Source of the DNA: Octopus vulgaris
Taxonomy: Eukaryota
Direction of reading: 5' to 3'
NCBI GenBank assembly: GCA_951406725.2
Contig: OX597817.1
Location: forward strand, 124,062,001 to 124,126,000
Length of the DNA stretch: 64,000 nt
The notes under the pieces were generated by a model. It ran no database searches, was not told where the DNA came from, and saw only the letters and a list, made by a program, of their open reading frames with translations. Position 1 is the stretch's first letter, and every line of letters starts with the position of its first letter. The position numbers and the translations under genes were made by a program. Below, piece by piece: positions 1-64,000 of this stretch.

Positions 1-229
1 GTATGTATATATCTATATGTGTATGTATGTATATATCTATACATGTATATATGTATATATCTATATGTATATATATATATATATGTATATATATATGTAT
101 ATATCTAAATGCCTATATATATATATATGTATATATGTGTGTGTGTGTATGTATGTATGTATATATATATGTATTTATCAATATGTATATACATATATAT
201 ATGTATATATATATGTATTTATCAATACG

Positions 230-260
<31 letters not shown>

Positions 261-319
261 GTATATATATATATATGTATTTATCAATATGTATATATAT
301 ATGTATATATATATATGTA

Positions 320-368
<49 letters not shown>

Positions 369-390
369 ATATAAGTTTATATACATATTC

Positions 391-452
<62 letters not shown>

Positions 453-460
453 GTTTATAT
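1..460. repeat. Degenerate (TA)n/(TATG)n microsatellite
   Basis: Directly visible; it produces the spurious YI-repeat ORFs. Confidence 0.97.
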
Positions 461-665
461 ATTATCCAAGGTGTATGGTATTATATGTCCATGTGCCCAT
501 TATGACCGATCTTACCAATTGGTTTCCTGCTAGTGATTTAACAGTGTTAGGTAACAATCTGATTATGTAACCCTGCACTCATCAGAGATACCCAATAAGG
601 AATGGAATATGGCAACCGCTCTCTATTGTTGAAAGTGAATAGATACATATGTATATAATTATATA

Positions 666-1584
666 TATGGAGCCATCCCATAACTAATGTGTTTTTTTCA
701 ATTGCATGAACTAAAAGTGAGAGGGGGTGGGATAAACTACTTGCATCAACTTGCTATAAAAGCAGGTTGTAATTTTACCTTGGCTTATTCTTAGTGTAAG
801 TTCTGAAGTGTGCAGTTCGATTTTAACAGTTATTTTTTCAAAGCTACAATGAAAGTGACAAAGGAGCATATTTAGCTTTATGAGTTCAATAAAGGCAACA
901 ACACAATGGAAAGTGTGAGGAATATTAATGCAGTATATGGGGATCAGCCAACATGTGTAAGCCAGTGTCAATGGTGGTTCCAGAAATTCCGAACCAGAAA
1001 CTACAGCCTAGAAGACAAGTCACATCCTGGAAGATCTGTAGAGCTCAATGAGGACATCCTGAAAAACATGGTGGAAGAAATCCCTTCATAAGTGTTGGGG
1101 AACTGACAGAGAAGCATGGATTTGATCATTCAATCATTCATCAACACCTGCGCTAGAAAAAAAAGTGACCATCTTTGGTTTGAAGATGAAATGTCTTCTT
1201 CCATAAGGATAATTGTTCAACCACATATAGCAAGGTTGACATTCAAAAGCTGGAGCAGTTTGAATGGGAAACGATGCCTCACCCACCATATTCACCAGAC
1301 ATTGCCCCATCTAATTATCATTTATTCCACAGTCTTCAAAATCATTTGGACAGAAAAAATATGAATTCTGTAGAAGAAGTCAGAAGAGTACTGGAGGAGC
1401 ATTTTTCCTCATGGGCAAAGGAATTTTGGAAGATGGGCCTTGTAAGTCTACCAGAGAGATAGAAGAGCATTGTTGAAAATGAAGGAGAGTATATTGTAGA
1501 TTAAAAAAAGAACTTCATTTATCTTAACTTTTAAAAACTAAAAGAAGAATCAAAAGGTCACATTATTTATGAGATGGCCCAATA
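666..1584 (+). mobile_element. Mariner-family DNA transposon, internally deleted and decayed
   Basis: Imperfect TIRs TATGGAGCCATCCCATAACTAATGTG (666-691) and CACATTATTTATGAGATGGCCCAATA (1559-1584), both ending in TA. ORF pieces carry the mariner HTH (QCQWWFQKFRTRNYSLED...GRS) and PHPPYSPDIAPSNYHLF. Confidence 0.92.
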
Positions 1585-3680
1585 TGTGTATCCGAAGTAT
1601 TCAAGTTGAGTGTTCAAGTGGTCTTTAGAGTACATGATATTCTAGTAGCATTCTCCACTGTGCATAAACTCACATTTTTGTCTGCTATTTTCCCCTTATT
1701 CTTCCCTTGTGTTGCATTTGTTGCAAGCTGCTTTTAGATAAAGTAGTAAACATCTGTTTCTTCATTCGTAAAAGAAGTGTAATTACAAATCACTTTTGTT
1801 CTTAGTTCTCTTCTGATCCTCTTGGTATGTTTTCTCGTGTTCATTTTTTTGTTTTGGGGACTGGATTTTGCTTTATATGCTACTTCAGTGCTGCAAGCAT
1901 GTTTAAGTTAGCATGTCTTTCTTCCTTTAACTTGCAAACACTGAGGTCTTCAATCAAGCAGTATTGTTTAGTATCTATACTTTCTCATTCAGAACTTAAC
2001 TGTTTTGTTCTCATTACGTTTCTAGAATGTATTACAAATGCTTTCTGAAGCTTCTTTTCTACAGCAAGTTGTTTGGAGGGAACATTTAGTAATTGACACA
2101 AGAATAATTTCAAGGCCTCTTTAGAAGACTTCAGCATTAATCCAAAGTTCTAAGAGGAAATCCTTATCAATGAAAGATGAATGTGGTGCAGTCACTACCA
2201 AAATTATGCCATATCATCTAAGCAAAGTTGAGCAGAAGAAGGAGCTATAAAAGATCAGAACAATCACTACATTCCAATGATGCTTAGACCATATCACTCC
2301 ATGCTCAGCATTACCTTACATGTTCATATTGGGGTTGACGGATATACAATCTAACTCTTTTGGATTCGTGAATAATGTCATGATTACTTTTCATGTTTAC
2401 AGAGGAGCAAGTAATAAATATGTGGAATGCTTTTCAAGAGGCTTTCTTTGATGTACTAGAAGGGAAATGGCTATCTTAGCCCTAATTATGTTGATTGGGT
2501 ATTGTTAGCCTGTAGAGAAAGTAAGCCTATAGTCAGGCTTGTTGCCAGACATTGGTACCTAGGGGTGGTTCAGAATATTCTGGGTGGGCACTACTTTGTA
2601 ATAATGTTAAAGTGGAGTTTAAAAATAAGTGTATCACAGTAAATCTGAATGTGCACCATTGAATAGAGAGGGGGAAGCACTGTTCAGTGAATCCCCTTAC
2701 CAACGGGCATGATTATAATGAATGCCTTACAATATTTGTATATCTGAGCTCAAATATCCAACATATCATATTTCTGGTATCAGTGTCGCATGTATTATTT
2801 GTGATCTCTTCATATTTACAATGCAGCACCACAGTAAAATATAAATCAGTATTATTATGAGCTAATAAAAGAGAGATCTCTTAATGATTGTCTGCTGTGC
2901 AGTACTTGTTCCTGTTGTGCTGTATTTTGTGAGCTTTTGTGTGACAGCAATATGTCACACAATTTAAAACTAATGCCTTGTTCTTGGATAACTTTGGTGA
3001 AATTCACTCAGATAGAAACATTTAAACCAAACGCACAATTTGAGACCATGAGAACAAATTCCTCCATTCTTCCCACCAACTTCGGAATCCTTGATGAAAA
3101 AAACTAAAAATAATAATGAACCATAGGCACAACCTCATTCTTTCTTGCTAAAAGTAAAAAAAAGGTGAATTTTTTCTATTTTGCTGGGATTTTCCTTTTT
3201 TTTTTTTTTTTTTGCTCCACTCACTTCAAAAATGTGGATAGAAACTTTTTTTAAGCCATCATTTTCACCTTGTAGCTTCATGACAACCATCACCATTGAA
3301 AAAATATTTTGCATCATGTAATCATTTTCCATATTCTGAATTGCTTGTGATCCAAATATTTTGAGGAAACAGATTAAATCCATACATTTAAAATATGCCT
3401 TTTTCCATAAAGCAATGACCACAACTGAAATGATTGTTTTACATTTTTATCTTTGAATGTATTCCGAATTTCAGAAACTCTTGAAATTCACATTGAAAAA
3501 GTGGACATGTGAGAAACGAAATCAGGATTTTGAAAGAAGTATCAATAAAACGATAATTATAGTAATTCAGAATGCAGGAAAGAATATTTTTAAGAAAAGT
3601 ATAAAGGAGACATAAATATTTCGTCTTTTCCTCCTGTTTATTGTAACAACAGTTTGTCAGAGCAGCACCTTATCCTAAGT

Positions 3681-4500
3681 CAACGGTTCTTAAACTGGGA
3701 TCATGACCTCTAAGGGATGGGTCATTAGGGGTTTCTCGAGGGTGGGTCAAAGAGGGCTTGGGAAGAAGTAATTTATTTATTGCAGCATCATGTATTGCAA
3801 CTGCTAATGGTATCATGACTGTATGTGCTTCATTCCTGCTCTGTGACTCCCATGGCACTTTGCATTCCAAGACTCGTTTGTTGTTTATTAATCTCTGGTC
3901 TGTGTGATTGGTGTGCTAGAATGAGTGTAGTGTTGCATATCACTGCTTTGTAAAGGTGTATATTGCACTTGCCCGTGCATTGTTAAGTTGTTTACTTCAA
4001 TGTTGTTGCATCTATTATTCTGCGATGTTGCTTATTATACTTACTGAATACACTTAATAAAGTAACATTTACATTGTATACTGGGTTGTTATTTTCCCGT
4101 TCGCAGTATGTCTGCCAAGAAACATACATACAATGAGGCCTTTCTCAAAATAAGGTTCACAAATATCGTTCAGAACTTTGTGGTCAAACCGCAATGCGTC
4201 ATTTGCGCCAAGGTTTTGAGTAACGAATGTACGAAGCCAAGCGAACTGATGATTCATTTTATGACTTGCTACAGCCAATTGGTGGACAAAAGCTTGGACT
4301 ATTTCAAGTGAAAAGAAGCTTCTCTAAAGGGCAGTCACATCAATTTCGCTGGTCACTTCGCCCGTCAGAACAAAGCAACGTTGGAGGCTTCGTAAAGAAT
4401 TGTTCCAAAAATCGTGCAGACCAAGAAGCCTCATATCATTGGTGAAGATCTGATTAAGCCTTGCATTCTGGAAGCAACAAAGGTGATTTTTGGAGAAAAG
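3681..4500 (+). mobile_element. hAT (Buster/ZBED5-ZBED8-like) transposon, 5' fragment
   Basis: Starts CAACGGTTCTTAAACTG (hAT-type end). BED-finger peptide KPQCVICAKVLSNECTKPS is followed by KKPHIIGEDLIKPCILE; broken by a stop and truncated at ~4500. Confidence 0.85.
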
Positions 4501-6507
4501 TTTAAAATATTTGTCTCCGGTGGGATGAAAGTCGGTCTGTAAAATTAAATTTGATGGTAATTATGTCAACATCAATAAGGGAACTACTACTATATTCTTG
4601 TTTTTCTCATAATCTAATTTTTATGTTGAATACAAAAGAGTTCTTACAGTACGGAAAAAATATGAAAAAGAGGTTAAAAAATTGAAACTATAACAAAACA
4701 CTCATTTTAATTGTTTTGTTTAAATATGAATTTCAAGTGTTTCAGAACATGAAATACAATAAAATTACTAAAAACATGAAAATGGTGCTTGGGGCTATCG
4801 CATTCGTTAGACAGATCATAGTTAAATGGCATGAACTTTAGTTGCGTGCAGTCCCATGATAAAACCAGATCTAATGTTGTTTAAATAACATTTGTTCTAT
4901 AGAAGTATATCACCATATTTACATGATTACATAGTTGTATATTGTGGTGGGCTAGAAGCAAAGGTAGTTCATAGTTATATTAATAAGAGAAAATATAAAC
5001 TTCGCATGGGAGTAGGAAAAATTCTCTGTTCATCATAGTCGACGATTCATTTAACCTAAGGTTGAGTTGCAATGAACGAAACTTGTCTGTTTAAAGAGTT
5101 TGTTGTCTGCGTAGCCTATGTGCGTCTCTGGTTTTTATAACTAAGAATTGGCTAGCTAATTATTTGCATGGCAAAATGTAAGGGTATTGTGTTCAAGGTA
5201 CGTACTTGGAAAAGTACATTGAAGATGATGTAATCCTTTTAAATACAGGTCAAAAAGGGACCAGGAATCTTGTGTTAATCTACTACCTATGTTAGGATAA
5301 TTATTTCTCAAGAACGCCGTATATTTATTAGAGCATAGTTCTATTTTTACTACATAACATTTTCAAAGATTCCACGATCAATTTCTTTTCATGTGGAAGC
5401 TGCAGTTTCACACGAAATTTACGCATCCATGGATCCAATTTTCCTGAGTAGTTCACTTCGTAGTTTATAATCATGTCTTCGTTTATTACTTAAGTCCATA
5501 TTTGACGTTCAAAATTTCTCTTAGAGTTCCTATGCTTAGATGGTTATGCTCATTTGATTTCATTAAATTCATGTGGCTAAATACTTTCTCCACATCAGCA
5601 TATATGTGATAAAATGAAAAGTGTTAAAGCTAGATTAAACGAATGTTTGAATACATGTTCACCACTTGAATCCTTATTAGATGATACTTTAATCCAGAAA
5701 GAAACTCTGAAACTAGTAACCATCGTACATTTACAAAAATAAAAAAATCATTTGAAAATCAATTTCCGTCAGAATTTCTGAACCTTCATTAAAATGCTTT
5801 TCAAGGTCAATAATTTCAAGATTTACTGGTTTGAGAAATCCTGTTACACTAAAATAATTCATTGATTGTAAAAGACGAAAATTATACGAAAGACACTGTT
5901 ACTGTTTCATTTGCTCCACAACGTCGACAACAAATTTTATGCATCGGCTTCATACTTCATTTTCTTTCTTGTTCAGTAGATTTTACACCCTGAAATTTTC
6001 TTCTCAAATTGCTATGCAAGATACGGCTTCGGCGTTAAATAACCTTGCACTGAATTATTCTCCTTTTAGCTTTTTTAGTTATTGAACTGAGTAAATCAGA
6101 GAGAGGTCGAAGATCATTCAACAATTTAGTGGGGCTTTGTGTTTCTACTTCAGATATTTTATTAACTTAAAACATAAGAAGAGATATGCTTTAAAAGAGG
6201 AGAAAAACTGATGTTTTATCACATAATTTTTCTGCCTGAATTCCGCACAGAAAATTCCGAATTTCACATCAATGTAAAAGCACTAAATTATAATTTTGAA
6301 AAACACACTTAAACCACATGTATACGTAACTCGATGTATTTTCGAGTTCGAAATAGTAAAAAGGCACTAAATTTAGTGCAAAAAAACATTGAACCCTTTC
6401 TGTTAAACTGTGTGAAAATATGGAGACCCCTTTGATTAATTAGTGACTGTTCATATACAATGATCGTCTTCAGTTACATTTGAATACACACAGAGGGAAT
6501 TAGTATT

Positions 6508-7040
6508 TTATAAATAGCACATATTTTGGTTAATGTTGACATTATTACCCGGAAACGAAATCGGAAAAAAAAAAGTAAAATGGGTGTAAAAAAAGGTATA
6601 GAAAACGAATCTGAAAACAAAAATGTGCGGAGAGCAGCGGGGTGGGGTGGGGCGAAGGCGAGGCCTTCAGAAAATTCACAAGATCCGATGTTTTTTTCAT
6701 AACTTTTAAGAAAATTGCTTTTTTTTTTAATGAAATTTTATATAAGCACCTTTCAGACGGTATAGATTACAATTATAAAGAAATTTGTGGGGAACATCGT
6801 TTCCGAGGGGTAAGGAGAGGACTTTGGAAAATTCACAAGTACCGATGTTTTTCCCTCATAACTTTAAGGAAAATGGATATCTTTCTACTTCACACCAGCG
6901 TTGGAAACGAATCTGAAAGCAAAAATGCGTGGAAAGCAACAGGAGAGGACTCTGGAAAATTCACAAGATTCGTTAGATCCGAGTTTTCCCCTCGTAACTT
7001 TGAGGAAAATATAATCCTTTTGAAATCACAAATTAGGCTT
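6508..7040 (+). repeat. Foldback-like repeat with internal subrepeats (AAAATTCACAAGATCCGAT...ATAACTTT), left copy
   Basis: Reverse-complement matches to 11620-11920 and 12513-12605. Confidence 0.7.
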
Positions 7041-7049
7041 TTCCTCAGG

Positions 7050-7050
<1 letters not shown>

Positions 7051-7100
<50 letters not shown>

Positions 7101-7111
7101 ATATATATATA
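7051..7111. repeat. (CA)n + (TA)n microsatellite at the 5' junction of the RLE element
   Basis: Directly visible. Confidence 0.95.
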
Positions 7112-7186
7112 TGAAATCACTCACTCGCTCCATCTGACCCATGACATTGCTGTGCCATTGGAAGTTTAGTTACACAAAGTATATTC

Positions 7187-7308
7187 GAAGACATCTCCGA
7201 AAGGGGGTGCCTGCCTCGTCAAAACGGTAGAGGAGTAGGGGCCGAAACCAGACGTGGTTCCTCAAGGAGCTGTTGTGGTAGCAGACCACGAAACACGGTT
7301 GTAATTCC
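7187..7308 (+). repeat. 5' copy of the terminal direct repeat (lacks the 32-nt catalytic-box segment)
   Basis: Aligns to 11003-11158 except that 11082-11113 is missing. Confidence 0.93.
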
Positions 7309-7579
7309 TCAGATACTGACTGCAGGGAAAGATTTGCTGACAATCCAGAAAGAGGGATGACAATGTGGGGAGCCGTTTGACAGTACGACGGCGTAACGAA
7401 GGATCAAATGGGCTTGCAGCCCGATCCGGGATATAATTGCAACGAAAAAACATGGAAAATCATGCGCCCATGATCCCGGACCACGGGGGGGGGGATAAAG
7501 AATCAAATAGGGACGGAAAAAACGAAATGGACTTGGACCGGAAATGGATAATGAGAAAGGAAACGGTATAGGAATGGTA

Positions 7580-10500
7580 GATGAGGAGTTCAGCTGCCGC
7601 GGAAAGGTGTTTGCTAGTTACATCGGGCTGAGAATCCACCAAAGGAAGGTGTGTCAGAAGAAAGTAATTTAACAACGCGGGTTGATAAACCATATGACGT
7701 GTGGCCAGAACCCCCTGGAAAATAACCATAGCGAGGTTCATTCCACAGTTGAATTGGAACAGTAAAAAAAGACTGATAGGCGTGAAGAGGACAAAGATTA
7801 AGTGGCCGAAAGCAAATGACGCAGCGAGTTATAAAAAAATTGACGACGAGGTAGCAAGAATGACCATCAAATTCAAAGGCGACGACGAACAAAAGCTCGA
7901 AAACCTGACTAATACAATCTACTAGGAAGGAGAGAAAAGATTTGGACTGGAAACAACAGGGAAGGTAGAATCAACGGCAAAGCGCGGACCATCGAGGAGA
8001 GAAAGACGGATCGCAAAGATTCGAGAAGAGAAGAAAAACTCAGAACCAGATGGATGTATGCAAAGGAGGAGGAAAGAGAAGGGCTAAAGCAGCTATATGA
8101 AGAGATAAAAATGAGGCATCGAGAGCTGCTAAGAAAACAAAGAAGGAGGAGCAGAAGAAAGGAGAGAGAGAAAAAACTATCGTAGCTTTGTGAACAATCC
8201 CTATCAATATGCGAAACATCTATTTACTGAAAGTAAAAGCGGAAAATTGGATTGCACGAAAGAAGAGCTCGAACAACATCTGAAAGAGACATACAGTGAC
8301 TCTGACAGAAATGAAGTACTCCCAGAAATACACGGACTGAAGAAACTACCTGAACCAAGAGTGCCATTTGATTTGGGTGACATCAAACGGAAAGAAATAG
8401 ATGAGTTCATATGAAAAGCAAGAGCAAAAAGTTCACCAGGGAACGATGGAGTGAGCTACAAGGTATATAAATATTGTCTGAAATTACGTTTGCAGCTGTT
8501 TGCACTGATAAGAGAAATGTGGAAGTAGAAAGATGTAGCGGAGCGATGATGTATAGCTTAAGGTATCTATCTACCTAAAGAAAAAGAGGCAAAAACACTA
8601 GGTCAACTTAGACCAATTTCACTATTAAATACTGACGGGAAAAATCATGTTTGGAATAATTGCTAGACGTACAGCATAACGGGTACCTTAATGAAGCAAT
8701 CCAAAAAGCAGGAATCCCTGGGTGCATAGAACACGCATTTGCCATCTTGGAAGCCATCACCTGTGCAAAACAAATGAAGAAAAAGCTGTATATTGTTTGG
8801 CTAGATCTTGCCAATGCTTATAGATCTGTCCCGCAGGCAATAATAATAACAGCGATGGACTTCTTTTGGATTCCAAAAGATGTTCAACGAATGTTCATGT
8901 CGTACAACGACAACCTGAGGATGAGATTTACAGCAGGAAAGTTCACAACGGAGTGGCAACGGCTTGAAATAGGTATTGCAGCCGGATGCACGATATCAGT
9001 CATCTTATTCGTGCTAGTCATGGAAATGTTACTTAGATCTACAAGCTGTGAGAAAGCTGTTACAAAGATACCATTAAGGGCTTTTATGGACGACGTAACT
9101 ATATTATTGCAAAGTAGAGAAGCAGCAGAGGGAACGTTAGAGCGGTTGGACGAGCTGATAGGATGGGCAAGGATGAAATTCAAAGCCAAAATATCTCGAA
9201 GCGTGGCTTTCGTGAAAGGAAGGCAAGAAGAAATAAAATTCAGGATAGGAGGTGAAGACATACTAACGGTGAAAGAACAACCAGTAAAGAGTCTCGGCAG
9301 ATGGTATAGAGATTTATTAAATGATAAGAAGCAAGGGAAAGAAACACACGAGTAGAACAAGGATTAAAGGCAATTGACAGATCAAGGCTGCCGGGAAAAT
9401 TCAAATGTTGGATACTGCAATTTGGGCTGAACCCAAGAATAATGTGGCCATTGCAAATGTACGAAATAGTCTCGAGTAGTGTAGAAAGGATGGAATAAAG
9501 ATGCAGTGTGTTTATCAGAAAATGGCTTGGTCTGCCGAAGCCACTGAATACAAATGCACTATATGGAAAACCCGTGCTGCAACTACCAATAACATCAATC
9601 GCCGAAGAATATAAGGCAGGAAAGGCAAGGACAGTAATGATGCTAAGGTATTCAAAAGATCAGAGCATCCGCGAAAACTCCCCAAAGGTACGAACAGGGA
9701 GAAAATGGAAGGCGGAAGAGGCAGTAAACAGGAAAACTAAGGCATGCAGATATAGTCGGAGCGAGGCAAGAAACAAGAACCGGCCTAGGGTCGCAAAATT
9801 TCAGGCCATTTTGCAAGAGCAGTATAAAAGAGATGAAAGAGGCAGTATGCGAAGTGAGAAAGGAGGAAGAAGAAAGGCGAAATGTACATTTGGCGCAATG
9901 CAGTCAACAGGGACAGTGCCTGAGATGGGAGGAATATGTGATCAACCGCAGAATATCATGGAAGGAACTTTGGGCTTGGGAGCAAGCAAGAACATCCTCC
10001 CTGATCAAGTCTACCTTCGACGTTCTACCCTCACCGGCGAACATAAAAACAACCGATGAGTGTAGATGCGGAGAGAAAGCGACGGTTAGATATGTTCTGT
10101 CAAATTGCAGACTAGCACTAGAAAGATATACATGGCGGCATAATCAAGTACTCGGCGTCATAAGCGCAGCATTCAAGGAGAAGATCGAGAGGTACAATAG
10201 GGGAGAGTACCCAAAAATAGAAAAGCGCAGTAAAGTATACTTCCACAAGGAGGGAAAAGGATATAAAACCAGGCCTACAAGTAAAGTATACGAGATAGAC
10301 GAAAGATGGAAGGGATACTGGGAGGTGGCCACGGACTTGGAAAGACAAGTAATATTTCCACTAAAAGAAACAACAAAAAGACCGGATTTAGTCCTATAGA
10401 ACAGAGACCGGAGAATAGGAATTTTACTAGAACTGACAGTACCTTGGGAAGAGAACATCGGCAATGCAGAGGAACGAAAGGAGAAGAGGTACGAAAAACT

Positions 10501-10711
10501 AATCAAAGAATGCAGAGAACAGGGATGGAATGTTGAATATTATCACATGGCAGCGGGGGCTAGAGGCTTCATTGAAAAGAAAATGACAACGCTTTTCAAA
10601 AGAAGATTTGTTTTTTCTAGCTCCGAGCTGCGAAAACTAATAAGAAGAGTACAGGAGGCGGTCGAAAAAGCCAGCTTCTATATATGGCTGAAGCAGGAAG
10701 ACCGAAAATGA
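7580..10711 (+). pseudogene. RT-RLE polyprotein pseudogene (several stops and frameshifts)
   Basis: N-terminal zinc finger SCRGKVFASYIGLRIHQRKVC (~7592-7654); RPISLLN; QKAGIPGCIEH; WLDLANAY; GIAAGCTIS; AFMDD; CRCGEKATVRYVLSNC...RYTWRHNQVL; RPDLVL...ELTVPWEE...RKEKRY; ASFYIWLK. FMDD and YTWRHNQVL are typical of Hero-clade proteins. Confidence 0.92.
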
Positions 10712-11042
10712 CTTGAAAGTCATAACACGCCGGCGGGAAATAACATCATTAGGTGAGACAAGCTAACACTGAATCAGCTTCGCTGACTGACAGGTGACGG
10801 TCGTTTAGAGAATGCGCGGGCTAAAACTACGCGCCTTCACTAGCCACGTGACAACTTGCTGGGGCTGTCTGCTGGAGCCCAGCGGCAGGCATTTAAAGGG
10901 AAAAATTTGACAAGTCAGTCAGTCACCGGTTGACACTCGCTGACGATACATCGAAGAGGCCAGGGAACAGAAGAAAGAAGACATGCACCCAACACCAGAG
11001 CTGAAGACACCTCCGAAAGGGATGGGGGCCGCTACGTCAAAA

Positions 11043-11094
11043 CGGTAGAGGAGTAGGGGCCGAAACCGGACGTGGTTCCTCCTGATGATGTCTT
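11043..11094 (+). ncRNA. Putative hammerhead ribozyme, non-circularly permuted topology
   Basis: CGG-UA (11043-47) pairs with A-CCG after GAA (11062-68). GAGGAG (11048-53) pairs with UUCCUC (11076-81), which directly precedes CUGAUGA (11082-88). GUCUU (11090-94) pairs weakly with GGGGC (11056-60). Confidence 0.65.
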
Positions 11095-11102
11095 GAGCTA
11101 AC

Positions 11103-11159
11103 TGGATCCGATGAAGTAGCTGTTGTGGTAGCGGACCACGAAACACGGTTGTAATTCCA
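11103..11159 (+). ncRNA. Putative second hammerhead (type I, U4-to-C variant)
   Basis: UGGAU-CCGAUGA-[irregular stem II AGUAGCUGUU GUGGU AGCGGACCAC]-GAAA-CA cggu UG-UA-AUUCCA. Confidence 0.4.
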
Positions 11160-11619
11160 CCATGAAATGTGTGTGTGTCTCTCTCACTCTCGCCACACAA
11201 AACTGAAACGTATTAGTTTGCCCGTTTAAAATTTCGGCATGAAAAATTTCTAAAGGAAAGTGAAAACATTGGATACCATTTGAAAACTGATTTTTAAGAG
11301 GTATGTAAACGACATTTTGTTTTAATATAATACTTTGTTTCACACACACATACAAACGCTAACGTGGTTTTTATAAGGATTTTGTATCATTCTGTCCAGA
11401 CTTCGTTACCACTAATTTCTATAAAGGCGCACTTGTAAAATTTTAACGAAATTTTAAAGAAAGAAACAGCCCGTGTTTTGTGGCATATTGGGTCACCGTA
11501 ATTCATTCATCGAAAAAGAAAGAGAAACATTTTCTAATAATTCTGGTTTCCTGCCCCCACTTTTTCCAAAGAAAAATAAGGAGTTTGTGGCGCATTAGAC
11601 ATCCTTAATGCATGCCGTT

Positions 11620-11920
11620 TAAAAGGTATTTATATACAATTTCGTTAAAAGACACCCATTTTCCGCAAAGTTACGAGTGAAAAACATCGGATCTTGTGAA
11701 ATTTCCGAAGTCCTCTCCCCTACCCCCTCGGAAAAGAATTTCCCCACAAATTTCTTTATAATTTTAATCTATACCGTTTGAAAGGTATTTATATACAATT
11801 TCATTAAAAAACTCATTTTCCTAAAAGTTATGAGGGAAAAACATTGGATCTTGTGAATTTTCTGAAGGCCTCTTCCCCCGCCCATTGCTCTTCGCACATT
11901 TTTGTTTTCAGATTAGTTTT
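11620..11920 (-). repeat. Foldback-like repeat, inverted counterpart of ~6600-6880
   Basis: For example GGATCTTGTGAATTTTCTGAAGGCCTC is the reverse complement of GAGGCCTTCAGAAAATTCACAAGATCC (6660-6686). Confidence 0.75.
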
Positions 11921-12149
11921 TGTAACGAGAATGTGTGAATATCTTCTCTGGACCTTTTGGGGGTGCGAGAAGCAATCACTTTCCGTTGCTTTAATAATCC
12001 AGAATTCTACCCGTCAGAAACAAACAAGACGCAAACGTAAAATATATATAACTACTTTATTTTCTTATGTGGTAACAGATAATTGGTGTATCTGGCATCC
12101 CTTTGGTATAGTCGTGTCTCAGCTGAACCTTATCGCTGTAAAATAAGAA

Positions 12150-12505
12150 AGTGTTCAGATGCAAAACGACACTTGTCAAAGATGGCGTCCGGAATAGGGA
12201 GATGATGATGTCGGCAACAAATGTCAGGGAGAGACGAAGATAATATGCGTCTTCTTCTATGAAAAGGCTAACTGCTGCTAGAGTCAAATTCGGACAGAGA
12301 GAATATACGTGTTGTACCTTCGATAGCCATATCTCAAGTCGCTGCTTGCTGCTGCTATCACTCCGGACCCCTTTTAAGGTTCACCTTCCCTTCGCCATAC
12401 AAGCCAAACGCCACGTCAGCAAATTCCTACTTCCGGTGGTGAAAGCACCAACCCCGCACGCGCGAAATACAAATGGACGGTGCGCGAGCGCGCGCCGTTG
12501 TATAG
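12150..12505. promoter_or_regulatory. CpG-rich, housekeeping-promoter-like island
   Basis: Local CpG enrichment in an otherwise CpG-depleted window. AAGATGGCG (YY1-like, 12179), CCACGTCA (CRE-like, 12411), ACTTCCGG (ETS-like, 12429), TGCGCGAGCGCGCG (NRF1-like, 12481). Confidence 0.5.
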
Positions 12506-13329
12506 GATCACTACATTTTCTTCACCCGTTTTTACCCTATTTTCTTTTTTCGATTTCGTTTCCGGGTAATAATGTCAACATTAACCCATATTTTGCTGTG
12601 TTTATAATTGTATATTCACATAGGTCGTGTATGTAGGAGTTTATACATGAACGTAAATGGACGGCATTTTCCCATGTGTAGCGAGGCCCATTTCTTTAAT
12701 GGCATTTTGGAATGACTGGTCATTTGACCTATCATGTGAGCTTGGAACATTTAGTTGAGTCTTGTATTTTGATTATTCGAGTATTGCGCAGAATATGGAT
12801 CTCAGACCCAGTCACATTGTGCTTAATACATTCTAAATTACAAACCTACACTGTCACTGGTAGCCTATGTCTCTCTATAGCCTTTACAAAACCCTTATGA
12901 TAGAGAGGTGAGAGGATTCCTGGAGTACGTGTCATATTTCCCCTGCTGTTATAACGAAGTACTTCTAACTAGCGACAGCCAGAGCTGAAATATTATTTGG
13001 TCCACTGTGCAATTTAGTAGAGGAATGAAGTCTCACTGTTATTCTGAGGTTTATTTCTTGTAATATTGAGTTAACACACAACACAATTATATAATGGTAT
13101 AAAAAATTTCGTAGTAAACCGCGAGACTTTGTAACCACAGTTAAACACACACTCATACACTCTCATACAGTAGTGCCTAATCTCATTTATCTGTGCATCC
13201 ATACGGCTATAAATTTTTACACACACACACACACGTTGTCACACATGCATACACATGATGTGTATGGAGTATGAACAGCAAAATATTTAGTTCACTCTTA
13301 ATGTCATAAATACGTTTACTATGTATCTA

Positions 13330-14083
13330 CCCACACAAGGGGGTAAATTTTTAGATTATCACCCGCATTATTTTTACTAAGAAAGAAACAAAACTCGGAT
13401 TTTTTGTGTGGAATCAAGTACCCTGACCTCATAATATGCTGCAAATCCCTTATTTTGGTTCGGAAAATAGGGAGCAGTGGTGGAGGAGACACTCCCATCC
13501 TAGAATCATTGGAAATTTTTTTGTCGAATGAATCCTGTGACCTCCTAATATGCTACAAAACCTAAGGCGGCAGGCCTTGTAACATATTAGGTTACCGGAA
13601 TTCAGTCAATGGAAAAAAGATTCCAATGATTCCGGCCTGTTTTCTACCAACTCTTTTTTTTCCCCAAAAAAAAGAGGGGGTTGTTGCATATTATCAGGTC
13701 AGAGTACTTGATCCCATGCAAAACCTCTGAATTTTTTTTTTTTTTTTAGTGACAATCGTGCTGGAGAAAAGATCAATGGGGTGGGGGTGAAATTTCCGAG
13801 GCTTCCACCTCACCTCACCGCACCCCGTTTTCCGGACCCAAAAATTGGTTTTGTAGCATATTAGGAGGTCACCGAAATTCATTCAATGGAAAAAAAAGAA
13901 ATTTCCAATGATTCTGGGATACGGGGAGGGGGAGGGGCTTCACTCCCCTTTTTTTCGAACTAAAATTAGGAATTTGCAGTATATTAGGAGATCAGGGTAC
14001 TTGATTCCACGCAAAAAAATCCAAGTTTTATTTTTCTTAGTGAAAATTGCGCAGATGTTAATATAAGAATTTACCAACATGGG
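13330..14083. mobile_element. Non-autonomous foldback/MITE-like element with ~230-bp imperfect, subrepeated TIRs
   Basis: GTGGAATCAAGTACCCTGA and CCTCCTAATATGCTACAAAAC are mirrored by GTTTTGTAGCATATTAGGAGG and TCAGGGTACTTGATTCCAC. Ends are CCCA...TGGG, with TATCTA on both flanks. Confidence 0.8.
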
Positions 14084-15064
14084 TATCTAGCATTATGATT
14101 AAGTCCAGTGGGATCTTTTCTACATAGCAAGTGTAGAGTTCTGTATGAATACGTCAGCTTAAAAATTAATCAAATTACTTAATCAACTTAAAAAGCAAAA
14201 CAAAAAACTAAAACAATTGAACTGAAATCAGCCTCAGTACAAATAGAATACGTTTTTATCATTGACTGTTCTGATTTATTTGTCTTGTCAAATATATATT
14301 TCAAGTGTACTGAGATGTATTTACCATGACACTTAACTCGTGAAAAATATACCAAAATATATGTGTTAAAAAATTTACAATGCAAAAAAGTTTTGATTCT
14401 CTTAAGGTGATAATATGAAAGAGATTTTTATCAGGTAGAATTTTTTAAGTCCGATTAAGTGTTTCAAGATGTAGAAATGTACGTTGCTTATGATGTTGTT
14501 GTTGCCTAGACGAAATTTTAGAGATGTTTGTTTTTTCAGTTTAGTGCTTACTAATACAAATTTATACAGAAATGGTCGAGAGAGAAAGAGGTAAGGCAAA
14601 AAGAAAGAGACAGAAAAACAGACAGAAATAGATTTAACAGTAATTCCTAGACATGTGTGACTGGAATAAAGTTCTTTCTGTCTTTTTGTTTTTTTTTTTG
14701 TTTTGAAATTTTCTTGTCCTGTCATTATTTACACATCTTTTGCAATTTAGGTAAAGTTTCAGTAATAATGAATATATTGTTTGTTGTGGAACTTTTGCGA
14801 ATATGTGTTGATTGAATCAAGCTTATTTTTATTTCAGTAAATCAAAAATATAAATATTTCTCTTCTCCTTGGCTAACCCTATTGCTCCGGCTCATTGGCC
14901 ATCTAATTCAATCAATTCTAAGTAACTCAAAAACACTATGTGCATGAGAAACAATACTTGAGTTAATAAAATACTTAATGAAGTATAATGATTGTCAAAA
15001 ATATCCTTAGAAACACCGATTCAGTCTACACAGCTGATTCAGACTTCGACGAGGATCAAGACTA

Positions 15065-15257
15065 ACGTTCTGAGTTCTAACGTTCTGACCTTACGTTCTG
15101 AGTTCAAATTCAAAGGTCGACTTTCCCTTTCATCCTTTTGGGGTTGATAAATTAAGTACCAATTACGCACTGGGGTCGATGTAATCGACTTAATCCCTTT
15201 GTCTGTCCTTGTTTATCCTCTCTATGTTTAGCTCCTTGTGGGCAATAAAGAAATAAG
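15065..15257 (+). mobile_element. 5'-truncated CORE-type tRNA SINE (OR2-like)
   Basis: Matches the 3' part of the full copy at 26358-26590. Confidence 0.8.
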
Positions 15258-16835
15258 ACTAAATATAAGCTGGTGGGCCCCTGTTAGCAAATTACACCAG
15301 ATAGTCACACTTATTTCGAGGCCCTAATCTGTTGTTTGTTTAACTTTATACCTAAATATGGCACTGTCTCCTTGGGTGATAGAGAGAATAAAAAAGGTAA
15401 AACGTGAAACTACATCAACGTTCCCTACAATGGAAAGCACGATGGGAAATATATTGGTAAGCCGTTTAGAGAATTTTGAACTGATCTGCTAAAATAATTG
15501 GAATTGGTACCACAATGTAGTAATATCTGTTTTGTAGCCACAACAGAAGAGACAACTAAATAAGTCTCTAAATGGTTAACTGAACTGTTAAAGATGGCAG
15601 CATCATCTCTCACAAATCACACTTCTCCTGCCTTTATAGGAATGGCCCAGTGTATACAATAGTCTGTGGATATGGTTAAAGGGGTATTTACATGACCTGA
15701 TTTTAGGCTGTTTGCTGTCCTATAATAAAACCAACTCCAACGTTATTTGAATGACATTTATTTTTACAGAAGTTATTTCACAATATTTATGTAATCACAT
15801 TTTGCTTGTCATGTGTACATTGTGGTATACCGGAAGCAAATATAGTTCATAATTACACAAATAACAGGAAAAATGGCTTCATACAAGAGACGGGAATCAT
15901 ACATTGTCCTTCATTGTCTATGATTCCTTTAACGCATGTTTCTCTACTTCTCTGCTCCATGCTTGCCCACGTTGTTGCTTTTAATGCAAAATTCTCTGTA
16001 ACATCATAGAACATTCTATAATATGGTGCAATATTTCTACAAGCTGATTGGTTAATATTCAGAGCACATCACCTGATCTAAGTATGATCTGATCCCAGTT
16101 GCTAAATATGTAATGTTTCGATACTAGGCTTGTTACAAGTCCTACATTTCTCTCTAAGATGACAGTCTTGTCATGATACAAAGGTTTTTGTCATAGTTTT
16201 GCATACCCCAAATGATTCACACTTAAGCAACAACATCAGCCGAATGAACCTTAGCCACTTAATCTGCTAGAGATACAGCTAAATTTCCTTACAATTACAT
16301 TATTTTTTAAAAGGATGCTATTTGAGGGTGCATTGTATAACACAACATTATATATGTGATACCTCAAAAAACAAAAAGTAAAAACAGGATATTTATGACT
16401 GGGATATTTTAATCATAAGCATATTTTAATTAGAGATAGCCTAGTGCAAAATGGCTACAGCTAATGACAAACTTTCCAAATTGGTGATTTACTAAAACAG
16501 TGGATACAGGTATGGTTGAGTGGTCAAGAAGTCCTGGTGTGATTCTACCAAACATTACCATGGGCAAATGCTTCCTGAGATATCAGTTTGATCAACATCT
16601 CATTTATAGAATATCATTAGATAACTATGCAAAGGCCTGCTGTAAGTGCAAACATATGGATGTGTGTATGTGTGTGAGTGTTTTTGTTATACACAGTAGA
16701 GGCATTATTTAATAAAAATAGCTCTCTGTGTACCATACTTAATGCATGCTACACTGTTGCATTTAACAGGCCAGTTACTGTAATATTTTTCCTGACACAT
16801 CTCTTATGGACGTGCTGTGTTAAAAAATGTGTGTG

Positions 16836-16879
<44 letters not shown>

Positions 16880-17289
16880 AACACACACGTTTTCATGCTT
16901 TTGCATCTATTTCCTGCCTCTGCATTGCAAAACCACATCCTTCAAAATGAGAGTCAATACCCCAGAAATTAATCCAAAATACATTACTTTGAGTATAAAT
17001 GATGTTTCTTGGAAGCTTTATTGGAATATAACCAACTCAAGTATAACCTTTTGGTGATATGCATATAGTTTTCTTTCTGATGACCTGTTGAATTAGGGTG
17101 GTGCAACTTCTCTTCATGTATGTCATGGTCATCAGTTAAGAAATATTTATGGAGAAGACCCTTTCCAACTTTGGTAAGATTTTCAGCCTCATATGAGCAA
17201 ATATGTTCCATTACTTGCCTTACTCTGTGCGTGTGTGCGTATCTTGTGTCATGCATTGGCTTCCATATTTGGCACAAGGCCAGCAGGGA

Positions 17290-17463
17290 GGAGGTAGGTT
17301 GATTACATCAATCCCAGTGCTCAACTGATACTTGTTTTATCGACCCTGAAAGGGATGAAAAGCAAAGGTGATCTCAGTGGAATTTGATCGAAGTAAGTAA
17401 AAACTTAAGAAATACTGGTTAGCATTTTGCCCAGTAGTAACAATTCTGCCAGTCCACTGCCTT
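17290..17463 (-). mobile_element. Degenerate CORE-type SINE
   Basis: Reverse-complement similarity to 26358-26520. Confidence 0.6.
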
Positions 17464-18029
17464 AAATCTTGTGCCATAAACTGCCAATGAACATAATTGA
17501 CTAGAACAATGGATACAGTGCTTTTTGAATAAAGTCTTCTGAGTTACTCCCACTGTTAGAAACACGGTGAACATGTAATTGGTTCATTGGAAAACCTGTT
17601 TCCAAAAACACATTTTATAGCATTATAATATCATAATAGCATTACATCGTAATAGCATGAATAACTAGCCAGGTAATGGCTGACCACTGTGCTCTGTATC
17701 CAATGTGAAACACAGCTTAATAATGCATCTCATCTCTACTCTCTATTCTCACCTGTTTATTGAATCTCATCCTCACCAGGACTGTAACATGTCACCTGGT
17801 TTAGAAACATACTAGAGTGTATCCAATTCTCAAGAAAAGCAACCACTTTTGATGCTGCCAAATATCATCCTATATCAACTGATAATATCTCAAAGGTAAT
17901 GTGGAGAGAGAGCTATTAACTGCAATCTTCTCCAATATAACCCTGCTTTTCAGAGAAGAGAATTTAATATTTCAGAACTGTCCATTCTGTTGAAAAAAAG
18001 AATGGTCTAGATGTGACTGTATCTCTCTG

Positions 18030-18071
18030 CCTGTATGTATATTTGTGTATGTATATGTGTGTGTGTATGTG

Positions 18072-18114
<43 letters not shown>

Positions 18115-18120
18115 TTATAC

Positions 18121-18176
<56 letters not shown>

Positions 18177-18232
18177 TTATACACATACATACATACACAT
18201 ATACATGCATATACATTTATGTGTGTGTGTGT
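18030..18232. repeat. Compound (TA)n/(TG)n microsatellite
   Basis: Directly visible. Confidence 0.95.
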
Positions 18233-19329
18233 AAGCAAAGGACATTGAAAGCTACCATTATTCTGAAGAAAGAGAAAACTAAATTCTTATTCTCAATGTC
18301 AGTTTTAATAAACTCTTGAACATGAAATAGACAAGATTTACATTGTAATTAATTCTTTATGAGAATTCCAAGTGTGGAATCACTTTCAATGAGTACATCA
18401 TTTCACAAAACTTCATTAGTATCTTTTAATTTCATTTCCATTCACATTTCAGTTTTACTCTTGGTCTACTATTATGATTTCCTTCGCATGTATGAAGCTT
18501 TACAGGAAATTAACTTAAATTGGTTTCTTGCATTACCATAAGACTACTCATTTAAATTGAATATTTGGTGTATTACAGGTACCAATTTTATAAATTTCTC
18601 CTCAGAGGGAAAGTTGAGGAGAGATAGGTGAGGTAGAATGATGAAATGCAAAGTGTAAAAGGTTGTAATTAAATATAGCAAATAATTTTTTTCATTGTCA
18701 TTCATCACTCTTTCCATTAATGTCTATGAAAACAGGAAGGACACATAAGATATATATTCACAAGTAAAAGAGATAAAGAAATGGTTGGTCATGGTTGCAA
18801 TGAGTTTAGAGTCTGTTTGATCAGGATTTATTTTGGCCTGAACTATAATACTATAAATATTATACTGTGCCAGCTGAAAATATCAGAAACTCAGGCATTT
18901 GCCAAGCATTCAATGTCCTATGGAGTGCTACATCATGTGTTTCCCAGTAATTGTGGTTACATGAGAGAGAGAAAAGGGGTGGAGGTGGGGAGGGGACAGA
19001 GAAAGAGATTGGAGAGAGATAGAAAGAAGCTTTAGTACACTGTTTTCCTTACTCAGAGGTGCTAAAATTAATTTCGGTGGGTGCTGAGATTTCTAATTAA
19101 ATTATACTCTCCTCTGAACACCACAATGGAAAATTTAAGTAAGGATGCTCATTGTTTCCACTGGTTACCAAATGAGAAACTAGGTTAGAAAAAAAATTAG
19201 GACACACAGCTGTAGTAAACTAAAGCTTGTAAAAATATATTTTCAATCATTTGTGATAGAAGATATATTAAATTCTCTCACAAACTTAGTCAATAAAGAA
19301 TGATGTTGCTTAAAAAGAAAAATGAATGG

Positions 19330-19590
19330 ATGAAAGTCCAACGAACATATTTACAGATATGAAGCTGAGAATGTTGCTGGAAAGAAATGCCAGATGAATT
19401 CTTGAAGGTGAGGCAACTGGCAGGAGATCTAGGTGCAGACCAAGAACAAGATGGTTGGATAATATCCGTAGTCTCAATTGGTCAAATTTTGGAATCCAGC
19501 TGGGATGTGTAATGACAATCACTTCTGATAGGACCAAAGGAAGAGGTGTCTGAGGACTCTACCTCCATGACCATCCCAGGACAGTGAAGA
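19330..19590 (+). mobile_element. RTE LINE 3' fragment
   Basis: Translates ILEGEATGRRSRCRPRTRWLDNI, matching the RTE C-terminal GxRxRGRPRxxW motif. Confidence 0.65.
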
Positions 19591-19884
19591 AAATAAATGG
19601 ATAAATAGGAATTGAGAAATAATTTCTTTATTTAATAATGTGTTGTATTTATTAGAAAATTAGTTAGATTGAAATGTTCAGCACCCATTACTCTTCCTAT
19701 CAGCATCTCCAATGTTTTCATGAAAAAATGTATGAAATTCTCCATCAGATTTAGTTCAGGGTTGAAATTAGGATTGGCAGTGCATCAAAAAATTTCATTG
19801 AAAATATTTTGTTGTTATCTTTCATTTTTCTATCATTAAAGATTTTATTATGTATTTATTATCAATTTGTACAAAGACAACAGG

Positions 19885-20282
19885 TTACTCTTTTACTCTT
19901 TTACTTGTTTCAGTCATGTGACTGTGGCCATGCTGGAGCACCACCTTTAGTCAAGCAAATCAACCCCAGTACTTATTCTTTGGAAACCTAGTACTTATTC
20001 TATCAATCTTTTTTGCCGAACCGCTAAGTTACGGGGACGTAAAAACACCATCATCAGTTGTCAAGCGATGTTGGGGGGAAAGACACAGACACACATGTAC
20101 ATATATATATACATATATATGGTGGGCTTCTTTCAGTTTCCATCTACCAAATCCACTCACAAGGCTTTGGTCGGCCCAAGGCTATAGTAGAAGACATTTG
20201 CCCAAGGTGCCACGCAGTGGGATTGAACTCAGAACCATGTGGTTGGTAAGCAGGGTATTTACCACACAGCTACTTCTGTGCC
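19885..20282 (-). mobile_element. Full-length tRNA-derived SINE (same family as 29639-30041)
   Basis: Reverse complement of the 29639 copy, including the (GTAAAAGA)n tail. Confidence 0.9.
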
Positions 20283-20337
20283 TTGAGATTTGAGGTTGTT
20301 GTGATTTTTGTAATGTTGCACATCAAAAACAAGAGAA

Positions 20338-20475
20338 GGTGCACAGCTTAGTGTTTAGGGCATTTGGCCAATGATCTTACGGTTGTGAATTCAATTCCTG
20401 GTGACATGTTTTGTGCTCGAGCAAGACACTTGATTTCACATTGCTCCAGTCTACTCAGTTGGCAAAATGAGCAAT
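20338..20475 (+). mobile_element. Degenerate tRNA-derived SINE head
   Basis: A-box-like AGCTTAGTGTTTAG, B-box-like GAATTCAATTCC, then GAGCAAGACACTT. Confidence 0.5.
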
Positions 20476-20614
20476 ACCTGTATTTTCAAAGTACCTGTAT
20501 TTTGATCCAATGATGAGATTCAGGAATGAAAAGATGAGGTGAATCAGAAGAAACAATACATATCTCAGACAGAAGTTGACAAAGGCAGGTACTTGAATTT
20601 ACAATTTGCAAACT

Positions 20615-20835
20615 CAGTAAGGTAAATCGCTAACAGTTCTCTTCTGAAAGTGCTATAGCATGTCTCAGCTTGCTTGAGCCAGCAAGAATAGAATGCCAAA
20701 GACTGCAGATTTCCTTGATGAGATTGCTGTAAGACAACACCAACAGCTGAATCAACAACAAGCAGAAACTTTGCATCAGATTTGGGGTGTGCCAATAATG
20801 ATAATTTAGCAAGCTCCCTTTTGACAGTCTGAGGA
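20615..20835 (-). mobile_element. Ty3/Gypsy RT-RNase H fragment
   Basis: LLAHPKSDAKFLLVVDSAVGVVLQQ...LAFYS...AETCYSTFRRELLAIYL. Confidence 0.85.
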
Positions 20836-20983
20836 GATAGGTGAAAAGCCAAGCACAAGAGAGAAAGTGCCAGAGAGAGCCAAGCAAAGAGAGAGAATTG
20901 CATGGTACATTGCTTTTTATAGATAGCCAGTGATAATATCACCTGTTAGCAATCCTACTGGATGTTGCTATATATCTCACAAT

Positions 20984-22654
20984 ATTCTGTAGTGAAGGAG
21001 GGAACACAACTCTCATTTATTTCCCTTTCTCTCTGGTAGAGTCTACCACAAATGAAAGGCAAAAATTGATCTCAGCAGAATATCAACCCAAAAAATAAAG
21101 ATGGATGAAATTCCACTAAGCATCTTGTCTGGTATGCTAATGAAGCTGCTAGCTTGTTAGTTTAATAATAATAATAATAATAATAGTACTCTGATGCAGT
21201 ACCAGGCAATGGCTCTCATGGCTTCATATCTTAACAGATTGGAAGTATTATCATGTACATTGGTATAAAAGATGGGCTACAGCAAATATTCTGCTCAATA
21301 GCATAGATTTGCTTGTCAGTTGTTTGGCCTTAACCAGCTGAGCATGTCCCTTTGCGACTGACGATATGTGCATCTCTGATCACAAGTAGAAATATCTGGG
21401 GAGTAGCATAGCCATGTGGTGTTGAGAGGAATTCTTTAAGGCTGGATAATTTACTCTGGAAACATGGGTGTTTTGTTTAAGATCCTCAAACAACCCTTAT
21501 TCAGGGGCCTTTTGAGCGAGATGGGCTACATGACCTGGATAGCAATAAGGATATAACAAAGGATATGAAAATAGAATGCAGAAATAAATGAATAAATAAA
21601 ATCTCCAATAACAGGGCAGTCCAACTCGAAAAATTCAGGGGAGACACCAAACAATAATATCCAGATTATTCTGCCTCTGTAAAGTATCAAAAGTACCCTC
21701 TTCCAGTTTCTTTCCTCCTGCTTAGAAATTCATACTCAGGGAAGGTCCATTCAAATTCCCTTTCGATAAACACACTAGAAGGCAGTGTCTTCTCTACACT
21801 CATTTTCTGCTTCAAATGGTGCACAAAGAAGTTGATGAGATCTTGATCAGATAGGAAAGCACTTATCTTTAAACTTTTCACATTAGTTCCTCACACAACT
21901 TCTTTCACTACAGCCACCAAGCAGAGAAAGATTCGTCTTCCTTTTCCTTCAAAGTAAGGTGGTATGTTGATCTTCGTTATGGGCTCAGTAGACAGCCAAA
22001 TTCTTTCTTTATGTGACTGCAGCTTCTTTACATAAGCCCACAAGTAGCTCATACCAAGATAAACAGTACATGACCTAGCAGGTAGGGTCCAGTTAGAATT
22101 TTCTTCAGGTCATGTAGCCCATCTTGCTCAAAAGGCCCCTGAATAAGGGTTGTTTGAGGATCTTAAACAAAACACCCATGTTTCCAGAGTAAATTATCCA
22201 GCCTTAAAGAATTCCTCTCAACACCACATGGCTATGCTACTCCCCAGATATTTCTACTTGTGATCAGAGATGCACATATCGTCAGTCGCAAAGGGACATG
22301 CTCAGCTGGTTGAGGCCAAACAACTGACAAGCAAATCTGTTATTGAGCAGAATATTTGTTGTAGCCCATCTTTTATACCAATGTACATAATAACACTTCC
22401 AATCTATTAAGATATGAAACCATGAGAGCCATTGCCTGGTACTGCATCAGAGTACTGTTATTATTATTATTATTAAACTAACAAGCTAGCAGCTTCATTA
22501 GCATACCAGACAAGATACTTAGTGGAATTTCATCCATCTTTATTTTTTGGGTTGATATTCTGCTGAGATCAATTTTTGCCTTTCATTTGTGGCAGACTCT
22601 ACCAGAGAGAAAGGGAAATAAATGAGAGTTGTGTTCTCTCCTTCACTACAGAAT
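20984..22654. repeat. Large inverted duplication: arms 20984-21537 and 22106-22654, spacer ~570 bp
   Basis: The arms are near-identical reverse complements with only scattered substitutions and small indels. Confidence 0.95.
21740..22040 (-). mobile_element. Tx1/L1 ORF2 C-terminal fragment inside the spacer
   Basis: KSLKISAFLSDQDLINFFVHHLKQKMSVEK resembles EGLVKGSFISGPGLLKYFGYHLKSKMGLEK of the 63355-63846 ORF. Confidence 0.65.
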
Positions 22655-24078
22655 TGCACCATGATGTACAGGAACATTTAATTCTAATGCATGCATCTAG
22701 GACAGGTTCTGCTATTAGCACTTCCATACTAGAAGAACTTTTCTCAAATAGGTAATACTTCACTATTGCACTTTCGTGGCAAGCTTATTTGGTCCATAGT
22801 ATCCAATCTGAAAGTCCTCCCGAAGAAACTTCTTGTTCTTGTTGACGCCAAAAGTCGCATCTTTTTCTGATTGAAGTGCTCACAAACTTTTTGGATTTGC
22901 AGATAAAGCAAGTATATTTACCAATCTGTCCACTTTTCCTTTGATTGGGCTGTTCGACAATCACCCATTCAGTTGTTCTTGTGTCTGCTGAGGCTACTTC
23001 GACACCTGATGGTTTAATTGTATCATTCAATGTTGTTGGTAAAGTGAAAGTGGTGGGGGACTTGTTTCTATGACATTCTATGAGTAGAGAGATATTATGT
23101 TGATTTTGTAGTTGTTGTTACAGCTGCCCTTAGTTTGACTGCTATAGATTTGTTACTGGGAGCAACAGGGCAGAATGATACACTGCTTTCACCCTGTAAA
23201 ATTTTGCCCCAGTAATCAAATATTTATTTAATAGTTTTAGTAGTTGCATGTTAACAAGAAACTTGAGCACAATACATCACTCTTTTCCCTCTCTACCAAA
23301 GGATGGGAAGGCTTTAGAAGAAAGACAGTAATAGAAGTGTTTTATTTTCCCTTGTTGCAAATTTTTATTGTTTTGTAGTAAAGTTATTTAGTCAGTTTTC
23401 ATACAATGTATTATTTGTTAACAAATTTGTCCCGTTAATAAGTTAACAAAAAACCCTCGATAGGTGTTTAAATACCTGTCATATATATATTTGTGTGCAT
23501 GTGTCTGGGTTTATTCTCCTCCATTACTACTTGACAACTGGTGTTAGTTTGTTTATGTCCCATAATTTAGGTGTTTGTCCTAAAGAGGTAGAATAATTAC
23601 TAGACTTGAAATTTGCACTGGATTTGATCTGCTCTACCTAACTTTTCAAGGCAATGCTCTTGCAAGGCTGCTGTCCAATGATTGAACTAAGCAAAAAAAT
23701 TAAACATAATAACAATATGATAATCATCATTTTAAAAATTCATTAAGGTGACTAAATCTATAACACTTATTATAATGGTAAATATGTTAAAGTATTTTAT
23801 TAACTTAGACAAATTTGCAACTATTATTATGCTAATTTTGTGAGATTGCTATTTTATTACTTAAGACATTTTGTCATTTATTAGTAAAACTTCATTTTTT
23901 TTCTCCTTTTCTATTTTCATACTTTTTTTTTGTTTGCTATTTTAATTAGAATGTAAAATTTTGAATTCATTTTTGGTGAGGTTATATTACATGTTAAGAT
24001 TTGCCTACAATCTTTCAAAACTAGTTTTTTATTTTCTTTCTGTCTCTCTCTTATAACTTATTAAATTTTAAATTCTTG

Positions 24079-24141
24079 TACAACAATAATAATAATAGTA
24101 ACAATAGTAACAATAACAACAACAATAATAATAATAATAAT
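24079..24141. repeat. (AAT/AAC)n microsatellite
   Basis: Directly visible. Confidence 0.9.
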
Positions 24142-24504
24142 ATATTTATTCTCTGCTTAGTCTGTTTATATATTACAATTTGCAATAATTTTGTCATCAA
24201 CTTTAATGAAATAAATTTAAAAAAAAAAAGTTTTAATATCTTAGAAACATTAGTATACCAATAACCAAGTTTATGAGAAAAATAAATTTGAAATTGCATA
24301 GATTAATTAATGATATTATATCATGTGTAAGTATTTTGAAATTGTTTTATAATTTTTTTTTTAAAAGTAAATGCATCCTTCAACAATCAGTATTCAGATT
24401 GTTTGAATTACAGAACTATCAACTTACATTATTATAGTGAATTCTGCATGCATACATACATACATATTTGTACATATATGTACATAAAAATACGTACATA
24501 CACA

Positions 24505-24662
24505 CACAACAGACTTCTATCATTTTTCATAATCCAAATTCACTCACAAAGCTTTGGTTGGTCTGTGGTTATAGAAGAAGGTATCTGCCCAAGGTATTAT
24601 ACAGTAGGACGGAACCTGGGACCATGTTGTTGGGAAGAAAACTTCTTACCACACAGCCACAT
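24505..24662 (-). mobile_element. SINE 5' half (29639 family)
   Basis: CACTCACAAAGCTTTGGT...CTTACCACACAGCCAC. Confidence 0.75.
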
Positions 24663-25859
24663 ATATACGTATGTGTGTTGGTGTATGTTTTGATCATTCT
24701 TTGTCTCGCCAACTGAAAACAAATGTTTAACTGCAGGGACCTATTAAAACCAAAACATGTCTGCTACTTTCACCAAATACCTTATAGACTGGAATCAGTA
24801 CCACTATTGCATTTTATATATTTTCTGAAAATTTCACTGAAATAATATCGAAATCATCACTCTTGATTGCTTTTAGATTTTTAAACACTCCTCAAAGTTT
24901 TTGTTTCTTTTTTTATCTACGAATAATACATAGACAGTCTCAACAAAAGTTTTTCAAGTTACTATGTAACACATCACATGAGGTCTTACCACAAAACTAT
25001 AAAACTTCTGCAACAAAAAAAAAGTAAAACATTTACTAATATTGTCTGTCTTCTACATCCTTTTCAAGCTTTGATAGGGACAGTGAGAGAAAGGTGGGGG
25101 GGTTTGTGCTCAATTTTCTGGAAAACATAAAACTACTATAAGTACATTTGATTACTGTGGGCGACATTTTATGAGTTGCTGCAGTAGATAATCTAAAATT
25201 GGATCATTTTTGTGAACATATTAAAATAGACTGATAACAAAAATAATTTAACGATGTTGTTATAGAGTATGCATACAGACAAGAAGTTACAGTTTTAGAA
25301 GTATTATGTGGAGAGTTATGATATTCATGCCTTATCCCTAATGCAGTTTAAAGGTCTTAGACAGAAGAAGGCAACACCTATGACCTTTTTACTGAGCTTC
25401 TGGTAAAGATGGAAGGGTAAAGGAAGAAGCCAAAACAAATAAGTTATTACAAGAAGAATGAAGTGTACATAGATAATGAATTATCCTGAGACCAAAATAA
25501 ACCAAAATATAGTCTAAATGCTTGCAACAACATTATTTTGAAAAAATGCTATTGAAAAGCCAGGTGGTACTGTTAATTACAAAATGGATTGGATCTACTA
25601 AGTATTGGAGTTCCATCTGAATTACAAAATGGAATTAATAGAGTAATTTCAGTACAGATATATTCCTCTGAAAAAAAAACAAAAAAACAAACACTCAATA
25701 TAAAATTAATTTCTCCCTACTCTGTAGCAGATACATATGAAATTTGTTAGAAAATTAAAAATCGTATACAACTTAACTTTTTTAATTCTTCATTCATATT
25801 TTACTGCATTACTCTTTATGTTGTTTTTAAGCAATTGACCAATAAGTTAATTTGATTTC

Positions 25860-26340
25860 ATTATGATCATGGTCAGCATTTTTAGATCAGCTTTTGAATG
25901 CTTGTATAGGTTGCATAAGTCCTCTTCAACACAGTATGCTTCCACTTGTTGCATTCCTTTCTCATATCCTTTCAGAGGTTCAGCATATTGAGATCACCTT
26001 TAACCACTTTTGTTCATGTCTTTCTTGGTCTCTTTGTCTTCTCCAGCTTCCTTCCACTTGCATCGCCTAGCACTTCTTTACATAGATGCCTTCTTAATTG
26101 AGCACTTCATTTGATTCCGCTGATTCTTAATTTGTCTCTCACCTAAGCTGTGCTTCATCACTCATGCACATAGCATTACAAATTCAATGTAGAATGTTTG
26201 TTTCATTTCATTTACTTCCAACCATCACATATTCTCTGTATTCAGTGCTCACATCTCACTACCATATGTCATTTCCTTATATTCTCAAGCATCATATAAT
26301 CTACCATTCACTTGATGAGAAACTCCTTTTCAGCAGAAAA
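25860..26340 (-). mobile_element. Decayed RTE LINE 3' fragment
   Basis: Minus strand gives VKKC*AMQVEG, paralleling VQKCYTLAVEG of the 43837 RTE. Confidence 0.5.
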
Positions 26341-26357
26341 TGAGAAAATCCATTCAA

Positions 26358-26590
26358 GGCAGCAAGCTGGCCAAAACGTTAGCATGCCAGGTGAAATGCT
26401 TAGAGGTATTTTGCCTGCCGTTACGTACTGAGTTCAAATTCCGCCGAGGTCGACTTTGCCTTTCATCCTTTCGGGGTCGATAAATTAAGTACCAGTTACG
26501 TACAGGGGTCGATCTAATCGACTTAATCCCTTTGTCTGTCCTTGTTTGTCCCCTCTGTGCTTAGCTTCTTGTGGGCAATAAAGAAATGAG
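26358..26590 (+). mobile_element. Full-length CORE-type tRNA SINE (OR2-like)
   Basis: GGCAGCAAGCTGGCC head, B box GAGTTCAAATTCC, core GACTTTGCCTTTCATCCTTTCGGGGTCGATAAA, and an AATAAAGAAA tail. Confidence 0.85.
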
Positions 26591-27883
26591 AAAATTCCTT
26601 TTCAGTATAGGTAACAGGCCTCTGAACATTTCTTGCTCTAATTGAATTACCTTTGGTAATAAACGCTATCAATTACTTCTGTTGAGCCTTCCTGCATTCA
26701 TAGTTTAAAAACTTTTCCTTTCTTGACTTATTTCATATTAGATGTTAGTTTTACCTCAACTAGGTATTAAGTTTTTATAATTACCTGTGGCAGGCCTGTT
26801 TGATTAGGGCTGATCTGAGGCTTAACAATAATTGTAGGCCTCTTGTATAGTAGCCTCAAACAGATGTTATCAATAGTGAGGAAGAAAGCTGTAAGGAATA
26901 AACCAAAACACCCAGACTACCTTATGACATCCTTTAGGACAATTCTCTGTGTCAACAATATGGTATACCTGGGTCATTACGTACAGGGATCACATTTGGT
27001 CCTGAGAGTTTCTAATGTGTCATGGTTTGATGTGATCAAATCTCACATAAGTTATGCAATAATAATAGGCACATTACTTGCAATTGTACACTTCCTTCAA
27101 TGTGATCTCCCTTTTGTACATTCTTGTAAGCAGGAAATTGCAGAGACACCCTGTCTGGATATTGAAGTCATCTATAATCATCTTCGAAATCAAAGTTAAG
27201 AATTTCAATCAACGTTGTTTAAATTTTGTTCCAGGTCAAGCATTAATCCTTTTACACAGTGTTTTCCAAACTGTGTGTTGTGACACATTAGTGTATCACC
27301 AGCAAGGAATAGGTGTGTCACAAACGTATGGGAAACCAGTATATAAAATACCCAATATCAATTTGTTTCAGCTTTTTAGAATCTGTTTGTTGGCATAGTG
27401 AACATGTCAATGCATGTACCTTCCGGCTATCATTTCCCACTTAATGTTTGGAGGCCAGATTAAAAACAAAATGGTAAAAAGGCTCAAGTAATCTTCATTA
27501 TAAAATGCCCATTTTCATTGTATTCTATTCAGTGTAAAAGAATTAACATATTGCAAGTGCTATTCTCTTGTCTGAAGTAAATTAAAAATCAATTAAAAAT
27601 TTGGACCCGTTTTAGTGAGTGAAACGCACTGGGACTGCTTTAAATTGGCTTAAGTTAGATAAACTAATAATTATGAAATCACATTAAACTCATTCCACAC
27701 TTGCCCCTTGTTCATCAGTTTCGTAGGCTTAGCCTTAGGAACCGGGTTTACTAATTAAGTGCAACGTGCCATTTCTAATTTTATTGTGCTTAGTGCTGGT
27801 GATATTAATTACATGTTTAGTTATCATAACTTTATAATAAATCAGCTTAGTTTTATTCATGAATTGTAATTAAATTACCCATA

Positions 27884-29570
27884 AAATAGATAAGTTTTTA
27901 ATTAAGAAAAGAAGAGTTGCAAAAGATGACATTTCCAATGAACAAAATTTAACAGCTATAAAGGAAACCACTCAGACAACTATTGAACAACCTATATCAG
28001 TTAGTGAGAAGGGCACAGAAAACTTTTTAAGCCTCATTTATACAACAAAGATTATATAAATCTGTGCCTCACATTTTCTGGAAATGAAAATAAAGATAAT
28101 CCTTTGTGTTTAGTTTGTGGGGATATAATTGCAAACAAAAATATGGTACGAAACAAAGTTTTCATTTCAGCACTAGGCAGAGAAATTTGCAGAAAGTACT
28201 ATAAAGGAATTTTGGGTTATTGTTCGAACAATGTTTGGACTCGAATTTGAGATAGAAGTTAATAAAATTCCTCTGGCTGATAACACAATTGGAAGACGAA
28301 TTCAAGATATATCTAATGACATTAAGCTGCAAATGAAGGGTATTTCTCAAGACAATAACATGTTTGCATTGCAGTTAGACGAATCAACAGATATCAGTGG
28401 GTTAGCACAATTGATGGTATTTATACCTTTCATTTATAATGACAGAATTATTGAGCAATTCTTGTGTTGTCTAGAACTTCCATTGAGAACTAGAGGTGAA
28501 GACAGTTTTCAAGCTTTAAATATTTTTGATGAAGAAAAATAATCTGTTATGGTTAAACTGTGTAGGAATATGTACAGATGATGCACTCTCAATGGTAGAG
28601 TCAGTAAAAGGTTTTACAACTTTTTAGCAAAAAAAAAAAAGAATGTAAATTTAATTATTCATTGTTTTTTGCATCACAAAGCACTTATTGCACAAACTGT
28701 TGGGAATGATTTACAAAGTGTTATAAACGAAGTGGTTCAAATGGTCAATCGCATCAAACGTAGACCTCTTAAATCAAGATTATTTGTTCATATTTGTGAA
28801 GAAATGGGAGCAAGATTCAAGAAATGTCTACTTCACACAGAGGTTTGTTGGCTTTCAAAAGGTTGTGTGCATTGCCTTGTATACAATTTGAGAAAAACGA
28901 TGCTTAAACGTTTTGAAGAAAATCAACTGTATGAATTCCACGATCTAATTCAAGACGAACTTTATTGCACCAAATTGGCATATCTTTCAGACATATTCAA
29001 ACATTGAATAAAATTAATACAGGTATGCAGGGAAAAGCAGAAAATATCTTAATATCGGTTGATAAAATTTGTGCAAAGAGAGTCAAGATAACAATTTAGA
29101 AATGCAAAGAAAACGAAGAAAATTTTGAAATGTTTTCCAAAACTTGTGAGATCAGCACATTAATTGTTGACCATTTAACATTGCTTAGAAAAAAAAACTT
29201 GATTATTATTTTCTAAATATTGAAATCCGAAACTATGATTGGATCAGAAATCCATTTCTTGCAACTGCAACGATTGATTTTCCATTTACCAAAAAAGAAG
29301 AACTAGTTGAAATCAAGAACGATCAGTGTCTGTTATTGATTTATGAAGAGGGGAACTTACAGAACATTTGGATTAATGTTTCAAAGAAGCATCCAAACCT
29401 AGCTAAAAAAGCTTTTCAAGTTCTTTTGCCGTTTTCTACTACATACAAAGTTAAATACAGCAAAATATGGAAGCTTGAAAATGCTTGATGGTGAACTGCA
29501 AGTGTCATTATTTACTATTCCACCTAATATCCAAAATCTCTGTCCTTCCCATCAAGCTCATGTATCTTAC
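27884..29570 (+). pseudogene. Buster-type (ZBED5/ZBED8/SCAND3-like) transposase pseudogene
   Basis: IPLADNTIGRRI, FALQLDESTD, GICTDD, HCFLHHKAL, LLHTEVCWLSKG, KLAYLSDIF, LLPFSTT; many stops and frameshifts. Confidence 0.92.
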
Positions 29571-29638
29571 TGAAATAGTAAGTTATAAAAGTTATTTTTT
29601 TATTAACCCTGGCACATATTTACAGATTATAATCAATA

Positions 29639-30041
29639 GGCGCAGGAGTGGCTGTGTGGTAAGTAGCTTGCTAACCGACCACATGGTTCCGGGTTCAGTC
29701 CCACCGCGTGGCATCTTGGGCAAGTGCCTTCTGCTATAGCCCTGGGCCGACCAATGCCTTGTGAGTGGATTTGGTAGAAAGAAACTGAAAGAAGCCTGTC
29801 GTACATATGTATATATATATATATATATGTATGTGTGTTTGTGTTTGTCCCCCCTAGCATTGCTTGACAACCGATGCTGGTGTGTTTACGTCCCCGTCAC
29901 TTAGCGGTTCGGCAAAAGAGACCGATAGAATAAATACTGGCCTTACAAAGAATAAGTCCCGGGGTCGATTTGCTCGACTAAAGGCGGTGCTCCAGCATGG
30001 CCGCAGTCAAATGACTGAAACAAGTAAAAGAGTAAAAGAGT
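29639..30041 (+). mobile_element. Full-length tRNA-derived SINE (octopus OK-like) nested in the hAT 3' end
   Basis: A box TGGCTGTGTGG, B box GGTTCAGTCCC, central (TA)n, and a (GTAAAAGA)n tail. At least six related copies lie in the window. Confidence 0.92.
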
Positions 30042-32699
30042 AATAAATGATGACTCACATTTCTCTTGAAGATGTATTTTATTTTGCTTACAAATTATAT
30101 ATTTATGAAATATAAATGAAAGGTTTTCTCAATATGTTGTGCTATAAAAATTAATTTATGCATCAGCATCTTATAGCCATGATAGATTATATTCAAATAA
30201 TTAACGTTAGGTCTGCATAAAACTTAATTGGTGTGTTGCTAAATTACGTGTGTTTAAAAAGTATGTCATTAACCAGAAGAGTTTGGAAAACACTGCTTTA
30301 ACAGTTGGAAAGGGTTGCACGAATGCATGTGTCAAGACAAAAACAAAAAGAAATCTTTTTTTCTTAAGGGTAATTTTTAAACTTATTCCTGTTTTAAATA
30401 AGTACAAAGACTGTGAAAATTTACAATCTCATTATCAAAAAGTGACATAAAGTATTCTCTTTGCTTTGTATCTGCAGTGAGTATACATTTTTTTTGAGAT
30501 TCTTGCATTTTTGTTATCAAACGAATGTACAAATGGGGGAAACAATCAGTGCACTCTTCCAATTCAGAGCTAGTTGAAGCACCACCTTTTCTGTGCCATC
30601 TAGAGTATCATCATTGTTATCATCTACCTCATCAAATGATGAAGGAAAATCAGAAAAGGCTTCTTCAACACTATAGCTCTTCCATTTTGCAACTTGACAT
30701 CTCCCATTGATGAGGGCTGCTTTCACTTAGATGCATTTAACAAATGCGTGGAATGGAACTTTCTCAAATCAAGCTAATAACCTAACATTACAATACTGAA
30801 GTTACTCCTCATCATATTTATGTTCTATTGATACTAATTTGCACTTTTTCTAACTTATGGATAAAAAGAAAATTTATGTGGACTATTTAAACATACTCAG
30901 AGATACCGTTGGTAAATAATATGCCTGTGAATACTAGGTTGGTAGTGACAGAATTTGGTCACCATGTGATCATGGTGACCATCACAATAAAATCATATTC
31001 TCTGGACAGTCATCCTCAGCTGTTAAACCAAATCCAGATATTAATGAAGCCTCAGAGATGAACATTTATTGTTTGCAACATCTCTTGGGCTACAAACACC
31101 AACATCATTGTCAAACAATAAGTCAGTCAATAAAAAATTGATTTTGTAGTGTTATTGTGTTTTATTTATTATACTAAATTCAATATTCCTAATACAGCAT
31201 CTTATCAAAGACATACTCATTTAGGTAACTGATTATAATCAATAATTAACAAACTATTGAACTGAAATGCTTGTTGAATATGGGTTGTTACTGATGTAGT
31301 GCATTACATTGCCATTGTTTTTTTATGTTAATATTTTTTTAATATTTGTTGGTAAAAATGAGAATTTCCTTTCAAAACTTCAAAGAATCTGTTGAATGGT
31401 TCCTGATAAAATGCCAACGGATATAGGTTGTGGATCTACAAAAGAGACAAGAGAATGTAGTGTTATAATGATAAATCTTCACGCCAGTTTCAATTATGTA
31501 GCTACGTCTTTTCTGTAGACTTGGGCTAATTCTAGCAACCATCTATTGTGTATTTTAATTGAAATATCATTGCATAGAATTTAATCATGACATTTTAGTT
31601 TTCAGGTCTGAAGTCATTTATAGTTCAAATCAGAATCAATAATTCGTTCTTAGTGTTTTAAAATAAATTTTGTCACAGTTAGTAGAAGTATTAATTTATA
31701 AATAGTTTGTGAAAATACTGGCTTTGTGTAGCAAGATATTTTGCAAACAAGAAAGTACAATGTTAGATCATACTGTTAATTATCTAGAACTCTCCATCTA
31801 ATTAAAGTTAGCTCTCACCGAGATAATTTTAGTGTTGTCTTTGAAGGCCAAGGGATTTTTATATTATATAATTCTTTCTTTATTTATTTGATAATCACGT
31901 TGCTTCAAAAACTATTTTGTATACGTCTCATTTAATTATTCAGTACGGAGATAATCTGCAATCTAATTCTGTATTATGAAGATCTATTTGAGTTGCAACA
32001 GCTGCAAAAATAAATAGATCATTAGAGAAACACAATGTTCTCTATGGCTAAGAAGAAATCTTCATTCAATTCTTCCCTATTATATGAACATTTATTTCCA
32101 TCTGTCATATTATCAGATTGCTGTTTGCTTCAAGTTAGTTATAAACAAGCAGACTTGTGATCAAAATCGTCACAGCTGTGACCATCCCATATTTCCATAG
32201 GTACAATGAACGTAGGGTCACATTATCCAATGTGTTGCTTTTTTAAGATGACAGGGGGAAATTTGAAGGAAATTCATATGCTATTTCTGAATCCACATGG
32301 AAACTCCCTCATTGGTTTATATGATAAGAAGTGACTTTATTAAATGTATATCAAATTTCTCTTTAAGCTCTAAAGTTTTAACAAATGTAACTTACTTCAT
32401 TAACGTCAGATTGAATGAAAAAATTAGCTTTATATGTTGGGGTGAGAAAACAGTTTTCTTTAAACACAGCTTTTGAATGATTGAAAAGGAATTTATATTA
32501 AGAATTTTGATTGACTTAAAGGTAAACCGCTATCAGAACAATGATAACTATAGATACATATTATTATTGTTCCTGTTGTTTTAAATATGAACCGGTCAAG
32601 TACTGCACTTGGGTTGATTACATTGAGTGCAGTCCACACCTAAAATTTGTGGTTACCAGTACATGCTAGAAATGATTAGACAACTCAAGAGGTGTTTTG

Positions 32700-33500
32700 T
32701 TCTCTGGACGTTTTTACATGATTTGAAGGGTTTTTGATGTGCTGAAGCAATTATTTATCATCACATCTAGATTTCATGATACCCAAATCCTCCAATTGTC
32801 ACAATTTTCCTCATTTTTCAGTAAAAGGCAATGTTTACAAGCGAAATTTCCATTCTTTTTATGCATATGGGACAGAAGAGCTAGGGGAAAACACTGGGCG
32901 AACATTATTTCCAGGGTCTTTTAATGTGGTTGGAGAGCTTTTTGTTCAATTGGGAAAAACTATGTTACCTCCATATATCAAACTTAGCATTATGAAGCAG
33001 TCTTTTAAAGCTCTGGATAAAGATGCACACATGCCCTGGTTTAAATGATGGAAAGATAAAATGTGGAGTATTTGATGGGGTCTCAAATCAGAAAATTGAT
33101 GAAAGATGGGAACTTTGTATATTCAATAAACATCATTGAATCAGCAGCAAGGAACTCATTCATAACAGTCGTAAATGACTTTCTAGGCAACAAGAAAGCA
33201 GTCAACTATGCTGAAATAGTCGACAACATGCTAGAAACTTTCAAAAGTTGGGAGAAAATATGAACATAAAGCTGCATTATTGCCACAATTTACCTTGGTA
33301 AATTCCCTGAAAATCTTGGTGACAAAAGGGATGAACAGGAAGTATGCTTCCATCTGGACATAAAATCGATGGAACAAAGGTTTCAAGACAAATGGGACTT
33401 GCATACGATGGTGAACAATTGTGGAACTTGGTTAAGGATCCTTCTGATGTTCAGCACTCAAGAAAATCATTCAAATGCAAATTCATAAGAATCTAAACAT
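32700..33500 (+). pseudogene. DDE transposase fragment, probably CMC/Chapaev3-like
   Basis: LPPYIKLSIMKQSFKAL, DGSQIRKLM, FLGNKKAVNY, NLGDKRDEQEVCFHLDIK match the HIKLGLMKQFVKAL...SDEQGERFHQD family. The superfamily assignment is from memory. Confidence 0.75.
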
Positions 33501-33664
33501 CATCAATGATTTAAGTTGCCAGAGTAGAAATTTTAAGAATTTTACTAATTTTACAGTATAATTTTTAGAAATCATTTTAGTTTTGAAGAAAAACCATTTC
33601 TGTGTATATCTTAAGTTATATCTTGTCCTTCATAAGCTGTTTTATTATATAAAAAAATGATAAA

Positions 33665-33902
33665 CTTCACCCTTTTGAAGCCTAGACAGGTCTCATGGGC
33701 CTGGTTTCCCAGTTTCTGTGGCGTATGTGCTCCCCCCAGGAAGAGAGAGTGAGAGAAAGTTGTGGTGAAAGAATACAACAGGGGTTGCCACCACCCTCTG
33801 CCGGGGGTGCTTTTGCTCAATAAACACACACAACACCCGGGCTGGGAATCGACACTGCGATCCTCCGACCATGCGTCTGCTGCCCTAGCCATTGTGCCTC
33901 CA
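33665..33902 (-). mobile_element. tRNA-derived SINE (third family)
   Basis: Minus-strand head TGGAGGCACAATGGCTAGGGCAG...GTGTCGATTCCCAG (A- and B-box-like). Confidence 0.65.
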
Positions 33903-34299
33903 CATTTTATTATATACATGTATCTTATTATATACATATGTTTATTATATACATTTATTTTTTTTAAAATGCAACGCAATTCTATAGATCCAGTTTCCTA
34001 AAATCTTGACCAGAAAAGAACAGGGATACAAGAAAGGGGAAAGTCCTAATATTAAGTCTGCATTATTTGAGAAGGGAAGGTAGAAGTGGGTGGATTTATG
34101 CTAGGTATTAAAAGGTTAAGGTATGATTAAGTGACAAGCACAAATGTCTTGCTATAGATGAGATACATGGCTGAAGGCAAAAGAAGGCTAGTGTTTTGGG
34201 TGCTAGAGCAAATTCTCAAGGAGAGCATAAAACTGTTTGAATAAAATGATGCAAAGGAATAGATCGAGATGAACAATGGTTCCAACACATCCCCCATGC

Positions 34300-34740
34300 A
34301 TTAAATGACTCCCTAGCCTGGCTGAGAGTGATTTCAGGAGATACAGATCAGCAGGAAGTGTGACACTAAGTGGGTGCTGTATTCACCGGACTTGAACCCC
34401 ACTCCCAATTTTTATCTGTTGGGATATCTCAAGGATCATGTTTTTCCAGAACAACCCTCAAACGACTGGTAAACTGAAGGCAGCAATCACAGCAGAAATC
34501 AGAGAAATACCCAAAGAGGAATGTGTTCCAGTAATTGACAATTTTGCACGATGCATATGTTTGTGCAACATATGCCATTTGGAACATATTTTGAAAAGAA
34601 CATGACTTTTATGCAAAGGGAATAATCGTACACAGACAGAAATTTAAGTCCAGCAAATTTCATTTCAAGAAATTTGCTGGACCTTTGTAGGATTTAAAAA
34701 AAATTTTAGGAGTTCTATTTTTTGGTGGGTTTCACCCTGA
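34300..34740 (+). mobile_element. Tc1/mariner-superfamily 3' fragment
   Basis: SPDLNP...FYLLGYLKDHVF...NPQTTGKLKAAITAEIREIP. Confidence 0.75.
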
Positions 34741-35053
34741 ATTTGCTGGTGGGCTGCTATTTTGGCATGGTGGACTATATACTCTCTCAAAGCACTAAGT
34801 CTTAAAACACTTTAGAGTTGTATCTCAAATATATTCTTTTATTTGTTTCAGTCATTTGACTGTGGACATGCAGGAGTACTGCCATAAAGATTTGTTAGTT
34901 AAAGATATCAACCCCAGGACTTATTCTTTATAAGCCTAATACTGATTCTATTAATCTCTTTTGCCAAACTGCTAAGTTACAGGAATATAAGCACACCAAC
35001 ATTAGTTGTCAAGCAATGGTGGAGAGACAAACACAGACACACATACACATATT

Positions 35054-35097
<44 letters not shown>

Positions 35098-35326
35098 TAA
35101 TTAATCAATATAGGGTGGCAAAAAATTCAGCAGAAATTATTTGCCACCAGCAGCCTAGTGGGAAAAAAGTAAATAGTCAGAGACTATTAATAAATTCAAC
35201 AGCAAAATTAAGGAACGGCCATAATAGGCCGTTCAACCCACTAGAAATAGCAGCCAAGGCTTCAACCGCAAAACAATATTAATTCCGTAAACCAGGAGAA
35301 AATTTAAAAAAACATTTACCCTGTAA

Positions 35327-35431
35327 TACTTTATACAATGCATCGTTTCGTCTATTTTTTAATGGCAAATCAACCTGATTAAATTAAATCAAGCTAATCT
35401 TCCATAGGCCAATAGATTCATCAGTAAAGTA
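35327..35431 (-). ncRNA. Type I hammerhead ribozyme (inverted copy)
   Basis: Reverse complement of 35872-35976. Confidence 0.85.
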
Positions 35432-35871
35432 AGCCAGACAGGACAGATATTTTCACGAGGCAGCACCACTACTGTCTCGGCTATATCTGACCTAAAATTT
35501 TCAAATCATCATTAAATTTTCTCCTGGTTTACGGAATTAATATTGTTTTGCGGTTGAAGCCTTGGCTGCTATTTCTAGTGGGTTGAACGGCCTATTATGG
35601 CCGTTCCTTAATTTTGCTGTTGAATTTATTAATAGTCTCTGACTATTTACTTTTTTCCCACTAGGCCGCTGGTGGCAAATAATTTCTGCTGAATTTTTTG
35701 CCACCCTATATTGATTAATTATGAATTTTCTGTTTAATTCCGAAATGGAATCGGCAGCTTATATTTGCTGCCGATAAATTTGGCGCGAGTACGATGATTT
35801 GAAAATTTTAGGTCAGATATAGCCGAGACAGTAGTGGTGCTGCCTCGGGAAAATATCTGTCCCGTCTGGCT

Positions 35872-35976
35872 TACTTTACTGATGAATCTATTGGCCTATG
35901 GAAGATTAGCTTGATTTAATTTAATCAGGTTGATTTGCCATTAAAAAATAGACGAAACGATGCATTGTATAAAGTA
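35872..35976 (+). ncRNA. Type I hammerhead ribozyme with long stem II
   Basis: Stem I UACUUUA/UAAAGUA; CUGAUGA at 35879-85; stem II UCUAUU/AAUAGA enclosing UGGC/GCCA and a 12-bp hairpin; GAAA at 35954-57; stem III CGA-ugca-UUG; GUA cleavage after 35969. Confidence 0.85.
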
Positions 35977-36102
35977 TTACAGGGTAAATGTTTTTAAAAT
36001 TTTCTCCTGGTTTACGGAATTAATATTGTTTTGCGGTTGAAGCCTTGGCTGCTATTTCTAGTGGGTTGAACGGCCTATTATGGCCGTTCCTTAATTTTGC
36101 TG

Positions 36103-36141
<39 letters not shown>

Positions 36142-36332
36142 ACAGGCTTCTTTGAGTGTCCATCTACCAAGTCCGCTCACAAGGCTTTGGTTGGCCCAAG
36201 GTTATAGTAGAAAAATCTTGCCCAAGGTGCCATGCAGTGGGACTGAACCCAGAACCATGTGGTTGGGAAGCAAGCGTCTTACCACACAGCTACACCTGCA
36301 CCTACGTATTTAATTAAATAAATTTTTTAATT

Positions 36333-36587
36333 TGTAAAGCCAAAGTAATCCAATTGCTGGTTTGTTCTCTTACTTGATATTTCAATATTTCAGGATTAGG
36401 ATCCCTTCTTCAGAATACCTTCAAAGAAATGGGGTTGTAAGCTGATTTCTCTCTTCTGTTGTGTGTGTGTGGATGTAGAACAGAGAAGTCAGTTCACAAT
36501 TCCATTTCTCCAAAGATTCCTTCTAACACCAAAATTTTGAAATACTAAGTGATAGTGCAAATCATCAATTTGCATTATTCTTTATAA
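36333..36587. repeat. Imperfect ~255-bp palindrome (old MITE or RNA hairpin)
   Basis: Inner arms AGAAATGGGGTTGTAAGCTGATTTCTCT / AGAGAAGTCAGTTCACAATTCCATTTCT; the outer arms also pair. Confidence 0.7.
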
Positions 36588-38005
36588 CATGCATTCTTTT
36601 AATTTTATAAAAAGAAAATAAAAACATTTCCATATATTCATCAATGCTTCATGCAGATTATACTGTTCATATATTTATTTATGCTTTATTCTATACATTT
36701 TTGACCAACAGAATAATAACTAGTTCCCTGAAGTTTGCATAGATAATAAAAGAAAAACAGACATCTGCAAAATCTATGCATAATCTTTACTCAAAAAAAA
36801 AAATGATCATGTATAAAATGATGTTTTGTGCAGATGTCTAAAATATTGATATTTATTGATGCCATCATATTTTATCATTAAACATGGCCAAGGGCCAACA
36901 AGGGTTTCTCATGCTCCAATTTACATCTGAGAATCCGTCTGTTGTCAGTCTGTCTGAGGATATTATTTAATGAAGATTTCCTTTAACTTTTGTTCCTAAT
37001 TGAATCAGTGAAACTATAAAAATACATCTAAGACCAGATTACTTTACCCAGTCGTAGAACATATCATTTTCCCTCCATCTCTGCAGTAGTTAAATACTCC
37101 ATATGAATCACTGATGAATTATCTATAATATATTCAGAGCCTTGCATCTCAGACTTCAGATTATTAAATTGGATACATTTGAGCTAAAACCTAATTGCAA
37201 ACGGTTTAATGTTCTGGCAAGATTAAAGAGTAAATCTATTTAAGCTTGAATAACTGAATTTGTATATTCCAAATAATAAATATGAACATTATCGAATGCA
37301 TTTAGATGTCAAAATACTTAAGTGTTTAATAAGTTTCTTTGGGATAAATTTGACTGGATTTAGATTCCAGATACCTATTTAATCAAAAGTAAAAGGGGAT
37401 TTACATATTCTGCCATACCAATAATGAAATTAATATGTGGAGGATGTACATGATTGTAGTAGATATACCGGTGGGACACATTTGAAAATAGATCCGATTA
37501 GAGTATTTGTACATTTGATTTAATAGTTTCGTGAATGTATGTGTGTAAGCGCGCATGCATGTGTGTGTGTGTACACATATTGATTACTCTTGTTACTGCA
37601 CTTCTAAAATGTGTCTAATACCTCAGATATCTTACTTTCATGTTATGTTTTACAACAATCTATATTTTCTTAACTGTTTAAACTCTTTATATTATAATAA
37701 TTACAATTTCAATGATAAACCAATTTTTCTACCATGTAAATACAATTTAATGTTGAGGCTCATATTGTGTGTCCAGTCATAAATGCTGATTTGTAATTGT
37801 CTTCTCTAACCTCAGACTATCCACTGTTCTTTCCCAGGTTGCATTAATGTGTAATGTTTTGAAGTAGGCAGTGGACATTTTGCTGAAGAGAAAAACCTAG
37901 ATTGTTGTCAGTGAAATGTCAATATTTCATGGCAAATATTATGGACACAACATAACATGTTTTTATCTCTTTCTCTTGATAATAGAAGTATTACCTTCAA
38001 TTGTA

Positions 38006-38041
<36 letters not shown>

Positions 38042-40049
38042 TTTGTAATTATATTGGTATGGTATGTGTTTGTATATGTGCATTGTGGATTTAAAAAAAT
38101 TATATATTGAAGAAGGATTATGATACTAAAATGTTTTCTTGCAAATATGTTAATAAATGAAACAATAATTAAACATATATTCTACTATCTATTATGAGTG
38201 AAATTTTGGAAGACCTCAAACTGTGGATACTACTTGTTAGCTTCTTTTTGGCACAGATTAGGTCACCTAGGTAACAGAACAGAAATATTTATTGAATCAG
38301 CATAGCACTCTATTCCTATGCATAACCCATTTAGAAACCTTCTGTAGCTGCTGATTGAACTACTTATATATTATTGATTTTGCACAAACTAAATATGATT
38401 AAGGGTGTTGGATTCTAGAAACCATTAAGGTACTGAAACTTTTATCCCCAAATCAAAGAGTTGGACACTATGGTTACTGACATGGTTCATTTAAAGAGAT
38501 TAGAGCAGGGAGACCCAGCACTTTTACTGACTGTACACAAGCCAATGTAGAAGCCTCTTTGTCATTACTTGACCTCCTGTAAATAGTATCCAAATTTCCC
38601 TCAGATCATACCTTGTTATCTTAAAATGAAGGGAGGATTACATGGGAATATGTTTTTCTGGGGATATGCTTCGGCAAAAGAAAGGTTGTTTTTGATCATA
38701 GGTTTGGATAGGTCAAAGCTCCCTTGAAGACAAAATTATAAGTAACCACAATCAAAAGAGAACTCTAATTCACACTACAAAATAATGACATACTTGTTTT
38801 TTACAGAGCTGTTCTTTGTTCAATAACCTAGGGAATTAAGTAATTCTTGGTTTTGGTCATGGACACTGCAACTGAAATTTCAGGATATGAATGACTGGTT
38901 GCCTGATAATCAAGTGACTATGGCTCACTTTTATCAGAAGCAATATTCATTGCATCTGACTAATACCTAGTTGCTTGTTGTGTCCACTTCAGATCTGTAC
39001 CTTTAAAATTTTTCTTCTATGATTCAAATTGCTTTTGCAGTGTCAATGGTTGCCAATGTTTAACAACTATACATGCTAACAACTGAATATCTATGTGATC
39101 TTTTCACCTTTGGTAGATAGCAGCCAAATCTTTTCCAAATCACACACTGCGAAAAAATGAATTGTACAATGTAGTTCAGTTTGCATAATATTTTTAACAT
39201 TAAAAGCAAAAGGGAGACACGACTAGAACGCTAGCACATCTGCTTAATTATGGTTGGCATGGGGTGGAAATCAGTAGCTATATAACCAATAACAAGATAT
39301 ATATAGTCATGCATGCACTTTTATATGCGTGTATATTAACATTACACTTGAATATGTGCATGAGGGCAGTTTTGATTGTCCTTGAGAGTAGTTTTTGTTT
39401 TATATCACAGATCAGTCATTACTAAAATGAATACAAACACGCATATACACATGTGTGTATGTATGTGTGTTTATGAGTTCATTTTGATAGCTTTGTTATA
39501 AAAAGTCAATGATAATATCTTTACTAGTCATTCAAACTGACAAAACTGTAATGATATGTGTCAGCCATGTTGAACTAATGTAATTACAGTATATGTTTTA
39601 TCATGTAAACCCACATATATATCAGTGTCATCGTTAATTTTTTTTTTTTTTTTCATGCTAATATGGGTTGGACAGGTCTAGTTTCTTTAGAATCTCTTGC
39701 CACTTGTTGCATGCATTGATCATCTGACAGAAAACAATGAAAAAAAGAAAATACAACTCAGAAATGTGCTCCTTGTTTTTATGTATGTCATGTATATTTC
39801 TTGATACAAATGAATTCTTGAATCAATTTTTCATTTACTGCAACAACCTAGAAGTCAAATTTCCTTTACTGTACCTTGTAGGATATGTGTCCTCTCTGTT
39901 TCTTTTCCTTTAGTGTGCTCACGTGTGTGTGTGTGCATGTATGAATGTAATTATACAATGTATATAAGTGTGTGTGCATGAATGTAAGTATGCATACATT
40001 TATCATTACATACATACATTCATACTCACATACCACATACACATATACA

Positions 40050-40093
<44 letters not shown>

Positions 40094-40614
40094 CATGTCT
40101 AGACATGCAAATTTATATGAAAAACATAAATTTGCACATATGCATATAAACATACAAAAATACTCTGTTGATGTTAAAATTCCATTGCAGGAGCCTTGGA
40201 TATTTTTCAATTGGCAAGAAACCTTGAAATATCACTGAATAATGATATACATGCATGCATACCTGCATCCACCTGTTCATTCATCCAACCAACTATAAAT
40301 ACATACATACCTGCATACATACATACATACTTACAGTAAAAGAACAAGAATAGACAACTCTTTATTTTTGCTACACATTCCCATAGCATAGTCTTTTATT
40401 CAATAACAGATAATATTACATAATATGTAACTTCAAATTGTTACACAATTCCACCATTTCTTCATGTAAAGTTGAGCCTTATCATCCTTTCACCATCAGA
40501 ATTGAACACTAGACTTTGTCCTTAAGGAAACAGCAAACATACCCAAAGGAGGAATACAATGGAGAAATACAGACTAGACTTAAAAACCTAGACTTAACTG
40601 ATGACATAGTTTTA

Positions 40615-41069
40615 ATCATCATCATCATCATCATCATCGTTTAACATCCGTTTTCCGCGCTAGCACGGGTTGGACGGTTCGACCGGGGTCTGGGAAGCCA
40701 GGGGCTGCACCAGGCTCCAGTCTGATCTGGCAGAGTTTCTACAGCTGGATGCCCTTCCTAACGCCAACCACTCCGCGAGTGTAGTGGGTGCTTTTTACGT
40801 GCCACCTGCACAGGTGCCAGGGGGGTCCGGCATCAGTCACGATCGGCTGGAGCTTTTAACGTGCCACCGGCATGAAGCCAGTCAGGTCGGCGCTGGCAAC
40901 GGCCATGTTCGGATGGTGATTTTTATGTGCCACCAGCACAGAAGCCAGTCGGGGCGGCACTGGCAACGGCCACGTTTGGATGGTGCTTTTTATGTGCCAC
41001 CGGCACAGAAGCCAGTCAGGACGGTGCTGGCATCGGCCACGTTCGGATGGTGCTTTTTATGTGCCACCG
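40615..41069 (-). mobile_element. RTE-type 3' UTR/tail with ~58-bp GTGCCACCGGCAC subrepeats and (GAT)n end
   Basis: Reverse complement of the family at 46020-46370. Confidence 0.85.
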
Positions 41070-41799
41070 AACTTAATAAAAACTTGCAACAGCCAAAATA
41101 ATGAACATTACAAAATAATTGTTGAACCGCAATGATAATAAAGATCAACCATCAAGATATCAAGACAGTTGATAAAGTCATAAATATCAATTGAGGTTCT
41201 CAGTCTAATGTCATCCACGGAATTGGTAAACTGCAATCTTATGCCAGAGAATGTGCACTATCTGGTTCTCCAACATTATCAGCTTACACATGTAACAAGA
41301 ATGAAAGGTCTGTAACATTTGAGGGGTGCAGGTCTCATCTCGTTACATTAAATTATTTGTGGAAGGAAAAGCAAGACTTTGAATATCTTCAAACAGCATA
41401 AATATTTCATTTCCTGGATTTGCAATAATATATATGTATATATTTCCTTCAGAGCAAATCGGTAACCATGGAGGCTAGTCGCTGTGGTTAAATGGTGAGA
41501 ACCAACTCCTGTCCCATTCCAGCATAGTATAGCTTCACCACATGGTGGCAGCTTGGTAGAGCTATGAGGACACATCCATTCAATTCGGTGTCAGCTTCGA
41601 GAGAGAGATCGATACACAGGAAGTTTTGCTGCTGGTAGTTCTCTGCACATACACATGAGGGAACTTCCGGTGGCCTCCAGGAAGAAATTCAACTCTATGC
41701 ATGCATGCTGAAGACTTCCAAAATAACTTCACTACACGCACAAAGATCCAACTCTACAATAACTTAATTCTACTGACAATTTTCTATCTTAGTGAAGTG

Positions 41800-42060
41800 T
41801 GGAAGAGCACCTAGGCAATCAGCAGAAAGCTGATATGTTCCACGAAAGGTGGATGAGAAGGAATCTGAGAATGTTCTAGCAAGATCATGTGACCAGTGAA
41901 GATGTTCTAAAGAGAGCCAACACAAAACCACTTAACGAAGTTATCACAGAATGAAGATTGAAACTTGTGAGTCCTATACTTTGGTTATGAGAACAATGAT
42001 ATTTCAAAATAGCTTTGAAATGCACACCAGCAGAGGGTAAAAGATAGGTACACTGAAGAC
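41800..42060 (+). mobile_element. Decayed RTE fragment
   Basis: QDHVTSEDVLKRANTKPL...KIALKCTPAEGKR. Confidence 0.6.
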
Positions 42061-42931
42061 TACATGGTGTGGAACATTCACAACCAACACAAGAGGGACC
42101 TCAAATCACTGTCCAATGTAGTTGAGATCACAGAAATTGATACTGGTATATGTATACATGCATACAGGTGTATGCATACATGCATGTACGTATGTGCATG
42201 CATAATAAAAGCACACACATACATAACCATATATATGTTATGGGTGACAACTGGTTAAACCAGAGCAGAAAATTAAAAAAATCAAAACCAAATGATAATG
42301 TGCAGCTTTCTTTCCCCAGCTATCTCCCATAAATAATAACAGATTTATACTAAAATCTGAATAGTTATTTGTATTCATATGTCTTCGAAAACATAATAAA
42401 ATGCATTCATTCATGAAATATTACTGATAACAAACTCTGTTTCTTTATAATGTCTTATATCAAATGACACCTGTTGCTAAAATATACAAACCTGACAAGT
42501 GAAAGCAAGTATCACATCATCCAATAACTTTGAAGTGTAACTTGGTAGACAAATTGTGCACAATCTGCCATATGAGTGTGTGATTAAATATATGTTCACA
42601 TATACACACACACACACATTCATACACACGAGTGAGCACATAAATGCAAAACAAGGTGGCAAAAAATAGTACTTGAATACCGGAGGTTTCACATTCCCAT
42701 TCTTTCGGCAGTTGTGATACAGAATAGATTGTAATAAATCATATAAAATGAATCATGTAAAATAAATCATATATTATATGTACCATCACAATTTTATTTC
42801 AGTCCCTGTTACAACTACCTGACAAATGGAAACATGAAACTCGCTATAGCAGTTTTTTGTGATGTTTTTGCAGTTTTAATAAAAGTAAATATATTCTTTT
42901 ATTCTGGAACACCACCTTAGTGTATATATAT

Positions 42932-42986
<55 letters not shown>

Positions 42987-43168
42987 TAAATAAATGGTAC
43001 AACGAAGTACCGATATTTACTGGAAATAGCGAACGTAATAAATACGACGCTAATGTATAGCTTCACTGCGTATGTACTAGTAAAGATGCGTGTGTGCAAC
43101 AAACATGAAAAAAATTGTCTTACCTCTAGGAAGAACATCTGAAAAATGAAAAACCTAGATAACGGATA

Positions 43169-43241
43169 ATGCAGTACCAGTTTCGGATTTTTCAAAATAC
43201 GAATGCCAATCGTATAATTGATTTATCCTCATCAGCTGCAT
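43169..43241 (-). ncRNA. Minimal type I hammerhead (PLE dimer type)
   Basis: Minus strand: AUGCAG-CUGAUGA-GGAU...AUACGA uuggcau UCGUAU...AUCC-GAAA-CUGG-UA-CUGCAU. Confidence 0.8.
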
Positions 43242-43539
43242 AAACCTCAACAATATTTCAAATGTTGCCACATCTATACCAGTACACTCGTCTGAACGCC
43301 AAAACGTTAACAGAGTGAGAACAGCGAGAACAATGAAAATAGCAATGCAATACGAGAGTATTGCTTTCCATTAAAGAATATATATATAGACAACAACCTC
43401 GAACCCACAAGAGTAAACAAGAGAGACAGAGACAGGCAGAAACAAGGAAAATGCCACTTGTATTTGAACACTAATCAAATATTCTTTTCAAAAAAAATTT
43501 CTTTTAATTTTTCCCAAATTTAATTGTCTTCCATACTTA

Positions 43540-43575
43540 CAGTTGAAAAAGTCTCAATGACTGAAACCAGTACTG
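43540..43575 (+). ncRNA. Degenerate minimal hammerhead
   Basis: CAG-UUGAAAA-AGUC ucaau GACU-GAAA-CCAG-UA-CUG. The core has two mismatches to CUGAnGA. Confidence 0.45.
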
Positions 43576-43623
43576 AAATGTTTTTTATAAAATTATTTAG
43601 CATTTTAACATTTTTTTTTTTCC

Positions 43624-43654
<31 letters not shown>

Positions 43655-43794
43655 TATATATATATATTAGTAAAAATGGTAAGATAACAAAGGAAAGAAA
43701 GAGACCTCAATATTATGTTAATAGAGGAAATTTATCTCTAAAATAATATGTGACATCCGAAACTCAGAGTTTTATCTTGGCTACCGAATAATTG

Positions 43795-43836
<42 letters not shown>

Positions 43837-43838
<2 letters not shown>

Positions 43839-46371
43839 TCAGAGTGTAAGTACTTTGAGAGAAAAGTTGAACCTAAGAAGTGTCAGTTGTGGTGTGCAAG
43901 AGAGACGGCTGCGCTGGTATGGTCATGTGACGAGAATGGCTGAAGATAGTTGTGTGCAAAAGTGCTACACCCTAGCAGTTGAGGGAACCTGTGGAAGAGG
44001 TAGACCCAGGAAAACCTGGGACGAGGTGGTGAAGCACGACCTTCGAACTTTAGGTCTCACCAAGGAAATGACTGAAGACCGAGTCCTATGGAAGTGTGCT
44101 GTGCATGAGAGGACCCGGCAGGACTAGTCAGGCCATATCCCGTGGCCCCTACCTGGGACGTAGTCGATCCACCTGTGCATACCTTCCTTCTTGTGACACT
44201 TGTGAAGACCTGCTGAGGCAAGTGAAAATCAATCAAAATAGATGAACATCAATGGAATTTGTATCTTTGTGGTACCAGTGCCTGTGGCACACAAGAAAAC
44301 CATCCGAACGTGGCCGTAGCCAGTACCGCATCGACTGGCCTCCGTGCTGTGGGAACATGGTGGCACATAAAAACACCATCCGAAGACCCGGCAAGACTAG
44401 TTAGGTCATAACCCGTGGCCCCTACCTGGGACGTAGTCAGTCCACCTGTACATACCTTCCTTCTTGTGACACTTGTGAAGACCTGTTGAGGCAAGTGAAA
44501 ATCAAAAATCAAAACAAATCAAAATAGATGAACATCAATGGAATTTGTATCTTTGTGGTACCAGTGCCGGTGGCACACAAGAATCCATCCGAACGTGGCC
44601 GTAGTCAGTACCGCATCACTGGCCATCGTGCTGTGGGCACATAACAAACACCATCCGATCGTGGCTGTTCGCCAGCCTCATCTAGCACCTGTGTCAGTGG
44701 CACATAAAAACACCATCCGAAGACCCGGCAAGACTAGTCAGGCCATAACCCATGGCCCCTACCTGGGACGTAGTCAGTCCACCTGTGCATACCTTCCTCC
44801 TTGTGATACTTGTGAAGGCCTGTTGAGGCAAGTGAAAATCAAAAAAATCAAAATCAAATCAAAACAAATCAAAATAGATGAACATCAATGGAATTTGTAT
44901 CTTTGTGGTACCAGTGCCGGTGGCACACAAGAGAAAACCATCCGAAAGTGGCCGTAGCCAGTACCGCATCGACTGGCCTCCGTGCTGTGGGCACATGACA
45001 AACACCATCCGATCGTGGCCGTTCGCCAGCCTCATCTAGCACCTGTGTCGGTGGCACATAAAAACACCATCCGAAGACCCGGCAAGACTAGTCAGGCCAT
45101 AACCCATGGCCCCTACCTGGGACGTAGTCAGTCCACCTGTGCATACCTTCCTTCTTGTGACACTTGTGAAGACCTGTTGAGGCAAGTGAAAATCAAAATC
45201 AAAATCAAAACAAATCAAAATAGATGAACATCAATGGAATTTGTATCTTTGTGGTACCAGTGCCGGTGGCACACAAGAGAACCATCCGAACGTGGCCATA
45301 GCCAGTTCCGCATCGACCGGCCTCCGTGCTGTGGGCACGTAACAAACACCATCCGATCATGGCCGTTCGCCAGCCTCATCTGGCACCTGTGTCGGTGGCA
45401 CATAAAAACACCTTCCGAAGACCCGGCAAGACTAGTCAGTCCACCTGTGCATACCTTCCTTCTTGTGACACTTGTGAAGACCTGTTGAGGCAAGTGAAAA
45501 TCAAATCAAATCAAAATAGATGAACATCAATGGTATTTGTATCTTTGTGGTACCAGTGCCTGTGGCACACAAGAAATCCATCCAAACGTGGCCGTAGTCA
45601 GTACCGCATCGACTGGCCATCGTGCTGTGGGCACATAACAAACACCATCCGATCGTGGCCGTTCGCCAGCCTCATCTAGCACCTGTGTCGATGGCACATA
45701 AAAACACCATCCGAAGACCCGGCAAGACTAGTTAGGCCTTATCCCATGGCCCCTACCTGGGACGTAGTCAGTCCACCTGTGCATACCTTCCTCCCTGTGA
45801 TACTTGTGAAGGCCTGTTGAGGCAAGTGAAAATCAAAATGAAATCAAAACAAATCAAATCAAATCAAATCAAAACAAATCAAAATAGATGAACATTAATG
45901 GAATTGTATCTTTGTGGTACCAGTGCCGGTGGCACACAAGGAAACCATCCGAACGTGGCCGTAGCCAGTACCGCATCGACTGGCCTCCGTGCTGTGGGCA
46001 CGTAACAAACACCATCCGATCGTGGCCGTTTGCCAGACTCATCTGGCACCTGTGTCGGTGGCACATAAAAACACCATCCGAGCATGGCCGTCTGCCAGCC
46101 TCGTCTGGCACCTGTGTCGGTGGCACATAAAAAACACCATCCGAGCGTGGCCGTTTGCCAGCCTCGTCTGGCACCTGTGTCGGTGGCACATAAAATCACC
46201 CACTACACTCTCGGAGTGGTTGGCGTTAGGAAGGGCATCCAGCTGTAGAAACATTGCCAGATCTGACTGGACTGGTGCAGCTTTCGGGCTCCCCAGACCC
46301 CAGTTGAACCGTCCAACCCATGCTAGCATGGAAAGCGGACGTTAAATGATGATGATGATGATGATGATGAT
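43837..46371 (+). mobile_element. 5'-truncated RTE LINE with tandemly amplified 3' UTR and (GAT)n tail
   Basis: ORF end RRLRWYGHVTRM...GRGRPRKTW...TRQD* (stop at 44127); the tail ends GGACGTTAAATGATGATG. Confidence 0.92.
44112..46200 (+). repeat. Tandem array: six units starting at 44112, 44385, 44722, 45076, 45420 and 45716, then ~60-bp subrepeats
   Basis: Each unit restarts at GACCCGGCA(A/G)GACTAGT; spacings are 273, 337, 354, 344 and 296 bp. Confidence 0.95.
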
Positions 46372-46409
46372 ATATATACATATATAATCTAAATCTCTCT
46401 CTTTCTGAC

Positions 46410-46762
46410 TCGGCAACCATGTAATGTATCTCCTCTGCGGCAAGACACCTGTTTCTATCTCACTTGTTACACTCTAATCTTTCATCATCTGGCACAAGAT
46501 CACCTCCTTCAACATCCCCTCCCTTCTCAAAGGATTTTTGTCTTGCAAGTTATTTGGTGACCTTGCCAGTGTTGGCGCCACATAAAATGCATCTAGACCA
46601 CACTGTAAAGTGGTTGGCATTTGATAAGGGCATCCAGCTGTAAAAACTATGCCAAAACACACTGAAGGCTGGTGCTGTCTTCTGCCCAGCCAGCTCCTGT
46701 CAAACCATCCAACCCATGCCATCATGGAAAGTATACGTTAAATGATGTCAATGATGATGATA
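46410..46762 (+). mobile_element. Older RTE-tail-related copy
   Basis: GTGGTTGGCAT...GGGCATCCAGCTGTAAAAAC...CCAACCCATGCC...GTTAAATGATG. Confidence 0.65.
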
Positions 46763-48119
46763 TAGAGAGAGTGAAAGCATGTTGCCTGGTGGTTAGGCTG
46801 TTGACCTAACAATTTTATAATCCTAAGTTTGTGAGTCCCATACTTGGATCAGACATTCTGTGTCTTTGGCTAAAGCATACATAGCACTCTGTCTCAGTCT
46901 ACTCGGCTATCCCTCTCCTCCAGCTGTTACATACTTGCTGTTCTAGTGGGTCAAGGTGAAGAGGCCTAGAAGGTGTCTATATATGTTCATGATTACAAAG
47001 GCAGCTAAAACCTTCTAGTAAAATTATTGTACTTACAACTATCAAGTCATACTTGTTTGTGATTGAAACACATGTTCACACACACACACACACACACACA
47101 GTTCATAGATTGAGATCAATGAAGTGAGTTAATTCTTTCTGGGAAGAGAAAATTTATTGATGCTAGTGTCAGGTTTGCTGAAAAACAACAGAGTAAAATG
47201 AAAAGCAACAGAGCAAAATGCAGGAAGTTAGATGGAAAACGAACATTCATGTTAAGTGGTATGAATGCAGAGTGTTTAGAGTGATGTGAATGAGGGGTGA
47301 ATTGGGTAGTGAAAGTCAGCAGCATGACCAGGTCAGTTAATGGTCAAGTCGTTGGAGGAATAAATGAAGTTGTGAAGTGGTATGATTGTTTTATGAGATG
47401 CAAGCAGAAACGTTCCAACTGGATACCTAACTTTAGGTATTATATTTCTTCAGATTTATTCCTTTAGTGCATAATCCAGATCACATTGATTTCCATAAGC
47501 AACTGACGTGACTTAGCATCTCTCCCTAGTAGCTCATCATACTTCATCAATGCTGGCCTCAGCCTCATGATCAAGACACCTGCTTGATAAAAGTGGCGGA
47601 GTAATAGTAGTAGTTTCACATGCCGACTTCTACATTTAGAAAGCTCCATGTCACTTTAGTAATCACCATTTCTGCTGCAAATTTTCAAGTGACAGAACTC
47701 TTTCAAACCAAAAGCCTCCCCTTCCATGGTACACTATATCATATTCTCTTCTGTACTTTATCCAGTTGCCAGCAACCTCATCTCAAAATTCTCTACTGTC
47801 CCACTGAGCTAATCTCTAACTACTTGAATCATCTGATACTCCTCTTTGTCACCCTCTTTGTTATTCCATTTCAAGAATGCTCTTTGCCACTTCAACTTTT
47901 CTGTGCATCAGTGCCATCTCACTCACCAGAAACCAACTCATATGTTTCATATCTTACATCATCAATTTTTACCCAGCACATGATTTTTACCTCCACCATC
48001 TCAGATACTTTCATTAACTTCCTTAACATATTGGTCTCTATTGACAGTCTCCATCTCTCCCAATCGGTTAACTAAAAAATAGACCCAACAAGCACTCATT
48101 GTACCTTGACTTTGCTTCC

Positions 48120-48762
48120 TCTCTCTCTTTTCTTTTTTACTTGTTTCAGTCATTTGCCTGTGGCCATGCCGGAGCACCGCTTTAGTCGAGCAAATCAACC
48201 CCAGGACGTATTCTTTGTAAGTCTGGTACTTTTTCTATTGGTCTCTTTTGCCGAACCACTAAGTTACAGGAATGTAAACACACCAGCATCGGTTATCATG
48301 CAATGTTGGGGGGGACAAACACAGACACACAAACATATACACACACATACATATATATATATATATATGTATATATATGTATGTATGTGTGTATATATAT
48401 ATACACACATACATACAGTGGTTGGCATTAGGAAGGGCATCCAGCTGTAGAAACTCTGCCAGATCAGACTGAAGCCTGGTGCAGCCCCCGGCTTCCCAGA
48501 CCCCGGTCGAACTGTCCAACCCGTGCTTGTGCGGAAAACGGACGTTAAACGATGATGATGATGATATATATATATATATACATATATATACATATATACG
48601 ACGGGTTTCTTTCAGTTTCCATCTTCCAAATCCACTTACAAGGCTTTGGTTGGCCCGAGGGAATAGTAGAAGACACTTGCCCAAGGTGCCACACAGTGGG
48701 ACTGAACCCGGAACCATGTGGTTGGTGAGCAAGCTACTTATCACACAGCCACTCCTATGCCT
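48120..48762 (-). mobile_element. SINE (29639 family) with an RTE 3' tail (48417-48564, + strand) nested in its (TA)n
   Basis: SINE halves flank AGTGGTTGGCATTAGGAAGGG...GACGTTAAACGATGATGATG. Confidence 0.88.
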
Positions 48763-49336
48763 ATTAATCCTCACATTAATTTTGACATTATTTCACAATT
48801 CTTCAGACACCTTCTCTTCTGTAGTAAAGATCTTGACTTTGAAACAAAGTTGAAGCAAATGTGAATAGTTTCCCTTTTAAGGTGTTGTTTCATAGAGTTA
48901 ATTACTTTGACTGCAGCTCATTACTTTGGCTTGTATGCTCTGTGGTGCACTGCACTTGCAAGAAATGTGTTGCTGTTGTTTGGAAAATAGATTTCATAAA
49001 CACCCTGGATATTTTAAATAATGTCCAAGTAATCCTCAGAATTTATGACTCAACATTTCAGTTCACACGACCAATTCTTAATTTGAAGTCTTCTGCAGCA
49101 CTTTGGTTCTAAAAGGGCTCACAAGCATTTAGAGCCACACTGAATTTTCAACACAGTCACTTCTGCTTTGGGTGGTCTAATCACAAGCATCAACTTCTGC
49201 TGATTTTAAATTTCCCTCCTTCCTTTTCAATCGCATTTTCACATTTGCAGTCTTTTCTAGTTTAGATATGATTTGTACATATGATGCAATTAGAAGCTGG
49301 TGAACATCAGGGATATGTATAAGTATAAGTCTTTAA

Positions 49337-49556
49337 CCCTTTCGATACCGTATTTATTTTGAGATGCTGTCTTTCTTTCAATCAATTTTAAATATAACAA
49401 AGAATATAGTAAAATAACTTAGCTATCATTCAGCTAGTGTTAGGAACATAAATCATGACCAAGGTTTGGTGGAAGCTTTTAATTCAAAACTTAAGAAAAC
49501 AAGACATTTGTACTACAGAGCCAGAGGCGGTTTCAGCCGGCTTGGTATCGAAAGGG
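49337..49556. mobile_element. piggyBac-type MITE, 220 bp
   Basis: TTAA|CCCTTTCGATACC ... GGTATCGAAAGGG|TTAA. Confidence 0.95.
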
Positions 49557-49879
49557 TTAAATTTGGTGATATCAACAATGAGAACGATAAAGAGAAACAA
49601 CTAATTAAAACTTTGCCTTCATGGATCTCATTAGTATCAGTAAATAAGTAAACTCATTCAAGAAATAACTTTCCTTAAAACATTGGAAGAACTGCCTGTT
49701 ATATGGGAGGTTGACAAAATGTACAAGATATAATTAGGTAGACTTATTATAACTTCAGTGATTAATAAAACTTGCTTTCCTTTAATATCACAACTTGATG
49801 ATCAGAATTTCTAACATCACATTGTGTGAAGTTACCTGACATCTAAGAGCTTGCAGTGTGTAACAGTGAGTCTCTAGAT

Positions 49880-50110
49880 TTTCAATCATCAGACAATATC
49901 TAACTTGGATTACTAGAAGTTTTTAAGCTTATACCAGGTTTGTTTCTTGCTTGTCAGGCCATCTTTCTTACTATCAGCAATATAGGTCCCAATGTACTTG
50001 AAGTCACTGCCCTCCTTGAATTGTTTGCTATCTTTGGAAAAAATTGGCAGGTGTCTTTCACCCTTATTGATGGTTATGTAATTTGTCTTATTTGAAATGA
50101 AAAACAGACG
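49880..50110 (-). mobile_element. RTE RT fragment
   Basis: SDFKYIGTYIADSKKD resembles the RTE F(K/T)YLG region. Confidence 0.6.
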
Positions 50111-53100
50111 AACTGTGGTTCTTACCCTCACACCTCATTAACTGTTTGATGTGCAAAACTTGTTAACAGCCTTTGAGAATAAAGGTGCATGACCTACAGA
50201 ATAGGGGGTTATGCTGTGTAAGGTTGTAAGTTTGAATCCAGAACTGTGCAGAACTATGTTGTCCTTGAACAAGGCAATTCATTTCATGTTTCTTCAGTCT
50301 GTTCAGCTGTACCAACTGATTGCAGGTGCAGCTCTTTCTCCCTCCATCTGTCATACCCTCCATGTTTTGTTGTGTCATGTATGGGAGGGCTGAGAGTGTA
50401 TCTATATATTTGCTCTTGATTTTATAAACACTTAAAACAACTACTGGCATACATCATTAATACAACTGTTACATATTAGACTCTAATTTTTAAAATTAAA
50501 TAATCACATTTAATAATGGTATACATAACAATACACCACCAGCAGGCTAACTGAATTAACAATTGCTATTGGATATATTTGCTACGCATACAATTTTTAT
50601 CTTTATTTTTTTTTGTATTAATATATATTAACATTCTTATATTGAGTAAGTATAGTAATTAAAATTTTCATATCTATTGAAGGAGGTGAAGTAATCAATA
50701 AGGTGAAACAAACAAATATTTCGTTTTTGGATTTGGTTTGCAAGATTCTTTATATGAGTTTGTGTGTTGAAGCATATTCTGTTGTGTCTGGGGACACAAC
50801 AAAAATAAGAAATAAGTGGAAATTTTACCGGTGAGTGTGTTACATTATAAGGCACAAAAAGAAAATGACTCTCCCCAGACACAACAAAACAAACAAATCT
50901 TTTCATAGTATTCACTTCTTTAACTATAAGTCCTTATTTTAGATCCCCTTCTAATCAAATTTATCTTTCCTTCATGATTTATTAAAAACTAAGTTCCAGT
51001 AATTAAGTGGTGGTCATGACTATCCTGAAGACTTTCTCCAATCTGTACTTACATGGTAAAATGAGCATTGAATAAAATGATGACAGTAACGAGGACTGTT
51101 ATGGGATCAGTTCAGTGACATACATCCCTTTACTAGGAAACTTCACACATGCCAAAATAAGAAATCAATAAGAAATAAAATTGTATTAAAACTGCATTCA
51201 TGATAATTCAATAGTCACCATTGATTCTTAATATTGTGAGGAGACACATATTTGCAGAAGGATGCAGTCAGTTGAATCAGCCAGTAGTGACTGTAGTATC
51301 TATCACAGGTTCATCTTTTATTGACCTTTGGGAGGCATGAAAGCAATATGATCTCTGGAAGAATTTAAATTTGAAATATAAAGAGATAAAAGACATTTAA
51401 TTATTGACCATAGTAGATCACAAGTACATCTTTTATTGACCTTTGGGAGGGATGAAAGCAAAGTAGTCTCAGAATGAATTTGAATTTGGAATATAAAGAG
51501 ATGAAAATAAATATTATAAGGTATTTAATCTGTCACTATAATTTCTGCCAGGAAAGATTCCTTGTTGATTTTGCTGAAAGCTGCTTAAGTCATCATTTTA
51601 TTTCAATGACTTCTGAGATCTTTGCTAATGGGAAATGCTTGTTCACATTAAAATTTTGTTTTATATTTAACAAGCAGTTAATATTTTTTATGGCATCTAG
51701 TTTATCTTTAATATAAGAATACAGTTGATGACTAACTTCATTTCTTTGAATGCTATTTTCTTTCTTCATATCTAATGAAGTGCTTAAATAGGAAGTTTAT
51801 TTGAGACTTAATATCTCAACACAAACATGATTTTCATTTTTATTCAGATCTCATGATAAGAAAACTACTTATAATAACTACATTTTCTCATCATAGCCTG
51901 ATTTACCAAAATTTTGGTACTAAATAACATAAATTTGACTTCTGATGATCCGAAATGTGAGAGTTCTTAGAAATTTGTTAAGCTGATTTTAGACTATCTA
52001 TTGGTGCCTCGTTGATCAAAGCAGATAGTCATCACTACATTTTCAAAGTATTATTGTAAAAGCAGTCAAAGTGGTTACAAATGAAATCTTCAATACTGAA
52101 AGTGGATATTTTCATGCTTTATTTACTTTTATTTTTACAACTAATTCTCATGTGGCTATTTTGATTTGTAGCCAGTAACTAGTGAAATCTTTTGACAGAG
52201 CACTGTATTTGTAATTGTATTTGCTGGTGTGTGCAAGCGCACGCGTGTGTGTATATATTTGTGTCTGAACATGTGTCTATGTGTGTGAGTGAACAGGAGA
52301 GAAAAGGATTCGAATGGAAATGAAAATTTTGCAATTTTATCCCCACAATAACAATAACAACAATAAAAGCTACTAATGATGAATTGTTAGTAAATTCCCC
52401 ATTTAATTTATTTGTTAGGTTGCATTGCCATCTAGTTAATCAAGAAAATAGCTTTCATTATGAGACTTAGTAACAAGGTTGAGGAGTTATTCTAAAGCTT
52501 TTATTGGGTGACAGGAATAGGAAGTATTAAAATGTTCCAAGTTTTAACTCAATGTTAAAATCATCATTTCCACAGATATTATTTTGCCTGTTTTCTACAT
52601 TGAAGATAATCAAATAAGATTTAAAGGGCTTCTGCAAAGGAAGAACAGTGAGAAGCAATCTTGTTTCTAAAAACAAGATATTAATTTTGGATGTTGGATT
52701 TTGATTTAGCTCTGTTTTGTAGACACAATGTTTCTTTAATAAATTTTGTAGGGCTTAAACTTTTCAATCCTTTACAACATAATTTTCATTTCATTTAATG
52801 TAATCTTTCATGTTACTTTCACTTAAATTCCTTATTCAAACAATGATTTAATCTCAGAAAGGAAGGTTGCCGTATCTATTTGAGTTTATTTCTTTTTAAA
52901 CTGATGTTTGTTATCAAGTTGCTTTAGGTGTTCAATCTTTTAGTTTTAACTTTGATGTACTTCAAATTTTTGCACTGGTAAACAAAAATGTTCCTGATTT
53001 TCTTTTCAAGTATTATTATTTATTTCTTACCCTTTTATCTTTTGATAAAAGCAACTTCTTTTTTTAAAAAAAATAAAATCTTTGAAAAAATTTTGTCTTT

Positions 53101-56100
53101 TGCTTCGTTGTTTCTAACTTCTTTAATAGATAATATTTAAAGAAAAGACACAAAAGTGTAACTTTAAATCCCAAACTTTAACAGGTTGGTGCATTAAGAA
53201 GTAGCCTGATGATTTACATAAGCCATGTATGTTGTGTGTTTTCAATCAATATTGGAAATATATGATTAATCTGATTACAGATAGAGGGGTCAGATGGTAG
53301 TAATATAAATCATTGAGTCCAAGTCACCAGCTTTGTGTACTAACTGCACAAACCTAATCAACAATAATCACATCATTTTGTTATCAAATTAGCTGTTGTA
53401 GACTAACAAGTGCTCGTATTTGGTAGTGATAGAATAAATAAGTTAACAAGTATTCTGTAAGATATTAAATAAAACTCACCAACAATGATATGTCAAAAGA
53501 TTGAAAGGTACCAGTCAGGAGCCTTGGATATATATGTTTCTACTTTAAAGGGAAATGTGCTTCTGTTGTAGAGATGGAGAAGATACTCTGAAAACTAGTG
53601 AATCCTCTCTATCAAATGTAATCTTGACATTTGCATATGTTGGAAACGAATAGTACTCCATGAATAACAACTGGAGTTTTAATGAATATAACCACAACAC
53701 CTAGAAATAAGTAAAATAATTAAAACAAATACATTAAGTTAAAGGACCAGAAGTGATTTTGTGAAGCACAAAATGAGGCAGTGAATGTGTAAGAAAGAGA
53801 GAAGGAAAGAGAAAATTAGGTGAAAGGAATTTAGCATATGGTGGACAGAATGGAAGATAGAGATGCAAAGTAGAGAAAAAGGAAAGAAAGCAGTGGGGTG
53901 TTGATTATAAGGGTGGGATTGGTAAATGGTCAGTGGGTATGATCAACAACTGAAATGAGTAAGTTAAGATGATGAATATTCTAGTTGTTTAATTAAAAGT
54001 ACTCCCTTAAATGAAAGCGTAAGTGATTGAAGATTTAATGAATTTTAGTACACTTAATCTAATACTCAGGGAGATGCATTGTGATTCAATATATGACAAG
54101 GTCTTTCAAATGCAGACACAGTCTATCTGACAGGCTTCCACATAGTTTCCACTTAATGTAATTCACAAAGTTTGGTTTAATCTGATGCTAAACACTTGCC
54201 CAGCATGTTTTGGGGTGGTATTGAACCTGAAGCCATGAGAGTGGAAATTGATTTTCTTAACAACAAAGTGACATGTAGACACATGCATAAGTAAACAGTC
54301 TGGTTAAAGTATGCAACATTCATAAATATCTGTGAGTTAAAGGGAGGAGAGAGAGACAAATGGATAAAAAGAAGGTGGAGAGCAACAAATAAGTGTGTAT
54401 AATATATCATCATCATCATCATCAAATATATTAATAAATCTAGGCATACAGAACTCAATTCATATATAAATGTATGTAGATAGCTTATACATAATTAACT
54501 GCCTATATTTAGCTCATATATGCAAAAAGAGTTATTGTATTTAAACACTGCTATTTATAAAAAGCGTAGAAGAAAAGTAGCATGAGGAATAAGAGTGGAA
54601 ACAGATGTGAAGCAAGAAGAAAGAAATCCTACTTAAAAAAATGTAGTCTTTTTAGCATTTGGAGTTAGAGGCATCTTCCACTATAGTGTTAGCATATTTA
54701 ATGAAGGAGACAAAAAAGCCAGTTAGAAAAATATGTGGTCTCTACCAACAAATGTATTATGTTGAGCATCTACATAATATTTTTCATGTCTATTTTGTGG
54801 ATTATACTGATGGCTGTACTTTGTTGACAAGGATAGAATATGACCAACAGATATCCTAAGGTGTCTCCAATACTTGCTGAGAAAATGAAAATAATACTTT
54901 TATTGATTAATTTTTTTATTTCTCATCACATATATGTTTCTAGTTAAGATTCTTAATGCTTGGAGCTAACTCTAAGACACCTACTGTTTTTCATGCAGAT
55001 GGTGCTTTTGAATTGAATATAACAACTTGTTGATTACATCTCGATGGCACTCTTGAAGATGATCACTGTCTGACTGTTTGTGCATGTCTTACAATAAAAG
55101 CTGCTGAAAAAATTTAGTCAGTCAGAAATTATGAACTTAACATTTTTACCAGCTACAAATACAGTGTTGGCACTTTATGCTCAGTGTTATACACTCTGAA
55201 ATACATATATACACAATCTAAATCCTATTTGAGTATATGAATACCTTAAGATACTTTGACAAGTTGGCTGCATTTATACATGGTAACTAGTTGTACAATT
55301 AGTTTTCTAGATATTAACATACCTTATCCTAATGGGGAAAATATTGCACATTTCAGCATGCAGTGGTTAATTGTATGGAGTGCAATTCAGTCTGAACATT
55401 TATTGCTCTCTGCGTTGTTCTGTGATTTTTGAGAATCACACACAGACAATCTGTCTAACATCCAGGAAAAATCCACATAAATGATTGGCATAAAACCCCT
55501 TACAAACCTGCTCCAGACTTATCCCATTGGCATGCTATCCTCTCTCTCTACCTTTTCTGCAGTTTTTACAAAGGTCTTCTGTTCTATGTAGTCGGCTGGC
55601 ATCATATCTTCACTGAACCACCTGTCTTTTCTCACTTGTCTTTTCTCCTCTCATAATCCTTGTTGTATCAACTACACAAAACTCTGCCCTAAACATTGCA
55701 ACTTTTCTTCTTTGGAATCCCCTGTAACACTCACTTGTGTTGCCCTTTCAGTCATTCTCTTACAACAGTTTAAATGAACCATTAACATCATCAATCTCGA
55801 CTGTCTCAGAGAGTTTATGAATGCTCTGTGCACAACCTGCGTCTTCCATTAAAAAAAAACCGCTAATGATGATGAACAGTAGAGGTGTGGAGAGAGAATG
55901 CAACAGAGAAAGCTTTTGTCACGCTTGACATATATTCGTTGTTTGAATTATTGTGTTCTATTGATAGTATGTTATAAGTATCAATGAATAAGAGTAACAG
56001 AACTTGAATAAGACCAATACATGTTCAAAGTTATTACTGTGCTGCCAAGAAAAATCAGACTACTTTTCTTCACTATACTGCCCACATTCCAGTTTTAATT

Positions 56101-57164
56101 AATTTTAATTTTGGTCTTCTTTCCTGTGCATTCCTTAAATTGAATTTATCATTAAACTGATGGTTATTTCTCTTCACTGTGGTTGGAATTTTAATTACTT
56201 AACATTCCTTGCTTCTTAACATTTAGTATTTTAGTATTAACTTTAGCATTCAGTTTCCATACAGAGTATTATCCTTCTTAGACACAGAGTTGCCACATTT
56301 TGAAATGGAAAGACTTTTTTATTTCCTTTGATTTGAATGAATAATGAAAAGTCAGAAGAATCAAAATTGTTGTTAAAAATATTCGCTAAGAGAATGAGAA
56401 GAGGAGTTGCATTTTGGTTCAAAGTTGGCTCTGCTCAAGAAGCCTAAAATCTAAAGCATTCTAGCAATGACCATCCCATTTTTTTTTTCAGAGGTAATGT
56501 ATCCCAGATTACATTATCCAATGGATTTTTAAAATGCTATTTAAATTTTTTTCTTTTTTTGTAATTTCTACTGGCTCTTTATCAGAGGAGAAAAAAACCT
56601 CAGTGACTAATTGGGCAAAATAAGAAAGGAAGCTGTACTTGAACTAGGGTTCACCTCAAATGTTTGCAACAGAGTGGACTCCACTAAAGGCCACCATGGG
56701 CCAGATCAAGTAACCATCTAAAGGCTCCATTACTGGTTGTTGAGGAGAGACATAATTAGTGTGTGTGTGTGTGGGCATTTGTATGGATGTAGTGAACAAT
56801 AGTAATTTGTATTCTGTTAACAGTCAATAACACTTCTATATAGTCAAATCATATCTCAGGAGACATTTAGAGATTAATTATCTGAAAGGAGGTTACAAAT
56901 TGCCCTTCCAGGTATTCAGGTTAATTGCTACATGTAGAAACAAAGTTACATAAAGCTTAAGATGTCACAGCTGGACTATTGTCTATTAACAATGATGTGT
57001 TCAAACTTCACGACAATCATCATGTTTTGTCACACTTCATTTGGTTGTTGAGATTCTGCAATGTAAGCTCTTTACTTTAATTTTAGACATCATAGTTATG
57101 ACCATACTGGAGTACCACGTTTATGGCCAGTCTTGATTTCTTATTATAAGTCTTGTAATTGTAG

Positions 57165-57413
57165 TCATGGCCAGTGCTGGTGACATTTAAAAAGCCATTC
57201 CATCCATGCCAGTGACACATAAAAGGCACCCATGCCAGTGACATGCAAAAGGTACCCATGCTGGTGACACATAAAAAAACACCCACAACGCTCTTGGAGT
57301 GGTTGGCATTAGGAAGGGCGTCCAGCTGTAGAAACCAAGTCAAATTGTCTAACGGTTAACCTCTAAGCCATGCCAGTATGGAAAATGGATGCTAAATGAT
57401 GATGCTGGTGATG
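57165..57413 (+). mobile_element. RTE 3' tail with short subrepeats
   Basis: GGAGTGGTTGGCATTAGGAAGGGCGTCCAGCTGTAGAAAC...AAATGATGATG. Confidence 0.75.
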
Positions 57414-58202
57414 AAAGACTTATGTAGATAAAAAAGATAAAAGGAAGTCAATCATATTAGCACTATTTGGTACTGGTTTCTTATTCTGACAAGTTTAAAT
57501 GACTTGTCAGACTTAAACCCAGGTAAACTTAAACTCAGGATATAGATGGAAAAGACTAAACATTTGGTGTCTAGCACCAGTACTACTACTAACTCATCTT
57601 TTATCAACTTTAAAATAAGAAACTTGTAAAAATGTTAGGGTGACTTTTTGAAATAGTTAATGATAAAAAATACTTTGGAGTTTGTAAAGGAAATACATAT
57701 TTGTGCATCTTGGATCCAGTTTGAATTAATCTTCTATTCATAGAAGTGCTTCTTTGTTATGAGCTTTTTATGAGTAATAAATTGATATAATCATTAGAAT
57801 GAGAAAGTGCCTTGCAGTATTTCTTCTGGTTCCATCCGTACCAGTCAAATATTGTGTTTAATGCAATTTACTAGCTTCTTGCACCAAAGATTTGGCCTTG
57901 TGCCTATATATTAAATTGCTATTATCAACTTATTTTCTTGTATATCTAAATGATAATACACAAAATACATATTTGGCAAAAGCCCACTAATACAGCTGAG
58001 GAAAATACTTCAGAACAATGTTCTGCATACTAAATGTGAATATGGCAAAGTTTTACATATTTAGTATAGTGAAATAATAAAACTCTGATGAACTTCAATT
58101 ATCCAATCAATTAGCTGACAAAAATCTGATAAGAGCTGCTGAAAAAAAACAAAAGCAAGAGGGATGTCACCAAAAAGATCAATTCATCAGAATATTTTGA
58201 CT

Positions 58203-58605
58203 ATACTCTTGTACTTGTTTCAGTCATTTGACTGTCGCCATGCTGGAGCACTGCCTTTAGTCGAGCAAATCGACCCCAGGGCTTATTCTTTGGAAGCCTA
58301 GTAATTATTCTATCGGTCTATTTTGCCGAACCGCTAAGTTACGGGAATGTAAACACACCAGCATCAGTTGTCAAGCAATGTTGGGAGGACAAACGCAGAC
58401 ACACAAACACACACATACATATATATATATATACTTATATACGACGGGATTCTTTCAGTTTCTGTCTACCAAATCCACTCACAAGGTTTTGGTCGGCCCG
58501 AGTCTATAGTAGAAGACACTTGCCCAAGGTACTACGCAGTGGGACTGAACCCGGGACCATGTGGTTGGTAAGCAAGCTACTTACCACACAGCCACTCCTA
58601 CGCCT
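58203..58605 (-). mobile_element. Full-length SINE (29639 family)
   Basis: Reverse complement of 29639-30041. Confidence 0.92.
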
Positions 58606-60261
58606 ATATAGACATTATAGAATGGAATGAATCTAATCTTTAAAGCCAACAGTTGAAAGTAATTGCAAAGTAATGGATATATGTTTCAAGCTGATTAGAG
58701 CTCTTCAGCAAAGTATTCTAGTGGGTTGGCAAGACTATGAGTGATAAGAAATAACAAAAATAATTAATGGTGCTGTTTATGAACATCAACAATATGGCTG
58801 AAGCAAATATTTTAGGTCAGTATTCTGCATACTAATAACAAATATATAAATGTTTCTCATACTTGATATAGCGAATTGAAAAACACCACTTTCCTGAGAT
58901 TATCGAAGCAATTATCTGAGAAACCCCTCTAGGGTTGGCTAAGATCTAAAAGCAAGCAAAGGAGATAAAGACTGAAATGTCCATTACTTTCACAATTTAG
59001 CTTTAAAGACCATATCCACTTTAATATGCATTATGTCTATAATTCAAAAACTGCAATGAACAAATCTTATTGGAATTACTTCCTTTGTTGTTTTTAGATT
59101 TTAGACAACTCTATAGGAAGTTTTTATCTACTAATTGCTTGGATATCCATAGCTGGCAAAAAGTTTTCAAGTCACTCCACTCCACATATGAGACTATATT
59201 TCTAAAAAGTACTTACTTTGTCATATCATCTCTTTCCCATTAGGAAAATAATATAAGAAAGATAATTAGAAGATTAATACAAAATATTTCTGTTAATTAA
59301 TTAATTAATAAAATATATATTTCTATATTACAGAGAAAAAAGAAATCTATAGTAAAATTTATAATGAAAAAATTTGAGACTACGTGGTAGGGGAAATATG
59401 GACAATAAAATTGGTAAATTCTGTCCATTTTCGAGAAACAAGTTGATCTGCTTTAATCTGCTAACTTTGCAAAGTGAGTCAAAGAGATTGATTGAATATG
59501 GATGAGCTAAAGAATGCAGCTAAACTGAAGAAGCATGAAAATAAGATAATTGCAGTCATTCAGACATGCAATGTCGATTGTTGGTGCACGCAAAGTATAT
59601 TTTGAACAGCTGGTCAGCAGTCACTATAGTATAGGGCAGCCAAGTAAGATATATACAAGCTGTCAGATTTAGAACACTGTATCACGGAAAGTTGGAATAA
59701 AAATAAAGCTGGCATAATCTCATAATTTGTCCAACTCATTTCTATTGAGAAAAATGAGCATAACAATCAGATGTGTTGGTGTTGGTGGTGATGGTGGTGG
59801 TGGTGGTGGTTTTGGTGGTGGTGGTGATAGAATCAGTTACTACTCAAGTCCTGAATATATCCAAGTGATTGATCAGGAATGTAAAATGTACTGTCATTCA
59901 AGTAGCTTTGCAATGATGCATAATTCATCTATTTCACCAAGTCAACTTATGATTTTTCAATTCTATCTATCTACCTATCTATTGATCTTTATATATGTGT
60001 TTATGCATGCGTGTGTGTGTGTGTGTGTGTGTGTCTAAGTTCTGACCCTGACAAAATGTTCACTTAACTATATTCAATACAAATCTTTAATTTAATTTAA
60101 TTTAATTTAATTTAATTATTTCTTATTCGAATTAACTGGACATGGAAATGATTGTAGGTTGTATAAGTTTGATATTGTTCAAACTGATGTCTGTATGTAA
60201 TTTTCTCCATTTTCTTTTTCTTATATATGTATGTATGTATGCATGTATGCATGTATGTATG

Positions 60262-60328
<67 letters not shown>

Positions 60329-60356
60329 ATTATTAAATCCAATTTTATAGTAAAAT

Positions 60357-60527
60357 ATTATATAATATTAATTAGAGACAAAACCACTATTTTGCAAAAC
60401 AAACAAGGAAAGACTTAATCAATACATAAAATTTTAATAAAAAGTCAAAATTAAAATTTTATATATTGATTAAGTCTTTCCTTGTTTGTTTCAAACTAGT
60501 GTTTTGTCTCTAATTAATATTATATAT
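60357..60527. repeat. ~80-bp-arm palindrome between (TATC)n and (TA)n
   Basis: TAATATTAATTAGAGACAAAAC...AAACAAGGAAAGACTTAATCAATA is mirrored downstream. Confidence 0.85.
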
Positions 60528-61137
60528 ATATATATATATAATTCTGTCATCAAATTCGTTTGAGTACAATGTCTAAATTAGAGACAGCTGCTTTTTAAAA
60601 ATGTCTGTATAAAAACGAAAGATATATATATAATCGGCTCACGATCATAACTTGGTCATGAGTTCTGATTGATATGATGCGGGTTAAAATGAGTAAGTAC
60701 TTTATTTCTAACCCCTGCTCCATAAATACTTAGCTGATGTTGTAAAAGAACATGAATTATATTAAGTGTAAGTTACAAACTAAAAATTGATTGTAAAAAT
60801 TGATTGTTTTGAAAGACATTTCAGACGTTTCTTATAATATATGTCTGAAAATAGTGAAACCTCATTGGCACCAGTCTAAAGATTTGCACACATCAAAGAT
60901 AAAGAGTGGGGAAATGTTTTGGTATCATTCCAATGAACACAATTCTGAATCTTGCATTCACATTTAATTTATGATATTATAAAGTCTTTGATTCCTGGAG
61001 TGAATTTACTGAGATATTCTTATTTGGTTAAAAAGAAGAGATAGAAGGAGAGCAGAGTATACAGAGAAAGAGTGGGATGCAAAGAGAGACAGACACACAG
61101 CAGTCAGGCAGATAAAGAATGAAAAAAAGAGAAGAGT

Positions 61138-61250
61138 TATATATATATATATATATATATGTATATACCATTCCAGCATGGAAAACGGGTGTTAAATGAT
61201 GATGATGAGATATATATGTATCTATCTATCTATATACATAGATACATATA

Positions 61251-61320
<70 letters not shown>

Positions 61321-61336
61321 TATATATATATATATA

Positions 61337-61400
<64 letters not shown>

Positions 61401-61585
61401 TATATATATATGCATATATATATATATATGCATATATATATATGTATATATATGCATATATATATATATATATATGCATATATATATATATATGCATATA
61501 TATATATATGCATATATATATATATATATATATATGCATATATATATATATATATATATGCATATATATATATATATATATATGC

Positions 61586-61661
<76 letters not shown>
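61138..61661. repeat. (TA)n/(TATGCA) microsatellite with a short RTE tail tag at 61169-61208
   Basis: Directly visible. Confidence 0.93.
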
Positions 61662-61663
<2 letters not shown>

Positions 61664-61879
61664 AAAAAGTAAAGATAATGTTATAAAATAGATATGCAGA
61701 TATTGAATATATGAATATAATAATTTAATATGTGTGTAATATATATATTATGCATATATAGTTTGTATGTGTATATATATATAAATATATGTTTTTTGTA
61801 TAAGTTTGTTATGTATGTATGTGAGAATTCTGATTGTATAAGGTTGTGATGTGTAATATAGAGTTAGAAGTAGGCAGAT

Positions 61880-62576
61880 GTGTAGGAGTTAGGTGGTGTG
61901 CAGATCAAATATTTGTAGGAAGGCAGATGTGTGAGAAGTTTTGGCAAAAGGGAGGGAGGTGTATAGGGCCTTTATATATAGATATATATATATATATATA
62001 TATGCATATGTGGCAGGTGTTGCGGTTGTTTGGATATATATATATATATATAGAATTTTTATATAGAGAAACTAAGGCGGGCGTTAGGGTAGGCGTTAGT
62101 GAGTTTTAATGTGAAGATGGGGTTAAGACAGTTGTGTGATGTCTCCGTGGTTGTTTAATTTGTATATGGATGGTGTAGTGAGAGATGTAAATGCTAGAAC
62201 CTTTGGTAGGGGAGCCCAAATAGTGGGAGAAAATAGAGAGAAATGGCAGATGAGTCAGTTGTTGTTTCTGGTGATACAGCACTGGTGGCGGATTCGGAAG
62301 AGCAACTGAGGAGACTGGTCGTAGAGTTTGGAAGAGTGTGTGAGAGGAGGAAACTGAAAGTGAATGTAGCTAAGAGTAAGGTGATGAGATGTTCAGGAGA
62401 TGGAATGGCTGGTAGGATGGATGTGAGTATAAGTGGTGAGATGTTAGAGAATGTGAGTGTTTTTAAGTATCAGCGATCACATGTGACGGCGGATGGGTGG
62501 TTGGCTGAGGAAGTGGGATATAGAGTGAGGAAAAGGAGTAAGATACTTGGAGTTGTGAAAGGTATGCTGAGAGATA
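61880..62576 (+). pseudogene. RTE-clade reverse transcriptase fragment running into the gap
   Basis: CADQIFV.RQMCEKF, MWQVLRLFG, GLRQ, VMSPWLFNLYMDGVVR, DTALVADSEEQLRRLVVEFGRVCERRKLKVNVAKSKVM. Confidence 0.9.
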
Positions 62577-62676
62577 NNNNNNNNNNNNNNNNNNNNNNNN
62601 NNNNNNNNNNNNNNNNNNNNNNNNNNNNNNNNNNNNNNNNNNNNNNNNNNNNNNNNNNNNNNNNNNNNNNNNNNNN
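62577..62676. other. Assembly gap (100 N)
   Basis: Run of n. Confidence 1.
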
Positions 62677-62725
<49 letters not shown>

Positions 62726-62993
62726 ATATACATATATATATATATATACATACAATAACGTAAGGTGTACTAGCCATCTGAATGTGGCTAGCCACTGGGG
62801 GTGGGGGTGTTACTGATGCTTTTAGCCCCAGGTGATCAACATCACCAGATGGACTTTAGACACTATCTCAGTGCCCTTGTGTTATTTGCAAAGGGAGGTC
62901 ATCCTCCTCGAAAACCTAAGTACTACATACGGACTATAGTTTCAAGGTAATTGCCTCTCGTCAACGCATGGTAAGCACCGGTCTTCGATGAAG

Positions 62994-64000
62994 TTTTCTT
63001 TATTATGATCAATAGATCTAACATAGAATGGATACATTACAGGACAAAACAATTACAAAAATGCTATGCGAGTTCGAATGAAATTTTAAAAATTACAAAA
63101 TTAAAATTTTATGTCACTTGAACGAAAACTTGGCTTACTTTGCCTTGAAACGAAACCTTGGCTTACTTTTGCCTTTATCACGAGAACTTTTAGTGCGTAT
63201 GTTTTCTTTTCATTTCTTTTTTTTTATTATTAATTCTTTATTTTAAACAGTTATGTACAGTGAAAGGTAATGGGAGGTACCAGTTTCAATTTTGAACCCG
63301 GCAGCCTATAAATCCCAGCAGCTGATTTTTCTTTTCCTCGATGATTAAGCTGGGTTACTTCTCACCCACCTTTCTCATCACATCCTTCCAACGTTCCATA
63401 TACTCTTTCTGTGGCAGGCTCCTCTTCTCCAACCCCATCTTGCTCTTCAGATGATATCCGAAGTATTTTAACAAACCGGGGCCAGAGATAAAGGACCCTT
63501 TCACCAGACCTTCCACTCTAGTTCTCCATACACACTCTTTCAATACTGCCACCGTACAGTAAAAACAAGCCTTACCTTCCTTTGAGAGTCCAGTTGGCGG
63601 TATCATCTTAATCATAGATCCAGCCGACAGCTGTACTCGTCCCAGATGCGACAACACGTGTTCCACGTAACTTATCAAGCCTGACAGCTCCCGACATTGT
63701 ACAAAAGCGTGTTGAACGGTTTCATCGTCCAACCCACATCTTGGACACGTCGGTGGCACTGACATTCCGTGCCTGGATAACTTCTCGCGAACAGGTAATG
63801 CATTCCTATAGCACTGCCAGGTCAGGGATTTTTGGTAATTATCCAAATACCCCGGCCTGAAAGTCTTCTTAAACAGGTTGGAGAGTTGATCCTCATCGAA
63901 CCCCAGAGCCCTTCCTAGGACGTCGTCATTTTTCCTCCTACCAGCCCTTTATAGAACACCGAGGTGGTATTCCCGCTGCCGGCCTTACCCATCTTGTGGA
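62994..64000 (-). mobile_element. Tx1/L1-clade LINE 3' end (ORF2 C-terminus plus 3' UTR), continuing beyond the window
   Basis: zf-RVT-like W...NALPVREKL...CPRCGLDDETVQHAFVQC; stop at 63355; minus-strand AATAAAGAAAA at ~63003-62993. Confidence 0.88.

Follow-up and report, generated by a model that had tools for sequence, protein, structure and literature searches.

A HERO-like LINE family of Octopus vulgaris with 5' overruns, a hammerhead-like motif and, possibly, a circular RNA template

The window copy and its family

The window, a 64,000-nucleotide stretch of the Octopus vulgaris genome (contig OX597817.1), contains a decayed member of a HERO-like RT-endonuclease LINE family; this copy is dead. 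Its features are as follows.

7187..7308, + strand: 5' overrun, which repeats part of the element's 3' end (122 nt now, 154 nt before a private deletion)
7225..7263, + strand: putative ribozyme core remnant of the 5' repeat, with the CGGTA cut site (7229), strands of stems I and II and GAAAC; the CTGATGA segment is gone (private 32-nt deletion 7263/7264)
7301..7316, + strand: fixed family junction, GTAATTCC followed by TCAGATAC, the point at which 3'-end sequence gives way to the 5' leader
7526..10711, + strand: degraded single ORF (approximate start), collinear with intact relatives of 1,065-1,373 aa (35-72% identity per block)
8660..9352, + strand: reverse transcriptase fragment (WLDLA 8798, GCTIS 8984, FMDD 9083; Pfam PF00078, E 7.7e-16)
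10061..10438, + strand: what we take to be a zinc-knuckle remnant (CRCG...SNC) and restriction-like endonuclease motifs (RPDL...LELT), seen as motifs, with no Pfam match
10712..11158, + strand: 3' UTR, with the family's invariable 3' terminus, GTAATTCC(T), at its end
10989..11125, + strand: permuted hammerhead-like motif, predicted to be cut after GTA 11047
10989-94/11121-25, + strand: outer helix of this motif
10995-11009/11089-11104, + strand: helix X
11010-26, + strand: hairpin Y, damaged in this copy
11027-32/11056-61, + strand: stem II, damaged in this copy
11032-47/11065-75, + strand: stem III
11048-53/11076-81, + strand: stem I
11062-65 (GAAA) and 11082-88 (CTGATGA), + strand: core words of the motif
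11019..11032, + strand: hypervariable G-rich tract spanning the hairpin Y/stem II boundary

The direct repeats at 7187-7308 and 11003-11158, recognised in the initial annotation, align in three ungapped blocks (90-96% identical; spacing 3816, 3818 and 3850). As described there, the 5' copy lacks 32 nt (11082-11113), the gap falling between 7263 and 7264, and retains both GTA and both GAAAC words. An RT-RLE ORF had also been placed between the repeats; the RT match and the RLE-type motifs are present, but no ORF is open: stops and frameshifts are numerous, and no open frame exceeds 231 aa. The proposed 3,818-nt unit is an artefact of the deletion: the real unit measures 3,850 nt in the window copy and 3,772-3,971 nt in other near-complete copies. 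No target duplication was found at the window copy.

The single ORF of the family carries an RT and, C-terminally, a motif presumed to be a restriction-like endonuclease (RLE), which is the HERO arrangement. The fixed 3' end and variable 5' truncation are those of target-primed insertion (89 copies end at TTCC(T) and range from 46 to >3,400 nt), and clear target duplications, 8-42 nt long, were rare (5/85, one a microsatellite). Among longer proteins, a search returned 333 relatives at E<=1e-20; those with a named source come from molluscs, lancelets, a coral and a sea urchin. Of the solved structures, R2 proteins are nearest (E 5e-47). Compared by eye with the RT alignment published in PMC5678591, the RT motifs agree with the HERO-2_DR and HERO-1_BF rows but not with those of R2, NeSL, Utopia, CRE or Dong, and on this comparison we regard the family as probably HERO-like. 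With the HERO clade, as portrayed in the accessible parts of PMC5678591 and PMC9004415, it shares GCTIS, WLDLANAY, P-RAFMDD and EQPVKSLG, a single ORF, a C-terminal RLE and dispersed 5'-truncated copies. No report of HERO elements with terminal repeats, hammerheads or circular templates was found in the accessible text of the literature searched. One 88-codon fragment was seen among prokaryote genomes, in a MAG, and the viral collection yielded neither the motif nor a relative.

Other element classes fit less well. R2 elements share the RT-RLE protein and ribozyme processing of the element RNA (here predicted); their own features, in the accessible text of PMC13580325 and PMC7650587, are a 5' HDV-like ribozyme that frees the RNA from rRNA, site-specific insertion and a 3' end that is not duplicated, unlike the family described here. 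The telomerase-like RT with GIY-YIG endonuclease of Penelope elements was not found in the element, which does have the Penelope trait of more-than-unit insertions with a ribozyme (here predicted) in the repeat. The repeat had been called LTR-like; its length is not fixed, the 5' edge ranging from 13 to 1,009 nt, no integrase match was found in the seven fragments scanned and duplications are rare, unlike those of LTR retrotransposons.

Overruns, junctions and continuity of the template

The genome was searched with the 5' region: 40 of 1,232 candidates were scored, 31 regions of 9 kb were fetched and more copies were added; in the overrun census seven segmental duplicates were counted once. 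The 5' repeat, whose recurrence the initial annotation had proposed to check, is carried by at least 31 independent insertions, in which 13 to 1,009 nt of 3'-end sequence precede the junction of GTAATTCC and TCAGATAC. The longest overrun enters the ORF, and 21/31 reach 175 nt or more. The junction was free of insertions and deletions, with point changes only, in 31/31 junction-bearing insertions, a set gathered by junction-containing queries and thus biased toward precise junctions. Slippage of TCC occurred at 0/31 junctions and at 27/89 true 3' ends (Fisher p 1e-4; the same bias of the junction set applies). No overrun is present in three fetched copies (L072, L073 and L089), which begin just inside the leader, the first two 5 and 10 nt inside it; the shortest overruns measure 13, 17 and 21 nt. 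A relative (L094) likewise has 3'-end sequence ahead of its leader, and that leader is 71% identical to the one of the octopus family. A candidate short 3' extension (L083/L219) proved to be a 5' junction split by a 1.3-kb insertion and was therefore counted among the junctions.

First-pass 3' ends were sampled without bias in 5' length, taking 90 copies from the first 100 of 604 exact matches to the 3'-end word; one was a 5' repeat and was dropped, which left 89. Past TTCC, T was present in 71/89, TC in 42/89 and TCAG in 6/89, the last exceeding the approximately 0.7 expected (p 6e-5; p 0.037 given TC). One copy (L091) stops 12-15 nt inside the leader and is adjoined there by a flank duplication that is exact over 19 bp. 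Internal priming was considered for the many 3'-truncated copies and rejected, as their ends show no anchored target duplication; their truncation was consequently left as decay. The predicted cut site, 111 nt before the 3' end, is crossed by 85/89 first-pass copies and 25/31 overruns, and there is no pile-up of ends at 111+/-5 nt (2/89 and 0/31 respectively). As cDNAs cross the cut without pile-up, the template was continuous across the cut site and the junction alike.

The two repeats of an element also share rare variants. In nine two-repeat copies, 31/103 minority alleles of the 5' repeat recurred in the copy's own 3' repeat, compared to 11.1 expected from family frequencies (permutation mean 8.4, p 0.003; hypervariable tract masked). 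Thirteen of the shared alleles are rarer than 10%. Most of this signal comes from 2/9 elements (L063 and L068), and the window copy contributes 0/3. Moreover, five internally deleted copies were tested: the mini-units L081, L085 and L088 each show their own deletion junction at two places, and the overrun of the remaining two does not extend far enough to include it. Shared rare alleles together with duplicated deletion junctions suggest that more than one unit was likely reverse-transcribed on an end-joined template.

A hammerhead-like motif in the 3' UTR

The motif runs in the order GUH cut site, stem I, stem II, GAAA, stem III, stem I, CUGANGA (S-G-C), with two additional helices placed between the catalytic CUGAUGA and stem II. 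The bases that follow CUGANGA build helix X, X abuts hairpin Y, and Y abuts stem II, whose GAAA-side strand pairs upstream (GGCCCC/GGGGCC; GGTGC/GCACC in L092; GGTCCC/GGGACC in an older subfamily of the octopus genome). The predicted cut site after 11047 and 7229, put forward in the initial annotation, is the one conserved across the family. A metagenome scan gave 10 loci, eight of which were examined: the whole motif follows the ORF in 4/8 (L092, L095, L097 and L098), L099 breaks off at the motif start and three end in the ORF.

Across L034 and the four relatives, 121/125 cells pair and 12/25 pairs, found in stems I, II, III, X and Y, show two-sided changes, 8 of these 12 depending on L092 alone and the stem II register being picked by best pairing. 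Pairs were counted from core anchors because MAFFT misaligned L092. Between L092 and L095, all 8 changed pairs outside stem II remain Watson-Crick. The core words CUGANGA, GAAA and NUH are present with stems I-III, with single core deviations in L097, L098 and L060. L034 on its own folds modestly (z -2.1), as expected of a pseudoknotted core. Judged by its sequence, the motif is a ribozyme-like fold, covarying and shared with relatives. No Rfam hammerhead matched at E<=1 in the window or in five loci, and the circularly permuted strand order of Rfam types I-III is absent, the order being S-G-C.

The nearest described motif is type SGC, HRIMA-1 (PMC10085705), with which the block order (cut site, GAAA, CUGANGA) and a stem III closing over the core are shared. 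In the accessible text of that source, no known alignment places more than 1-2 nt between CUGANGA and its stems, and a type SGC stem II strand comes right after CUGANGA (0-2 nt insertion); here it sits upstream, and helix X and hairpin Y make the connection. With CUGAUGA and stem II set apart, this assumption does not hold; the motif is thus not a plain SGC, and its activity is uncertain. The linker between the stem I and stem II strands is 1-2 nt here and typically 3 nt in that source. The motifs in the same text are almost all confined to metatranscriptomes, and type SGC to no genome of known organisms, whereas the present motif lies in a genomic retrotransposon. Nothing on type SGC hammerheads beyond PMC10085705 was found in the accessible text of the literature searched.

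A plain SGC pairing of TGTCTT with GGGGCC was ruled out by L095 and L092, and TATAAA, considered as a conserved promoter, is a variable hairpin loop in relatives. A second hammerhead built from CCGATGA/GAAAC/GTA, words to which the initial annotation had drawn attention, was rejected for lack of conservation: CCGATGA is a private mutation (the other 29 copies compared have CCTATAA or a near variant, none CCGATGA), and GGA or GAA stands at the second site in the older subfamily and several copies. A GTY-triplet search of the octopus genome gave 24 matches.

Candidate templates for more-than-unit insertions

The fixed 3' end, variable overrun, precise junction, same-template repeats and covarying fold are together best explained by a circular template, for which we see about an even chance: the ribozyme would cleave the transcript within each of the two repeats, the unit RNA would be circularised and the RT would copy past its start. 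A copy with an overrun of about 175 nt or more would hold two whole ribozymes, each cutting after GUH, 111 nt upstream of the 3' end. Pairing in stems II, III and X and in the outer helix would bring the ends of the ~3.85-kb unit back together, and the ribozyme or a host ligase would ligate them. Host ligases and hammerhead self-ligation are both known. Target-primed reverse transcription would begin at the internal TTCC(TCAG) site; most cDNAs would stop within 600 nt, and full-circle cDNAs would run on and rebuild the 5' repeat, so that the next generation would again have two ribozymes. The unit-length or circular intermediate of the initial annotation thus gains support as the best explanation at family level. 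That HERO-like LINEs replicate in this way, with an S-G-C hammerhead of undescribed topology (CUGAUGA and stem II joined only through a helical junction), is a tentative proposal to which we give slightly less than even weight.

Cleavage, ligation and a circular template have been proposed for Penelope elements (accessible text of PMC4209133), which share direct repeats around one ORF, a hammerhead in the repeat (here predicted) and more-than-unit insertions. The proteins differ (an R2-group RT with RLE here, a telomerase-like RT with GIY-YIG there), as do the ribozymes (a large permuted form, predicted, compared to a minimal type I working as a dimer). Non-LTR retrozymes, according to the part of 10.64898/2026.07.22.740005 available, are hammerhead units thought to be mobile via circular RNA, to which the 360-900 nt mini-units are alike; unlike the family here, they are non-coding, tandem and Penelope-linked.

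The family-level anatomy is real and, as far as the literature searched extends, appears undescribed. If the circular template is true, the ribozyme-and-circle route proposed for Penelope elements and retrozymes would extend to an autonomous R2-group LINE, able to rebuild its own 5' end each generation, with a terminal repeat that rolls on and renews itself; eukaryotic genomes would also contain a non-circularly permuted ribozyme. R2-group proteins are under development for RNA-only gene insertion; one that primes inside a circular template would, for this reason, be of practical interest. The motif itself is a short, directly testable hammerhead candidate that violates a stated rule on the core.

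What speaks most strongly against a sealed circle is the hypervariable tract of 13 nt where hairpin Y meets stem II. It lies a short way upstream of the cut, differs in 71/71 readable copies and looks like a template-switch scar. Control tracts comprise 19 types in 86 and 30 types in 82. The tract is G-rich with scattered A/T, and GGCCCC is intact in only 7/70 copies. It is steadier among duplicates of a single insertion (two identical pairs among five readable) and so probably arises at insertion. It could have been left by a strand transfer from an RNA whose 5' end lies near -130, or mark a site of RT error peculiar to this lineage; either origin is predicted to leave stem II damaged in most daughter copies. 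Its variability is also visible in sequencing-run contigs. Summed depth across the cut site was lower in two runs guessed to be RNA than in a run of unknown kind; the contigs of these runs span the element, yet a difference of this kind in them cannot reveal ends, strand or circles.

A linear RNA with short terminal redundancy is the reading that this tract favours, and we consider it unlikely, though a serious competitor. The RNA would begin within stem II, some 130 nt ahead of the priming site, and a strand transfer would take place on every pass. The 5' ribozyme, lacking helices X and Y, would be off, and the whole 3' one would cut and make the RNA 3' end; the RT would prime near the 5' end, run off, add untemplated bases and transfer via ~20 nt of shared sequence. 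All overrun observations are accounted for as well as by the circle, and the G-rich tract, with 0-5 of the C's kept and its probable origin at insertion, lies exactly where predicted. It usually differs between the two repeats of one copy despite the alleles they share elsewhere. However, in L064 it is nearly alike in both repeats, and it is unscarred in the four metagenome relatives. Ends near 128 nt occur in 1/89 first-pass copies and no overrun, which means that under this reading transfer would almost never fail.

Less probable still, and distinctly so, are uncut tandem or long terminally redundant transcripts as templates. Overruns would then be a 5'-truncated upstream unit, and the ribozyme would merely trim read-through RNA or regulate the element (cf. 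the HDV-like ribozymes of R2). No ligation is needed, overruns overlap in length with first-pass copies (medians 262 and 375 nt), and SGC hammerheads are slow in vitro (0.007-0.13 per min). By contrast, no tandem array of whole units was found among the 31 fetched regions, each deleted mini-unit would require its own tandem master, and a 5' repeat that is never rebuilt should diverge from the 3' repeat, whereas rare alleles are shared.

An end-to-end template jump, with an RNA spanning TCAG to TTCC and the RT jumping from its 5' end onto the 3' end of a second RNA, is very improbable. R2-type RTs do jump between RNA ends, and a few copies end near the junction (the three shortest overruns and the starts of L072 and L073). 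The precise junctions, free of the slippage seen at true 3' ends, and the 3' ends that reach beyond TTCC argue against it, and it leaves the ribozyme without a role.

The model of the initial annotation, in which the 5' ribozyme is purposely disarmed and the catalytic strand of the 3' copy completes it, can be set aside almost entirely: the deletion does begin exactly at the C of CTGATGA, but it is unique to a dead copy, the very outcome that the initial annotation had named as refuting it. Across the 2.8 Gb of the genome, the deletion junction is matched once (the window copy itself, 1 mismatch allowed), compared to 1,271 exact intact sites, and the 32-nt segment is kept in 25/26 5' repeats long enough to span it. 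The deletion is private damage, the result of later decay. The alternative that the initial annotation offered, a leftover 3' UTR with an incidental deletion, was right about the deletion and not about the 5' repeat, which is systematic and shares its template with the 3' end. Assorted deletions unrelated to this one are found in the 5' repeat of other copies.

Deleted, duplicated and rearranged family copies

The 3' part was missing within 7 kb in approximately half of the copies (loci L061-L091) that carry the junction, the fixed family site at which 3'-end sequence runs into the 5' leader. No anchored target duplication was found at the ends of those that lacked it. Mini-units of approximately 360-900 nt, in which internal deletions had left both ends in place, were also present in the family (L040, L048, L081, L083, L085, L088 and L235), and their deletion breakpoints were not the same among the copies compared.

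One insertion was represented by seven segmental duplicates on contig C29 (L034, L036, L041, L042, L043, L045 and L051), which were 93-97% identical, flank included. In L083 (oriented 710-2000), the 5' junction was interrupted by a 1.3-kb insertion at a TA with short inverted ends, which looks like a DNA transposon. L066 and L183 harboured an inverted segment within the 3' UTR. The G-rich tract of the hammerhead-like motif (window 11019-11032 and its counterparts in the family) was hypervariable, differing in 71 of 71 copies.

A similar fragment in a bacterial assembly

L212, an 88-codon fragment on a bacterial MAG contig, was 42% identical to the reverse transcriptase of the element, and represents either contamination or a prokaryotic relative.

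Surroundings of the element and other repeats

Long, multi-block inverted repeats (window 6602-7010 vs. 11648-11920, 77-97% complementary) flank the element, which seems to be nested within a DNA-transposon-like element. The cluster of overlapping open frames at window 61210-61661 corresponds to an (AT)n-type array. GC-richer tandem repeats, with periods of 67, 354, 296, 63 and 26, share a GGCACATAAAA-like word and are located at:

window 40787-41069
window 44359-46195
window 57204-57276
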